Positions 1 through 64,000 of a DNA stretch of 64,000 nucleotides are shown here, piece by piece; within the stretch, counting starts at the first letter, position 1; each line of letters begins with the position of its first letter. Below the pieces are notes generated by a model. The model was not told the origin of the DNA. It did not search any database and saw only the letters and a list, made by a program, of their open reading frames with translations. Made by a program: the position numbers and the translations under genes. Source of the DNA: Okamejei kenojei (taxonomy: Eukaryota). The stretch is from assembly GCA_035221665.1 (NCBI GenBank), contig CM069139.1, forward strand, positions 30,070,001-30,134,000, given 5' to 3'.

Positions 1-873
1 CCATCCCTGTTTGGGAAACACATATATATTAGTTTATATAGTATGTTTAATATATAAAAGATTTAACACCAATACTTGAAACTAAAGCACCAGATATGCT
101 ATTGAACATAACCAAATTAATTACCTCCATTAAATTGGAAGCAAAAAAACATTAACACCTATAAGTTAGGGAGATGGATAGGAGACTCCATGGCAGCAAC
201 GGCAATGGGAAAACAGTCTGGGAGTAATTCAATTATAGAATTGTAAGAAAAATAGACTTACATGCATTTTGTACAGGTAATATCATAGGGATCAGAGAGA
301 GTACAGTATAGATTACTATTTCTAGCAGTCGTTTCTAGTAATAACTCAAATTGGGGAAAAAGTAGAGTCATGATAACACATTTCTAAATAATCACCTTAC
401 ATAATGATTCTTTTCTGGAAGTTACAGTGGTGGAGTAGCAGCGCCACGCAAATTGAATGATTTGATTTTGACTTCTTTAGTTTTTTTAGATGGAAATGTT
501 TCCCTGATGTCTTGGCTTTTTAAGATATTTTATTTCTTTAATGGTTTGACTTCTTGTTGTTGTTTAGTTCAACCAGAAAGACCTGGGCTTTGAGCTCTAC
601 ACAATGCTGATTGATCTCAACCTGGAAGTTTTTAAATTCTCATTACCATACCAGACAAGGGGAAATTAGCCAGATCTAGTCCGAAATTATGCAAAAATGA
701 TTTCCTACTGAATGCCATATTGGGCAAAACAAAATTCAGATCTTTCTGGCTCATCATCTGCCAATACTTGGCAACTAACTCACAGATTGACCGTAAGCAA
801 TAGGGGTGGGGGAGAGGTGGGAAGGTGCTTATAAAAAGGGACAAAGTTCTGATCAAAACAAATGGTAAATTAC

Positions 874-950
874 CTTTTTCCTTCAACACAAATTTCCTTG
901 CTGCTTTTTATTTGTTGGATGATCCAATTTGTCAGTGTAATCTTCTTTTC
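874..950 (-). CDS. MIS18BP1: MIS18BP1 exon 5 (start of SANTA domain); gene continues beyond the window start
   Basis: AG acceptor (951-952), GTAAT donor (873-869). Translates EKKITLTNWIIQQIKSSKEICVEGK, matching the SANTA N-terminus (L..W.I......ICVEGK). Phase-0 start fits the upstream exon. Confidence 0.9.
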
Positions 951-1315
951 CTATATATTTAGAGAATTATATTACACAGATATATCATTAAAGATTCTAT
1001 CAGACTTGAAAATATTAACCAGATAATTAGCAAGTTTGCACATGATACAAAAGTGGGTGGTTTTACAGATAGTGAAGATGGTTGTGAAAAATTGCAGCAG
1101 GATCTTGATCGATTGGCCAAGTGGGCTGAAGAATGATTGATGGAATTTAATGCAGAAAAATGTGAGGTGTTGCATTTTGGGAAGTTTAACAAGGGTAGGA
1201 CCTACACAGTGAATGGTGGGACTCTGGGTAGTGTTGTAGAGCAGAGGGATCTAGGAGTGCAGGTAGATAGTTCCCTGAAGGTGGAGTCATAGAACATAGA
1301 ACATAGAAAATAGGT

Positions 1316-1640
1316 GCTTAAGAAGGAACTGCAGATGCTGGAAAATCGAAGAAACACAAAAATGCTGGAGAAACTCAGTGGGTGCAGCAGCATTTATGGA
1401 GCGAAGGAAATAGGCAACGTTCCGGGCCGAAACCCGTCTTCAGACTGATAGGGGGTGGGGGGAGGCGGGGAGAAGAAAGGAAAAAGGAGGAGGAGCCCGA
1501 GGGCTGAGGGAGAGGTAGGAAGGGGAGGAGACAGCAAGGGTTAACAGAATTGTGAGAAATCGATGTTCATGCCACCAGGATGCAAACTCCCCAAGGGGAA
1601 TATGAGATGCTGTTCCACCAATTTCAACACCAGAAATTGG
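1316..1640 (-). mobile_element. Penelope-like element terminal fragment (GIY-YIG C-terminus + pLTR)
   Basis: Homologous to 39080-39500; carries a degenerate hammerhead core. Confidence 0.75.
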
Positions 1641-1646
1641 AGGAAT

Positions 1647-3069
1647 ACACACATTACCCTATAATAAAAAAGCAAAAACAGGCGATTATTGTCTCAAGTC
1701 TTCTTGAGTATGACGCTACAAGCTTGGCACACCTGAATTTGGGTAATTTCTCCCATTCTTTGCAGATCCTCTCAAGCTCTGTCAGATTGGATGGGGAGCG
1801 TCGATGCACAGCTATTTTCAGGTCCTTCCAGTGATGTTCGATCGGGTTCAAGTCTGGGCTCTGGCTGGCGGCTCAAGGACATTCACAGACTTGTCACGAA
1901 GCCACTCCTGCATTGTCATGGCTGTGTGCTTAAGGATGTTGTTGTGTTGGAAGGTGAACCTCCACCCCAGTCTGAGGTCCAGAACACTCTGGTGCAGGTT
2001 TTCATCAAGGATCTCTCTGTACTTTGCTCTTTTCATCTTTCCCTCAATCCAGACTAGTCTCCCAGTTTCTGCCGTTGAAAAACATCCCCACAGCATGATG
2101 CTGCCACCACCATGCTTCACCGTAGGTATGGTATTGGCCAGGTGATGAGTGGTGCCTAGTTTCCTCCAGACATGACGCTTGGCATTCAGGCCAAAAAGTT
2201 CAATCTTGGTTTCATCAGACCAGAGAATCTTGTTTCTCATGGTCTGACGGTCCTTTAGTGCCTTTTGGCAAATTCCAAGTGGGCTGTCATGTGCCTTTTA
2301 CTGGGGAGTGATTTCCGTCTGGCCACTCTACCATAAAGCCTGATTGGTAGAGTCCTGCAGATATAGTTGTCCTACTGGAAGGTTCTCCCATCTCCACAGA
2401 GGAACTCTGGAGCTCTGTCAGAGCGACCATCGGGTTCTTGGTCACCTCCTAACCAAGGCCCTTCTCCCCCAATTGCTCAGTTTGGCTGGGAGGCCAGCTA
2501 ATGAAGAGTCCTGGCGGTTCCAAAGTTCTTCCATTTAAGAATGATGGAGGCCAGTGTGCTTTTCGGGACCTGCAATGTTGCAGACATTGTTTTATACCCT
2601 TCCCCAGATCTGTGTGTCGACACAATCCTGTCTCAGATGCCTACGGACAATTCCTTCTTCTTCGTGGCTTGGTTTTTGCTCTGACGTGCACTGTCAACTG
2701 TGGGATACAGTTATACAGACAGGTGTGTGCCTTCCCAAATCATGTCCAATCATTTTAATTTACCACTGGTGGACTCCAATCAAGTTGTAGAAACATCTCA
2801 AGGATAATCAATGAAAACAGGATGAGCCTTAGCTCAATTTTGAGTGTCACAGCAAAGGGTCTGCATACTTATGTAAATGTGATATTTCAGTTATTTCTTT
2901 TGAATTACTTTGCAAAAATTTCTAAACACCTGTTTTTGCTTTTTCTGTTATGGGGTATTGTGCGTAGGCTGATGATAAAAAAACATTTTTTTATCCATTT
3001 TAGAATAAGGCTGTAGCATAACAAAATGTGGAAAAAGTGAAGGGGTCCGAATACTTTCTGAATGCACTG
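1647..3069 (-). mobile_element. Tc1/mariner DNA transposon, degenerate transposase, one end truncated
   Basis: WSDETKIELFG, TVKHGGGSIMLWGCF and NPIEH.W motifs in broken frames. TIR CAGTGCATTCAGAAAGTATTC ends at 3069, followed by TA. Confidence 0.93.
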
Positions 3070-4049
3070 TAGATCGGGTGGTCAAAAAGGCTTTTAGCCT
3101 TCATCAGCCAGAGTATTGAGTATAGAAGTTGGGAGGTCATGTTGCACTAATACAAGACGTTGGTGAGGCCACATTTAGAGTATTGTGTTTAGTTCTGGGC
3201 ACGTTTTATAGAAAAGATGTTGTCAAGTTGGAAAGGGTACAGAGAAGATTTACGAGGATGTTGCCAAGACTAGAGGGTCTGAACTAAAGGCAGAGGTTGA
3301 GTAGGCTGGGACACTATTCCTTGGAGCGAGGAGGATGAGGGGTGTTAGATCATGCGAGGAATAGATCGGGTAGATGCACAGAGTCTCTTGCCCAGAATAG
3401 GTGAATCGAGTACCAGGGAACATAGGTTTAGGGCAAAGGGGAAAAGATTTAATAGGAATCTGAGGGGTATTTTATCACACAGAGGATGGTGGATGTATGG
3501 AACAAGCTGCCAGAGGAGGTAGTTGAGGCAGGGCCTATCCCAACTTTTAAGAAACAATTAGACAGGCACATGGATAGGATAGGTTTGGAGGGATATGGAC
3601 AAATATGCTGGCAGGTGGGACTAGTGTAGCTGGGCAAGTTGGTCCAAAGGACCCGTTTCCATACTGTATCACTCTATAACTCTAATTAAATTATTAGACA
3701 TAGAAGATCGCCTTCAAGAGATGTTCACTAATAAATTATCTGCTAATTATGTGGGTGACTTCTAGTAGCCACTAATAATTTTACATATTGTAAGTCACCT
3801 GTTAATCAATATCCATCTTGAAGAATAATGTACCCGTTCAAGGAAGCTTGGTTTTCCTCATTCAAAATGGGAGGTTAATTAAAAGGTGGCATAATCTCCA
3901 AATTTAGCGATAAATTGCTCACCATTTATTACATCTTCAAGAAAATCCACAAGGAATGAAATATTTACTTTGCAATTATACAATTCATCTTGAGTACAAA
4001 CATCTATTGATAACCTTGAATATGATCTATAACTGTGCACCAAAGCAAT

Positions 4050-4700
4050 TCTGGAGTAAAAATACTATAGTACGCGAAAGGAACAGGCCCTTTGGCCCAA
4101 AATGACAATGCTGATCATAAATCTTAAACACCACTATCAGATCTGCTTCCACCAGAACCCCTAGTAGTGTATCTATACACTGTAAATGGCTCGATTGTAA
4201 TAATTCACCGTCTTTCCGCTGACTGGATAGCACACAACAAAAGCTTTTCACTGAAAGTAAACAATGAAAACAATCCATTTATCCAACCTATCCTTACAGC
4301 TAATACCCTCTAATCCATTTTTGGTAAATCTCTGCACTCTCTCCAAAAGCCTCACATCCTTCCTGTGATGAGGCAACTAAAACCGCACCCAATACTCCAA
4401 ATGCGACCTAACTAAAATTTTATAATGCTGCAATACGACTTCCTGACTCCTATACTTCATGCCTTGGTCAATGAAGCAAGTGTACCATATAACTCCTTTA
4501 CAACTCTATTTAATTGCATTGCCACTTTCGCGGAGCTATCGACTTGGGCCCCAAGATTCCTCTGTACATCAATCTGTTAAGGTCTTGCCATTAACTGAAC
4601 ACTTTCTCCTCACACTTGACCTCCCAAATTTCACCACCTCACACTTGCTTGGTTTAAACTCCACCTGACATTTATTCGTCCATATCTTTAACTGATCTAA
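4050..4700 (-). mobile_element. Degraded CR1 fragments (with a short Rex1-like 3' piece)
   Basis: Similarity to the other CR1 RT and 3' segments in this window. Confidence 0.65.
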
Positions 4701-5673
4701 CTGCGTTTACAGCCAAGTCATTATCACAAACAATAGAAGTCCGAGCACAGACTCTCGTAGAATATTCCAAAGATTCACAACCCCAAGATCAGAAATTTCT
4801 CCACAGCTTAGACATAAAACTATGTATCTCGACAACGTACTCTCTAGACAGATAAATTGGGACAGGAACTCCAACAACCTGCATTCAATCCTGATCTCTG
4901 GTGTTGTCCGTGTGCAGCTTGTACATTCTCTTTTTGACTGCGGGTTTACCCTTAGTGCTACAATTTCCTCCGACACTACTTGGCAGGTGCGAATTGACAC
5001 TTTAAATGGCCACTGTGAAATGCTCCTAGTATGTGCATGAGTGGTAGAATCTACAGGGAGTTTTGGCGAGATTAAAACAGGATTAAAGTAAATTACTACT
5101 TGACTGTGAGTTGCACTGAGGGGTCTATTTCAATGTTTTAATAAAAATGAATTTCAATACATCAATCTTGCTTATCGTCACCAATGCAAAATCTTTCAGA
5201 GCAACCAAGAGTTATCCTGCTTTGTAAAGCAAACCAAATGGTGACATTCCCCAGAATGGCATTGGAGACACTATCAGCTCTACATAGTATTTCGAGACAC
5301 AGGGACAGTTCTGTAGGGATCAAAAAACCTACATTCTGAAGAAATAAACACCCGTAATCAATTAGTATTAGCAGTGTTCAGAACAGTATCTTATGAGCAT
5401 TTTCCCAGTGGCTAAAAAATAAAACATTTATCATGGTTATACAGTAATTTTGCTAAACATTTCAACTATTGCACACATTCCAGATGACAAAAATTAGGTT
5501 CTGCATAATTTTTCCACTCATAAATCTTAAATTTCTTGTAAGGTGCTGAATTTGCAATATTCTCTTAATTCTGGAACCACGATACCACAAATGATAGGAC
5601 TTTTTTATTAAAAAGAATTGTCATACGTTAGTTATTATTTTTTTAAAATATCCAATTTGTTAATTTTGCTTAC

Positions 5674-6164
5674 CGCTTTCCTTTTGGGACTATCAACGTT
5701 GTTAGGATTTGGTTTTCCAAGTTCAACCTCTGCCTCTTTTCTGGGTATAGTGATCTTTGGTGATGTCAGCAAAATAGTGCACAGCTCCTTACATCCTTCA
5801 ATGTCTTTATTAGCTTCTCCATTTTTTGTTTGCACCGTATTTTTATTTGGATAAGCACCCTTTTGTAAAGAAGTGGCACTGAAATTTATAATGTCCCGGA
5901 TTTCATTTTTTGCATGGTTGGCATGAATGATGGTTGAACTTGAATTTGCAGCGGTTTGTGCTGTGAACTGGGACCTTTCATCATCACCATCATTATCGTT
6001 ATCCATATCCAGTTTCAGAGAAAGAGCATCCCAATTTTCAATGTTTTTGGCAGCACAATCAACATTGGACATCACCATGTTTTTTGTAGGCTGATTGGTA
6101 CTTGGCATATTTGATATTCTTGTTGAAACAGATATTCCATGATGGTCACTATGCAGCAAACCAA
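5674..6164 (-). CDS. MIS18BP1: MIS18BP1 exon 4
   Basis: Polypyrimidine tract + TAG acceptor, GTAAG donor, 491 bp, phase 1 to 0. Lies within ORF 5635..6240 and contains CTILLTSPKITIPRK, resembling the pre-SANTA motif of M18BP1. Confidence 0.88.
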
Positions 6165-6902
6165 CTAGTTGCAAAAAAATAAATACCAAGAGAAAGAAAG
6201 AAAGAATATTAGAATTACCAGACATTCTTGCAATGCTCAAAAGCTATGAAAATACTACAGCCAGTGATTAATTGCATCCAATTGTGCTGAAAGATGAGAG
6301 ATCATGAGGCAATGACAATCATGAAGATAAAATGGGCATGGAGAATTCCTATAGTTTAAATAAAGTAACAGTGGTCATGTTCAAAATTACGGGGACAATT
6401 CACACCACACAATTAAGAATCCATTAACTGACAGCAAACCCATTATCAAGGGGGAGAAACAACTTTTTTCATCAATCATCAATATGGATTTATTCAAAAT
6501 TTGCCTTTTTGGACAATTTTCTTGGCACTTGAAAAATTAGCATCCCAAGTGATAAGGTAAATGCACAAATTATGTACTTATATCTCAGGAAAAATGACAT
6601 ACAAAAGGCTGCAAGCTAAACAAAATATTGGTAAGAATCATATCAGATTATCAGACTGAATATGACATCAAAGGGGTTGAGAGAAAAATCACTTTAAGAG
6701 TAATGCTACAGTGAGAAATACTGTCAGTACCAGAAATTGCTATTGAGAATTACAATTATTTCTAATTTACAAAATGATTTGAATTGAGAAACCCCAATGC
6801 AATTGGCATGTGTTAACTAAATAAGCATTAAAATCAAAATAATAATTATCTCAATGTATCTATGTGAATAGAAAACTCCAAGGCAAAGGCCAGTATAAAT
6901 AA

Positions 6903-7976
6903 ACAATAGACAATAGGTGCAGGAGTAGGCAGTACCCCGTTCCTGCCTTCTCCCCATATCCCCTAACTCCTCTATTTTTAAGAGCCATATCTAGCTCGCT
7001 CTTCAAAGCATCCAGAGAACCCGCCTCCACCGCCCTCTGCGGCAGAGAATTCCACAGACTCACCACTCTCTGTGAGAAAAAGTTATTCCTCGTCTCCGTT
7101 CTAAATGGCTTACTCCTTATTCTTAAAACTGTGGCCCCTAGTTCTGGACTCACCCAACATCGGGAACATGTTTCCTGCCTCTAGCATGTCCAAATCCTTA
7201 ACAACCTTGTACGTTTCAATGAGATATCCTGTCATCCTTCTAAACTCCAGAGTGTACAAGCCCAGCTGCTCCATTCGCTCAGCATATGACAGCCCAGCCA
7301 TCCCGGGAATTAACCTTGTAAACCTACGCTGCACTCCCTCAATAGCAAGAATGTCCTTCCTCAAATTCGGGGACCAAAACTGCACACAATACTCCAGGTG
7401 TGGTCTCACTAGGGCTTTGTACAATTACAGAAGGACCTCTTTGCTCCTATATTCGATTCCTCTTGTTATAAAGGCCAACATGCCATTTGCTTTCTTCACT
7501 GCCTGCTGTACCTGCATGCTTACTTTCATAGACCCCCAGATCCCATTGTACTTCCCCTTTTCCCACTTGACGCCATTTAGATAGTAATCTGCCTTCCTGT
7601 TTTCGATACCAAAGTGGATAACCTCACATTTATCTGCATTAAACTTCATCTGCCCACTCCATCAACCTGTCCAAGTCACCCTGCATTCTCATAGCATCCT
7701 CCTCACAGTTCACACTGCCATCCAGCTTTGTGTCATCTGCAAATTTGCTGATGTTACTTTGAATCCCTTCATCCAAATCATTGATGTATATTATAAATAG
7801 CTGCGGTCCCAGCACCGAGCCTTGCGGTACCCCACTAGTCACTGCCTGCCATTCTGAAAGGGACCCGTTAATCCCTACTCTTTGTTTCCTGTCTGCCAAC
7901 CACTTCTCTATCCATGTCAGCACTACCCCCAATACCATGTGCCCTAATTTTGCCCACTAATCTCCTATGTGGGACC
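6903..7976 (-). mobile_element. CR1 (HER1-like) LINE, 5'-truncated
   Basis: [30 protein letters not shown]; (TCTATTG)n-type tail. Confidence 0.93.
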
Positions 7977-8113
7977 TTTTTTTTATAAATTGTATGACTG
8001 ACCTGGCCAGTGAATTTTACTACACCAATTGGTGTATGTGACAATAAATGAACTTATGAACGTATCAAATAAATATATAATATTCAAAAGAAGAATGTAA
8101 AACTAAGTGTACA

Positions 8114-8154
<41 letters not shown>

Positions 8155-8327
8155 CTACCCCCTTATAAGTTGCAATATGACTATTGGTGGGCATTACTCA
8201 AAACATCGAACAAATGCAGAGCAGAATTTGAAAACCTACTTGTATAAAGCACAGTAAATTGAAAAAAATGTTGAGGGTCAGAATGTATGGAATATTAAAA
8301 ATAAATTGTAAAATCAACTGACCATAC

Positions 8328-8486
8328 CTTCATGTCCTGAACGTTTTAGTGCAGGCAATGGAGTACGTTGATTGTTCAATTCCACATTTTGCTTCATTTG
8401 TAAGAACGTTTTTGCTGGGGACCGTGGCATCACAGAATCATGGTTCTTCCTGTGTGCAATGTGGGATCCATTCACTGGATTGGGAA
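8328..8486 (-). CDS. MIS18BP1: MIS18BP1 exon 3 (symmetric phase 1-1, 159 bp)
   Basis: CAG acceptor, GTATG donor. Encodes ...PRSPAKTFLQMKQ...; phases are compatible with both neighbours. Confidence 0.78.
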
Positions 8487-9332
8487 CTGTGATCAATCAT
8501 AAATTTACATAAGACATTTAGATAGGATAGAAACTGGATATTTCTATGCATATACTTTTCATTTAATGTCTGACAGGTAGACACTGATGTTTAAAACAAT
8601 TAATTGTGGTTTTATGTAATGATCAATAGATGATTTATCACATATCCCTGTTACTTCTATTAAATGCACAAAGCCAAATCCAATAGTGAAGATTTCAATA
8701 CAAGTTGAAATTTTCTGGCAATGCACAGAATTGAATAGTATGTATCAAGGTTTTATTTTTGGCTTTGCTTTATTTTTGTACAGAAATGGCCACTGTTTTT
8801 AGAAATTACATGGTGCTGCAAATTTCATGAATCACTGGCATTAGAAACTTATTTTCAGAAGATGTGGAGAGATAAAGAACAATGAATGAAAGATATGCAA
8901 AAAAGTAACGATGATTAAGGAAACAGGCCATTGTTAGCTATTTGTTAGGTAAAAACGAGAATCTAGTGCGACTTGGGTGGGGGAGTGATAGAGAGAGAGA
9001 GGGAATGCCAGGTTTTCTAATCATGAGCTGTAAAGAAAAAAATGCCCGTTCTGTGATCTAAAGATCTGGGCAATAATACATTGAGATAATAATCGATATT
9101 ACAGGTTATAGATTATAACTGAGCTCCTATAACAAATAACGTGATGATCTCAAATGGATTTAGCCTTACAATGATGCAAATCATATGGTCTGGTGCTTTG
9201 AATGAAGACGCTTAGGTTGGCTCTTTGTTAGGCCCAATTAATTCAATCCATCTACTCTTCTCCCACCTCTTGCCCATAGATTTGTATTTTTTGCTGTATT
9301 TAAATATTTATCCTTTACTTATTCTGATTTAT

Positions 9333-10039
9333 TAGACAATAGACAATTGATAATAGGTGCAGAAGTAAGCCAATCAGTCCTTCGAGCCAGCATTGCCATT
9401 CACTGTGATCATGATTGATCATCCACAATCAGTACCTCGTTCCTGCCTTCTCCCCAGATCCCTTGACTCCGCTACCTTTAAGAGCTCTATCTAACTCTCT
9501 CTTGAAAGCATCCAGAGTATTGGCCTCCACTGCCATCCAAGGCAGAGAATTCCACAGATTCACAACTCTCTGGGTGAAAAGGTTTCTCCTCATCTCCGTT
9601 CTAAATGGCCTACCCTCTATTCTTAAACTGTGGCCCCTGGTTCTGGACTCCCCCAACATCGGGAACATGTTTTCTGCCTCTAGTGTGTCCAATCCCTGAA
9701 TAATCTTATAACTTTCAATAAGATCCCCTCTCATCCTTCTAAATTCCAGTGTATACAAACCCAGTCGCTCCATTCTTTCAACATATGACAGTCCCGCCAT
9801 CCTAGGAATTAACCTTGTGAACCTATGCTGCACTCCCTCAAATAGAGACCAAAACTGCACACGATACTCCAGGAGTGGTCTCACTAGGGCCTTGTACAAC
9901 TGCAGAAGGACCTCTTTGCTCCTATACTCAATTCCTCTTGTTAAGAAGGCCAACATGCCATTAGCTTTCTTCATTGCCTGCTGTACCTGCATACTTACTT
10001 TCAGTGACTGATAAACAAGGACACCCAGATTTCGTTGTA
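9333..10039 (-). mobile_element. CR1 LINE 3' fragment
   Basis: ORF 9429..10073 is the CR1 RT C-terminus; 3' tail at ~9335. Confidence 0.92.
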
Positions 10040-10135
10040 CAGGGCTCGAAATTAGTGGTTGCCCGGGTGCCAATGACCACCCAAAGTGCCGCCGGGCAAC
10101 CTAAACGCCAAGTCATTTTGCCCGGCTTGGCACTG
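10040..10135. mobile_element. hAT-like terminal sequence (CAGGGCTCGAAATT...), partner end not found
   Basis: Abruptly truncates the CR1; CAGGG start and GCCCGG subterminal repeats. Confidence 0.45.
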
Positions 10136-10475
10136 CAGATACTGGTTTATACCGAAGAAAGACACAAAAAACTGGAGTAAGTCAGTGGGTCAGGCAGCAT
10201 CTCTGGAGAAAAGGAACATGACGTTTCGTGTCGGCGATGGCTGTAGTGCAGGGCAAAGATACCAGGTGCGGTGTGCCCAAGGGTCGGAGTGAATGACGGG
10301 TCCCGCACAGCAGCAGCCGCGGCAGCGGCTCCACCTCCTCCCGCACCCTGACCGCTCTGATAGCGGCCACTGCTTGCAAATCCGCTAACAGCAATAACCG
10401 CTTTCAAAACAACCCCTCTAGTACGCCGAGGCCGGGAGGAGGGAAGGAGGGGGGAGACCTCTGAAGCAGCTGCAC

Positions 10476-10503
10476 CAAAGATCCTACAGCTATGGGATCT
10501 TTG
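10476..10503. mobile_element. 28-bp TIR-only remnant of the CAAAGATC family (P-like excision footprint)
   Basis: CAAAGATCCTACAGCTATGGGATCTTTG flanked by AGCTGCAC / AGCCGCAC. Confidence 0.8.
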
Positions 10504-12073
10504 AGCCGCACCGCTCGGCCCCGCACCTTCCTGTTGGTTGATGGAGGAGGGGGCAAGGAGATCCCAACCGCCTCCCCATTTGGCAGCGGGGCGGTGTTGT
10601 CCGAGGAGCACTGACCCCTCTCTCTCCCTCTCTCCCCCCACCCTCCACACCTCTTATCCTGAGACCCCTCCTCACCATCCCGCACTGATCCCCATTCCCG
10701 CCTCTATTCTGTCCTCACTGACATCCCCTGTGCTCCCCTCCCCATCTATCCCTGATACGTCACCTATTCCTTTGCTCCATAGATGCTGCCTCACCAGCTG
10801 AGTTTGTCCAGCATTTTTGTCTACAATTGATTTTTCTAGCATCTGCAGTTCTTTCTTAAACATTTCATCAAACTGAAGAAGGGTCTCGACCTAAAACGTC
10901 GCCTATCCATTTTCTCCAGAGATGCTGCTTGACCCGCAAGTGTGGTTACCATAGGAAAGTAACTGGCAGTCAGTGGGGAATGCACAGGATCTGCCCTCAC
11001 CCATTAATTAGGTGGGTTCAGGAGCCGGTGAAACCCGGGTCAGCACGGCCTGAACTGCACAAAGTTAAGTCCAGTTACAGGGAGGGCAGGAGCGTTGAGA
11101 AGGAGGGAGTCGGGGATCATGGCAGGAACTCACTCACTCACCACTGCCGCGGCATTGTGGCCAGGGAGGGAAGTAGATCGGGTGGCTGCCAGCAGCCACC
11201 GGGACCGGACAGCGGAATCGACCACCACACCACACAGGCGCAACTGGTGGAGGTGGTGGTTGACGGGTAGCTACTGGGGCAGAAGGCTGGCTGCTCTGTC
11301 CTGGGCTCTCTATCTCTCTCTCTCTCCCCCGTTATATGATGTCCCTGAGCCAGGCAGTAAATAATCCGCAACACGGAATCCAGCTCCTCAGAGTAATATT
11401 AAGCTGCCTATTATTGAGCACAAGAGGGCGCTGTTACTTTTTCTAATACATTTTCTAATTATCTTAATTAATTAGTGAGCAATCTAGACACTTTTTCGAT
11501 GCTCGGCCCATATTAGTAGGTGTTTTTTGGATAATTGACATATTTGCCTACATATCAATGGCGAAAATCTAAACATTGTTTCTAAATAAATGGAAACTTC
11601 TTTATATTTTGCATTTTCAAACACCAGTATGTATACTTAAGGCAGCACAAATTAAGAACTAAAAAGGCATTAATACTAAACTTGCACCGTTGTTATCAAA
11701 CATCATCTGGAATGGGCCCAAAGATTCATGTTCTGATTACTTCACAGATATGAAGCAGAAATTCCAGGCAAATTGGTCAATTTTCATAAACTACACAATC
11801 AATGTGACTTTGAATGATATGCAAACATATAATAATGCATATAAATATACAAGAAAATATATTTTAACATTAATATCTATGAATATTGAAATAAAGTTGT
11901 TGTCATTGCTGCACTGCCTATTTCACCTGACTAGAAATGGCATGGTAACTAACATAATTAGGGATACAGAAATTTGGCATATTGCATTTGGATTTTACCT
12001 TTTTATTAAAAAAAAGGTTTAAACTGGAAAGATTGAGAATTTTAAATTTTCAACAATACTTCATTTACAACTA

Positions 12074-12764
12074 TGGGAGTATAGAAATCAGTCATTATAG
12101 CTTTATATTTTTTTATATCCTTAGTGTTTGTAATACTTGAGATACTTAACTATTATCCTTTGTATTTTAGCTTTTGCTCTGCATGTTTGGATTAGCTTTT
12201 GCTCTGCATGTTTGGATTTAGCTTTTGCTCTGCATGTTTATACAAGTCTTTTGTGCTTTTTGTGCATGTGCTTTTGTTTGTTTTTGTAAGCCGAGTGTAG
12301 GCGTTTGGGTTCTTCTCTCGTAGCTAGTTCGGCAATTAGTGTAAATCAATTGTGACAGGTATATGACCTTTGTAACTCTGTAACAAACCCTAGCTGGAAG
12401 AGGTAAGGGATGCCAAGATAGGAGAAATCATGTGGTTTACATAAGGATGGATTACGAGATGGAAAATAACTGGGGTAGGAGGGGAAAACTGGATGCAGGT
12501 AATTGGTTAATGATAAGGGAATGGCTGCAAGTGATTGGTTATTGATAAGGGAATGTCTGCAAGTAATTGGGTATGGAAATGTACTGGGGTGGGACGTACA
12601 GAGTTAAACATGCCATAAAAAGAAGCAACTCTTTGTGTGGGGTGGGCATTCAAGCGATTTACTCTTTGAGTGTCCCAGCCTTGATTTGCAATTAAAGGTT
12701 TGAACTTCTTGAAGAATTCTCCACGTCGCCTGACTTAATTTTTAGTATCGGTAACCGCGACACA
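12074..12764 (+). mobile_element. Solo LTR (ERV1-like or Gypsy)
   Basis: TG...CA ends, 4-bp TSD ACTA (12070-73, 12765-68), internal 25-bp tandem repeats, CATAAAA box and ATTAAA polyA signal. Confidence 0.75.
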
Positions 12765-12936
12765 ACTAAAATACGCTAAGCTATGTAATACCTTTATATA
12801 CACCCAGATTTTCTTAAATGAACACAATAAATTGAACAAAATAATTTTAATTCCTTGCATGCAACTAGCAAATGGCCAGTGACAAATATTAAATATATCA
12901 GATTGTAGACAATATTTAATCAATATTATTTCATAC

Positions 12937-13554
12937 CTGCAAAGGTGTTTTTTAAGATGTGTCCATTCACAGAGGCATCAGAATGTTGATCAGTTTCTTT
13001 CAATCCAGAAGTTATTTGATGATTACGTTTTTCAGTTATCTGATTACAGTGAAGTTTTCCTTTCATTCTTTCAAATGTTTTGGCAGGGCTTTCGGAGATC
13101 AATTTGGATCCAATGGGTTTTAAGTGAAACTTAATATAACTTTGGTCTAACTTCACAGCTGAGGTTGAAACAGAATCCACTATGTCACTGAGTTCTGGAG
13201 AAATAACATTAAATGTCCCTTCTTTGTCTAACATTGTGGACTGAAGTTGACAATTAACACGAGGCTGTTGTTTAATGTTTAATGATATTAAACCAAATGT
13301 GGTTGGAGGCACAGTATTGGTACCCAATTGAGGCTTTGATGAACCCCTCTGAAGTTTTTGTAATTCTTTTAAAGGGGTACCGTTTGGTATCTGATGAAGA
13401 GGAATTGCTTTCCAAGGTGTTTCTGGTCCACTGTCCATTTCAGCACTTTTGAAAACTTTCTTGGATGGAGTAACAGCCATACCTAAAATATTATTGTTTT
13501 CCTTATCAATTCCAACACTCTTCACAATGGGAAACTTCCATTCGGCATAGGCAT
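12937..13554 (-). CDS. MIS18BP1: MIS18BP1 exon 2 (conserved Met at 13480)
   Basis: TTTACAG acceptor, GTATG donor. MAVTPSK...IPNGTPLKEL...LQSTML...ESPAKTFERMK matches the M18BP1 N-terminal Mis18-binding region. Confidence 0.92.
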
Positions 13555-14084
13555 CTGTAAATAATAAAAATATTGACCTAAAAAACCTAACGTACACATT
13601 TGATAACAAATACATTATCTGTGTCGTACGGAAAAAACATTTTGTTACCTGACAAAATTACCTCATGCTTCCCAAAAATAATTTTGCAGATATTTAGATC
13701 AGGCAATACTTGTAATCGTTAATAAGTACTAAAAAAATCAAATCAAAAATTGCCTCTCTACAAATTGACCAATGAAGACAGACAGATTTATGAGAATGAA
13801 TGAAATGCATGAATCGTCATTCCCAACCTAGAACAGCATAAAGATTATTAGAAATATTATTTTGTTTTTGAATAAGGACAAAAGGACAGTCAGTCCAGTG
13901 AAACTGAAGCCACCCTCAATGGAATGCAGGTAGGCACAAAATGATGGAGTAACTCAGCATTTCTGGTGAGAAGGAATGGGTGATGTTTCGGATGGAGACC
14001 CTTCTTCGGACTGATCAATGGTTTCCTACTCTATGGAACACAATTAATCAGAATTGTATTACTACTTTAACCCAGCAGTTAACC

Positions 14085-14435
14085 CTTCTCTATGGACTGT
14101 AATCTCTGTTCCTTTTTCCCTAAAGGCTCCCAGCTCCCAAGGTTGACCAGCTCCCATTAGCTTCGAAGCATTTGTTCCGATGAGCAGGTCGATGCCAGAG
14201 TCAATTTTACAAATCTTGATCAAGTAAGGCCTTTGTTGGGGTGGGACATTGCAACCTTCACGTGGTCTGCCCTGTTTCGACGAATGCAATCAACCTGGCG
14301 TGCACAATCAAATAAGATCAAATAGAACAAGTTGTCCTACAAGTGTCCTACTATGCATGCCATATGCAAGAAGAAGGCCATTGTTTCAGGTCTTCCTGCT
14401 TAGGATGGTTTAGATCTGAGACAGGCACGGTCTTA
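14085..14435 (-). mobile_element. BEL/Pao pol remnant, split by a short retroposon
   Basis: Minus strand reads PVSDLNHPKQEDLKQWP / PYL...IDSGIDLLIGTNASKLM, typical of the BEL post-protease region. Confidence 0.7.
14238..14373 (+). mobile_element. ~140-bp short retroposon with (AAG)n tail
   Basis: TSD AAGGCC(T/A)TTGTT; a second copy lies at 57899-58037. Confidence 0.8.
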
Positions 14436-14439
14436 TGTA

Positions 14440-15290
14440 GAGACAAGAGACAAGAGACATTTATTGTCATATGCACCAATTGGTGCAGTGAAATGTGTGG
14501 TCACTACACAGCCATACGAATTAAAATAAAGAACACAGAACACTAAGTCCTTAACATAAACATCCTCACACAGCGGTATCAAAGTCTCCCACTGTGCGGG
14601 AAGGCCCAAAGTTCAGTCATGCTCCTCTTTGATGTACTTTATTGTACACCCGCGGTTAGGGCTTCCCGAGCCCCCACTGTCGCCGCTACGGGCGTCCCGA
14701 TGTTCAGGCCCGCTTGCCGGGATGATGGAAGTCCGACGTCGGAACGGGAGAACAACCTCAGCGGACCTCCGAATCGGCCACTTCTTACTAGAGTCCACGG
14801 TTCCCGAAGTCCACAGGCCGCACTGGGCGTAGATTCACACTGGCGACCACCGGCGAGAGGTCCCAGGGCTCCGTGATGTTGAAGTCAGCGCCGCCCACGT
14901 TGGGAGCTCCGCGAACCACAGCTCCGCGATGTTGATGCAGCAGGCCCAACACTCCAGAGCCTCAAACGGCGATCCAGGTAAGGCATCGCCCGCTCCGTGG
15001 TGAATCCGGCACTGCGCCGCCGCTGCTGAAGCTCTGGTCTGGTCCCTGGCAGGAAAGGCAGCTCCAATCCAGGTGGTAGGCCGCGAGGAGGGGGGGCGAG
15101 GATGCGACTCGGAGAATAGTAGCATCTCGCCAGGAAGAGACTGGAAAACAGTTTCCCCCTTACCCTAACCCCCTCCCCCACATAGAAATACTAAAAAAAG
15201 GCCTCCAAACATACTTTTAACAAACTTTTTTTTTTTTTTAAAGATAGAAAAACAGACTGTAGGCAGAGGCTGCCATCATGCAGCGGCCCT
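14440..15290 (-). mobile_element. Non-autonomous LINE-derived element (Rex1-like 5' and 3' ends)
   Basis: AATAAA + (TCTTGTC)n tail at ~14440, GC-rich body, GATGGCAGCC-type 5' end. Confidence 0.55.
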
Positions 15291-15332
15291 AGTGGCCAAA
15301 CCAGAACCGTATAAAATCATCTTTGCCCAGAT

Positions 15333-15695
15333 TTCCTTCTTCAGGCTGATGCAGGATGGGGGGGGGGGGGGGGGGCAGGAAGAAGAAAGGAAGAGGAGGA
15401 GCCAGAGGGCTGAGGGAGAGCTGAGAAGGGGAGGAGACAGCAAGGGCTACCGGAAATTGGAGAAGTCAATGTTCAAGCCGCTGGGATGCAGACTGCCCAA
15501 GCGGAATATGCTCCTTCAATTTCCGGTGGTGCTCACTCTGGCAATGGAGGAGGCCCAGGACAGAAAGGTTGGATTTGGATTGGGAAGGGGTGTTGAAATG
15601 CTGAGCCACAGGGAGATCAGGTTGGTTAATGCAGACCGAGCGGAGGTGTTCGGCGAAACAATCGGCAAGCCTACGCTTGGTCTCACCGATGTAGA
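15333..15695 (-). mobile_element. Penelope-like GIY-YIG 3' fragment
   Basis: Homologous to 39360-39665. Confidence 0.85.
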
Positions 15696-16197
15696 TCCGC
15701 TGACATCTAGACCCATGGATGCATTTTGAATGTATGTATTATCTCTGTAGCTAAGCCTTTTAAAATCAGAGGCTGTAAACCATAAGGTTCGAGATCATAT
15801 TTCAATCTTTCTAATTTGTCCTGTGCTATTTTATTACTGATACTAGTTTGCTTAAGTTTCACATTCTCCCTAGACACCTCATAGCTGGCTTGTGAAAAAT
15901 TGAATTAAATTTGTATAATAAGAAAAAGGAAGTGACTGGGAAACGGTTTCCCACTTACCCTATCCCTCTCCCCTACTTAGAAATACTAAAAAAAAGTTCT
16001 CCAAACATACTTTTAACAAACTAAAACATTTAAAAACGATAGAAAAACGAACAGACTGTAGGCAGAGGCTGCCATCATGCGGCGCCCCTAGTGGCCAAAT
16101 CAGAACCGTATAAAATTGTCTTTGTCCAGACTAAATATTTCCCAACCTGAGATATGACTGAACACAGACTTCTCTTCATTTAGGGTACGCAAGAGAA

Positions 16198-18010
16198 TAG
16201 AAGCATAGAAACATAGAAAATAGGTGCAGGAGTAGGCCATTCGGCCCATCGAGCCTGCACCGCCATTCAATATGATCATGGCTGATCATCGAACTCAGTA
16301 TCCTGTACCTACCTTCTCTCCATGCCCCCTTTAGCCACAAGGGCCACATCTAACTCCCTCTTAAATATAGCCAATGAACTGGCCTCAACTACATTCTGTC
16401 GCAGAGAATTCCACAGAATCACACTCTCTGTGTGAAAAATGATTTTCTCATCTCGGTCCTAAACGACTTCCCTCTTATTCTTAAACTGTGACCCTTGTTC
16501 TGGACTTCCCAACATCGGGAACAATCTTCCTGCATCTAGCCTGTCCAAGCCTTTAAGAATTTTGTAAGTCTCAATAAGATTCCCCCACAATCTTATAAAT
16601 TCCAGCGAGTACAAGCTGAGTCTATCCAGTCTTTCATCATATGCAAGACCTGCCATCCCAGGAATCAGGCTGGTGAACCTTCTCTGTACTCTCTCTATGG
16701 CAAGAATGTCGTTCCTCAGATTAGGAGACCAAAACTGTACGCAATACACCAGGTGTGGCCTCACTAAGACCCTGTACAACTGCAGTGCTCTTGTACTCAA
16801 ATCCTTTCGCTATGAATGCCAACATACCATTCGCTTTCTTCACTGCCTGCTGCACCTGCATGCCTACTTTCAATGACTGGTATACCATGACACCCAGGTC
16901 TCGTTGCATCTCCCCTTTGCCTAATCGGCCACCATTCAGATAATAGTCCTTTCCTGTTTTTGCCACCGAAGTGGATAACCTCACATTTATCCAGATTATA
17001 CTGCATCTGCCATGCATTTGCCCACTCACCCAACCTATCCAAGTCACCTTGCAGCTTCCTAGCATCCTCCTCACAGCTAACACTGCCCCCCAGCTTCGTG
17101 TCATCCGCAAACCTGGAGATGTTGCATTCAATTCCCTCATCCAGATCCTTAATATATATTGTAAATAGCTGTGGTCCCAGCACTGAGCCTTGCGGTACCC
17201 CACTTAGTCACTGCCTGCCATTCTGAAAAGGACCCGTGTAATCCTACTCTTTGCTTCCTGTCTGCCAGCCAGTTCTCTATCCACATCAATACTGAACCCC
17301 CAATACTGTGTGCTTTAAGTTTGTATACTAATCTCTTATGTGGGACCTTGTCGAAAGCGTTCAGAAATCCAGATATAACACATCCACTGGTTCTCCCTTA
17401 TCCACTCTACAAGTTGCATCCTCGAAAAATTCTATAAGATTCGTCAGACATGATTTACATTTCATAAATCCATGCTGACTTTGTCCAATGATTTCACCAC
17501 TTTCCAAATATGATGCTATCCCATCTTTAATAACTGACTCTAGCATTTTCCCCACTACTGATGTTAGACTAACTGGTCTGTCATTCCCCGTTTTCTCTCT
17601 CCCTCACTTTTTAAAAAGTGGGGTTACATTAGCTACCCTCCAATCCTCAGGAACTACTCCAGAATCTAAAGAGTTTTGAAAAATTATCACTAATACATTC
17701 ACTATTTCTGGGGCTACTTCCTTAAGTACTCTGGGATGCAGCCTATGTAGCCCTGGGGATTTATCAGCCTTTAATCCATTCAATTTACCCAACACCACTT
17801 CCCGGCTGACCTGGATTTCACTCAGTTCCTCCATCTCATTTGACTCCCGGTCCCCTGCTATTTTCGGTAGATCATTTATGTCTTATTTAGTGAACACAGA
17901 ACCAAAGTAGTTATTCAATTTGTCTGCCATGTCCTTGTTCCCCATGATCAATTCACCAGTTTCTGACTGCGAGGGACCTACATTTGTTTTAACTAACCTT
18001 TTTCTCTTCA
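16198..18010 (-). mobile_element. CR1 LINE, 5'-truncated
   Basis: DWRVANVTPLFKK, QHGFMK, FADDTK motifs; (TTTCTATG)n tail. Confidence 0.93.
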
Positions 18011-18159
18011 TTTGTTTTAACTAACCTTTTTATCTTCAACAGATGGCAGTGGAGGCCAAGTCAGTGGATAAGGCAGAGATTTGCATATTCTCTGAAATTT
18101 ATGGTGAGGTCGGAGTAGGGACTTTTTTTACCGACTCCGACAGCACCAAAATTGCTTCA

Positions 18160-18430
18160 CGAATCTTAGTCTTTTGTCCTGTAATGTTCAGCCTTCTCAT
18201 CAAGCCCTCTGAGCAACAGATAGTTGAACTTCCATGATCCAAAAAAGCATAGGCTTGCAACACCGTGTCCTCCTTGCGGCTCTTTACCTGTACTGGTAAG
18301 ATGGAGAAGATACAGATTTCTTCATCGACCCCAATGTACGCACTCATACCAGATGAGGAAACAGCATCACTCACAGTTGGCTTCTGCTTCTGTTCTGTAT
18401 GCTTCGACTTCTTCTCTGTGTTCTTCTGTT
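18160..18430 (-). mobile_element. BEL/Pao aspartic protease remnant
   Basis: CIFSILPVQVKS...QAYAFLDHGSS.ICCSEGLMRRLNITG (ORF 18099..18446). Confidence 0.8.
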
Positions 18431-18964
18431 CAGGGCTGTGGAGCAATTTTGGTGCTGCTGGAGTCGGAGTCGGTAAAAGAAAGTCCCTACTCCGACCTCA
18501 CTATAAATTTCAGAGACTACGCAAATCTCTGCCTTATCCACTAACTTGGCCTCCGCCGCCATCTGTGGCAAAGAATTCCACAAATTCACCACCCTCTGAC
18601 TAAAGAAATTCCATGTCATCTCATTCCTAAAGGAACGTCCTTTAATTCTGAGGCTATGACCTCTAGTCCTAGACTCACCCACAAGTAGGAACAGAATTAG
18701 GCCATTCGGCCCATAATGTCTACACTGCCATTCAATCATGACTGATCTATCTTTCCCCCCTTCTCCCCATAATCCCTGACACAGTACTAACCAATTTTAC
18801 TTTAGTACCATCTGTAAACTTGCTAATCATGCCGTGTATGTTCTCAAGATGAATATATGGTAATAAAGCTAAACGGAACAGAATCAAGGAATGCTGACCA
18901 TATACCTCGGTCCACATGACGATAAACTAAACTCCTCCGAAAAAGAAATAAGTTTAACAAGCAT

Positions 18965-19440
18965 TAAAAAATTGCAGCAAATTGTGGACGCAGCCCAGAC
19001 CATCACACAAACCAACCTCCCTTCCATTGACTATTTATACCTCACGCTGCCTCAGCAAGGCCAGCAGCATAATCAAGGATGAGTCTCACCCTGGCCACTC
19101 CCTCTTCTCCCCTCTCCCATCAAGCACAAAGTACAGAAGTGTGAAAACGCACACCTCCATATTCAGGGACAGTTTCTTCCCAGCTGTTATCAGGCAACTG
19201 AACCATCCTACCACAGCCACAGAGCAGTGCTGAACTACTATCTACCACTTTGGTGACCCTCGGACTATCCTTGATTGGACTTTGCTGGTTTTACTTTGCA
19301 TTAAACGTTATCCCCTTATCATGTATCTGTACACTGCAAATGGCTCGATTGTAATCATGTATTGTCTTTCCGCTGACTGGTTAGCATGCAACAAAAGTCT
19401 TTCACTGTACCTCGGTGACAATAAATTAAACTGAACTGAA
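18965..19440 (+). mobile_element. Rex1/Babar-like LINE 3' end
   Basis: SIIKDESHPGHSLFSPLPS...FRDSFFPAVIRQLN; (ACTGA)n tail. Confidence 0.8.
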
Positions 19441-19444
19441 ACTG

Positions 19445-19632
19445 AAGATAGACAAAATGCTGGAGTAACTCAGCAGGACAGGCAGCATCTCTGGAGAGAA
19501 AGGAATCTGAAGGGTCTCGACCCGAAACGTCACCCATTCCTTCTATCCAGAGATGCTGCCTGTCCCGCTGAGTTTCTCCAACATTTTGTGTCTATCTTCG
19601 GTTTAAACCAGCATCTGCAGTTCCTTCCTACA
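19445..19632. mobile_element. Penelope pLTR-derived inverted short element
   Basis: Head-to-head copies of the GCTGGAGTAACTCAGC.GG.CAGGCAGCATCT segment around a partial hammerhead core. Confidence 0.7.
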
Positions 19633-19944
19633 CATAAATTGAAACTGAACTTAACTACTGGAAACTTTACAAATCCCAGCTTGTTCATTAAGGATGTACG
19701 GGGTGATGTTATCTCACCCTTACATAATGCTAAGCCTCAGCAGTGAAATCTGCACTGTTAGTTAAGGGTGGATCATAAATGGCAATGACACCATCACACC
19801 CACAACCCCACAAATGATGACATCTTTAAAATATGTCCAACCGCTGCCATCTGCCGTCTAATCTCACACATTGCCATGCCGATAAAACCCTGTTGCTGCA
19901 AAGCAACTACACAGAGAGAGAGAACCAGCACATGGAATCATATA

Positions 19945-20480
19945 AGGCTGGGTAAGGCTTCATTTGGAGTATTGTGAGTAATTCTGGGCACTATATCTGA
20001 GGAATGATATGCTGGCTCTGGAGAGGGTCCAGAGGAGGTTTACAAGGATGATCCGAGGAATTAGTTTGTTGATCTATGAAGAGCATTTGTCGGCACTGTA
20101 CTCGCTGGAGTTTAGAACAATGAGGGGGCACCTCATTGAAACATACAGAATAGTGAAAGGCTCGGATAGAGTGGATGTGGAGAGGATGTTTCCACTAGTG
20201 GGAGAGTCTAGGTCATAGCCTCAGAATTAAAGGACGTTCTTTAAGGAAGAAGATGAGGTGGAATTTCTTTAGTCAGAGGGTGGTGAATCTGTGGTATTTA
20301 TTGCCACAGAAGTCAGTGGATATTTTTAAGGCAGAGATAGATTCTTGATTAGTACGGGTGTCAGGGGTTATGGGAAGAAGGCAGGAGAATGTGATTAAGA
20401 GGGAGAGATAGATCAGAGACGATTGAATGGCAGAGTAGACATGATGGGCCGAATGGCTTAATTCTATTCCGAACACTTAT
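19945..20480 (+). mobile_element. CR1 LINE 3' fragment
   Basis: LERVQRRFTRMI...MFPLVGESR. Confidence 0.88.
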
Positions 20481-20559
20481 GACATATATATTGATGCATG
20501 AATATAAATATCAGTTATTATAGAACAGAATATAGCAAATTGTTGTAGAATATAGCCTT

Positions 20560-22045
20560 TGTTATAGAATAGAATAGAGCATAGCACAGAAACGGGCCCT
20601 TCGGCCCACAATGTCCGCGATGAACATGATGCAAATAACATCCAATTTATCCAATAACATTTTATTCAGTGTTTTTTCTTAGTCATAAAGCATGGAAAGA
20701 AGCCCTTCGGCCCACCTTGCCCACCCTTTACAGCTTGAAAACATCTTTCCTATAATACGGTGACCAAAACTGAACCCAATACTCTACTCAATGCTTTGAC
20801 TGATGAAGGCCAATGTACCATAAGCCTTCTTGACTACCCTGTCTACCTGAGGCGCCACTTTCAAGGAGCCATGTACCTGCAATTGCATTTAGATCACAAA
20901 AATAACCTGTTTTAAAAAACACAGCCGGCATCTCTCACACACGCGAACATTAGGCCAATTATCTGCAATAATTATATCCCTTGGTTCTTGATTCTCCTAC
21001 TATGGGTGAAAGTCTCTGTGCATTTACCCTATCAACTCCATTCATGATCTTATACACCACTATATCCTGCACTCCAAGGAATAAAGTTTTAGCCTGCCCA
21101 ACGCTCTTTATAGTTTAGGCCCTCAAGGCCCGGCAACAACCTCATAAATCTTCTCTGCATTCTTTCCAGCTTAATAGCATCCTTCCTACAGCAGGGTGAC
21201 ACAAACTGATCACAATATTCCAAATGCGGCCTAACCAAGGTGTTGTACAGCTGTATGATGTCATCCTAACTTCTATATTCAAGACCCGTACTAATGAAGG
21301 CCAATGTACCAAAACCCTTCTTGACTCCCTATCTGTCGTGATGTCACTTTCAAGGAACTATGTACCTGCACTTGTGGATCCCTCTGCTCTATAACCCTCT
21401 CCATGGCCTTGCCATTCATTGTGAAGGTCCTGCCCTGTGTTACACACCTCACACTTAACGAGCATTAAACTCCATTAATCATTCCTTAGACTATCTGCTC
21501 AAGATCCTGCTGTAATTTCTGATAACCATCTTCCCTTCTACAATTCCACCCACTTTAATGTCATCTGCAAACTTACTAATCATGCCTTCTACATTCTCAT
21601 CCAAATTATCGATATAATCAAACAGCAATTGGTGCTATCCCTGAGGGACACCACAAGTCACAGGCATCCAGTCCGAAAAATAACCTTCCACCATCACCCT
21701 CTGCTTCCTTCCATGAAGCCAATTCCCTATCCAGTCGGCTGGCTCTGCCTGGATCCCATGCAATCTAATTTTCTAGAGCAGCCTATTATGCAGACAACGT
21801 CTACGGCTTTGCCCTCGTCAACCTTTTTGGTTATGACTTCAAAAATCTCAGGTTCGTAAGACATGATCTCACGAAACCATACTGATGATCCAAATGCATG
21901 TATATCATATCCCTCATAATACTCTCCAGTAACCTGCCTACCAGATTTTAGGCTCACAGGTCTACAGTTCCCAGGGTTTCCTTACATCCCGTCTAAAATA
22001 GAGGTACAACATTAGCTGCCCTCCAGACCTCCGGTACCTCACCCA
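20560..22045 (-). mobile_element. Degraded CR1 fragments
   Basis: KKVDEGKAVDVV, KFADD and CR1 3'-end motifs. Confidence 0.75.
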
Positions 22046-23154
22046 TGATTTATTCTCCTTGGATCTTGTTTGTCTCAATTAATTCACCTTGTTATACTAA
22101 ATTTGAGCATAGACAAAATACTGGTGCTCTCATTTAAAGGGAGAACATGTCAAGAGTCATTTTTCCAAAATTCAATTGAGAATCTAAAATCGAGTAAATT
22201 AGATGACAATGAGAGACAACTTTCTGGCTAAAAAATGTTTCATTGAATACAGATTCCCCAACAAAGTAATTTACTATTTTAAAAGTTGATGTTAAATTCA
22301 TCATTAACCAGTGCATTTGAAGGGGTAGTTTATATATCTTTTTCCTAGTTTTTAATCTCTAGTTGTTATGGTTCAACGAATTGTTGGTTATAAAAATACA
22401 ATTTCTGTTTGTTTACTGGAGAGGCCATGGGAATAACCGAATAGGAGACGAATCAGGTCTTCGTATTAATGGACGGGACAATTCCGAAGTTGTCCAAAGC
22501 CGTCAAGTAACCCACCGACTAAGTGTCATGGGGAGGGGAGTCTCCTGATGCCGGACTGGGGCACAAAAAGCTTGTGGACGGGCAAGCAATACAGGCTAAC
22601 TGATGATGCAGACTTTACTCCAGCTATTTCCCCGACATGCTGACACAAAATGCTGGAATAATTCAGCGGGTCAGACAGCATCTCTGAAAAAAATGGATCG
22701 GTGATATTTCGGGTCGGTAATCTTCTTCGGTCTGATTGTAGTAGGAAGAGTGGGGGAAATAATGTAAGCGAAGGGAAAACAAATTGGACAGAGTTTGCGC
22801 ACGGGCAAGCGGTTCAGGTCAATCCAGCTACCTCCCCGACGGTAACTAATGTGGAGAAAGGAACTGCAGATGCTGGCCGACACCGAAGATAGACACAAAA
22901 TGCTGGAGTAACTCCGCGGGACAGGCGGCATATCTGGAGAGAAGGAATGGGTGACGATTCGGGTCGAGACTGAGATTCAGGGAGAGGGAGACACTAGAGA
23001 TATGGTGTGAGAGCGAGTGAGCCGTCGGTTAAAATCTGTCACGAGCCCGGGAACTACCCATCCCGTTTGTCACCGCATTGTCCCTACGTGTCGTGCGATG
23101 GGCACCGCGCCCGGGATGGAACCGCGCCGTCAACGCATTCGCATTCGCACTCAC

Positions 23155-23167
23155 CCGCCGCCGCCAT
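23155..23167 (-). CDS. MIS18BP1: Putative MIS18BP1 exon 1 coding part (ATG GCG GCG GCG G)
   Basis: aaATGG Kozak context in the CpG island, consensus G|GTGAGT donor. Phase 1 joins exon 2 in frame (MAAAD-AYAEWKF...). Confidence 0.62.
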
Positions 23168-23264
23168 TTCAAACACGCCGCGAGCCGTTAATTTCGAATC
23201 CGGCGTCTCGCCGCTGATTGGTCCGCGTGCCCATGACGCCATCTTCCTGCGACCATGTGCCGAC

Positions 23265-23301
23265 CAAAGATCCTTTAGCAAGTTCCGCTGCAGGATCTTT
23301 G
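23265..23301. mobile_element. 37-bp TIR-only remnant of the CAAAGATC family
   Basis: Perfect 8-bp TSD GTGCCGAC at 23257-64 and 23302-09. Confidence 0.88.
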
Positions 23302-23346
23302 GTGCCGACTTGAAAGAAAGGGTTGCTCTCTTCACTCGACGGTCTG

Positions 23347-23366
23347 CAAAGATGCTATGATCTTTG
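23347..23366. mobile_element. 20-bp TIR-only remnant of the CAAAGATC family
   Basis: CAAAGATGCTATGATCTTTG flanked by ACGGTCTG / ATGGTCTG (one CpG-type difference). Confidence 0.78.
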
Positions 23367-23500
23367 ATGGTCTGTGCCTCTCTTTAAAAGAAAATACCCA
23401 GTTTACTAGAATTGTGTTGGAAGGTGATGAAAACAGACACGGTAGTGGGGTTTAAGGGACATTTAGACAGGCATTTTGCACTGTTAATGTTTGTTTTTAA

Positions 23501-23554
<54 letters not shown>
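23501..23554. repeat. (TG)n(TA)n microsatellite
   Basis: Read directly. Confidence 0.97.
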
Positions 23555-23557
<3 letters not shown>

Positions 23558-23704
23558 CTATCTGGGACGTATGACACTTGCCATATCAAACACTCTTGAC
23601 TTGACTCGTGGCATTTTGGTTATACAAGGATTGAATGGATATGGATCATGTGCAAGCATATGTTTAATACATTTGGCACCATGTTCTGCACATGTATTAA
23701 GGCC

Positions 23705-25074
23705 CAGGGCCGGCCTTAGGAGTTGCGGGGCCCAATTGGGAACAATTTTGGTGAGCCTGAGGTTCCCAGCCAAGGTCTGTAGATTCATAGAAATATAATT
23801 AAAGTCTATTAAATACTTTATATCTCTATGGTAGAATGGAAAGTAATCAAAATGTACACTTAAAAAGCTACATTTTAATATAGATTTGCATACATGTAAG
23901 CCTACTAGTAACAAACAAAATGTGTAGATCACCTCTGAAGAGTACATAGTTACAATACCACTTGTTTTAGTGACTGAAATTAAAAAAAAGTAATTTAAAT
24001 AGATCCTGGAAAACCATTAGTGAAAAACCAGTCCAGGCATTACATTTTGGGCTTCAGCCCCATCCTACCCTTTGGGCTTCTACCCCATCCTAACTTATTT
24101 GTGTGTTTTAGTTGTCTGTGTGTGATGTGTGTGTTAGTTGTCTGTGTGTTATGTGTGTGTGGGAGGGAGGGAGAGAAGTGAGGAAGCAAAGATCCTATAG
24201 CAAACAAGATAGACCACTCCTGCTAAATGCAATGGGCTGACGTGTAGTACGCAACGGACCGGAATGTGGGCCTTTTTCATCCATTTCAGTGACCCGACTC
24301 GCAGTGTAATCAGTGTTGCGGAGGAACAGTTTGTGTTAATAAATTATAATTCTGAAAATGAGGAGAAGATTTTTCCCAAATAACTCTTATTTTTACGAGG
24401 ATGTTTCCGTAACTGGCTTCCATCTCTGCACTAGTATCCTATGGGATCTTTGGTGCGGAGACGGAAGCTGGTTACGGAAATGGGGCCGAAAATGACCCAT
24501 GAATCTGCCCATGACCGTACTACGTCTTTTTCGTCGAGTGATCTATCTTGCTTGCTATAGGATCTTTGGGAGGAAGGATAGAAGGGAGGGAGGGAAGTAG
24601 AGAAAGGAGGGAGGGAAGGAGAGAAAGAAGGGATGGAGCAAATGAGAGAAGGGAAAAGGGAGAAGAGGGAGATGGCCGGCGGCGGGAGTGGATGCCAGTG
24701 GATGGGTGTGAGCTGAGGCCGATGTTTGTAAACATTGCTCCAACCCCAGGCCTGCCCTCCGTGTAGTGTTCACCGTGTCTCCCTGGGGGGAGAGAGGGGT
24801 GGAACCAGGGCTGTGTGCATGAAGCACGGCGACTGGAGGGGCGGGAGCGCTGCCGTGAGCGAACGACCCACATCCCCCTCTCCCCCTTCTCCATTCCCCC
24901 TCACACCCCCCTCCCTGTCTACCCCTTTCTTCCCCCTCCACCCCTCTACTCTATCTCCCCCCCCCCCCCCTGCACCCGGGATAGATCTATCCGAGCCGAG
25001 AGTAGATTACTCTGGTGCGGGGCCCCCTTACTCGCGGGGCCCAATTGGGAGCAATCGGCTTAAGGCCGGCCCTG
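23705..25074. mobile_element. Non-autonomous hAT-type DNA transposon
   Basis: TIR CAGGGCCGGCCTTA / TAAGGCCGGCCCTG, perfect 8-bp TSD TTAAGGCC (23697-704, 25075-82). Confidence 0.9.
24187..24568. mobile_element. 382-bp non-autonomous DNA transposon, probably P superfamily, nested in the hAT element
   Basis: 33-bp TIR CAAAGATCCTATAGCAA(A/G)CAAGATAGA(C/T)CACTC; TSD TGAGGAAG / GGAGGAAG. Confidence 0.85.
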
Positions 25075-25983
25075 TTAAGGCCAATGGGACAGTACCTGTG
25101 CTGTCCTGTTCTATGTTGATGGTTAGAAATACTGGCATTGTCATAGACCACCAGGTTCCAGGACAGCTTCTTACCAACAGGCTATTGAATATTACAAAAT
25201 CCTGGACACAAATAATAACAAAGCAAATTACTCCAGCAATTTTGTGAATCCATAGCCTTATGAAATGGACAACTTTGCTGTCAGATGGCTGACATGACAA
25301 ATTTATGTCTTTCTTAAGTGGCTTATGTTAGATTTTAACACTTCCCAGTGGACTAAAAAGCAAGTTATTATGGTCCTTCCAGTCTATAGGAGATTTTGAA
25401 AGATATTTTGGAATGGATGTATTATCTCAGTAGCTAAGCCTTTTAAAATCAAAGGATGTAAACCATCAGGTTTGAGATCATATTTCAATCTTTCTAATTT
25501 GTCCTGTGCTATTTTATTACTGATACTAGTTTCTTTAAGTTTCACATTCTCCCTAGGCACCTTATAGCTATATAATAAGAAAAAAGGATAGGTTATTTGA
25601 GGTGCTTTGGAATGACCAAGCTTGGACTTGCAATTCTACTGAATTCTTTACCTTTCTTTCAACAGTGGTCAATACTCAAGAAACGGGAAGCTCTTCATTT
25701 TGACGGAAGTCATAATTAGAGGAGTGTTCATCTTCTGTCACTCAAGCGCCCCTCCAAGACGTGCTCCAAGACAAGCAAATGAACTTGAATATGAAAAATA
25801 GCATGTAATTGGCAAATAAATTTTGTTGACAGAAATCCCTCGAAAATAACATTTATTTTCTTCTAAATAGAAGCGTAAATATAAACTGAAATTAATATAG
25901 CCAATAATACACTGAAGCGTTAATGTTAAACATTGAAATATAGACACAGTGGGTGTCTCGCACCTCTTTTCTCAAAAACAATT

Positions 25984-26665
25984 ATGGCAAAAATAGGTCA
26001 ACAATGGTTAAATCTACCTCAGGATATATTGTTGGAAGTATTTCGATATCTTTCATTTGAGGAAAAGGCTAATGTTCGTGCAACTTGCAAGTATTTCCAT
26101 CAATTGATTGACCATCCTACTCTGTGGCTGAAGAAGACGGTTGTCCTAAAACGTTTACAAAGTTGTAACACCTGTTTTTGGACAACACTCAGAAAAAGGA
26201 GAATAAGATGTCTGGTGATTAAGGAAGCAACATCGAAGCAATTGCAGAAGATGGTTAATTTAATTCCTAACTTGACATCTGTTTCTATGAATGTGAAAAT
26301 GAACATAGAAAGACTGCGTACCCTGAGACCACTGGCAAACTTGCAAAACCTGCAGCTGAGTAACAGTTCATTAGTGCTAGACCAAGAGTTGCTGAGCGAA
26401 GTGGTTACCTTCAAACAATTGACAACATTGGTTTTATGTTCTTCGTTATTTGGCCGTAGCAGTTCGCTGTGCCTCCTTGCAGATTTAAAAGAGTTGCAAT
26501 CTTTGACACTACATATAAGGCAGAAGAACCCTCCTTTGTTATCATTTCAGTATATTTTGTTCCGGTTGCCAAAACTGAGAGAACTGTCATTAAGTTCTGT
26601 GGACACTTGGGAGAATTTATCACTGTGTTTTACAGCACCAGAAATTAGGACTTCTAAACAGCCAG
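25984..26665 (+). CDS. F-box/leucine-rich-repeat protein, coding exon 1 (F-box + LRRs)
   Basis: MAKIGQQWLNLPQDILLEVFRYLSFEEKANVRATCKYFHQLIDHPTLW is an F-box consensus followed by LxxLxL repeats. CAG|GTATG donor, phase 1. Confidence 0.9.
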
Positions 26666-27472
26666 GTATGAAAAGGATCATGGATAAAGAATTATTGTAT
26701 GTGATGTAAAAACATCCTATATGTTTGATCTATCTGGCATGCTACTTTACATGGTAGCACCTTGTATCTATAGAGGAACTGCTAGATAGATTATTGCGAC
26801 AATTTTGCTTTTCATTGAGAACATTACCCAAGGATATGGAAAAATCCAGATTTATTTTCCCAATTGGTCAGTGCAACAATACAGGCACTCTCACTTTAAA
26901 AAAAAAAAAAACACAAAACAAGCACAGGCCAATTGGGGAAAATTAAATCCGGAAAATAATTCTCCACATCCTTGGGTGATCTTCTAAACAAGGGGAAAAA
27001 ATGGGTTTGAATAATGAGAATGCAGAAGCATCTTTTTCATTTATAGGACAGAAGCAAGAGGATTGTATTTGTTGATGAAGCAAAAGAGGGAGTATATTGC
27101 TTTTTAAAAGTGGCAAATATATGGACCAGTTTGTTGGCAAGTGCTGGGAAAAGAAATCTAATCAGTTCAAGCAGTTACTTATCAATAGATTGTATTTTGA
27201 GTCCATAGTAGCTAGCCATAGGGATATTGTGTATTGTAGCACTAGATGGATTAAGATGTTCTGGTGTCTTGACCTAGGAGTCGTTAATGTAATAAAATAT
27301 TCTAAGGCTTTTAATGTTTGAAGAGTTTTACATTGAGTGAACCTGAATAGACAGTGCGTGTATCCTTTCTCTGGCTTCATACTCGCTCTAACCAGTCACA
27401 TTTAACAAACTAAGATTCTGGTGTTTAAATAATGTGTCACCATAACCAAAAGTTAAACATTTGTTCTTCCAG

Positions 27473-27688
27473 ATGGTTTTGAGCCACCCTGCATTTCACA
27501 GCTTCAGTTAGAGAAGCTGACTCTTCTCAATAGCACAAATGGTCCACTGTCCAGGAAAGCGCTCAACCAACTTTGGAATGTCCGTAGCCTTTCTGTGAGT
27601 CTTACCAGGCCCTGCGTTTTATTGAACACCAATTTTGTGCATAGCATGCTGGACAACCTGCCAAATATTACTGAATTAGAACTGTCTT
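27473..27688 (+). CDS. F-box/LRR protein, coding exon 2
   Basis: TTCTTCCAG acceptor, GTAAGT donor, 216 bp, open frame DGFEPPCISQLQLEKLTLL...LDNLPNITELELS. Absent from the ORF track. Confidence 0.88.
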
Positions 27689-29019
27689 GTAAGTAGACTA
27701 TTGCAAATGATTTGTCTCGTGAGACTCAAACTCTTAATTTTGGCCTCTTCAGCAATATTTACATTAATTATTTCAATGTTGGCTGCCTTACCTTCAGCTA
27801 TTAAAACACTCAGCTTTCTAATTACCTTTCAGAGGCTCTCTGCCTAGTTTCCTTTGTAAAAATCAGCCGCTTATTTAGCTGAATCAATTTATCCTTAAAT
27901 GAATTGGTATGACATTTTTTGGTATTACTTCTATGAGGGATCTTTGTGTGTTTTGTACAATTAAGTCACTATATAAATGCAAATTGTTCACTGTGATTCT
28001 AATTGTAGCTCACTGGAGTCTACAGAATTCAAATAAAAATAGAAAATGTTTGAAATAGTGAGCAAGTCAGGCAGCACCAGTGGGAAGAGAAATGGAAGTT
28101 GATGTTTCGGAGCTCAGACAAAGGGTCTTCGACCTTAAACATTATCTCTGTTTCTCTTCTCTCAGCTGTGGCCCAACCTGCTGAGTATTTCCAGCAGTTT
28201 TGTTTTTATTTTAGATTTCAATCACCTGTCAGTTTTTTATTTTCATTGACAAAGCTGCTAGACTAAAGCCTTTTTTTTTTGGTGATGGACTTTCATTGAA
28301 AAGGGGCTGGAGAGAAGGCAGGTACGGGACTGAGTTGGATGATCAGCCATGATGTGAAAAAAATGGCCTACTCCTGCACCTAAATTTTATTATGTTTAAT
28401 GGACCTTGGGAGGGCGGGTGGAGGGGGAATAGCGTCCATTATTACCGTCAGCTATAACTGAGTATTGGAGCGAAGGAAATAGGCAATGTTTTGGGTTGAG
28501 ACCCTTCTTCAGAGTGATGTGAGGGTGGTCTGAGTTTCTCCAGCATTTTTGTCTACCTTCGATTTTCCAGCATCTGCAGTTCCTTCTTAAATATGGTATT
28601 ATCATTGTATCAGTAGTAGAAACAAACACCTGCAGTGTTGTGGGCAGCCAGGCTGTAAGTGGCTGGGGAGCAGCCGGCAGTGCAAGCCAGTGGTGGCGTT
28701 GACAGCTGTCAGTCGGTCCGTCCATTGTTACTGAAGTCCATTAACACAAGGGATTAGTGTACCTCTAAGTGGCATAACCCTACACTTGCTATCCTCATTT
28801 CATTCTTGAAAATGCTGAAGGAAGCAACCTGGAAGCAGAAATTTTAGCTCAGAACATTTGATTAGCATAATTTTAACATTGTAATTTTATACATTTAACA
28901 ATCACTTGTATGAGTCCTGAAATGGAGGAAACAAAGGCAGAAAGATACTTCACAAAGGCAGGAGGAAATAGATGATAAGCCAAAGAAGAGGTATTGACAT
29001 AATTTAGGATGCGACTTCT

Positions 29020-31236
29020 AGAAGATTAGAGACATTAGCTTGGATGCTGTAGAATCGGTATGGGTAGAACTGCGAAATAGCCAAGGGCAGAAAACGCTTG
29101 TTGGAGTTGTATACAGACCACCAAACAGCAGTAGAGAGGTTGGGGATAGCATCAAGCAGGAAATTAGGGATATGTATAGCAAAGGTACAGCAGTTATCAT
29201 GAGTGACTTTAATCTACATATAGATTGGGGCAACCAAATTGGTAGCAGTGCTGAGGAGGATTTCCTGGAATGTGTACGGGATGGTTTTTTAAATCAATAT
29301 GAAGAGGAACTGACTAAAGGGCAGGCCATCCTAGATTGGGTAATGTGTAATGAAGAAGAATTAGTTAGTGATCTTGTTGTGCAGAGCCCCTTGGGCAACA
29401 GTGACCATAATATGGTGGAATTTTGTATTAGGATGGAGAGTGACACGGGTTAATTCAGAGACTAGGGTTCTGAACTTAAAGAAAAGGAGACTGAAGGTAT
29501 GAGATGGGAATTGGCTAGGATAGACTGGCAAATTATACTTAAAGGGTTGACGGTGGAGATGCAATGGCAAAGGTTTAAAGATCGCATGGATGAACTCCAA
29601 AAATTGTTCATCCCTGTGGCGAAAAATGAAACGGAGAATGCGGCTCATCCGTGGCTAATGAGGGAAATCAAGAATAGTGTTAAATCCAAGGAAGAGGCAT
29701 ATAAGTTGGCCAGAGGAAGCAGCAAACCAGAGGCCTGGGAGAAATTTAGAACAACAGAGGAGGACAAAGGGGTTAATTAAGGGGGAGGGAAAGAGCATGA
29801 AATAAAGCTTGCGGGGAATGTAAAAAGCTTCTTTAGATGTGTAAATAGAAAAAGATTAGTGAAGACAAATATAGGTCCATTACAATCCGAGACAGGTGAA
29901 TTTATAATGGGAAACAAGGAAATGGCAGAACAGTTAAATGAGTACTTTGTTTGTGTCTTCCTTAGTGAAGGCAGAACCAATCTCCCAGAAATACTAGGGG
30001 ACCGAGGATCTAGTGGAAGGGACGAACTGAAGGTAATCCACATTGGTCAGGTAATTGTGTTAGATAAACTGTTGGGACTGAAGGCAGATAACAAGTAGAA
30101 TGGACAAGGGAGAGCCAGTGGATGTGGTGTATCTCGACTTTCAAAAAGACTTTGACAAGGTCACACACAAAAGATTAGTGCGCAAAATTAGAGAACATGG
30201 TATTGGGGGTAGGGTATTGACATGGATAGGGAACTGATTGGCAGACAGGAAGCAAAGAATAGGAATTAATGGGTCATTTTCACAATGGGAGGCAGTGACT
30301 AGTGGGGTGCTGCAAGGCTTGGTGCTGGGACCACAGTTATTTACAATATTGACGATTTAGACGAGGGAATTAAATGTGACATCTCCAAGTTTGCGGACGA
30401 CACAAAGCTGGGTGGCAGTGTGAGCTGCTATAAGGATGCTATGAGGCTGCAGGGCGACTTGGGTAGGTTGGACAGATGCATGGCAGATGCAGTACAATGT
30501 GGATAAATGTGAGGTGGTCCTCTTTGGTGGTAAGAACAGGAAGACAGATTATTATAGTTAGGAAAAGGGGAGGTGCAACGAGACCTGGGTGTGCTTGTAC
30601 ATCAGTCACGGAAAGTAAGCATGCAGGTACAGTAAGCATGCAGGTACAGCAGGCAGTGAAGAAAGCTAATGGCATGTTGGCCTTCATTGCGAGAGGATTT
30701 GAGTTTAGTAGTAAGTGGGTCCTACTGCAGTTGTACAGGGACCTTGTGAGAAGGACATTATTGCTGTTGAGGGAGTACAGCGAAGGTTCACCAAGTTAAA
30801 TCCCGGGATGGCGGGACTGACATATGATGAAAGAATGGGTCGACCGGGCTTGTATTCACTGGTATTTAGAAGGATGTGAGGGGATCTTATAGAAACATAT
30901 AACATTTTTAAAGGACTGGACCAGCAGGAAAAATATTCCTGATGTTGGGGAGTCCAGAACCAGGGGTCACAGTTTAAGAATAAGGGGTAGGCCATTTTGG
31001 ACTGAGATGACAAAAAACTTCTTCACCCAGAGAATTGTGAATCTGGTATTCTCTGCCACAGAAGGCAGTGGAGGCCAATTCACTGGATGTTTTCAAGAGA
31101 GAGTTAGATTTAGCTCTTAGGGCTAAATGAATCAAGGGATATGGGGGAAAAGGCAGGAACAGATTTTAGATGACCAGTCAAGATCATATTGAATGGTGCT
31201 GGCTCGAATGGTCTATTCCTGCACCTATTTTTCTAT
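29020..31236 (+). mobile_element. CR1 LINE with internal deletions (endonuclease + RT remnants), in F-box gene intron 2
   Basis: VGVVYRPP, DFN, LGNSDHNMVEF, KFADDTK. Confidence 0.93.
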
Positions 31237-31296
31237 CTAAGATGAGACTAAGGCATCTGAAGTTCCTGCCACCAAAATGAACTGCACTTAACCTAA

Positions 31297-32480
31297 TATT
31301 CCCATAGCTATCTAGAATACAACCCCACTGACTCCCACAGCTATCTAGAATACAAACCCACTGATTCCCATAAGTATCTAGATACGAACCCACTGACTCC
31401 GGTCGCTATCTAGATACAAACGCACTGACTCCCATAGCTATCTCGACTACACTTCTTCCCACCCTGCTTCCTTTAAAGACTCTATCCCCTACTCCCAATT
31501 CCTCTGTCTATGCTGCATCTGCGCCAAGGTGAGGTTTTTCCATACCAGGGCATCGGAGATGTCCTCATTCTGTAGGAAACTGGGTACCCCTCTTTCATTA
31601 TAGATGAGGCTCTTGTCAGGGTCTCCTCGATATTTCGCAGCTCCGCTCTTGCTCCCCTTCCCCCCCATTCATAACAAGGACAGAGTCCCCCTTGTCCTCA
31701 CCTTCCATCCCATCAGCCGTTGCATACAGCATATAATCCTTCAATATTTTTGCCACCTCCAACGGGATCCCACTACTGGCCACATCTTCCCATCTTCACC
31801 CCTTTCTGCTTTGCACAGAGACCGTTCCCTCCTCAACTCCCTGGTCAACTCGTCCCTTCCCACTCAAACCACCCCCTTCCCAGGTACTTTGCCCTGCAAT
31901 CGCAGGAGATTCAACACCTGTCCCTTTACTTTCTCCCCCCACCCCCCCCCCCCTCGTCTCCATCCAAGGACCCCGACAGTCTTTCCAGGTGAGGCAGAGG
32001 TTCACTTGCACCTCTTCCAACCTCATATATTGTATCCACTGTTCCAGGTGTCAACTGCTGTACATCGGCGAGACCAAGCGCAGGGCACCTTAACCTACAT
32101 GATCTCCCGGTTGCTCAGCACTTTAACTCCCCCTCCCATTCCCAATCTGACCTTTCTGTCCTGTGCCTTCTCCAATGTCAGAGTGAGGTCCACTGTAAAT
32201 TGGAGGAACAGCACCTCATATTTTGCTTGGGTAACTTACATCCCAGCGGTATGAACATTGACTTCACTAACTTCAAATTGCTCTTGCTTTCCCACTCTCT
32301 CCACCCCCCCGTCCTCCCAGTTCTCCCACCAGTCTTACTATCTCCGACTACATTCCTTCTCTGTCCTGCCCACTCCCATGACATCAGTTTGAAGAAGGGT
32401 CTCGACCCGAAACATCACTCATTATTTCTCTCCAGAGATGCTGCCTGTCCTGTTGAGTTACTCCAGCATTTTGTGTCTAC
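31297..32480 (+). mobile_element. 5'-truncated Penelope-like element
   Basis: 15-bp TSD CTGCACTTAACCTAA (31282-96, 32481-95); RT thumb, Cys linker and GIY-YIG remnants, pLTR. Confidence 0.9.
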
Positions 32481-32830
32481 CTGCACTTAACCTAAATAGT
32501 GTTCTTAAGTTCTGGTGTTGTGCTTGAAGCCAAATTTTTTTTTAGGATTGTCAAGTGGTATGACCTTAAAAAATTGGTTAACTTTCTGAGTGGGATCTTC
32601 ATTTTTTTTTTAAAGAAGAATCCCGGAGGAATATTAAGATGCCATGTGCCAATGTTTTACTAAATAATCAAATGTAAGTGTTAAAATAACAAAAGTATTC
32701 AGCAAATTATTATTTCCTTGGCTCTTGATGTTTCAACTTTTTATAAAATTTTGAAGAGATGTGTAATTGTGAAAGAAAATGTTTATCAAATGGATTCTTC
32801 AGTACTTAATTTCTGTGTTAAATTTACCAG

Positions 32831-33050
32831 GGAATGGACCACTTGCTGAATTTGTGAAAGTTTTACCTTTGGAGCTCACAAAAATTGATTTGATAAATGC
32901 AAGACTTTCGAATGTCGATGTACAGCTTCTCTCTGATTCTTCAGGAAAAAGTCTTAAACATCTAAGCTTGGTGCTATGCAATGGTATTACTGAAACAATG
33001 TTAAAGCAACTGCCCAAGCAGTTTCCTTTCTTGCAGACCCTAGACCTAAG
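32831..33050 (+). CDS. F-box/LRR protein, coding exon 3
   Basis: CCAG acceptor, AG|GTAAA donor. WNGPLAEFVKVLPLELTKIDL...LKHLSLVLCNGIT...FPFLQTLDL are cysteine-containing-type LRRs; phase 1 to 2. Confidence 0.88.
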
Positions 33051-33869
33051 GTAAATTATAATACATCTGTATTAATTGATGCAAAATTCAGTTTTAATTA
33101 GTTTTTGGGAGTATTGTGGCAAAGCCAGCATTCATTGCCTATGCCTATGCCTGTGCCCATGAGGTGGTGATGGTGAGATGCCACATTGAATTACTGCAAT
33201 TCTTCTGATGAAGGTACTTCCTTGCTGTTGTTGGTTGAGGTTGAGATGTTCCAGGATTTATATCCAGTAATATTGAGGAATCAGCCATATATTTCCAAGT
33301 CCATAGGTACATTGTGATAAGAATTGTGGCTGATTCACTACTTTCCCACCCTATAGCTTGGTGCATGGAGGCTAGTTTTGATGCCCAACTATACTGAAGC
33401 TAACTCCCAAAGATACATGTTCGTACCTATAAATTATGGTTTGTATGACTGGGTGCTACATCAGCATGTTGTTTTGATCCACTGAACCATGGATAAAATT
33501 CTGGTTTGAGTAATTTTTAAATAAGGATAATTTTTTAAAACTCAAAGTATCTTCAATTGCAGTAAATGGTGCGGTCAGTTTAACCAGTTTAGTTTCTGAA
33601 AATTGTGCATAATTGGTATAAACAGCACCAGGTTTCCCGGCTTTGCTGCTTATTCTCTTGTGTTACTAAATACAAAGTCAGCAGTTAAATAGATTCAACA
33701 ACTGCTATTTAGCTGGTTTTAAACAAAGGACAGTACAGTATTGATTCTGAGCAAATAAGGTAAAGGAGAAGCTAAGGAAAAAAACTGCAATAGTCAAACT
33801 GATGGTTTTTAGCTTTTTAAAGATATGCTGACCACAATAACATCAGTAACCTCAGTCTTCAAAATTATA

Positions 33870-33984
33870 TGAAGCCTATTTCCATTTGTACTATCCTTTT
33901 AAGCAGAGATTTCAAGAGCCTTAAACTGAAGCCTATTTCCATTTGTACTATCCTTTTAAGCAGAGATTTCAAGAGCCTTAAACT
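33870..33984. repeat. Perfect 57-bp tandem duplication
   Basis: TGAAGCCTATTTCC...GAGCCTTAAAC twice. Confidence 0.95.
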
Positions 33985-34980
33985 CATGTGGGAAAATAAA
34001 ATCCTCATCTGTTCCCTCGTCCTTCTTCCAATTACTTTAACATTACACTGGTTTACTTATGTGACGTTAAGTTTTAAATTAATCAGCAGCAAATTTGTTA
34101 CGATCCTTGGGAGGCATTTAAGCAAACTTGCTGAATCCTTCTCTACATTTCTAATATTGTATTTAATTAATTATTTACATTGTTTGGTTATATTCTTATT
34201 TATTACACGAACTGTAACAAAACAAAATGCATTTGATCACCTGATGGAAACAAACCTTTCACATTTTATTCACCTTTTTGTCCTGCTTTCTGTTCTTTAT
34301 ATTTCAAACATTTTTTGTCCATGGTATCTTAATGTTCTTGGCATGATATGTCTAGCGCAGGTTTGTTAGATTATAAAAGGAGGGGGTGGGGGGGATTGGG
34401 CAGCGACCTAAACATAGAGCTGTTCCACGGGGCTACAACGTGAGCCGCAACAACAGCCGTGTCACTGGAATGTGTGGTGGGTGAAGATGGGCTCTCTGGT
34501 GCACTTTATGTATGGGAAGTCGGGTTGGAAGTCAGGGCTCTAAACAGCCGAGGAGACGGTGGGAGCCAGGGAAGGGTTGGCAGCTCATTCCATTCACATT
34601 CAGTTTATGTTTTATATTTGTTTTATGTATGTCTCTGACACTATATGGTGCTTTAGAGACACGGGAGGGGTGTCATTAACAGGCCAGGGGTGTAATATCG
34701 TTTCATTATTGCATGATCTCTGTTGGACGAGAAAACAAATAATCTAGAATGAATCTGGAACCGTGGGTGCTGGAAAATCGGTGTTCACCTATATGTAAAC
34801 TGTCAGGAATAGATGCTCCGTACAATGATCATAGAACGGGATTTGTCAAGATTGTCAGTTTACTCTTGAAGTTTTAAGCAGTTGTTTAACAATCTGAATG
34901 AATGTTAAGTTTTTAACTTTTTATTATTTCACCAAATTTACATTGCACTGCATTATTTTAACCGTCTCAATTTATTACAG

Positions 34981-35191
34981 CGGTTATAGATTGTTGAATC
35001 AAGAAATTTTGTTTGGCTTGGTGGAGATGCCGTTTCTCAAGGAAATCGTAATTTCGAACAATCCACATCTAACGGACACAGTGATGAAGCAATTTCGGAC
35101 TTTAACTGACAACAGGGTACATGTGACTCAGAAGAGCAAAAGAAATTACAATGGATGTGATTGTATATTTTATTCACAGTTATTAAGTTGA
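34981..35191 (+). CDS. F-box/LRR protein, last coding exon
   Basis: TTTATTACAG acceptor, phase 2, SGYRLLNQEILFGLVEMPFLKEIVISNNPHLTD...stop. The four exons sum to 1329 nt = 442 aa + stop. Confidence 0.88.
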
Positions 35192-35579
35192 TGAATGAGA
35201 GAATATTTTTAGATGATGAAGACATAAGCTTGATTGAGCGCTGATTATAAATGCTGCATGGAATAAGCAAGATGTGACTGGTTTGAAAACTTCAGGGTGC
35301 AGTTGAGGCAGAGGCCCAAAATTCACAGAATTTCAAATGGGAAAATGCCAATTAGATCAGAAGAGTAGAGTTCTCGAATATTTGAATGATTATAAAACTT
35401 ATCTGGTATTCTAAAATAAGTGCACACCTATATATTTTAAGTGCTAAAAAATATATATCTCTTTCTGATAAAAAGCCCCAAGCATATTTTAGGATCATTT
35501 GTTTCTCATAAGATGTGCAAGTTTCAGATTTTTATAATGATGTTCATGTTTATGATTGCCCCTAAAGAAAAGGTATCAT

Positions 35580-35925
35580 AGAGTCATAGTCATAGAGTGA
35601 TACAGTGTTAAAACTGGCCCTTCAGCCCAACTCGCCCACACCGGCCAACAATGTCCCAGCTACACTAGTCTACGCTTGGTCCATATTCCTCCAAACCTGT
35701 CTTATCCATATACCTGTCTAACTGTTTCTTGGACGATGGGATAGTCCCAACCTCAACTGCTTCCTCTGGCAGCTTGTTCCATACACCCACCACCCTTTGT
35801 GTGAAAAAGAATCCCTTGGATTCCTATTAAATCTTTTCCCCTTCACCTTGAACCTATGTCCTCGATATCTGGACCTCGATTCCCCTACTCTGGGCAAAAG
35901 ACTACCCGATCTATTCCTCTCATGA
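35580..35925 (-). mobile_element. CR1 3' fragment
   Basis: CR1 3' UTR and tail motifs. Confidence 0.85.
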
Positions 35926-38900
35926 TCAAAGTAATGATTTGAGAAGATGTAAACACAAAACTTCAATGGAACAAGTTAAGATTCAAATGGATTTCATCGT
36001 GTCTATTGAAAGTGAAGTCCCACATCACAATCAGCTTCAAACTCCAATAAAAGATATTTTAATGTTAATGTTTGTAATGTGCTTGTAAAATCTAATTTGA
36101 AAAGCAGTGTATTGAGAGGGCAGTGAAATAGTTTTACGGGGAAGTCTCTTAGTGATAGATTAGCACCAGCACTTCTACAGCAAAAGAGGGTCAAACGCTC
36201 CAGGCCATTATTTATGTATAGCGTACCTGTGTTTGACAAACTGGATTACTAACATTTTGTAGAGAATATTTGAAAAGATATTGGTGGGGAAAAAACCCTG
36301 AAAATAGCATATTTGTTACAAAAATAGCTGAGGTATTTTCTATGTAGCACAAAGAACACAATGAGAGACCATATGGATTTTATTAAATAGTGTTTTTAAT
36401 AAAATTCAGAATTGTTCATTAGAATCTTGTGCTGCATCTATTATTTCTTGACCTTACATTAAAATAATGGATAGATGGTGGATTAAATATAGTTTGAGCT
36501 GTATTGATGACTGATGGAATGCCTTAATGTTTCCCTGAACATAATTGGCCAGTAGCCATTTTGAATGGAGCAGGTAATTTCATTCATTGGTCCATGTGAC
36601 TACTTTTTAATATTGTGACATGGGTATTTTGCAGATATATCTGCAGGGAGTTTCAGGATACAAACTTGTAGTACTTTTTGGTTTTGGAGTTCTTAATGTC
36701 GCCATTCAATGTTTGTAAAAGCATAGTTCAGAGGTTGTAGTACCTATGAATGAAGGTTGGTCTGTTAAGTTTATTGAGGCTGTCGGTCATATAATAGTGC
36801 ATTTCATAGGTTCAGGGCCAGGAATAAAGTAACTGACAAAATAAATCATTTTTTTCTTATGTTGCTTCTATTATTCGAGTGGATACTTTCAAAGCCAATA
36901 AGAATAAATTTGTATTGCACAATGAAAAATGTCCTGCGTTGTTAAATTTACCACACACATCAAAGTTTTTATTCACCCCCAACTAATTCATGTTAACTTA
37001 AAAATGTGTATTCATTAAAAAATGTATCTATTGCTTTAAAATTGTCAAGTCTACTACAATCTGTGGCATGTAACAACTGTCTTGAATTGGTTTAAAGTAA
37101 ATCATTTTACAAAAATTAATCTGATTCATGCTGTTTTCTGTGTATATACCATTTGTCCACAAGAGGGCAGTCATATCACTCTATACAATCTGACACTGGC
37201 TTAATAATTTTTGAAAAGTGACTTCCCCTTTGATATTCACCGAGATTCAGAAATTGGTGATATTAGCGGATTGTATCTATGAATTGAACCATAAAACTAT
37301 GCTGGGCCATTGTTACTCTGGGTCCTTCCCATCAGAAGGTGCTCCTTCCATCTACGTTACTTTAAGCATTGCAGCAATCTGATTCTCAACTCTTAGTCCT
37401 TGCAGTATTTGTCAAAGCCATTTATGACCTATCTGCAGTGAACCAGGAATGTAGGTGATCTTGCCATGTGCAGAGAGGCAATCTTCATGAACTTGCCAAG
37501 TACAGAGAAGCAATATCTGGAAGGAATACTTGTAATACATGCTTAGCTGTTACTCCTTCCTTGAAGTCAGTGCCCTTGACTCCATTCATGGCAAAGTGTC
37601 TCGTCTGGATTCACTACTACATCTAAACAAGAAAGCAATAAAAGCCATAACCCAAATGAAAAATGAGAAGGCTTCAAGAGCAGATGGTATTCCGCCTATG
37701 GTTCTAAAAAGCAAATGCGAAGAACTGAGGTGTAAGTGATATTCCCTGGAATGTAAACAGCTCAAAATTAATAGCAGGTCTTTAGCTCCATTACATAACA
37801 ACCCATCAAATGGGGTTTCAACCCATCAAATGGCCAATTTACCAAACCCAGGCTGCTTCTGAAGAAAGGGTATTAGAAGCTCCTTTCACTGGTCAAGCTC
37901 ATGATTTGAGGTATAAACAGAACGTTAACAGGGCAAGTTAAGATTCCAATGGATTTCATCATGTCGATTGAAAGCTGCCTTGCATCATAATCAGATTTAA
38001 ACTCCAATAAAGGATATTTTAATGTTAATTTTTGTAATGTGTTTTTAAAATCTAATTTGAGAAGTAGTGTATTGAGAGGACAGTGAAATAGTTTGCAGGG
38101 AGGCCTCTTAATAATAGATTGCTACCAGAACTTCTGCAGCAAGGGGATCAAACACTCCCGACTACTGCTATTCCACCATCAAAGATGCTTACTGTTCCAT
38201 CCCCCACCCACACTTTTGAATATTATGTCACCAGGCTGTGCTGCTCTTTCTAGATAGCTGCTGGAGAGCACAGTGAGGTATTTTATTGTCACAGAGTTGT
38301 TTGGGGAGGGGGGGGTAGATGATTGATTTTGCAAGTGCTTGTCATCAGTAGACAGGCGGTGCTCAAGGACTCAGCAAATAGAGCTGAACGAATACACCAC
38401 AGGATTGTGTTCCCACCAAGATCATCCCAATTTTCCATACCAAAAGCCTTGAATGAACCAGGGTGTCAATAATCTACAGAGGACCAGGTCTCACGCATGC
38501 AAGTCTGGTGATACAGGGTCATATAAAAATTCCAGGAACAACCCCAAGAAAGCCATCAAGAAAGTGAATAAACCCCTTTGTAGACGCTCAGATGGGCATT
38601 TGGCAGGTATGGATGGGCTTGTGTGTCATTACATCCACAAGGGGAAGCCAAATAGCTCAAATGACAGCAATGCATCCCTCCCAGAGAGCTGAATGCTTTC
38701 TATGCTTGGCTTGAAAGGGAGAAAATATTGATGTATCGTCTAGGGCCCTCACAGCCCCCAACAACACTGTATTCTCAGTGACGATACCAATGTCAGAAGA
38801 TCCTTCCAAAGGGTGAACCTCAGAATGTATCTGGCACTGATAGTGTACCTGGCTGCATTCTTGGCCGTGAGTTGACCTCGGACGAACTGTCAAGATATCT

Positions 38901-39144
38901 TTAACCTCTCAATACTAAAATCCAAGTTGTCCCCCTGCTTGAAAAGGACATCCATTATATAATTGTCCAGGAAGTGCAAGTGACGTGCGTCAATGAGTAC
39001 CGACCAGTGGCACTCGCTTCCATTGTGATGAAGTGCTTCAAGAGGTTGGTTATGAAGCAGATCAACTTCTGCCTTGTAAGGGTACACAAAAAGCTGGAGA
39101 AACTCAGCGGGTGCAGCAGCATCTAAGGAGCGAAGGAGATAGGC

Positions 39145-39172
39145 GACGTTTCGGGTCGAGACCCTTCTTCAG
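39145..39172 (-). ncRNA. Minimal hammerhead ribozyme motif in Penelope pLTR
   Basis: Reverse complement of the 43239-43266 motif. Confidence 0.7.
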
Positions 39173-39408
39173 ACTGGTCAGGGATCAGGGAAACGAGAGA
39201 TATAGACGGTGATGTGGAGAGATAAGGAACAATGAGTGAAAGATATGCAAAGAAGTATCGGTGATAAAGGAACAAGCCATTGTAAGCTGTTTGTGGTGTG
39301 AAAATGAGAAGCTGGTGCGACTGGGGTGGGGGAGGGAGATGGAGATGAAGGGAATGCCCAGGGCCCGAGGGCTGAGGGAGAGGTGGGAGGGGGAGGAGAC
39401 AGCAAGGG

Positions 39409-42400
39409 TTAACAGAATTGAGAAAATTCAATATTCAAGCCCAAAGGATGCAGACTCCCCAAGCGGAATATGAGGTGCTGTTCCTCCAGCTTGCGGTGTT
39501 GCTCACTCTGGCCGTGGAGGAGGCCCAGGACCGAGAGGTCGGATGTGGAATGGGAGGGGGAGTTGAAGTGCTGAGCCACCGGGAGGTCGGGTTGGTTATT
39601 GCGGACCGAGCGGAGGTGTTCGGCGAAGCGATCGCCAAGCCTCCGCTTGGTTTCACCGATATAGATCATCTGGCATCTGGAGCAGCGGATGCAGTAGATG
39701 AGGTTGGAGGAGGTGCAGGTGAACCTCTGTCGGACCTGGAAGGACTGCTTGGGTCCCTGAAAGGAGTGGAGGGGGGAGGTGAAGGGACAAGTGTTGCATT
39801 TCTTGCGGTTGCAAGGGAAAGTGCCCGGGGAAGGGGTTAGAGTGGGAGGGGAGGGAAGAATGGACAAGGGAGTTGCGGAGGGAGCGGTCTTTGCGGAAGG
39901 CAGACAGGGGGGGAGATGGGAAGATGTGGCGGGTGGAGGGGTCACGTTGGAGGTGGCGAAACTGGCGGAGGACTATATGTTGTATTTGCCGGCTGGTGGG
40001 GTGAAAGGTGAGGACCAGGGGGACTCTGCCCTGTTTGCGAGTGGGGGAATGGGGAGCGAGGGCAGTGTTGCGGGGTATGGAGGAGACCCTGGTGCGAGCC
40101 TCATCAATAGTGGGGGAGGGGAATCCCCGTTCTCTGAAGAATGAGGCCATTTGTGATGACCTGGTGTGGAACACCTCATCCTGGGAGCAGATGCGGCGTA
40201 GACGGAGGAATTGGGAATAGGGGATGGAGTCCTTACAGGGAGCAGGGTGGGAGGAAGAGTAGTCCAGGTAGCTGTGGGAGTCAGTTGGTTTGTAGTGGAT
40301 GTCGGTCAGGAGCGTATCACCTGCAATAGAGATGGTGAGGTCAAGGAATGGTAGGGAAGTGTCGGAAATGGTCCAAGTGTATTTGAGTGCCGGATGGAAG
40401 TTGGTGGTGAAATGAATGAAGTCAGTCAGTTGTGTGTGGGTGCAGGAGGTGACACCAAAGCAGTCGTCGATGTAACGGAGGTAGAGGTCGGGGATGGGGC
40501 CCTGGTACGTCGAGAACAAGGATTGTTCGACGTACCCAACAAAGAGGCAAGCGTAGCTGGGGCCCATGCGTGTGCCCATAGCTACGCCTTGTGTTTGGAG
40601 GAAATGGGAGGAATCAAAAGAGAAGTTATTGAGGGTGAGGACCAACTCTGCTAGGCGGAGGAGGGTGTCAGTGGACGGGTATGGTTGCTCCTCTGGTCGA
40701 GGAAGAACCGGAGGGCTTTGAGACCGTCCTGGTGGGGGATGGAGGTGTAGAGTGACTGGACGTCCATGGTAAAGATGAGAGGATGGGGGCCTGGAGAATG
40801 GAATGCACGGAGCCGACGGAGAGTGTCTGAGGTGTCTTGAACATAGGTGGGGAGGGATTTAACAAAGGGGGATAGGATGGCGTCAAGGTATGTGGAAATG
40901 TGTTCGGTGGGCACGAACAGGCAGAGACAATGGGTCTGCCAGGGCAGTCGGGTTTGTGGATTTTGGGGAGAAGGTACAATCGGGCCGTGCGGGGCTGGGA
41001 AACGATGAGGTCGGAGGCTCGGGAGGGTAGGGAGCCCGAGCTGATGAAGTCGGTTATGGTGCTCGAGATGGTGGCCTGGTGTTCGTCAGTGGGGTCATGG
41101 TCCAGGGGTAAGTAGGAGGAGGTGTCCGAGAGTTGGCGCGCGGCCTCCGCTTTGTAGAGATCGACGCGCCAGACTACCACGGCACCTCCCTTGTCGGCGG
41201 GTTTGATAACCCAGTCTGGGTTGTTACGGAGTGAGTCGATGGCAGTACGTTCGGGGCTGGATAGATTGGAGTGAGACAGGGGGGTGGAGAAGTCGAGGCG
41301 GTTGATGTCCCGACGGCAGTTCTGGATAAATAGTTCTAGAGCCGGAAGGCTACGAGGGGGGGTCCAAGTGGAGGCGGTATGTGGGAGACAGGAAAAGGGA
41401 TCATCGGTGGGGGGCGAGGACTTCTTCCCGTGGAAGAACGCTGTGAGGCGGAGGCGACGGTAGAAGAGCTCCAAGTCGTGGTGGGGCGCGGAACTCATTG
41501 AGGTGGGGACGGAGGGGGACAAAGGTAAGACCTGGGGACGGAGGGGGACAAAGGTAAGACCTCTGCTGAGGACAGACCGTTCGATGTCGGAGAGGGGGAG
41601 GTCCGGGGGGATGGTGAACACGCGGCAAGGATGGGGGTTGTGGCCGGAGGAAGGCAGGTGAGTGGACTGAGGACGAAGCGTTGTGTGGTTGGGGGGTGGA
41701 GGGTGGTCAGGGGGGTGGGGTGTATGGGGGCTGTGGTGTGGGTGGGGAAGAGCAGGGGTTACATGGTAGGGGGGGGATGGGGAAGACCTAGTGGAATAGC
41801 CACTAAGGTTACTGGGGCTGGGGAGACGGGCCACTAGGACCCAGTGTGGTGGGAGGAGTAAGCAACATGGAGGCTTCAGGCCCACTGTAGAGTCCAGTCT
41901 GCAGGTGAGGCGACGGCTGCGGGCTGCTGGACGGAGGTGGAGTGTCGTGGGTCGGCGGACCCGAAGGTAGGAGTCCGCGGGCAGTGGAGTCGGGGTCGGC
42001 GGGCGATGCGTTGGAGGTCCCGGTGGGCGGGTGGTCGGTCCGACCGGTGAGGCGGCGAGATGAGTGGGGTGCGGTGCGGCGGCCGTGTTCGGGTGGCCCC
42101 GGTCCGGCGGCGATGCAAGGTGAGGCGGCTGTGTCTTCGGCGGGCCCAGTACACCGGCGATTACTGGATGGGCCCGGTGGTGTGGCGGCTGTGGTCTTCG
42201 GCGGGCCCAGTCCAACGGCGATGCTGGATGGGCCCGGTGTGGCGATGGAGTTAGGTGGTCCCGGGGGGACGGCGAGGTTCGGCAGTCGCGTTGCGCTGGT
42301 GATGGGTGGTGGAATCGGGGAGGGGGAGATAAACATAGTTACCAGGCAGGCAGCGGGGCTGGGCTTCATCGGTAGGCAGGTGGAGGTCGGCGGCAGCATC

Positions 42401-43037
42401 GGCGTGGAGGTCGGTGAAGGCAGCGTCCTGGTGAGTCCTGGAGGCGCTCCACGTGGACAAGATGGCGTCGGGGGACTCAGGCCGGCGGCTCGGGCCAGAG
42501 TTGGGGCCCGGGGCCTGCGGGCGGTCGAGTCGGGATTGTCAGTGGCTGGAACGGCCTGGAGGCGGGCTAATTTCAGGTCCTTGGTGGCGGGTAAGGTGGG
42601 ACAGGAATTGTTGATTGAAGCGGTGGATCTTCCGGAGGATGTAGTGTAGTTGTGGTCCGTTGCAAGTCTGGGTGAGTGAGGCCCGAAGTTTTGGGAGAGT
42701 CAATGCGAGGTCCTGCTGGTGTCGGCGCATTGCAACCAGGGTGGATCTTAGTGCCCGGTTGGAGAATTGTACAGTGTGGCGGCAGATGGCCCGTCGGTAC
42801 CGATAGTCCGGCTGGGGTCCGAACTGGGAGGCAGTGGAATTGGAGCTGGAATCCACGGGGTATGAGATGGAGGCGCAGGCAAGCCCCGAGGAAGCAGATG
42901 TGGCTGTGGTATCGAGTCTGGGTGAGGATGTGGTCGTAGAGTTGGAGGGAAGGGGGTATCACAGAGGGGGAGCAGTTAGAGAGGAGGTTGTGAAACTGTC
43001 TCCGTAGGGAGGAGGAGAACTTCTTCAAAGTAGGCAT
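39409..43037 (-). pseudogene. Penelope-like ORF (N-terminal domain, RT, Cys linker, GIY-YIG), frameshifted as assembled
   Basis: IKPADKGGAVVV, PGRPIVS, GVAMGTRMGPSYA, YLRYIDD, CNRKKCNTC, NLIYCIRC...YIGETKRRLGDRFAEH across several frames. Confidence 0.92.
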
Positions 43038-43238
43038 ACCTTGAGGAGATATCGCAGTGGAGTAGACAAAGTTTTAAAGAAGGAACTGCAGATGCTGGAG
43101 AATCTGCAGATGCTGGAGAACAGCTTACAATGGCTTGTTCCCTTTATCACCGATACTTCTTTGCATATCTTTCACTCATTGTTCCTTATCTCTCCACATC
43201 ACCGTCTATATCTCTCGTTTCCCTGATCCCTGACCAGT

Positions 43239-43266
43239 CTGAAGAAGGGTCTCGACCCGAAACGTC
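43239..43266 (+). ncRNA. Minimal hammerhead ribozyme motif in Penelope pLTR
   Basis: CTGAAGA-A-GGGT(CTCG)ACCC-GAAACGTC: catalytic core, stem II and palindromic ACGT stem III. Confidence 0.7.
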
Positions 43267-43544
43267 GCCTATCTCCTTCGCTCCTTAGATGCTGCTGCAC
43301 CCGCTGAGTTTCTCCAGCTTTTTGTGTACCCTCGATTCTCCAGCATCTGCAGTTCCTTCTGCCTTGTAAGGACCTGGAGCCATTACAAATTGCCTACTGC
43401 CACAACAGGTCAAAAGCAGATGCAGTCTTAATGGCTCTCCACTCATCCACTACAGCTCGGCAACATCATGGTCACTAAACATCATTATACTCAGGTAATT
43501 GTGTGTCTTATGCTATTGGATCCTTCACTTCCTCATCAGAGGGG

Positions 43545-44165
43545 AACTTAATTTAAAAAAAAACTCAATGTCAGAACAACTCTTAAAAGTATGTGCAAAG
43601 CAATCTGGGGTGAATTTGTGGAATGGTCTGGAACAAAGATACAACTTAGCACAAACATAATTCAGTTAAAAAGATGTACAAAAATATTTTTTTAAAGGAT
43701 ATTGGGATGAGGATATGTGTTTTTGAGTGGGATATTTGTTATACTGATTGCATTGGGAAGGGTGATTATAGGGCGATGGGTTGTATATATGACTAAGAGA
43801 TACTGTATAGTATATGAGGGTTTTTTCTTTTTTCTTTTTTTTCTCTCATTTTTTTATGGCTTTGAGAATATTTGATTAGTGTATAAATGTAAATAATTTG
43901 ATGTACATATGGAAAAAGGTGTTTATAGCTGCTAAATGTGTATAAGATAATTATAAGCAGTTGAATAAGGGGTGGGAATTAATAAGCTTTGGCTTCTTCC
44001 TGCTCCTTTTCGGACACATACAATTTCATTTATTTATAAATAATGTTTATGACACTTTATAAATATTCTTGTTTTGTTTTTTTGTTTTTTGTATGTTGTT
44101 TCATTTGCTTTTTATTCTTTTATTCTGTTCGAAATAAAGAATTAAAAATAAATAAATAAATAAAT
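43545..44165 (+). mobile_element. L1-clade 3' fragment
   Basis: Trp-rich ORF2-end remnant, T-rich 3' UTR, AATAAA and (TAAA)n tail. Confidence 0.6.
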
Positions 44166-44363
44166 CAGCAAATCTCAATCAATACAAATTGACAAACTGA
44201 TAGCCAGATACACTCCAGTGCCATCTTTAAATTTGCCGGTGATACCACTGTTAAATAACAGGTAACATTGAATCAGAGTAGAGAAGGGAGATTAATAATC
44301 TGATTGAATGGTGCCAGATAACAATCTTGCTCTCAATATTAGCAAGACCCTATGGTTGATTGT

Positions 44364-44441
44364 ACACAAAAAGCTGGAGAAACTCAGCGGGTGCAGCAGC
44401 ATCTAAGGAGCGAAGGAGATAGGCGACGTTTCGGGTCGAGA
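44364..44441 (-). mobile_element. 78-bp Penelope pLTR-end insertion
   Basis: TSD CCTATGGTTGATTGT (44349-63, 44442-56); identical to the end of the neighbouring element. Confidence 0.9.
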
Positions 44442-44804
44442 CCTATGGTTGATTGTTGACTTCAGGAAAGGAAAACCATGGATCCATGAATCTATGTCAT
44501 GGATGGATTGGCAGAGGAGAGAGCCAACAGCTTAAAGTGCCTAAGTGTGTGTATCTCTGAAGATCTACCCTGGGCCCAGTACAATCACAATTGATGCAAT
44601 CACATAGAAAGCTCATCACATCTCTATCTTCTTAGAATATTGAGGAGATTCAGTATGTCGTTGAATACTCTACTTTGATAGGTGTATGGTAGATAGAGTA
44701 CGCACTGGTTGCATCGTGGCTTTCTTGGTTTGGTTACTTGAACACCCAGGAATTATACTCGAATGCCCAGGAATGAAGAAGGCTGCGGAAAGTGGGCAGA
44801 ATGG

Positions 44805-45108
44805 TTGCTGCAGCAGTAGAATTGCTGCCTTACAGCGCATACAATGCCAGAGATCTTGGTTAGATTCCGACTACAGGCGCTGTCTGTACAGAGTTTGTAC
44901 ATTCTCCCTGTGAGCTGCCTAGGTTTCATCAGAGATCTTTGATTTCCTCCCACATTCCAAAGACGTACTGGTTTGTAGGTTAATTGGCTTAGCATAAATT
45001 GTAAATTGTCCCTAGTGTGTGTAGAGTCGTGTTAATGTGCGGGATCGCTGGTCGGTTCCGACTCGGTGGGCTGAAGGGCCTGTTTCCGCGCTGTATCTCC
45101 AAACTAAA
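44805..45108 (+). mobile_element. HE1-type tRNA-derived SINE
   Basis: tRNA-like head, V-SINE-like core, CR1-type GAAGGGCCTGTTTCC tail. Confidence 0.85.
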
Positions 45109-46817
45109 CATTGTCCAGTCCATCACGGGTAGTGACTTCTCCCATCATTGAAGGGATCTGCAGGAAACGTTGCCTCAAAAACGCAGTTAATATCATCAAA
45201 GACGCACATCATTCTGGCCATTCTCTCATATCGCTGCCACCATTGGGTAACAGGTTCAGAAACCTGAGAACCATGATTTCCAGGTTCAAGAACAGCTTCT
45301 TCCCAGCAGTCATCAGGTTCTTGAACCACACTGCACAACTCAAACCACAACCCTACCTCAGCAACAATCTAGCATGGACTTTGTTTTGGTTGTACTACAT
45401 ACTGCAGTTTTGCACTATTACGATGTGGTTACCTTGTATTACTGATTATTAATTTATTGTATTATTGATTATTGTATATTTATTGGTTGTTTTAATGGGC
45501 CTTTAAAGCTGCCCCAAGTAAGAAATCTATTTTTCCAATCTGATGCATCTTGACTCTTGACTACTCTTGGAGTAGAATATACAAGGATAACAGCTATTTA
45601 GATTAGTTCCATGACTGGAACTAATGAACACATGCATGTAGATCAAAAAAGACCAGCTTATCGAGTTTTGATGATGGTGCAGCTCTCTCTATGAAACATC
45701 TATGATTCGGAGAGCAATGGACAGTATAGAGATAACTGTAGACAGTATAGAGATAAGGCAGTGTCCTCTATCTGTAAAATCTAAAACTAGGGAGCTTTTC
45801 TTCGTATAAGATGTTGGTCGAAGGAGTCTAAAGTGAGGCTGGAGGTTACAAGCTTGTGGATGAAAGGGTAATATGGCCTACGCTGCTTCTGCTATTTATT
45901 GTTTTAATCGAGAATGAAATTGTTTGTGCACAGATATATTAAAATCAAATTTTTTCACTCTCGCATTTAGTGCTAGCTATTGAATACCGAGTGCATATCA
46001 CTCTTTGACTATATGAAATAGAACTAGGGAATTAGTTCACAGCATTTTTTTAAAACGTTCTTTATTGATCTGTCTGTTGTCTGATGAATATATGACAAAC
46101 AGAAACATGCCAACGTGACCAGTTTCGGAGATAATGTATTGGATTAAATTCTGTGACTGTATTGACTATTGCATCTCATCACTCCCACGTTGCAAGTACA
46201 GAGGAATTTTTGGGATCCATTAATGGACGATTATCAGTACAAATGATATTTAATTGTTCGATAAAATTGATTCTATACCCAAAATAGAACAATGTGGCCA
46301 ACTCTAATGGCAACACTGTACCTACATTTTTGTTGCATATTGGAATAAATTGATAATTTATCCAGTGAGAGAAAGCTAAAGAAACTTTCAAGATTTATAA
46401 GCAGCATTAAATGGATGGCATAGTTAACTTTTTTAAAACGTTTCTTTCAAGGCTGGCTATCAGCTCTGTAGGATAATTGATGAGAGGTCATGTGGGGCAG
46501 TTTCTTCTGTAAACGAACTGCTCAGATGACGTATGTGTGGTACAAAACTAGATGAATTATAGTATGTTCACAAGTAAAAAGAACTCAAGGTTATTTTTTT
46601 GGGTGATACGAAATCTTACAATAATTCCCAGATGGACTAAACATCCTCAAGAAGCCACTGCAATTTGGACTTCCGGTGGCGCTATGGAGGGCTAAAGAGC
46701 AACGCCAGCCAGCTCCTTGAAAAAAACGTTGAAAAATCGGGGAGCAAATGACCTACCTGCTGCCTGCTGCTTCTGTACCGATTGCCATGAGTGACGTCAT
46801 CAGGCGCGCGACTTACT

Positions 46818-47922
46818 ATGTCTATGCAGCGCAGCCCCCTCTCGGATAAACCGAAAAGTCGTGTTACTAGGCAGAAAACAGTGGAACAAGAAAAAGGCCC
46901 GACTGAAGCCTCGGGCTCAGGTAGGACGCTATCCCTAGAAGATGTGTCGAAAAAAATGATGAAAAACTCGGGAGGTGAAGATCTTAAAACTTTTATTGCA
47001 AGTGAAATTGCTGGCTTAAAGGAGGAAATAAAGCTGGAACTAAAGAGTGAATTTGCAAAAACGAACAAAAAATTAAAGAAGATTAATTTTAGGGAAGAAA
47101 TAAAAAAATCAAGGAGGAAATGATGGAGTTAAAGGTTGAAATTAATACCACGGCTACGAATACATCGGATAAACTGAAGAAAGAAATTGCAGAAATACTG
47201 ATTGAACAAGCTGCAAGTATGACAAACGAGACAAATGTTAAAATCAGAAAAGTGACAACTGATCTTGAAGAAAGGCTGAATCCCATGGAGGAAGCACTGA
47301 ATCAACAGACGTCAGTCATAAAGGACCTTGAAGAACTAGCTGAAACAAGACTACGGAAAAACTTATCAGAGAAAACCAACGTCTAACTGAACTACTGGGC
47401 AAAATAACTGAGAAATGTACTGAATTGGAAGGTCGCCAGAGAAGACAGAACCTAAGAATTGCGGGTATTCCAGAAGAGAAAGAGGCGAATCAAGATCCCC
47501 GAGAATTCACTGCAAATCTACTGCAAAAAGTTTTATCTCTGGATCAAAAACCTTTACTTGCTCGAGCACACAGAGTGATGAGATGCCAGACAAGACAAGG
47601 TGCTCCCCCAAGACAAATGATAATAAAAGTCCAGTACGGCTATGTCTTGGAGGAGATAATGCAAAAAACTGCAAGAAACAGAAATCTTACATTTGAAGGA
47701 TACGGGATCAGGATCTATCGTGACTACCCAGCAGAGGTCTCCAGGAAACGAAATGCGTTTAATGAGACCAAAAGAAGCTTGAGGGAAGTGAAGAACTTGA
47801 AATATGGTCTGAGGTATCCAGCTACCCTAAGAGTCACCTACAATCAGAATGAACACTTTTTCACCAACCCTGTGGAGGCACTGGACTTTGCCCAGAAGAC
47901 TAAGGTTCGAGAAGAAGCTTGA
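46818..47922 (+). pseudogene. L1 ORF1 (coiled coil + transposase-22-like RRM/CTD), disrupted
   Basis: EGRQRRQNLRIAGIPE, RAHR, IYRDYP, LRYPATLRV; frameshift near 47100 and stop at 47386. Confidence 0.9.
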
Positions 47923-48730
47923 ATAATATTTTTAAAACTGAACTTCATCATTGAATAAACTGACTTTGCAGGACTGGATGGAACTAAAGACGTGTCTAAG
48001 GAAGCTGGAGAAATATGTGGATCAGAAACTCTTCCATGGAGACTAATAATTAGTATAACTGCACTACTAATACAAATAATTAATAAATACTAAAACTATA
48101 GCGTGGTATCATTACTAATAAAAGTTAATAATTATCACTAATGACTAATACTGATTTATATTTGAATGTTTAGAGTCAAATATAGAGTTTGATTTCATTT
48201 GCCCTCCTTGGAAACATAAAAAAAAAAAATTTTAATTAATTTTGATTTTGATTTTCTTTCTTCCCTTTTTTTTCATTTTTTATTATATTCTTAAATAAGT
48301 TTTAAATATATGTATCCTCACATTCCTGACTATTGGAACCCGAATATTTTAAAATCCAATATCCCCGGTAAAATACTGCTATGGAATAAAAATTCCAAGA
48401 AACCAAGGAGCTGGTTAAGTTGGTAACATCAACTACGGAAGTCGGTAGATGGTTAGCCATGCTAGTATGGCTAGCATTAACTACACAAATACTAGATGTA
48501 GTTTTTTCCTTCTTTGTGCACATTACTAATTTCTTAATCTATCCTCTTTTCTCTTATATTATAATCTATCATTATTATTTTCAGTTTGAATGGTTACAAA
48601 TTGGATCAAAGGAGATATACATGTGAGAGACATTCAAGGGTCTTGAAATTCGTCTATTCGGAGTTCGGGTATAAGGTCGGGTCTGTCGAACTGAACCATT
48701 GGCTCTATTATAGACCTCCATAGACAAAAG

Positions 48731-51700
48731 ATGCAAGATTTAAAAATGAATGCGGGGAATGAAGGAATAACGTTTTGTAGCTGGAACGTTAAAAGTATTA
48801 ATGAACCAATTAAGAGAGGTAAAGTACTAGCACATTTAAAAGCAATTAAAGCTGATGTAATTTTTATCCAAGAAACACACTTAAAAAAAGATGCCGAGCA
48901 TAGGCTGAAAGCTAAATGGATAGATAAAACGTATCATTCTTCTTTTACACACAAATCCAGAGGTGTAGCAATATTATTTCGTAAAGGCTCTTTATTTAAA
49001 CATACATCAACTATAACTGACAGTGATGGTAGATACATTATTGTAATAGGAGAATTAAATGCACAAAAAATGATTTTTGTTAATGTTTATGGACCAAACT
49101 TTGATAGTCGCACTGTTTTTTAAGAAAATATTTAATAACATCTCGGAAATAGCACAACATAACTTAATAATTGGAGGAGATTTAAATTGTACATTAGACT
49201 CTTATTTAGATAGATCCACAAGACAAAGGAAAATTAAATCCCATTCCAGTGACTTATTAAATGCATACATGGATACTAGTAATATTAAAGATGCTTGGAG
49301 AGTAGAAAATCCAACTGGAAGAGAATATTCATTTTATTCACCTGTACATAAAACATATTCAAGAATAGATTAATTTTTGGTAGACTCTAAACTTATCTCA
49401 CTTACTTACAATTCGAAATACCATAATATTACAATCTCAGATCACGCACCTTTAACATTTATGACTAAAATAAATGGTAAAACGGAAAAACAGGGACAAT
49501 GGAGATTTAACCCACAAATTTTAAAAGACAAAGTAACTCAGGAATATATTATAGAACAGATTAAGATTTTCTTTGAAATAAATGAAAAACTGGAAATATC
49601 TTCTCCCCTATTATGCGAAACTTTTAAACCATATGCCCGTGGAATTATGATTTCTTCGCAAGCATTTTATAATAAAGAGAATCGGAGGGAACAACAGTAA
49701 TTGGAAAAGGAGATTAAACAATTAGACACAGAGAATGCTGCTAATCCATCCATGACAAAACATAACAAAATCGCTGCACTGAAATATAAATTAAATAAAA
49801 TATACTCGGATCAAGTTGTAAAACTCTATCAATACACTAAACAATTACAATTTGAATTCGGAGATAAACCCCAAAAATTATTGGCTCGTCATTTACGGAA
49901 AATGGAGGGAGAAAAGAAAATCCATAGGATTAAATCAGACAATGGCGAACCATTAGTACAACCCGAAAATATTAATGAGAGATTTTTGCAATATTCTATC
50001 AATTTATATTCAGCTAAAATGACAGAAAACCGGATAGGAATAGAAGCATTTAAAAATAAATGTAATCTAAATGGGTTGGATTCAGAAAATAGAGAATCAC
50101 TAAATGCTGAAATATCAGTAAAAGAAATCGAAGAATCTATCAGATCATTAAAAAATGGTAAAACACCGGGACCAGATGGTATTGCTTCGGAATTTTATAA
50201 AACATTTTATGATCTGATTGCATCACGTTTGAAGATACTCTATGAATACATCTATACCCACCAGAAACTACCAGAAACGTTAAATGAATCTATTATAACA
50301 CTTATACCTAAAATAGACAAATATCTGGATGACCCAGGATCATATAAAGCTATAGCTCTTTTAAACACTGATCAAAAGATACTAACCAAAATATTAGCAC
50401 AAAGACTAAGCACAGTTATCAATAAATTAATTCACCCGGATCAAACAGGATTTATACCAAAACGATATTCCTCATATAACCTTAGACGATTATTCAATAT
50501 TATATATTTGAAAAGAGGTATTAATAAAGACCTATATCTCTAGATGCGGAGAAAGCCTTTGACCAGGTGGAATGGTCTTACTTGTTTTCGGTCATGGAAA
50601 CTTTTAAGTTGGGAGAGAAGTTTATTACATGGGTTAAATTATTATACACTAATCCAACAGCCAGAAACTAACAAATCAAATGCTATCAACTAAATTTAAT
50701 TTATTCCGAGGCTGCAGACAAGGTTGTCCTTTATCCCCGCTATTGTTTGCACTTGCAATTGAACCATTAGCTCCACGTGTGAGATTACATCCTGAAATAT
50801 ATGGGTATGAAACCAGAGATACTGAAAATAAAATCTCCTTATATGCGGATGACGTATTACTTTATATTACAAAGCCGGAAATTAGTATTCCAAATTTATT
50901 AAATTTAATAACTGAATTTGGCTTATTTTCAGGATATAGTATTAATTGGAATAAAAGTGAACTTATGTCAATAATGGTAAACAACAATTTCCTTTTAAGA
51001 TAGCAAACGAAAAAATCAAATATCTTGGTATTTATGTAACAAAAAGATTCGATTCTTTATTTAAATCCAATTTTTCACTTTTACTGAATAAATTAAATAA
51101 GAATATTTTATATTGGAAAACATTACCTATTTCAATGCTAGGTAGAATTAATGCAATAAAAAAGATTTTTCTCCCATAATTACTATATCTCTTCCAATTG
51201 ATTCCGATATATCTTCCTAAAATTTTTTTTAAGAAGGTTGATTCTATAGTCACCAACTTTATCTGGGATTATAAGAGCCACAGAATAAATAAAAAACATT
51301 TATGTAAATCAAAAATAAATGGAGGTCTAGCACTGCCAAACTTTATGTTTTATTACTGGGCAGTTAATATTAAAAATATGAATTTTTGTTTAGTAGAGAC
51401 AGATAAACAACCAATTTGGTTAAAAATGGAAAAAGAAGATTGTTCACCTTTTGAAATTAGCTCGATTTTATTCGCCAATATTAAACTAGGTAAGAAAACC
51501 TATAGTGAAAACCCTATAATAGAAAGTGGGATACATATCCTGGAAACAAATAAAGAAAACATTAAAATTGGAATGTATACCACTAGCCCTTACCATTGTA
51601 AATAACGTTACATTTAAACCTCAATGATGGACAAAGTTTTACAATGGAAAAACTATGGAATTAATAAGATGGGCGATCTCTACAGGGAAAACTTCCTTTC

Positions 51701-52508
51701 ATTTCAAGAATTACACCAAATTTATGGATTACATTCAAAAGATTACTTTAGATATTTACAAATTAGAGACTATGTAAAAGCAAACACACAGGAAATTAGA
51801 AATAGAAAGACAGAAATTTTAGATGAATGTCTGAATAAATACCCGGACACTGAAAAATTGATATCATATATATATATAACATTTTATTGGAAAACGATGA
51901 CCCAATGACAGAAATATATAGGCAATCATGGGAAAACGAAATAATTAGACCAGAAGTATGGGATGAAAGTTTACAACATATACACCACTGCTCGTTAAAT
52001 GATAGACATTCTCTTATACAATTTAAAATATTACATAGATTACATTATTCAAAATCCAAATTACATAGTATTTTTTCAAATGTATCTGCCATATGTGATA
52101 AATATCAGCACTTAGAAGCTAACAATGCACTCATTTACAAATTGTATAAAAATTACTAAATTTTGGACAGAAATATTTAAGATAATTTTGAAAGTTGTTA
52201 ATACGAATCTGATTCCTGACTCAAAATTAATAATATTGGGAATACTAGAAACAGATCAATTAATAACAACGAATCAAAGAATTTTTATTGATTACAATTT
52301 AATAATTGGGAAAAAATTAATATTGAAATTCTGGAAAGGTCCTACATCCCCCACAACCAACATGTGGATTACAGGAATGTCAGAGGCACTTCATCTGGAA
52401 AGATTAAGGCTTGTCCTACTGGACAAGTTGGATCTTTTCAGAGGGATATGGTCTCCATTTATTGAATATTTAAAGGGTCAAAATGGCTCGATGCGAGAGC
52501 CTGACTGA
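48731..52508 (+). pseudogene. L1 ORF2 (APE endonuclease + RT), disrupted
   Basis: SWNV, IQETH, GGDLN, SDH, KTPGPDG, GCRQGCPLSPLLF, YADD; multiple stops and frameshifts. Confidence 0.95.
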
Positions 52509-54464
52509 AGCCTGAATAAAGGAATAGATGAAGAATCATACATAACAAATCATGGATATATCTCCAATGATGGTTAACATGTTTAACACTCCACTCATCT
52601 TTTTGATTTTCTATTTTTACTTTATTTCTCTCTATTTTTATCCTATCTTAAAAAAGAAAAAAAAATAGGGGAAAAAAAGCCACTGCAATTTTCTTTTCAT
52701 TCCATAGAATGAGAGCAACTCTGCATATTCATGACACGCTTGATTATTTTGTTTTTTCTATCAATTACAATTTATGCTTTACCATAAATTGTGCAGGAAA
52801 GCTACATAAAAAGGTATTGCTGCTGATATCAAGGGTAGTTCTCCAACTCAGAAACTTTTGCATGTCTTTTCATTCACTGGAAAGTTGGAATATGCATGTG
52901 ATCAAGTAAATGGAGCCGAATAGAAAAGATCTCTTTTGGGGACAGTACAGAAGAGAATAAACTATTTCTTGGGGGAAATTACCTGAAGATTTAAAGATGT
53001 GGAAAAAATAAAAAAGTGTTATTTTTATTCCGAAGCCATATGAATTTGAGGCAGAAATTAGAACTTCGAAGATTAAGTGCTCCGTCATAGCCTTATTAAA
53101 GTAAAACGTCTGCATATGCATTCTCTATGGACTCTTGTGGAGAAATGTGTTTTTATTTCCATCTATTGATTACACTCTGGATGCACTTTTATGAAATAGA
53201 ACAGCAGGAGCAGTTGGGAGGGAAGTCTCTTGGAAGTTCTCGAAATTCAGTCCAAATTGTTGGCCGTTCAGTCCATGGAGCCTGCGTTTTATATCAGTCC
53301 TTTGCAGAGGTCCCTGTGAACAATAATTAAGGATGTGAAACATAAATTGTGTTTGTGATATTTTAATGACACTGCATGTTGGTTCTGTAGCTCAGGTAAC
53401 AATGGCATGTGGAACTACTGAAAGAATAAGCAATTATTCCCAGAAGAATAGAAATATTTTAATCAATTCTTTTGGAACAATATTATGATACATTCCGACA
53501 TAAGTTGGAAAAATTCCATTCACATCAATAAGATACTCCAGGGATTTCTGTCAACTTTTGCAAATTGATTTTTAAGAAATATAATAGCAAGGAAACAATG
53601 AAACCTCCAGCATATTCAGGTATTCAGCTTTCAGTCAATAATCCTACTAATGAAAACCAGCAATGTTTATACATTTCCCTGGAGATGGACTGTAGCAACC
53701 AGAAACAAAAAACTAAAACAGATACATCATTACTTTAACAGTTCTTGTTATGTGTTTGTCTCAGTGAACACAGTTGTAGCTGATGTTCAGGTCAATATGA
53801 TAATAGAATGAAAAATCAGCATCCTACAGTGCCCAGAATTTAAGATATTTGACTTCCTAGTTTCTTATTGATTTTTTATGGCATATAGTTGTAAGAGATA
53901 GGCCGAGGATAATAAAAATCTGACCAATTCATCTCTATCTTTTTTAGTCCTTTGCATTGATTGATTGTATAGATCAGAATTCTTAATCAGATCATGTAGA
54001 CACACTTGCAAGATCCTAATAATGAATATTACCTGGGTTACCGTGTAAAGTAAAAGGTTAAATTGTGTAATTGAGCCATAGCCTAAACCACTCCACTATA
54101 AAAGTAAAATGACCTGTTTATTTTATGTTGTGAACCATCGCTTACAGTAATGCCACATCTTTGGAAGTGAAGGCTGAGCTGAAGTCATGCTATCTTAAGC
54201 AAGTGTTGAGTACACAGTAAAACAAATAAACCAATGAGAGCTCTGTGACTAAAGTTATAAAGTAGGAGGAAATGAATGTATGTGTGCAGGCAGGAGCCAA
54301 GACGTGGCAATTTCCGAGTACCAAAGTGTGAACCAGAAATAACTTTGATTGCACATAAAGCCTCCTGGACCTAGAGAACAGAGAGGCTGTGATATAACTA
54401 ATAATTCATACAAGGGTTTGCCAACCCATAAAACGACATAAGTAGTCAAAGGAATTTTTGGTAT

Positions 54465-55350
54465 TGTATTGGTTTATTATTGTCACATGTAGTCAAATCT
54501 AGTCAAATCTTCCTGTAGGTGAGTATGACCAAGCCATACATAAGTACAACAGGTAGTGCAAAGAGCAAAATACCAGAATGCAGAACATGGTGTTACAGCA
54601 TTACATCATTTCAGTTGCAGGGAAAATTGTGCAGGCAAAAGAAAAGTGCAAGGGTACAATGAGGTAGGATGGGAGAATAGGACTGCACCCTAGATTATGG
54701 GAGGGTCTCTCAGTTCCATGATAGTGGCAGGGAAGAGCTGTTCCTGAATATAGTGTAATGTACTTTCAAACATTTGTATCTTCTGCCTAACAGGAGATGG
54801 AAGAAGATGGAATGACCGGACATGAAAATGGTCTAGAGGTGGTTGCATTTACAAGGCAATGGTGTGGAGGAAGTCAATGGTGGAGAGACTGAGTGATGGA
54901 CTGAGCTACTTCCACAATCTGCAATTTTTTGCAGTCTGAGGTAGAGTTGAGGCCAAACGGAGCTGTGATGCACCCCAATCGGATACTTTTATCTTGCATT
55001 TGTAGAAGTTGGTAAGAATTATTGGAGACACGCCAAACTTCCTTAGTCTTCTGAGGAACTAAAGGCATTGAAGTGCTTTCTTGACCATATCTTCAATGTG
55101 GTTGGCCCAGAACAAATTGATGGTGATATTTACACCAAAGAACCTCCTTAATCATCTCCACTTCAGCACCATTGATGTTTAATAGGGCATATGCACCACC
55201 TTGTTTGCAGAAGTCAACAACTAGCTCCTTCATCTTGCTGACATTGAGGGAGAGATTCTTGTCTTGACACATTTTACTGAAGTCTCTATCTCCTTCCTAC
55301 ATTCAGACTCATCATTGTTCGAGATCCAGCCGACAATAGTGTCATCTACA
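54465..55350 (-). mobile_element. Degraded Rex1/Babar-like LINE 3' part
   Basis: Similar to 44250-45560 in reverse. Confidence 0.65.
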
Positions 55351-55504
55351 CAATTGCAATCAAGCAGTATTTTTACTTGTACATGAAATATTATTAGAAC
55401 TATCCAGAAACCAATGTTAATTACTTTAAGTAATTTGTTTGGTAATGGACAGAGTTAAAGTTAGAGTGTTGTGTGTTAATTAACTGTCATGTCTTTAAGA
55501 GTTT

Positions 55505-55629
55505 AGGAAAGAAGTACAGATGCTGGTTTAAATTGAAGGTAGACACAAAATGCTGGAGTAACCCAGCGGGCAGGCAGCATCTTTGGAGAGAAGGAATGGG
55601 TGACGTTTCGGGTCGAGACCCTTCTTCAG
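55505..55629 (-). mobile_element. Penelope pLTR fragment with intact hammerhead core (55602-55629)
   Basis: GACGTTTCGGGTCGAGACCCTTCTTCAG on the plus strand. Confidence 0.8.
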
Positions 55630-55817
55630 GCATATCTTTAAGACTGTTAGTCACTGGAACAACAGATCACAGCAAAATCTTCTCTTTGATCTTGTGATGT
55701 TTATCCACATTAAAAAGTCTCTTATCTACCAGGATGACAACGGGCATTGTAAACTTAAATTGATATCCAAAATAGGCACTTCCTGTAAGGAAATACAATT
55801 AAGAAACGGTAATTGAT

Positions 55818-56344
55818 AGAAACATGGAAACATAGCAAATAGGTGCAGAAGTAGGCCATTCGGCCCTTTGAACCTGCACAGCCATTCAATATGATCATGG
55901 CTGATCATCAAATTCAGTATCCCTTTCCTGACTACTCTCCATACCCCCTGATCCCTCTAGCCACAAGGGTCACATTTAACTCCCTCTTAAATATAGCCAA
56001 TGAACTGGCCTCAACTACCTTCTGTGGCAGAGAATTCCAGAGACTCACCACTCTCTGTGTGAAAAATGTTTTTCTCATCTCGGTCCTAAAAGATTTCCCC
56101 CTTATCCTTAAACTGTGACCCTTTATTCTGGACTTCCCCAACATCGGGAACAATCTTCCTGCATCTAGCCTGTCCAACCCCTTAAGAATTTTGTAAGTTT
56201 CCATCAGATCCCCCCTTAATCTTCTAAATTCTAGTGTGTACAATCCGAGTCTATCCTGTCTTTCTTCATATGAAAGTCTTGACATCCCAGGAATCAGCCT
56301 GGTGAACCATCTCTGGCAAGAATGTCTTTCCTCAGATTTGGAGA
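55818..56344 (-). mobile_element. CR1 3' fragment
   Basis: ORF 55932..56285 is the CR1 C-terminus. Confidence 0.92.
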
Positions 56345-57299
56345 AGGGTCTGAATGAATGTCCATTATAATAATATCCAAGTCATTAATTATACTGTTCG
56401 TTTTTACTTCAAACAGATAACAACACAATAATTAGTAATAAAACATTAAATCTTTATTTTGCCCAGATGGGTGTGGCAGTACACTCTTACAGTATGTAAA
56501 ATACAGACTATACAAAATATAGAGTCACTCTATCACACACACAAAGTGGTAATGTTCAATCAGATATATCTATACCCCAATAATCAGCAATTCAGCAATT
56601 TGTTATCTTACAGAGCATTGTATGATCTTTTGCCTGTTAGGATTGACAGGTTCTTCTGACAGAGGAAAGGTTAGCCCATATATGGTTATGCTGAAGAAGC
56701 TTTTTTTTTTGCAGATTCAAGCACTTGGTTTTTTTACCTTGTTGACGCACAGTACAATCTTGTAGAGTAAAGGGTAAGAGCCAAGTGTCTGAACATTCTC
56801 TTGATTGATTATATCATAGAGAAAAACATTAATGTATTTGTGCTGTTATCTCGCTAATGTTATGAAAGAAGGGCGAAAACATTTCTGTTATGATGCTGTA
56901 ACCTTGCTAGTGTAATAGGAGAAAGGTGAAAGCATTTCTGTTATAGTGCTGTAGCTTTGTTAGTGTAACAGGAGAAAAGGTTAAGCATCCATTTTATTGC
57001 TTCTAAATCAACAGCTGAATCCTACTTTGAAATCTTTAAACATTCTCAATACTGTACAGGATACAACTGGGAGGAATGATTCTGACCAGTTTCTAAATCA
57101 TCTGATATCGTCTTTTATAATGTCTTTAATAGAATACTTGTCTTACAGAATATTAAGGATGGTTCAATGCAACGTCCTCATTTCACAACTTACCAAGTTA
57201 TGGAAAAATGTGTACAAGTAATTAGTGCATATATCATCCAGGATCTCATTAAATAACATGCTGTACTTGAATAACTCAATAGCCAGCTCCAGTTGCTAG

Positions 57300-58230
57300 G
57301 TTTATGTTTCTTTTATTCAAATTCAAGATCCTATACAGTCAGTTAGCTGGCCCGATGAAGGTTCTGCCCTGGTTTGACTTCCCTAAATTCAACACACTTA
57401 TCTGCATTATTCTTTGTTAGCTGTTCCTCAGCCCACTTACCCGGCTGATATCCTGCTGATAACCATCTGTACTACACTATCTACGATATCGCACACTTTA
57501 GTGTCATCTACGAGCCTAATAATAATGCTCTGTACATTTTCATCCAAATTGTTGATATAACCAATCAGCAATGGGTCCAGACTGATAGTCGAGGCACACC
57601 ACTTTTGCAGGTTCGCCAAGGCAAAAATATACCCACCACCACCATCCGCTTCCTTTATTGAAGCTAATTATGTATGCAGTTAGGAAGCTCTCCCTGGATC
57701 CCAAGCAATATAACCTTCCAGAACAGCCTATCATGTGGAAGCCTATGAATAATCTTACTGAAATCCATATAGACAATGTCTATGGCTTTGCCCTTGTCAA
57801 CCTTTTTGGTTACCTCTTCAGAAAAACTCAATCAAATTCGTAAGACACGATCTTCCTTGTACAAAACCATAGCTATCCCTAATCAGTCTCTATCTATTCT
57901 TTTTCTTCTTTCATGTGGCGTGCACAGCCTAAAGTTGTAGGACAACCTGTTATATTTGACCTTCCGTTTGTGCATGTTGAGTTGAGTGCATTAGTCGAAA
58001 CAGGGCAGACCACGTGAAGGTTGCAATCTTCCACCCCAGCCTCTATCTATTGAAATGCATATATCTCTCAGGGTCAGAATCCACTCCAGTAACTTACTGG
58101 CCAAAAAATGTTAGGTTCACTGCTCCATCATTCCCAGGCTGTTCTTTCCAGCCCTTCTTAACTAGAGGCACAACATACCTGTAAGCCACTCTCCAATCAT
58201 CCAGCACCTCAACCATGGCTAACAATGATT
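57300..58230 (-). mobile_element. Degraded CR1 fragment
   Basis: YINNLDENV...LVDDTKV motifs. Confidence 0.7.
57899..58037 (-). mobile_element. ~140-bp short retroposon, second copy
   Basis: TSD CAG(T/C)CTCTATCTATT; homologous to 14238-14373. Confidence 0.8.
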
Positions 58231-58244
58231 CATATCATGATGCG

Positions 58245-58515
58245 CGGAACGATGGCGCGTGGTAGAGTTGCTGCCTTACAGTGCCAGAGACCTGGGTGCT
58301 GTCTGTTTGGAGTCTCCGCATGAACTGCGTGGGTTTTCTCCAGGAGCTACAGTTTTCCCCCACACACCAAAGACGTACAGGTTTGTTGGCTAATTGGCTT
58401 GGTAAAATTGTAAATCGTAGGATAGTTTTAATGTGCAGGGATTGCTGATTGGTGTGGACTAAGTGGCCCGAAGGGCCTGTTTCTGTGCTGTATCTCTAAA
58501 CTAAACTAAACTAAA
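58245..58515 (+). mobile_element. HE1-type SINE
   Basis: Same body as 59598-59940; (CTAAA)n tail. Confidence 0.85.
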
Positions 58516-59074
58516 TATACCTGAGCCAGTCCTTCTGCAATTTCTTACCCTAGCTTCCCAGTGTCCTCAAGTATATCTGATCAGGACCTGGAGATTTAAC
58601 TACCTTATGTAATAAACAAAAATCAATAAATGAATCACTGTAATTTATTTGTCTGTGCCATGTTATGCAGAGAGCAGGGCTGTGCAAATACCTCGCTGGC
58701 CAGACTGCATGAATGGAAAAAGAAAAACTGAATTAAAATAAAAGACGGATGACAGTCAAAAATTGTCAGTTCTGAGTCAGTCAGAAAGAAAGATGAATTA
58801 GCTACAGTTGGAGAATTAGATATTGAGTATGAGCAGACAGTGACCACTCAATCTGCATTTCCCCATTGTAGAGGTACATTGCGAACACTGAATGCAACAC
58901 ACAATGTACCACAACCTTGCTTTTGGTAATACATTAATTTCACTCACTCAGCACTGGTGGGTGGGATACATTGGTCACTTGCATGCCACCACACTCCCAA
59001 AATGAATACTCCGTTCTGATTGTCATTGTTGCAGGAAATTAATAGGTAAACTGAGGGATGCCTCAAAGACTTGT

Positions 59075-59497
59075 CATAAGGTCATAAGGAATAGTAGAAT
59101 TAGGCCATTTGGCCCATCAAGTCCATTCAATCATGACTGATCTATCTTTCCCCCCTAAACCCATTCTCCTGCCTTCTCCCCATAACATCTGACACTAATC
59201 AAGAATCTATCTATCTCTGCCTTAAATACATCCACTGATGTGTTTTCCACAACCTTCTGTGGCAAAGAATTTCACAGATTCACCACCTTCTGACTAAAGA
59301 AATGTCTCCTCATCTCTTTCCTAAAAGAACGTCCTTTACTATGACCTCTAGTCATAGACTCTCCCACTAGTGGAAACATCCTCTCCACATCCACTCTATC
59401 CAAGCCTTTCACTATTCTGTATGTTTCAATGAGGTCTCCCTCATTCTTCTAAACTCCAGCAATTACAGGCCCAGTGCTGACAAATGCTCATCATAGG
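59075..59497 (-). mobile_element. CR1 3' fragment
   Basis: Reverse homolog of 20090-20480. Confidence 0.85.
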
Positions 59498-59597
59498 TTA
59501 AAAAATGAAATAAATGTAATATCTGTGCTGATTCATGGGAATCCTGACCGTTGCCGCCCAAAATCGAAAAGTAGCTTTTGGGATGACATTGACAAAT

Positions 59598-59940
59598 GGG
59601 CGGCACGGTGGCGCAGTGGTAGAGCGCTAGCAGCGCCACCTTTCAGCGCTAACAGCGCCGGAGAATCCGGGTTCGATCCCGACTACGGGTGCTGTCTGTA
59701 TGGTGTTTGTACATTCTCCCAGTGACCTGCGTGGGTTTTCTCCAAGGTCTTCGGTTTCCTCCCACACTCCAAGGACGTACAGGTTTGTAGGTTAATTGGC
59801 TTGTTTAAAGTGTAAATTGTCCCTAATGTATGTGTAGAATGGTATTAACATGCGGGGATCACTGGTGGGCATGGACCCGGTGGGCCGAAGGGCCTGCTTC
59901 TGCGCTGTATCTCTAAACTAAACTATACTAAACTAAACTA
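59598..59940 (+). mobile_element. HE1-type tRNA-derived SINE
   Basis: A box TGGCGCAGTGG, B box GGTTCGATCCC, V-SINE-like core, CR1-type tail + (CTAAA)n. Confidence 0.9.
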
Positions 59941-60187
59941 AGACAACAGAGTCCATTTGTCAGGAGTACACTGAAGCCCAGTGTAAATGGTGGAATGAAT
60001 GCACCTTCTAGTCAGCCTATTCATCAGTAAGTCCTACCAAGCAATTCCAGCCCAAACTGTCCATCTCCATCGCAGCAGTGACCATGCATCCAAATCATCA
60101 ACCATCCCAACATCCGCAGAAATGGAATAGAAGCAAGTCATCCTTGCGAACCAAGAGACTACCGAAAAACAAGAGAAACATATATAT

Positions 60188-63100
60188 CATCATCATCGGC
60201 GGTCACTCGAAACGAGTATGACTGTCCTCTCCATAGGGTTGTCTACTTGTGGGTCTGCAGATGTCTGTGGAGGGCGATATGCGATGCACACACCTTGGTG
60301 CAACATGGGCAGTGGAGACTGGCAGTGGTTGGTAGTCGTTGGTAGTCCTTCTCTCTCTCCTTACTGTGCTGTCGCTTTGTCTCTGCGACATGGCTTAGTT
60401 CCATTTCGTGAAGTTCAGCTCCTTCCTCCACGGATTTCCTCCAGGAGCGCCTGTTCATTGCAATGTGCTCCCAGTTGCTTGATGTGATGTGGAATTTCTT
60501 CAGACTGTTCTTGATGTTGTTCTTGAAGCGTTTCTTTGGCCCGCCGGGGGCTCGCAGGCCTTCCTTCAATTGAGAATGCAGGATTTGTTCAGGGAGACGT
60601 GTGTTGGACATGCGGATGACATGGCCAGTCCATAGAAGTTGGTGCTGCATTATTGTGGTGGTGATGCTGGTCATGTTGGCTTCCTCCAAAACGCTGATCT
60701 TAGTGCGTTTCTCCCAGTTGATCCTCAGAATCCTTCGTAAGGATCTTTGATGGTATTATTCCAGGGCTCTTAGGTGCCTGCTGTAGATGGTCCATGACTC
60801 AGTTCCATATAACAGGGTGGAGAGGACAACGGCTCTATAAACCAGCAATTTTGTTTGGGCCTTTAGGTTTCGGTCTTCAAAGACTCTTTTCCTGAGTCTG
60901 GCATAGGCTTTGCTGGCACAACTCAGGTGATGGTTGACCTCAGAGTTGATGTCAGCTTTTGAGGAAAGAATGCTACCATGGTCGGGGAAGTGGTCAACGT
61001 TTTCAAGAGTGGTGTCGTCCACTTTTATAGTGGGCTGGGTAGATAGCTGGTTGGGTGGAGATTGATGTAGGACCTGGGTCTTCTTGATATTTAAGGCTAG
61101 GCCCATGGCTCAGTAGTCGTCCGTGTACTTAAGCTCCATGATGGCGGTGTTACTGACTTTGCTCTTGGCCTTCAACCTATTAAGGTTGAAGAGCCCACTG
61201 TCAGTTCTGTAGAGGATCAGGATTCCCTGTGGCAGCACTTCACCAATGAGGTGAAGTATGGCAGCAATGAAGCCGACAAACAGGGTGGATGTGATGACGC
61301 ATCCCTGTTTGACCTCCGTTTCCACAGTGAAGGGCTCGGACTCAGAGCCGCAGTTGCTGAGCACTGTGACCGACATGCCATCATGTAGAACCTCAATATT
61401 CTGATGTACTTGTCGTGACAACCGTACCTTCATAGTATGTTCCAAAGAGCCTGGCGGTCTACTGAGTCAAAAGCCTTTGTCAGGACAATGATGGCCATGT
61501 ACAAAGGCTGCCTTTTGTTCATGGCATTTTTCCTGGAGTTGGTGTGCTGTGACTATCATGTCTGCTGTACCTCTGGATGGGCTGAAGCCACACTGTGATT
61601 CTGGGAGTACCTCCCCAGACAGTGGTAGGACAGTTTGCAAGGACACGAGCTAGGACTTTGCCTGTATTTGACAGGAGCAAGATGCCCCTGTAGTTTCCAC
61701 ATTCAGCCTTGTCTCCCTTCTTGATAATGATACCTATTAGAACATCTCTGAGTTCTGAGGGAAGTTCTTCTTTTTCACCGACCTTGAGGATTAGGGCGTG
61801 GATGTGGTACAGGAGCTTCGGTCCACCTGGGATCCCATCTGGACCAGTGTCTTTGTTGTTCTTAAGGCTCTTGATGGCATTTTGAACCTCTGTCATAGTG
61901 GGAGGTTCTTTCATGTCTTCTCTGATGGGATTCGGTGGGTAATGTCTGGTTCAGTTGTGCTGTCACGGTTGAGGAGTTCCTGGAAGTGCTCTTTCCATTG
62001 GGCGATAATGGACTCATTGTCTTTCAGCAGTTCTTGTCCGTCTTTTGTGCGCAGGGAGGTGAAGCCGCGGTAGCTTGGACCATAGATGGCCTTAGTAGCG
62101 CTGAAGAAGCCTCTGGTGTCACCCAAGTCTGCCTGTCTCTGGATTTCCAGAGCCTTATCTGTCCACCAAGAGTTATTAAGCTCCCCCACTCGGCTCTGGA
62201 CGTCCGCCTTGTCTATGGAGTGAGCCGCTCTTTTGGCCTTGCAGGTTACATCATTTTGCCAGGCACGAAAGGCTTTCCTTTTCTTGGAGATGAGCTGTTC
62301 TAGCTCTGTATCGTTCTCGTCAAACTAGTCCTGGTGTTTTCTGGACTTGCACCCAAGGATGTTTTTACAGGTATCAAGGATGGTGGATTTGAACCGGCTC
62401 CAGTGTCCTTCAATGACATCAGGATATTCCTGTTGGAGGCTTTCCTTAAGAGAAGCCTTAAATCGCTACTGGGTGGCAGTTTCCTCCAGGCTTTCAAGGT
62501 TCAGTCTTGGCCGGGTCTGCTTCGTTTGAATCCTCCTCTTCCTCTTGAGTTTGATGGACATCATGGAGTGGATGAGGCGATGATTGTCCAGCAGTCATCT
62601 GCATCGATCATGGCCCTTGTGATGTTTACGTCACGGCGGCCCCTGCCTCGTACAATGACATAGTCAATGAGATGCCACTGTTTGGAGCGTAGGTATCTCC
62701 AATGTGTCTTTAGTTTGTTTTTCTGGTGAAAGAGGGTGTTAGTGATGATGATGTCATGCTGAGCACATTTGCTGGGAAGCAGAGCTCTATTGGAATTGAT
62801 GTTCCCGACGCCTTCCTTCCCTATGGTACCCTTCCAGAGGTGTTGGTCCCGGCTGACCCTGGCGTTGATGTCTTCTCAGAGAATAATCTTATCCTCCCTG
62901 GGGATTTTAGACAGTGTCTCTTTTGCTTCCTCTTCAGAGTCTAAAGTAGGGGCATAGGCACTCACAACTGTTGCCATCTGGTTGTTGGCAAGCACCAGAC
63001 GGATGATCATGAGACGCTCACTGATTCCCACCAGAAGTTCAGAGAGGTGGCTAATGAGCTGGTTCCTGATGGCAAACCCAACACCATGGATCCTGGACTC

Positions 63101-63991
63101 ATCAGCAGCTTTTCCTTTCCAGAAGAAAGTGTAGCAACCCTTCTCCTCCTTCAGTTGTCCTTCATCTTCAGTTTCAGAATGGGCAGCTATGTCAATCCGA
63201 CATCTTCTCAGTTCTCTTGCACTGATCGTGGTTCTCCTCTCTGGTCTGTTACTGGTTGCACTATCCATCAATGTGCGCACATTCCATGCTCCAAAGTTAA
63301 TATTCATATTTCTGTGTTTCTGATCGTGTGTGGTGATACCTCTGGACGCGGTACTCCAGTCGGTAAATTTGAGGCAGGTTATTTTTAGAGCACATTTTCT
63401 AGCCCTTTCCCCAAGTGAGGTGAGCAGAGTGGACCTTAAAGAGAACTGCTCAGTCATGGGTGCAGCTGCCGAAGGGCTCTTCTGCCTTGTTCCAAGAGTC
63501 CAGCGACTGAATCTAGCACTCATCGCCTGATGTGCCAGCTCATGACTGGGGGCTTCCAGATCTCACAATCCTGCCCCCGTCGCCACTTGCTGATCGCCAT
63601 AGGATTTAATCCAGCGTGTTAGGCGGATTCTCAATATGGAGGACACCTGTGCGTGACTTTGTTTAACGTGGGGAGACTGGTGCACAGACAGCCACCATAT
63701 GGTTCTGGACAGATCTGGGTCAGGATCCAGTGGCATGGAGTCCAAGGCAACCGGAGACCCTTTTCTGCTGCAGCCTTCATCCGCTTTCCCAGCCGTTGTG
63801 ACACTCTACTAAAGTGTGCCATCTTCCACCGTTGAGGTCTTGGTTGGATTGCTCTTTTTCTGGGACCTCCCCATCGACCTTACCGCCCTGGGTGGCCCTA
63901 CCAGGAGCACAGCTCCAGACGGCATCGCTCTCAGGATTTCAGGACCACACAAGCCTCTCCACCATGACAAGGTGACAATCCACGGAGAAGA
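60188..63991 (-). mobile_element. Near full-length RTE-clade LINE, inactivated
   Basis: GAWNVRTL, HGVGFAI, SAYAPTL, CGNYRGI, VKQGCV, YTDD; (GAT)n tail; ATATATAT on both sides (60180-87, 63992-99). Confidence 0.93.
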
Positions 63992-64000
63992 ATATATATT

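Follow-up and report, generated by a model that had tools for sequence, protein, structure and literature searches.

A 64,000-nucleotide stretch of the Okamejei kenojei genome (the window) carries two short inserts made only of terminal inverted repeat (TIR) ends, each lying between the two copies of an 8-bp target site duplication (TSD). Such scars are very probably the excision footprints of P-superfamily transposons, repaired by end joining, with an upper limit on the retained TIR that exceeds 17 nt. The window contains three matches to CAAAGAT-N0-30-ATCTTTG, where shuffled sequence gives an expectation of 0.03. The flanks of the two scars are single-copy: a query of 23120-23420, in a search ignoring very common words, gave five matches, of which only the window itself spanned the flanks.

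An earlier note on this DNA had described two TIR-only inserts in 8-bp duplications, and this description was confirmed, the TSD copies being identical at 8 of 8 positions for scar 1 and at 7 of 8 for scar 2 (Table 1). Its parse of scar 1 as 17 + 3 + 17 nt around a GTT filler had to be replaced. At the centre of scar 1, two relatives keep GCT where the window reads GTT; T at 23283 is a later change, the base being C in organisms B and D, and scar 1 was therefore ...AAGCTCCGC..., a 19-nt A-type end and a 20-nt G-type end that share a 2-nt GC overlap, without filler, so that GTT is a mutated GCT belonging to the TIRs. The same C-to-T loop change is present in 37-mers at three unrelated sites (L057, L058 and window 23283), and L057 and L058, both with the GTT variant, are single-copy sites. 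Organisms B, D and E read T at 23340, which makes the left TSD copy of scar 2 equal to the right one and indicates that this TSD was originally perfect. The body of scar 2 may be parsed into 11 nt from an 18-type end (CAAAGAT[A/G]CTA) and 12 nt from a CAAAGATCATAG (CATAG-type) end, overlapping by 3 nt, and on this parse it would derive from a sister subfamily of that of scar 1, against the view that one transposon type had left both. The 28-nt scar elsewhere in the window is no independent event. The 382-bp non-autonomous element (MITE) sits 0.8 kb from the scars, has an internal TIR-like right end at 24452, and lies between TSD copies (24179-24186 and 24569-24576) that agree at 7 of 8 positions.

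Table 1. Scars, related elements and neighbouring features in the window
Feature	Position	Strand	Remarks
CpG-island-like stretch	22751-23500	.	CpG o/e about 1.2, the window maximum; window median 0.39
Probable first coding exon, minus-strand gene	23155-23167	-	ATG, three Ala codons, GTGAGT donor at 23154
Scar 1, left TSD copy, GTGCCGAC	23257-23264	.	agrees with the GT....AC bias seen in 67 perfect TSDs
Scar 1, body, 37 nt	23265-23301	.	A-type end 19 nt + G-type end 20 nt
Scar 1, right TSD copy, GTGCCGAC	23302-23309	.	read in sequence
Scar 2, left TSD copy, ACGGTCTG	23339-23346	.	T at 23340 in organisms B, D and E
Scar 2, body, 20 nt (inferred parse)	23347-23366	.	A at 23354 in organisms B and D
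Scar 2, right TSD copy, ATGGTCTG	23367-23374	.	read in sequence
Empty target, single GTCTGTGC	23370-23377	.	organism E has the 8-mer twice, around an 18-nt TIR-only scar
28-nt scar	10476-10503	.	passenger in amplified host repeat; cluster of 10 with common flanks
Non-autonomous element (MITE), 382 bp, same family	24187-24568	.	33-bp TIRs, 19-type ends
F-box (probably F-box/LRR) coding exon	25984-26709	+	Pfam F-box-like, E 9e-13

To judge from the sequence around it, the scar site is likely a bidirectional promoter or 5' UTR. The scars lie about 100-200 bp upstream of the minus-strand ATG and 2.6 kb upstream of the plus-strand F-box exon, the two exons being arranged head-to-head. A presumed RNA run gave two low-depth contigs over 23254-23415, which were not counted as evidence. 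The minus-strand exon has in-frame insertions of 12 and 24 nt in runs X2 and X7, and its donor is retained in X20; the Ala/Gly-coding GCG repeat at window 23153-23167 differs in length by 12 and 24 nt across samples and species. A Pfam search with 143 frames for further exons of this gene returned only transposon or RT matches and a weak KH match below the cut-off, with no downstream exon among them, and two short motifs sought for the same gene were absent. The best annotated look-alikes of the F-box neighbour are chordate. Among single-copy scars, 14 of 36 have CpG-island-like flanks, compared with 9 among 72 distal windows (p 0.003, Fisher test), a difference to which GC-rich repeats could contribute. 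Elsewhere in the window, a broken Tc1-type transposase (HTH_SB, HTH_Tnp_Tc3_2 and DDE_3 matches) occupies 1657-2632 on the minus strand, and a GC-rich segment with strong G skew extends over 39653-43000, where the minus strand has an open frame of 401 codons (39653-40858).

Both scars are unchanged in a second sample of the same species, and the excision events would be germ-line events predating the split of organisms A, B and D. Runs X6 and X9 did not cover the locus, from which nothing follows. Organism E carries a third scar as a 26-nt insertion behind 23367 (run X20, one contig, depth 10.9). Set against the single GTCTGTGC of the window, it forms a clean empty-versus-filled pair and shows that insertion makes an 8-bp TSD; it also bears out the claim that this CpG-rich intergenic or 5' region was struck more than once. 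Organism E is without scar 1, but one TSD copy and 11 adjoining bases are missing as well, so that the comparison is ambiguous and gives no clean empty allele. The comparison of related species proposed in the earlier note hence provided an empty-and-filled pair for the third scar but not for scar 1.

In the 2.76-Gb genome, CAAAGATCC-N0-30-GGATCTTTG matched 2311 sites of 18-48 nt, as against one for a reversed control. Most of the 2,311 matches appear, from their flanks, to be single old scars amplified as passengers in host repeats. Among the first 15 genome matches, 11 cluster by common flanks, and 14 of 15 more, chosen as 22- or 28-mers, have common host flanks. Because most sampled 22- and 28-mers have common flanks, the raw count overstates the number of events; it was rejected as an event count, and later counts refer to flank-deduplicated sites only. 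Several host repeats (L002, L006, L007, L065 and L086) each contain one scar, of 22, 28, 30, 32 or 38 nt, which they amplified. The sample was extended from the listed matches by a further 40 G sites in order and by 40 each of the A and E sites, the latter two chosen manually so as to avoid obvious repeats, and its sites, pre-selected for at least 16-17 nt on one end, represent the upper tail. It comprised 203 sites, which fell into 142 flank clusters and 122 single-copy sites; the TSDs of the latter were perfect in 67 cases, had one mismatch in 33 and two in 7. Leaving out the 15 sites with more than two TSD mismatches gave 107 scars with 135 anchored ends. The perfect TSDs have the consensus GT....AC, with scant bias outside the 8 bp. 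The lengths of the 107 scars form 20 classes, including 13 33-mers, 19 34-mers and 10 37-mers, the last being the class of scar 1.

Identical or nearly identical 33-, 34- and 37-mers at unrelated single-copy sites, with TSDs of their own, together with the predominance of 22- and 28-mers in the first listing, could speak for units of 22-40 nt that are themselves mobile mini-transposons, every copy generating its own 8-bp TSD. This is very unlikely. The common flanks of the abundant 22- and 28-mer classes, in the proportions given above, mean that these classes moved inside host repeats, and the single-copy scars fall into length classes that track the microhomology map. Moreover, the units are without the inner half of the TIR, while Drosophila P requires 138 and 216 bp at its ends (PMC1562414).

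Pfam searches of the genome gave 20 matches to the GTP-binding domain and 39 to RNaseH_N. A 4892-bp element (L260) has CCTATAGC-type ends like those of the window and a TSD, CTTTGAAC/CTTTCAAC, identical at 7 of 8 positions. In broken frames it encodes THAP (PF05485, E 1.6e-9), RNaseH_N (E 5e-38), GBD (E 8e-6) and RNaseH_C (E 8e-8) domains, and a P HTH match (E 6e-4) that stays below the cut-off; the THAP match falls on exon 2, and direct reading of exon 1 revealed C-x4-C and FFRFP. PF21787, PF21788 and PF21789 are above the cut-off in both P0001 and L260, and the L260 copy has Q at the catalytic E position. A 979-bp MITE, 86-91% identical to L260 over its main segments, is a deletion derivative of that element; its ends are common to the MITE of the window, with 85% identity over the first 107 bases. 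Among 30 intact G-type ends, 15 have a partner end and a TSD within 1.5 kb. The P-type transposase partner that had been predicted thus exists, as a THAP and P-transposase element bounded by the same ends.

The first P-transposase loci considered as the partner were rejected, as they belonged to the sister 18-type family. That family includes a complete 10,235-bp element (E036) with an exact 8-bp TSD and ends CAAAGATTATAGAGGAGCAAGAT; E043 is a P element with TIRs and a TSD identical at 7 of 8 positions. Both complete partner elements examined are broken. The sister-family protein, taken from another copy (L040), has a sole PDB match, the Drosophila P transposase 6P5A (E 2.6e-29). By hand count of this alignment, D303 and E531 are identical, as are D528, K385, V401, S409, F443, D444 and N447; seven of the eight GTP-site residues of PMC7776569 are identical, and K400 is replaced by R. 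The counterpart of D230, which lies beyond the alignment, is probably the SFDEM motif. Hence the family has a THAP domain, a split RNase H with a GTP-binding insertion, CA...TG TIRs and a TSD around a transposase gene, all hallmarks of the P superfamily, in addition to the catalytic and GTP-site residues, of which the 6P5A alignment covers D303 and E531. The 5' regions of P elements also hold nested scars with their own TSDs (L260 element positions 130-220; L036 2482-2593, element orientation), from which the family seems to have inserted repeatedly into itself. Copies of the P transposase are clustered on G000:C22 at 44.7-44.9 Mb and 50.0-50.2 Mb (L041, L045, L047, L048, L051, L052, L261 and L262), a cluster that could reflect local hopping or segmental duplication.

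An 8-bp TSD, the first five bases of the ends and the target bias are as compatible with hAT as with P elements, and therefore do not discriminate between them. After hAT excision, moreover, a donor site retains no TIR sequence. That the ends (CAAAG start, 8-bp TSD, GT....AC bias) belong to a hAT family and the scars to its odd deletion products is extremely improbable, given that in the two complete elements where such ends enclose a transposase the encoded domains are those of P, and that 13 frames of L260 gave no match to any hAT family. On its domains, the partner of the family is a P-superfamily transposase and not a hAT one. The enzyme had earlier been called P/THAP9-type, and the first half of this name holds. 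The second is not supported: the family is mobile, with 39 RNaseH_N matches and copies bounded by TIRs and TSDs, unlike the domesticated single-copy THAP9 gene, and its ends are unlike those of zebrafish Pdre2. Among 120 listed homologues, most of them without a name, none was named THAP9; the named ones were from teleosts (60-65% over parts), gastropods (35-45%) and one beetle, and the nearest, at 71-77% identity, had no names. The enzyme is thus that of a mobile P family, and nothing was found that connects the family with the domesticated THAP9 gene.

The junctions of the 107 scars comprise 56 with an overlap of at least 2 nt, 6 with a 1-nt overlap, 15 blunt joins, 19 with inserts of 1-3 nt and 11 with longer inserts. 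P excision in Drosophila yields the same junction classes, with 17-nt tails and both TSD copies kept (PMC2895639 Tables 1-3). In this respect, the single-copy, TSD-flanked scars show the end-joining spectrum of Drosophila.

How much TIR can be retained was then read from the ends themselves. Intact ends consist of CAAAGAT, a spacer, GC and AAGAT, and in the main classes AAGAT follows after 18, 19 or 20 nt. The genome has 284 intact G ends. G ends of at least 17 nt that are closed within 30 nt gave 252 matches, 100 of them listed, whereas those of at least 22 nt closed within 45 nt gave three. Of the 94 A-type matches, all of them listed, two run past AAGC, neither with a TSD; the 18-type family gave 596 matches, and among the 100 listed one site continues into AAGAT. 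In the 107 scars, 127 of 135 ends stop at or before the AGC^AAGAT landmark (39 of 43 G20, 34 of 34 A19 and 54 of 58 E18 ends). The other eight pass it, six by 1 nt, one by 2 nt and one by 10 nt (28 nt), so that the position of the landmark is uncertain by 1 nt. Beyond the landmark there are 18-23 microhomology sites, one of them of 5 nt, as against 3-9 inside it, and those beyond are nearly unused. The length cliff is not explained by microhomology.

The commonest products can be read in two ways (34 = 18+18-2 = 17+17; 37 = 19+20-2 = 17+20), and the limit must therefore be argued from the smaller number of blunt and insert junctions. When every ambiguous base was assigned to the opposite end (minimum retention), 37 of 43 G ends still needed at least 18 nt, and seven needed 20 but none more; among A ends, three needed 19 nt and nine were at 18, so that only three ends carry the A-type limit of 19; among E ends, 14 needed 18 and three needed 19, and one was a long one-sided product. 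Blunt joins of 20+20 (L071 and L381) and of 18+18 (L347 and L355) were also found. A sharp cut-off near 17 nt had been predicted; the sharpness of the upper limit is upheld, while its value is 18, 19 or 20 nt depending on the type of end. By the indirect evidence of footprints, the minimum retention of the G ends speaks against the claim that the same 17-nt cleavage was used.

A constant stagger of 17 nt could be saved if the extra 1-3 TIR bases were chance filler or the product of short gap-repair synthesis templated by the sister chromatid. Seventeen is the only measured value of the stagger (PMC7776569), the 34-mers are equally readable as blunt 17+17 joins, and a few long one-sided products show that gap-repair synthesis does occur. 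Such an origin is nonetheless improbable in view of the G ends that need 18-20 nt and of the blunt 20+20 and 18+18 joins, and synthesis would have no reason to stop at a different point for each type of end or to skip the 5-nt microhomology beyond the landmark.

A rather more remote alternative holds that the transposase played no part, and that a hairpin of the 33-bp TIRs, replication slippage or nuclease processing deleted the middle of a MITE. Junctions at short palindromes would suit such an event, and both TSD copies would survive it. The TIR is, however, 33-35 bp long, yet retention ends at 18-20, and plentiful microhomologies beyond the landmark were left unused. In addition, only 85 sites of 41-70 nt exist, against the 2311 of 18-48 nt. 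Of 50 listed from these 85, a long end occurs in five, or in six if one with a mutated end is counted; the other 44-45 are pairs of short ends separated by inserts, repeats or tandem scars. Interior loss of this kind is accordingly quite unlikely. Rare TSD-flanked products do retain 28-60 nt on one side (L322, L380 and L205); three 68-mers were rejected as long-retention scars, since they have no TSD and are apparently inner pieces of MITEs. An old P subfamily has 26 nt before AAGAT (L273 6361-6538 and L263 6615-6793, element orientation), and a 40-nt scar retains at least 21 nt per side. A genome-wide search for this subfamily gave one scar and no exact intact ends, too few to serve as a test; the subfamily and the scar hint that staggers may be longer than 20 nt.

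Excision with a staggered cut followed by end joining, our preferred reading, may be pictured as follows. Insertion generates an 8-bp TSD, as the empty and filled sites show, and the ends are those of elements with THAP and P transposase and of deletion derivatives of such elements. On excision, by analogy with Drosophila, cleavage of one strand would occur at the terminus and that of the other within the TIR, so that each flank would keep a 3' tail of TIR sequence. In the pattern of junctions, the tails are closed bluntly, through short self-complementary overlaps (GATC, CTATAG, GC, AG/CT) or by way of templated inserts, and neither copy of the TSD is lost. Placed by the same analogy, the inner cut would fall 18-20 nt into each end, at AGC^AAGAT, and the tail length would equal the distance from the terminus to this landmark, 18, 19 or 20 nt, give or take 1 nt. 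Individual scars combine 18+20 and 19+20 ends, and since the cliff shifts with the spacer while such scars mix ends of different length, the position of the inner cut most likely depends on the inner TIR. We infer that its place is set by the TIR sequence and not by a ruler from the terminus.

The AAGAT that follows the inferred cut is an exact repeat of nt 3-7. Once exposed, 5'-AAGAT would be able to form a perfect 5-bp fold-back helix with the variable spacer looped out. [quoted passage not shown] The end-variant families have a common ancestor, and the landmark and fold-back pattern therefore counts as one observation. Taken jointly, it is somewhat better than an even chance that vertebrate P transposases read AGC^AAGAT for the cut of the non-transferred strand, that one enzyme thereby makes cuts at 18, 19 and 20 nt, and that AAGAT folds back.

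As far as the accessible accounts go, the system resembles Drosophila melanogaster P in its CA...TG ends, a TIR of about 31-35 bp and an 8-bp TSD (PMC7776569; PMC2895639; PDB 6P5A), in a transposase with THAP, HTH and a split RNase H with a GTP-binding insertion as well as the catalytic and GTP-site residues, and in donor sites where both TSD copies and TIR tails are joined by microhomology, bluntly or with templated inserts. A bias toward promoter-like DNA may be a further similarity, to judge from the island-like flanks, to which GC-rich repeats could contribute. The system differs in that the retained tail has 18-20 nt, depending on the sequence of the end, as compared with 17 in Drosophila, in that the TIR sequence is unrelated and has nt 3-7 (AAGAT) exactly repeated after the inferred cut, and in that the scars are fixed and common to several species, whereas those of Drosophila came from a laboratory cross. 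Zebrafish Pdre2/zfTHAP9 is likewise a vertebrate P-like system: its TSD is 8 bp long, it has copies with internal deletions, and its DDE and GTP residues are conserved. Its TIRs, however, are of 13 bp, differ in sequence and are accompanied by distant sub-TIRs; for zfTHAP9 excision, the accessible part of that report describes deletions in the flanks but neither forward transposition nor a mapped stagger (PMC10983969). The P elements and P-MITEs of Anopheles gambiae are similar in having several subfamilies, TIRs of 27-31 bp, 8-bp TSDs and MITEs that share ends with them; the word "footprint" is absent from the main text of that study, and TIR-only scars do not figure in its accessible passages (PMC1562414). 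In the largely open-access literature, no vertebrate genomic P footprints and no stagger other than 17 nt were found.

The scars thus constitute a natural in vivo record from the vertebrate germ line. They demonstrate that P scars closed by end joining can reach fixation in promoter-like DNA, and that such scars can be amplified as passengers, which inflates naive counts. Because three end variants differ only in the length of the spacer, the positioning of the inner cut becomes directly testable.
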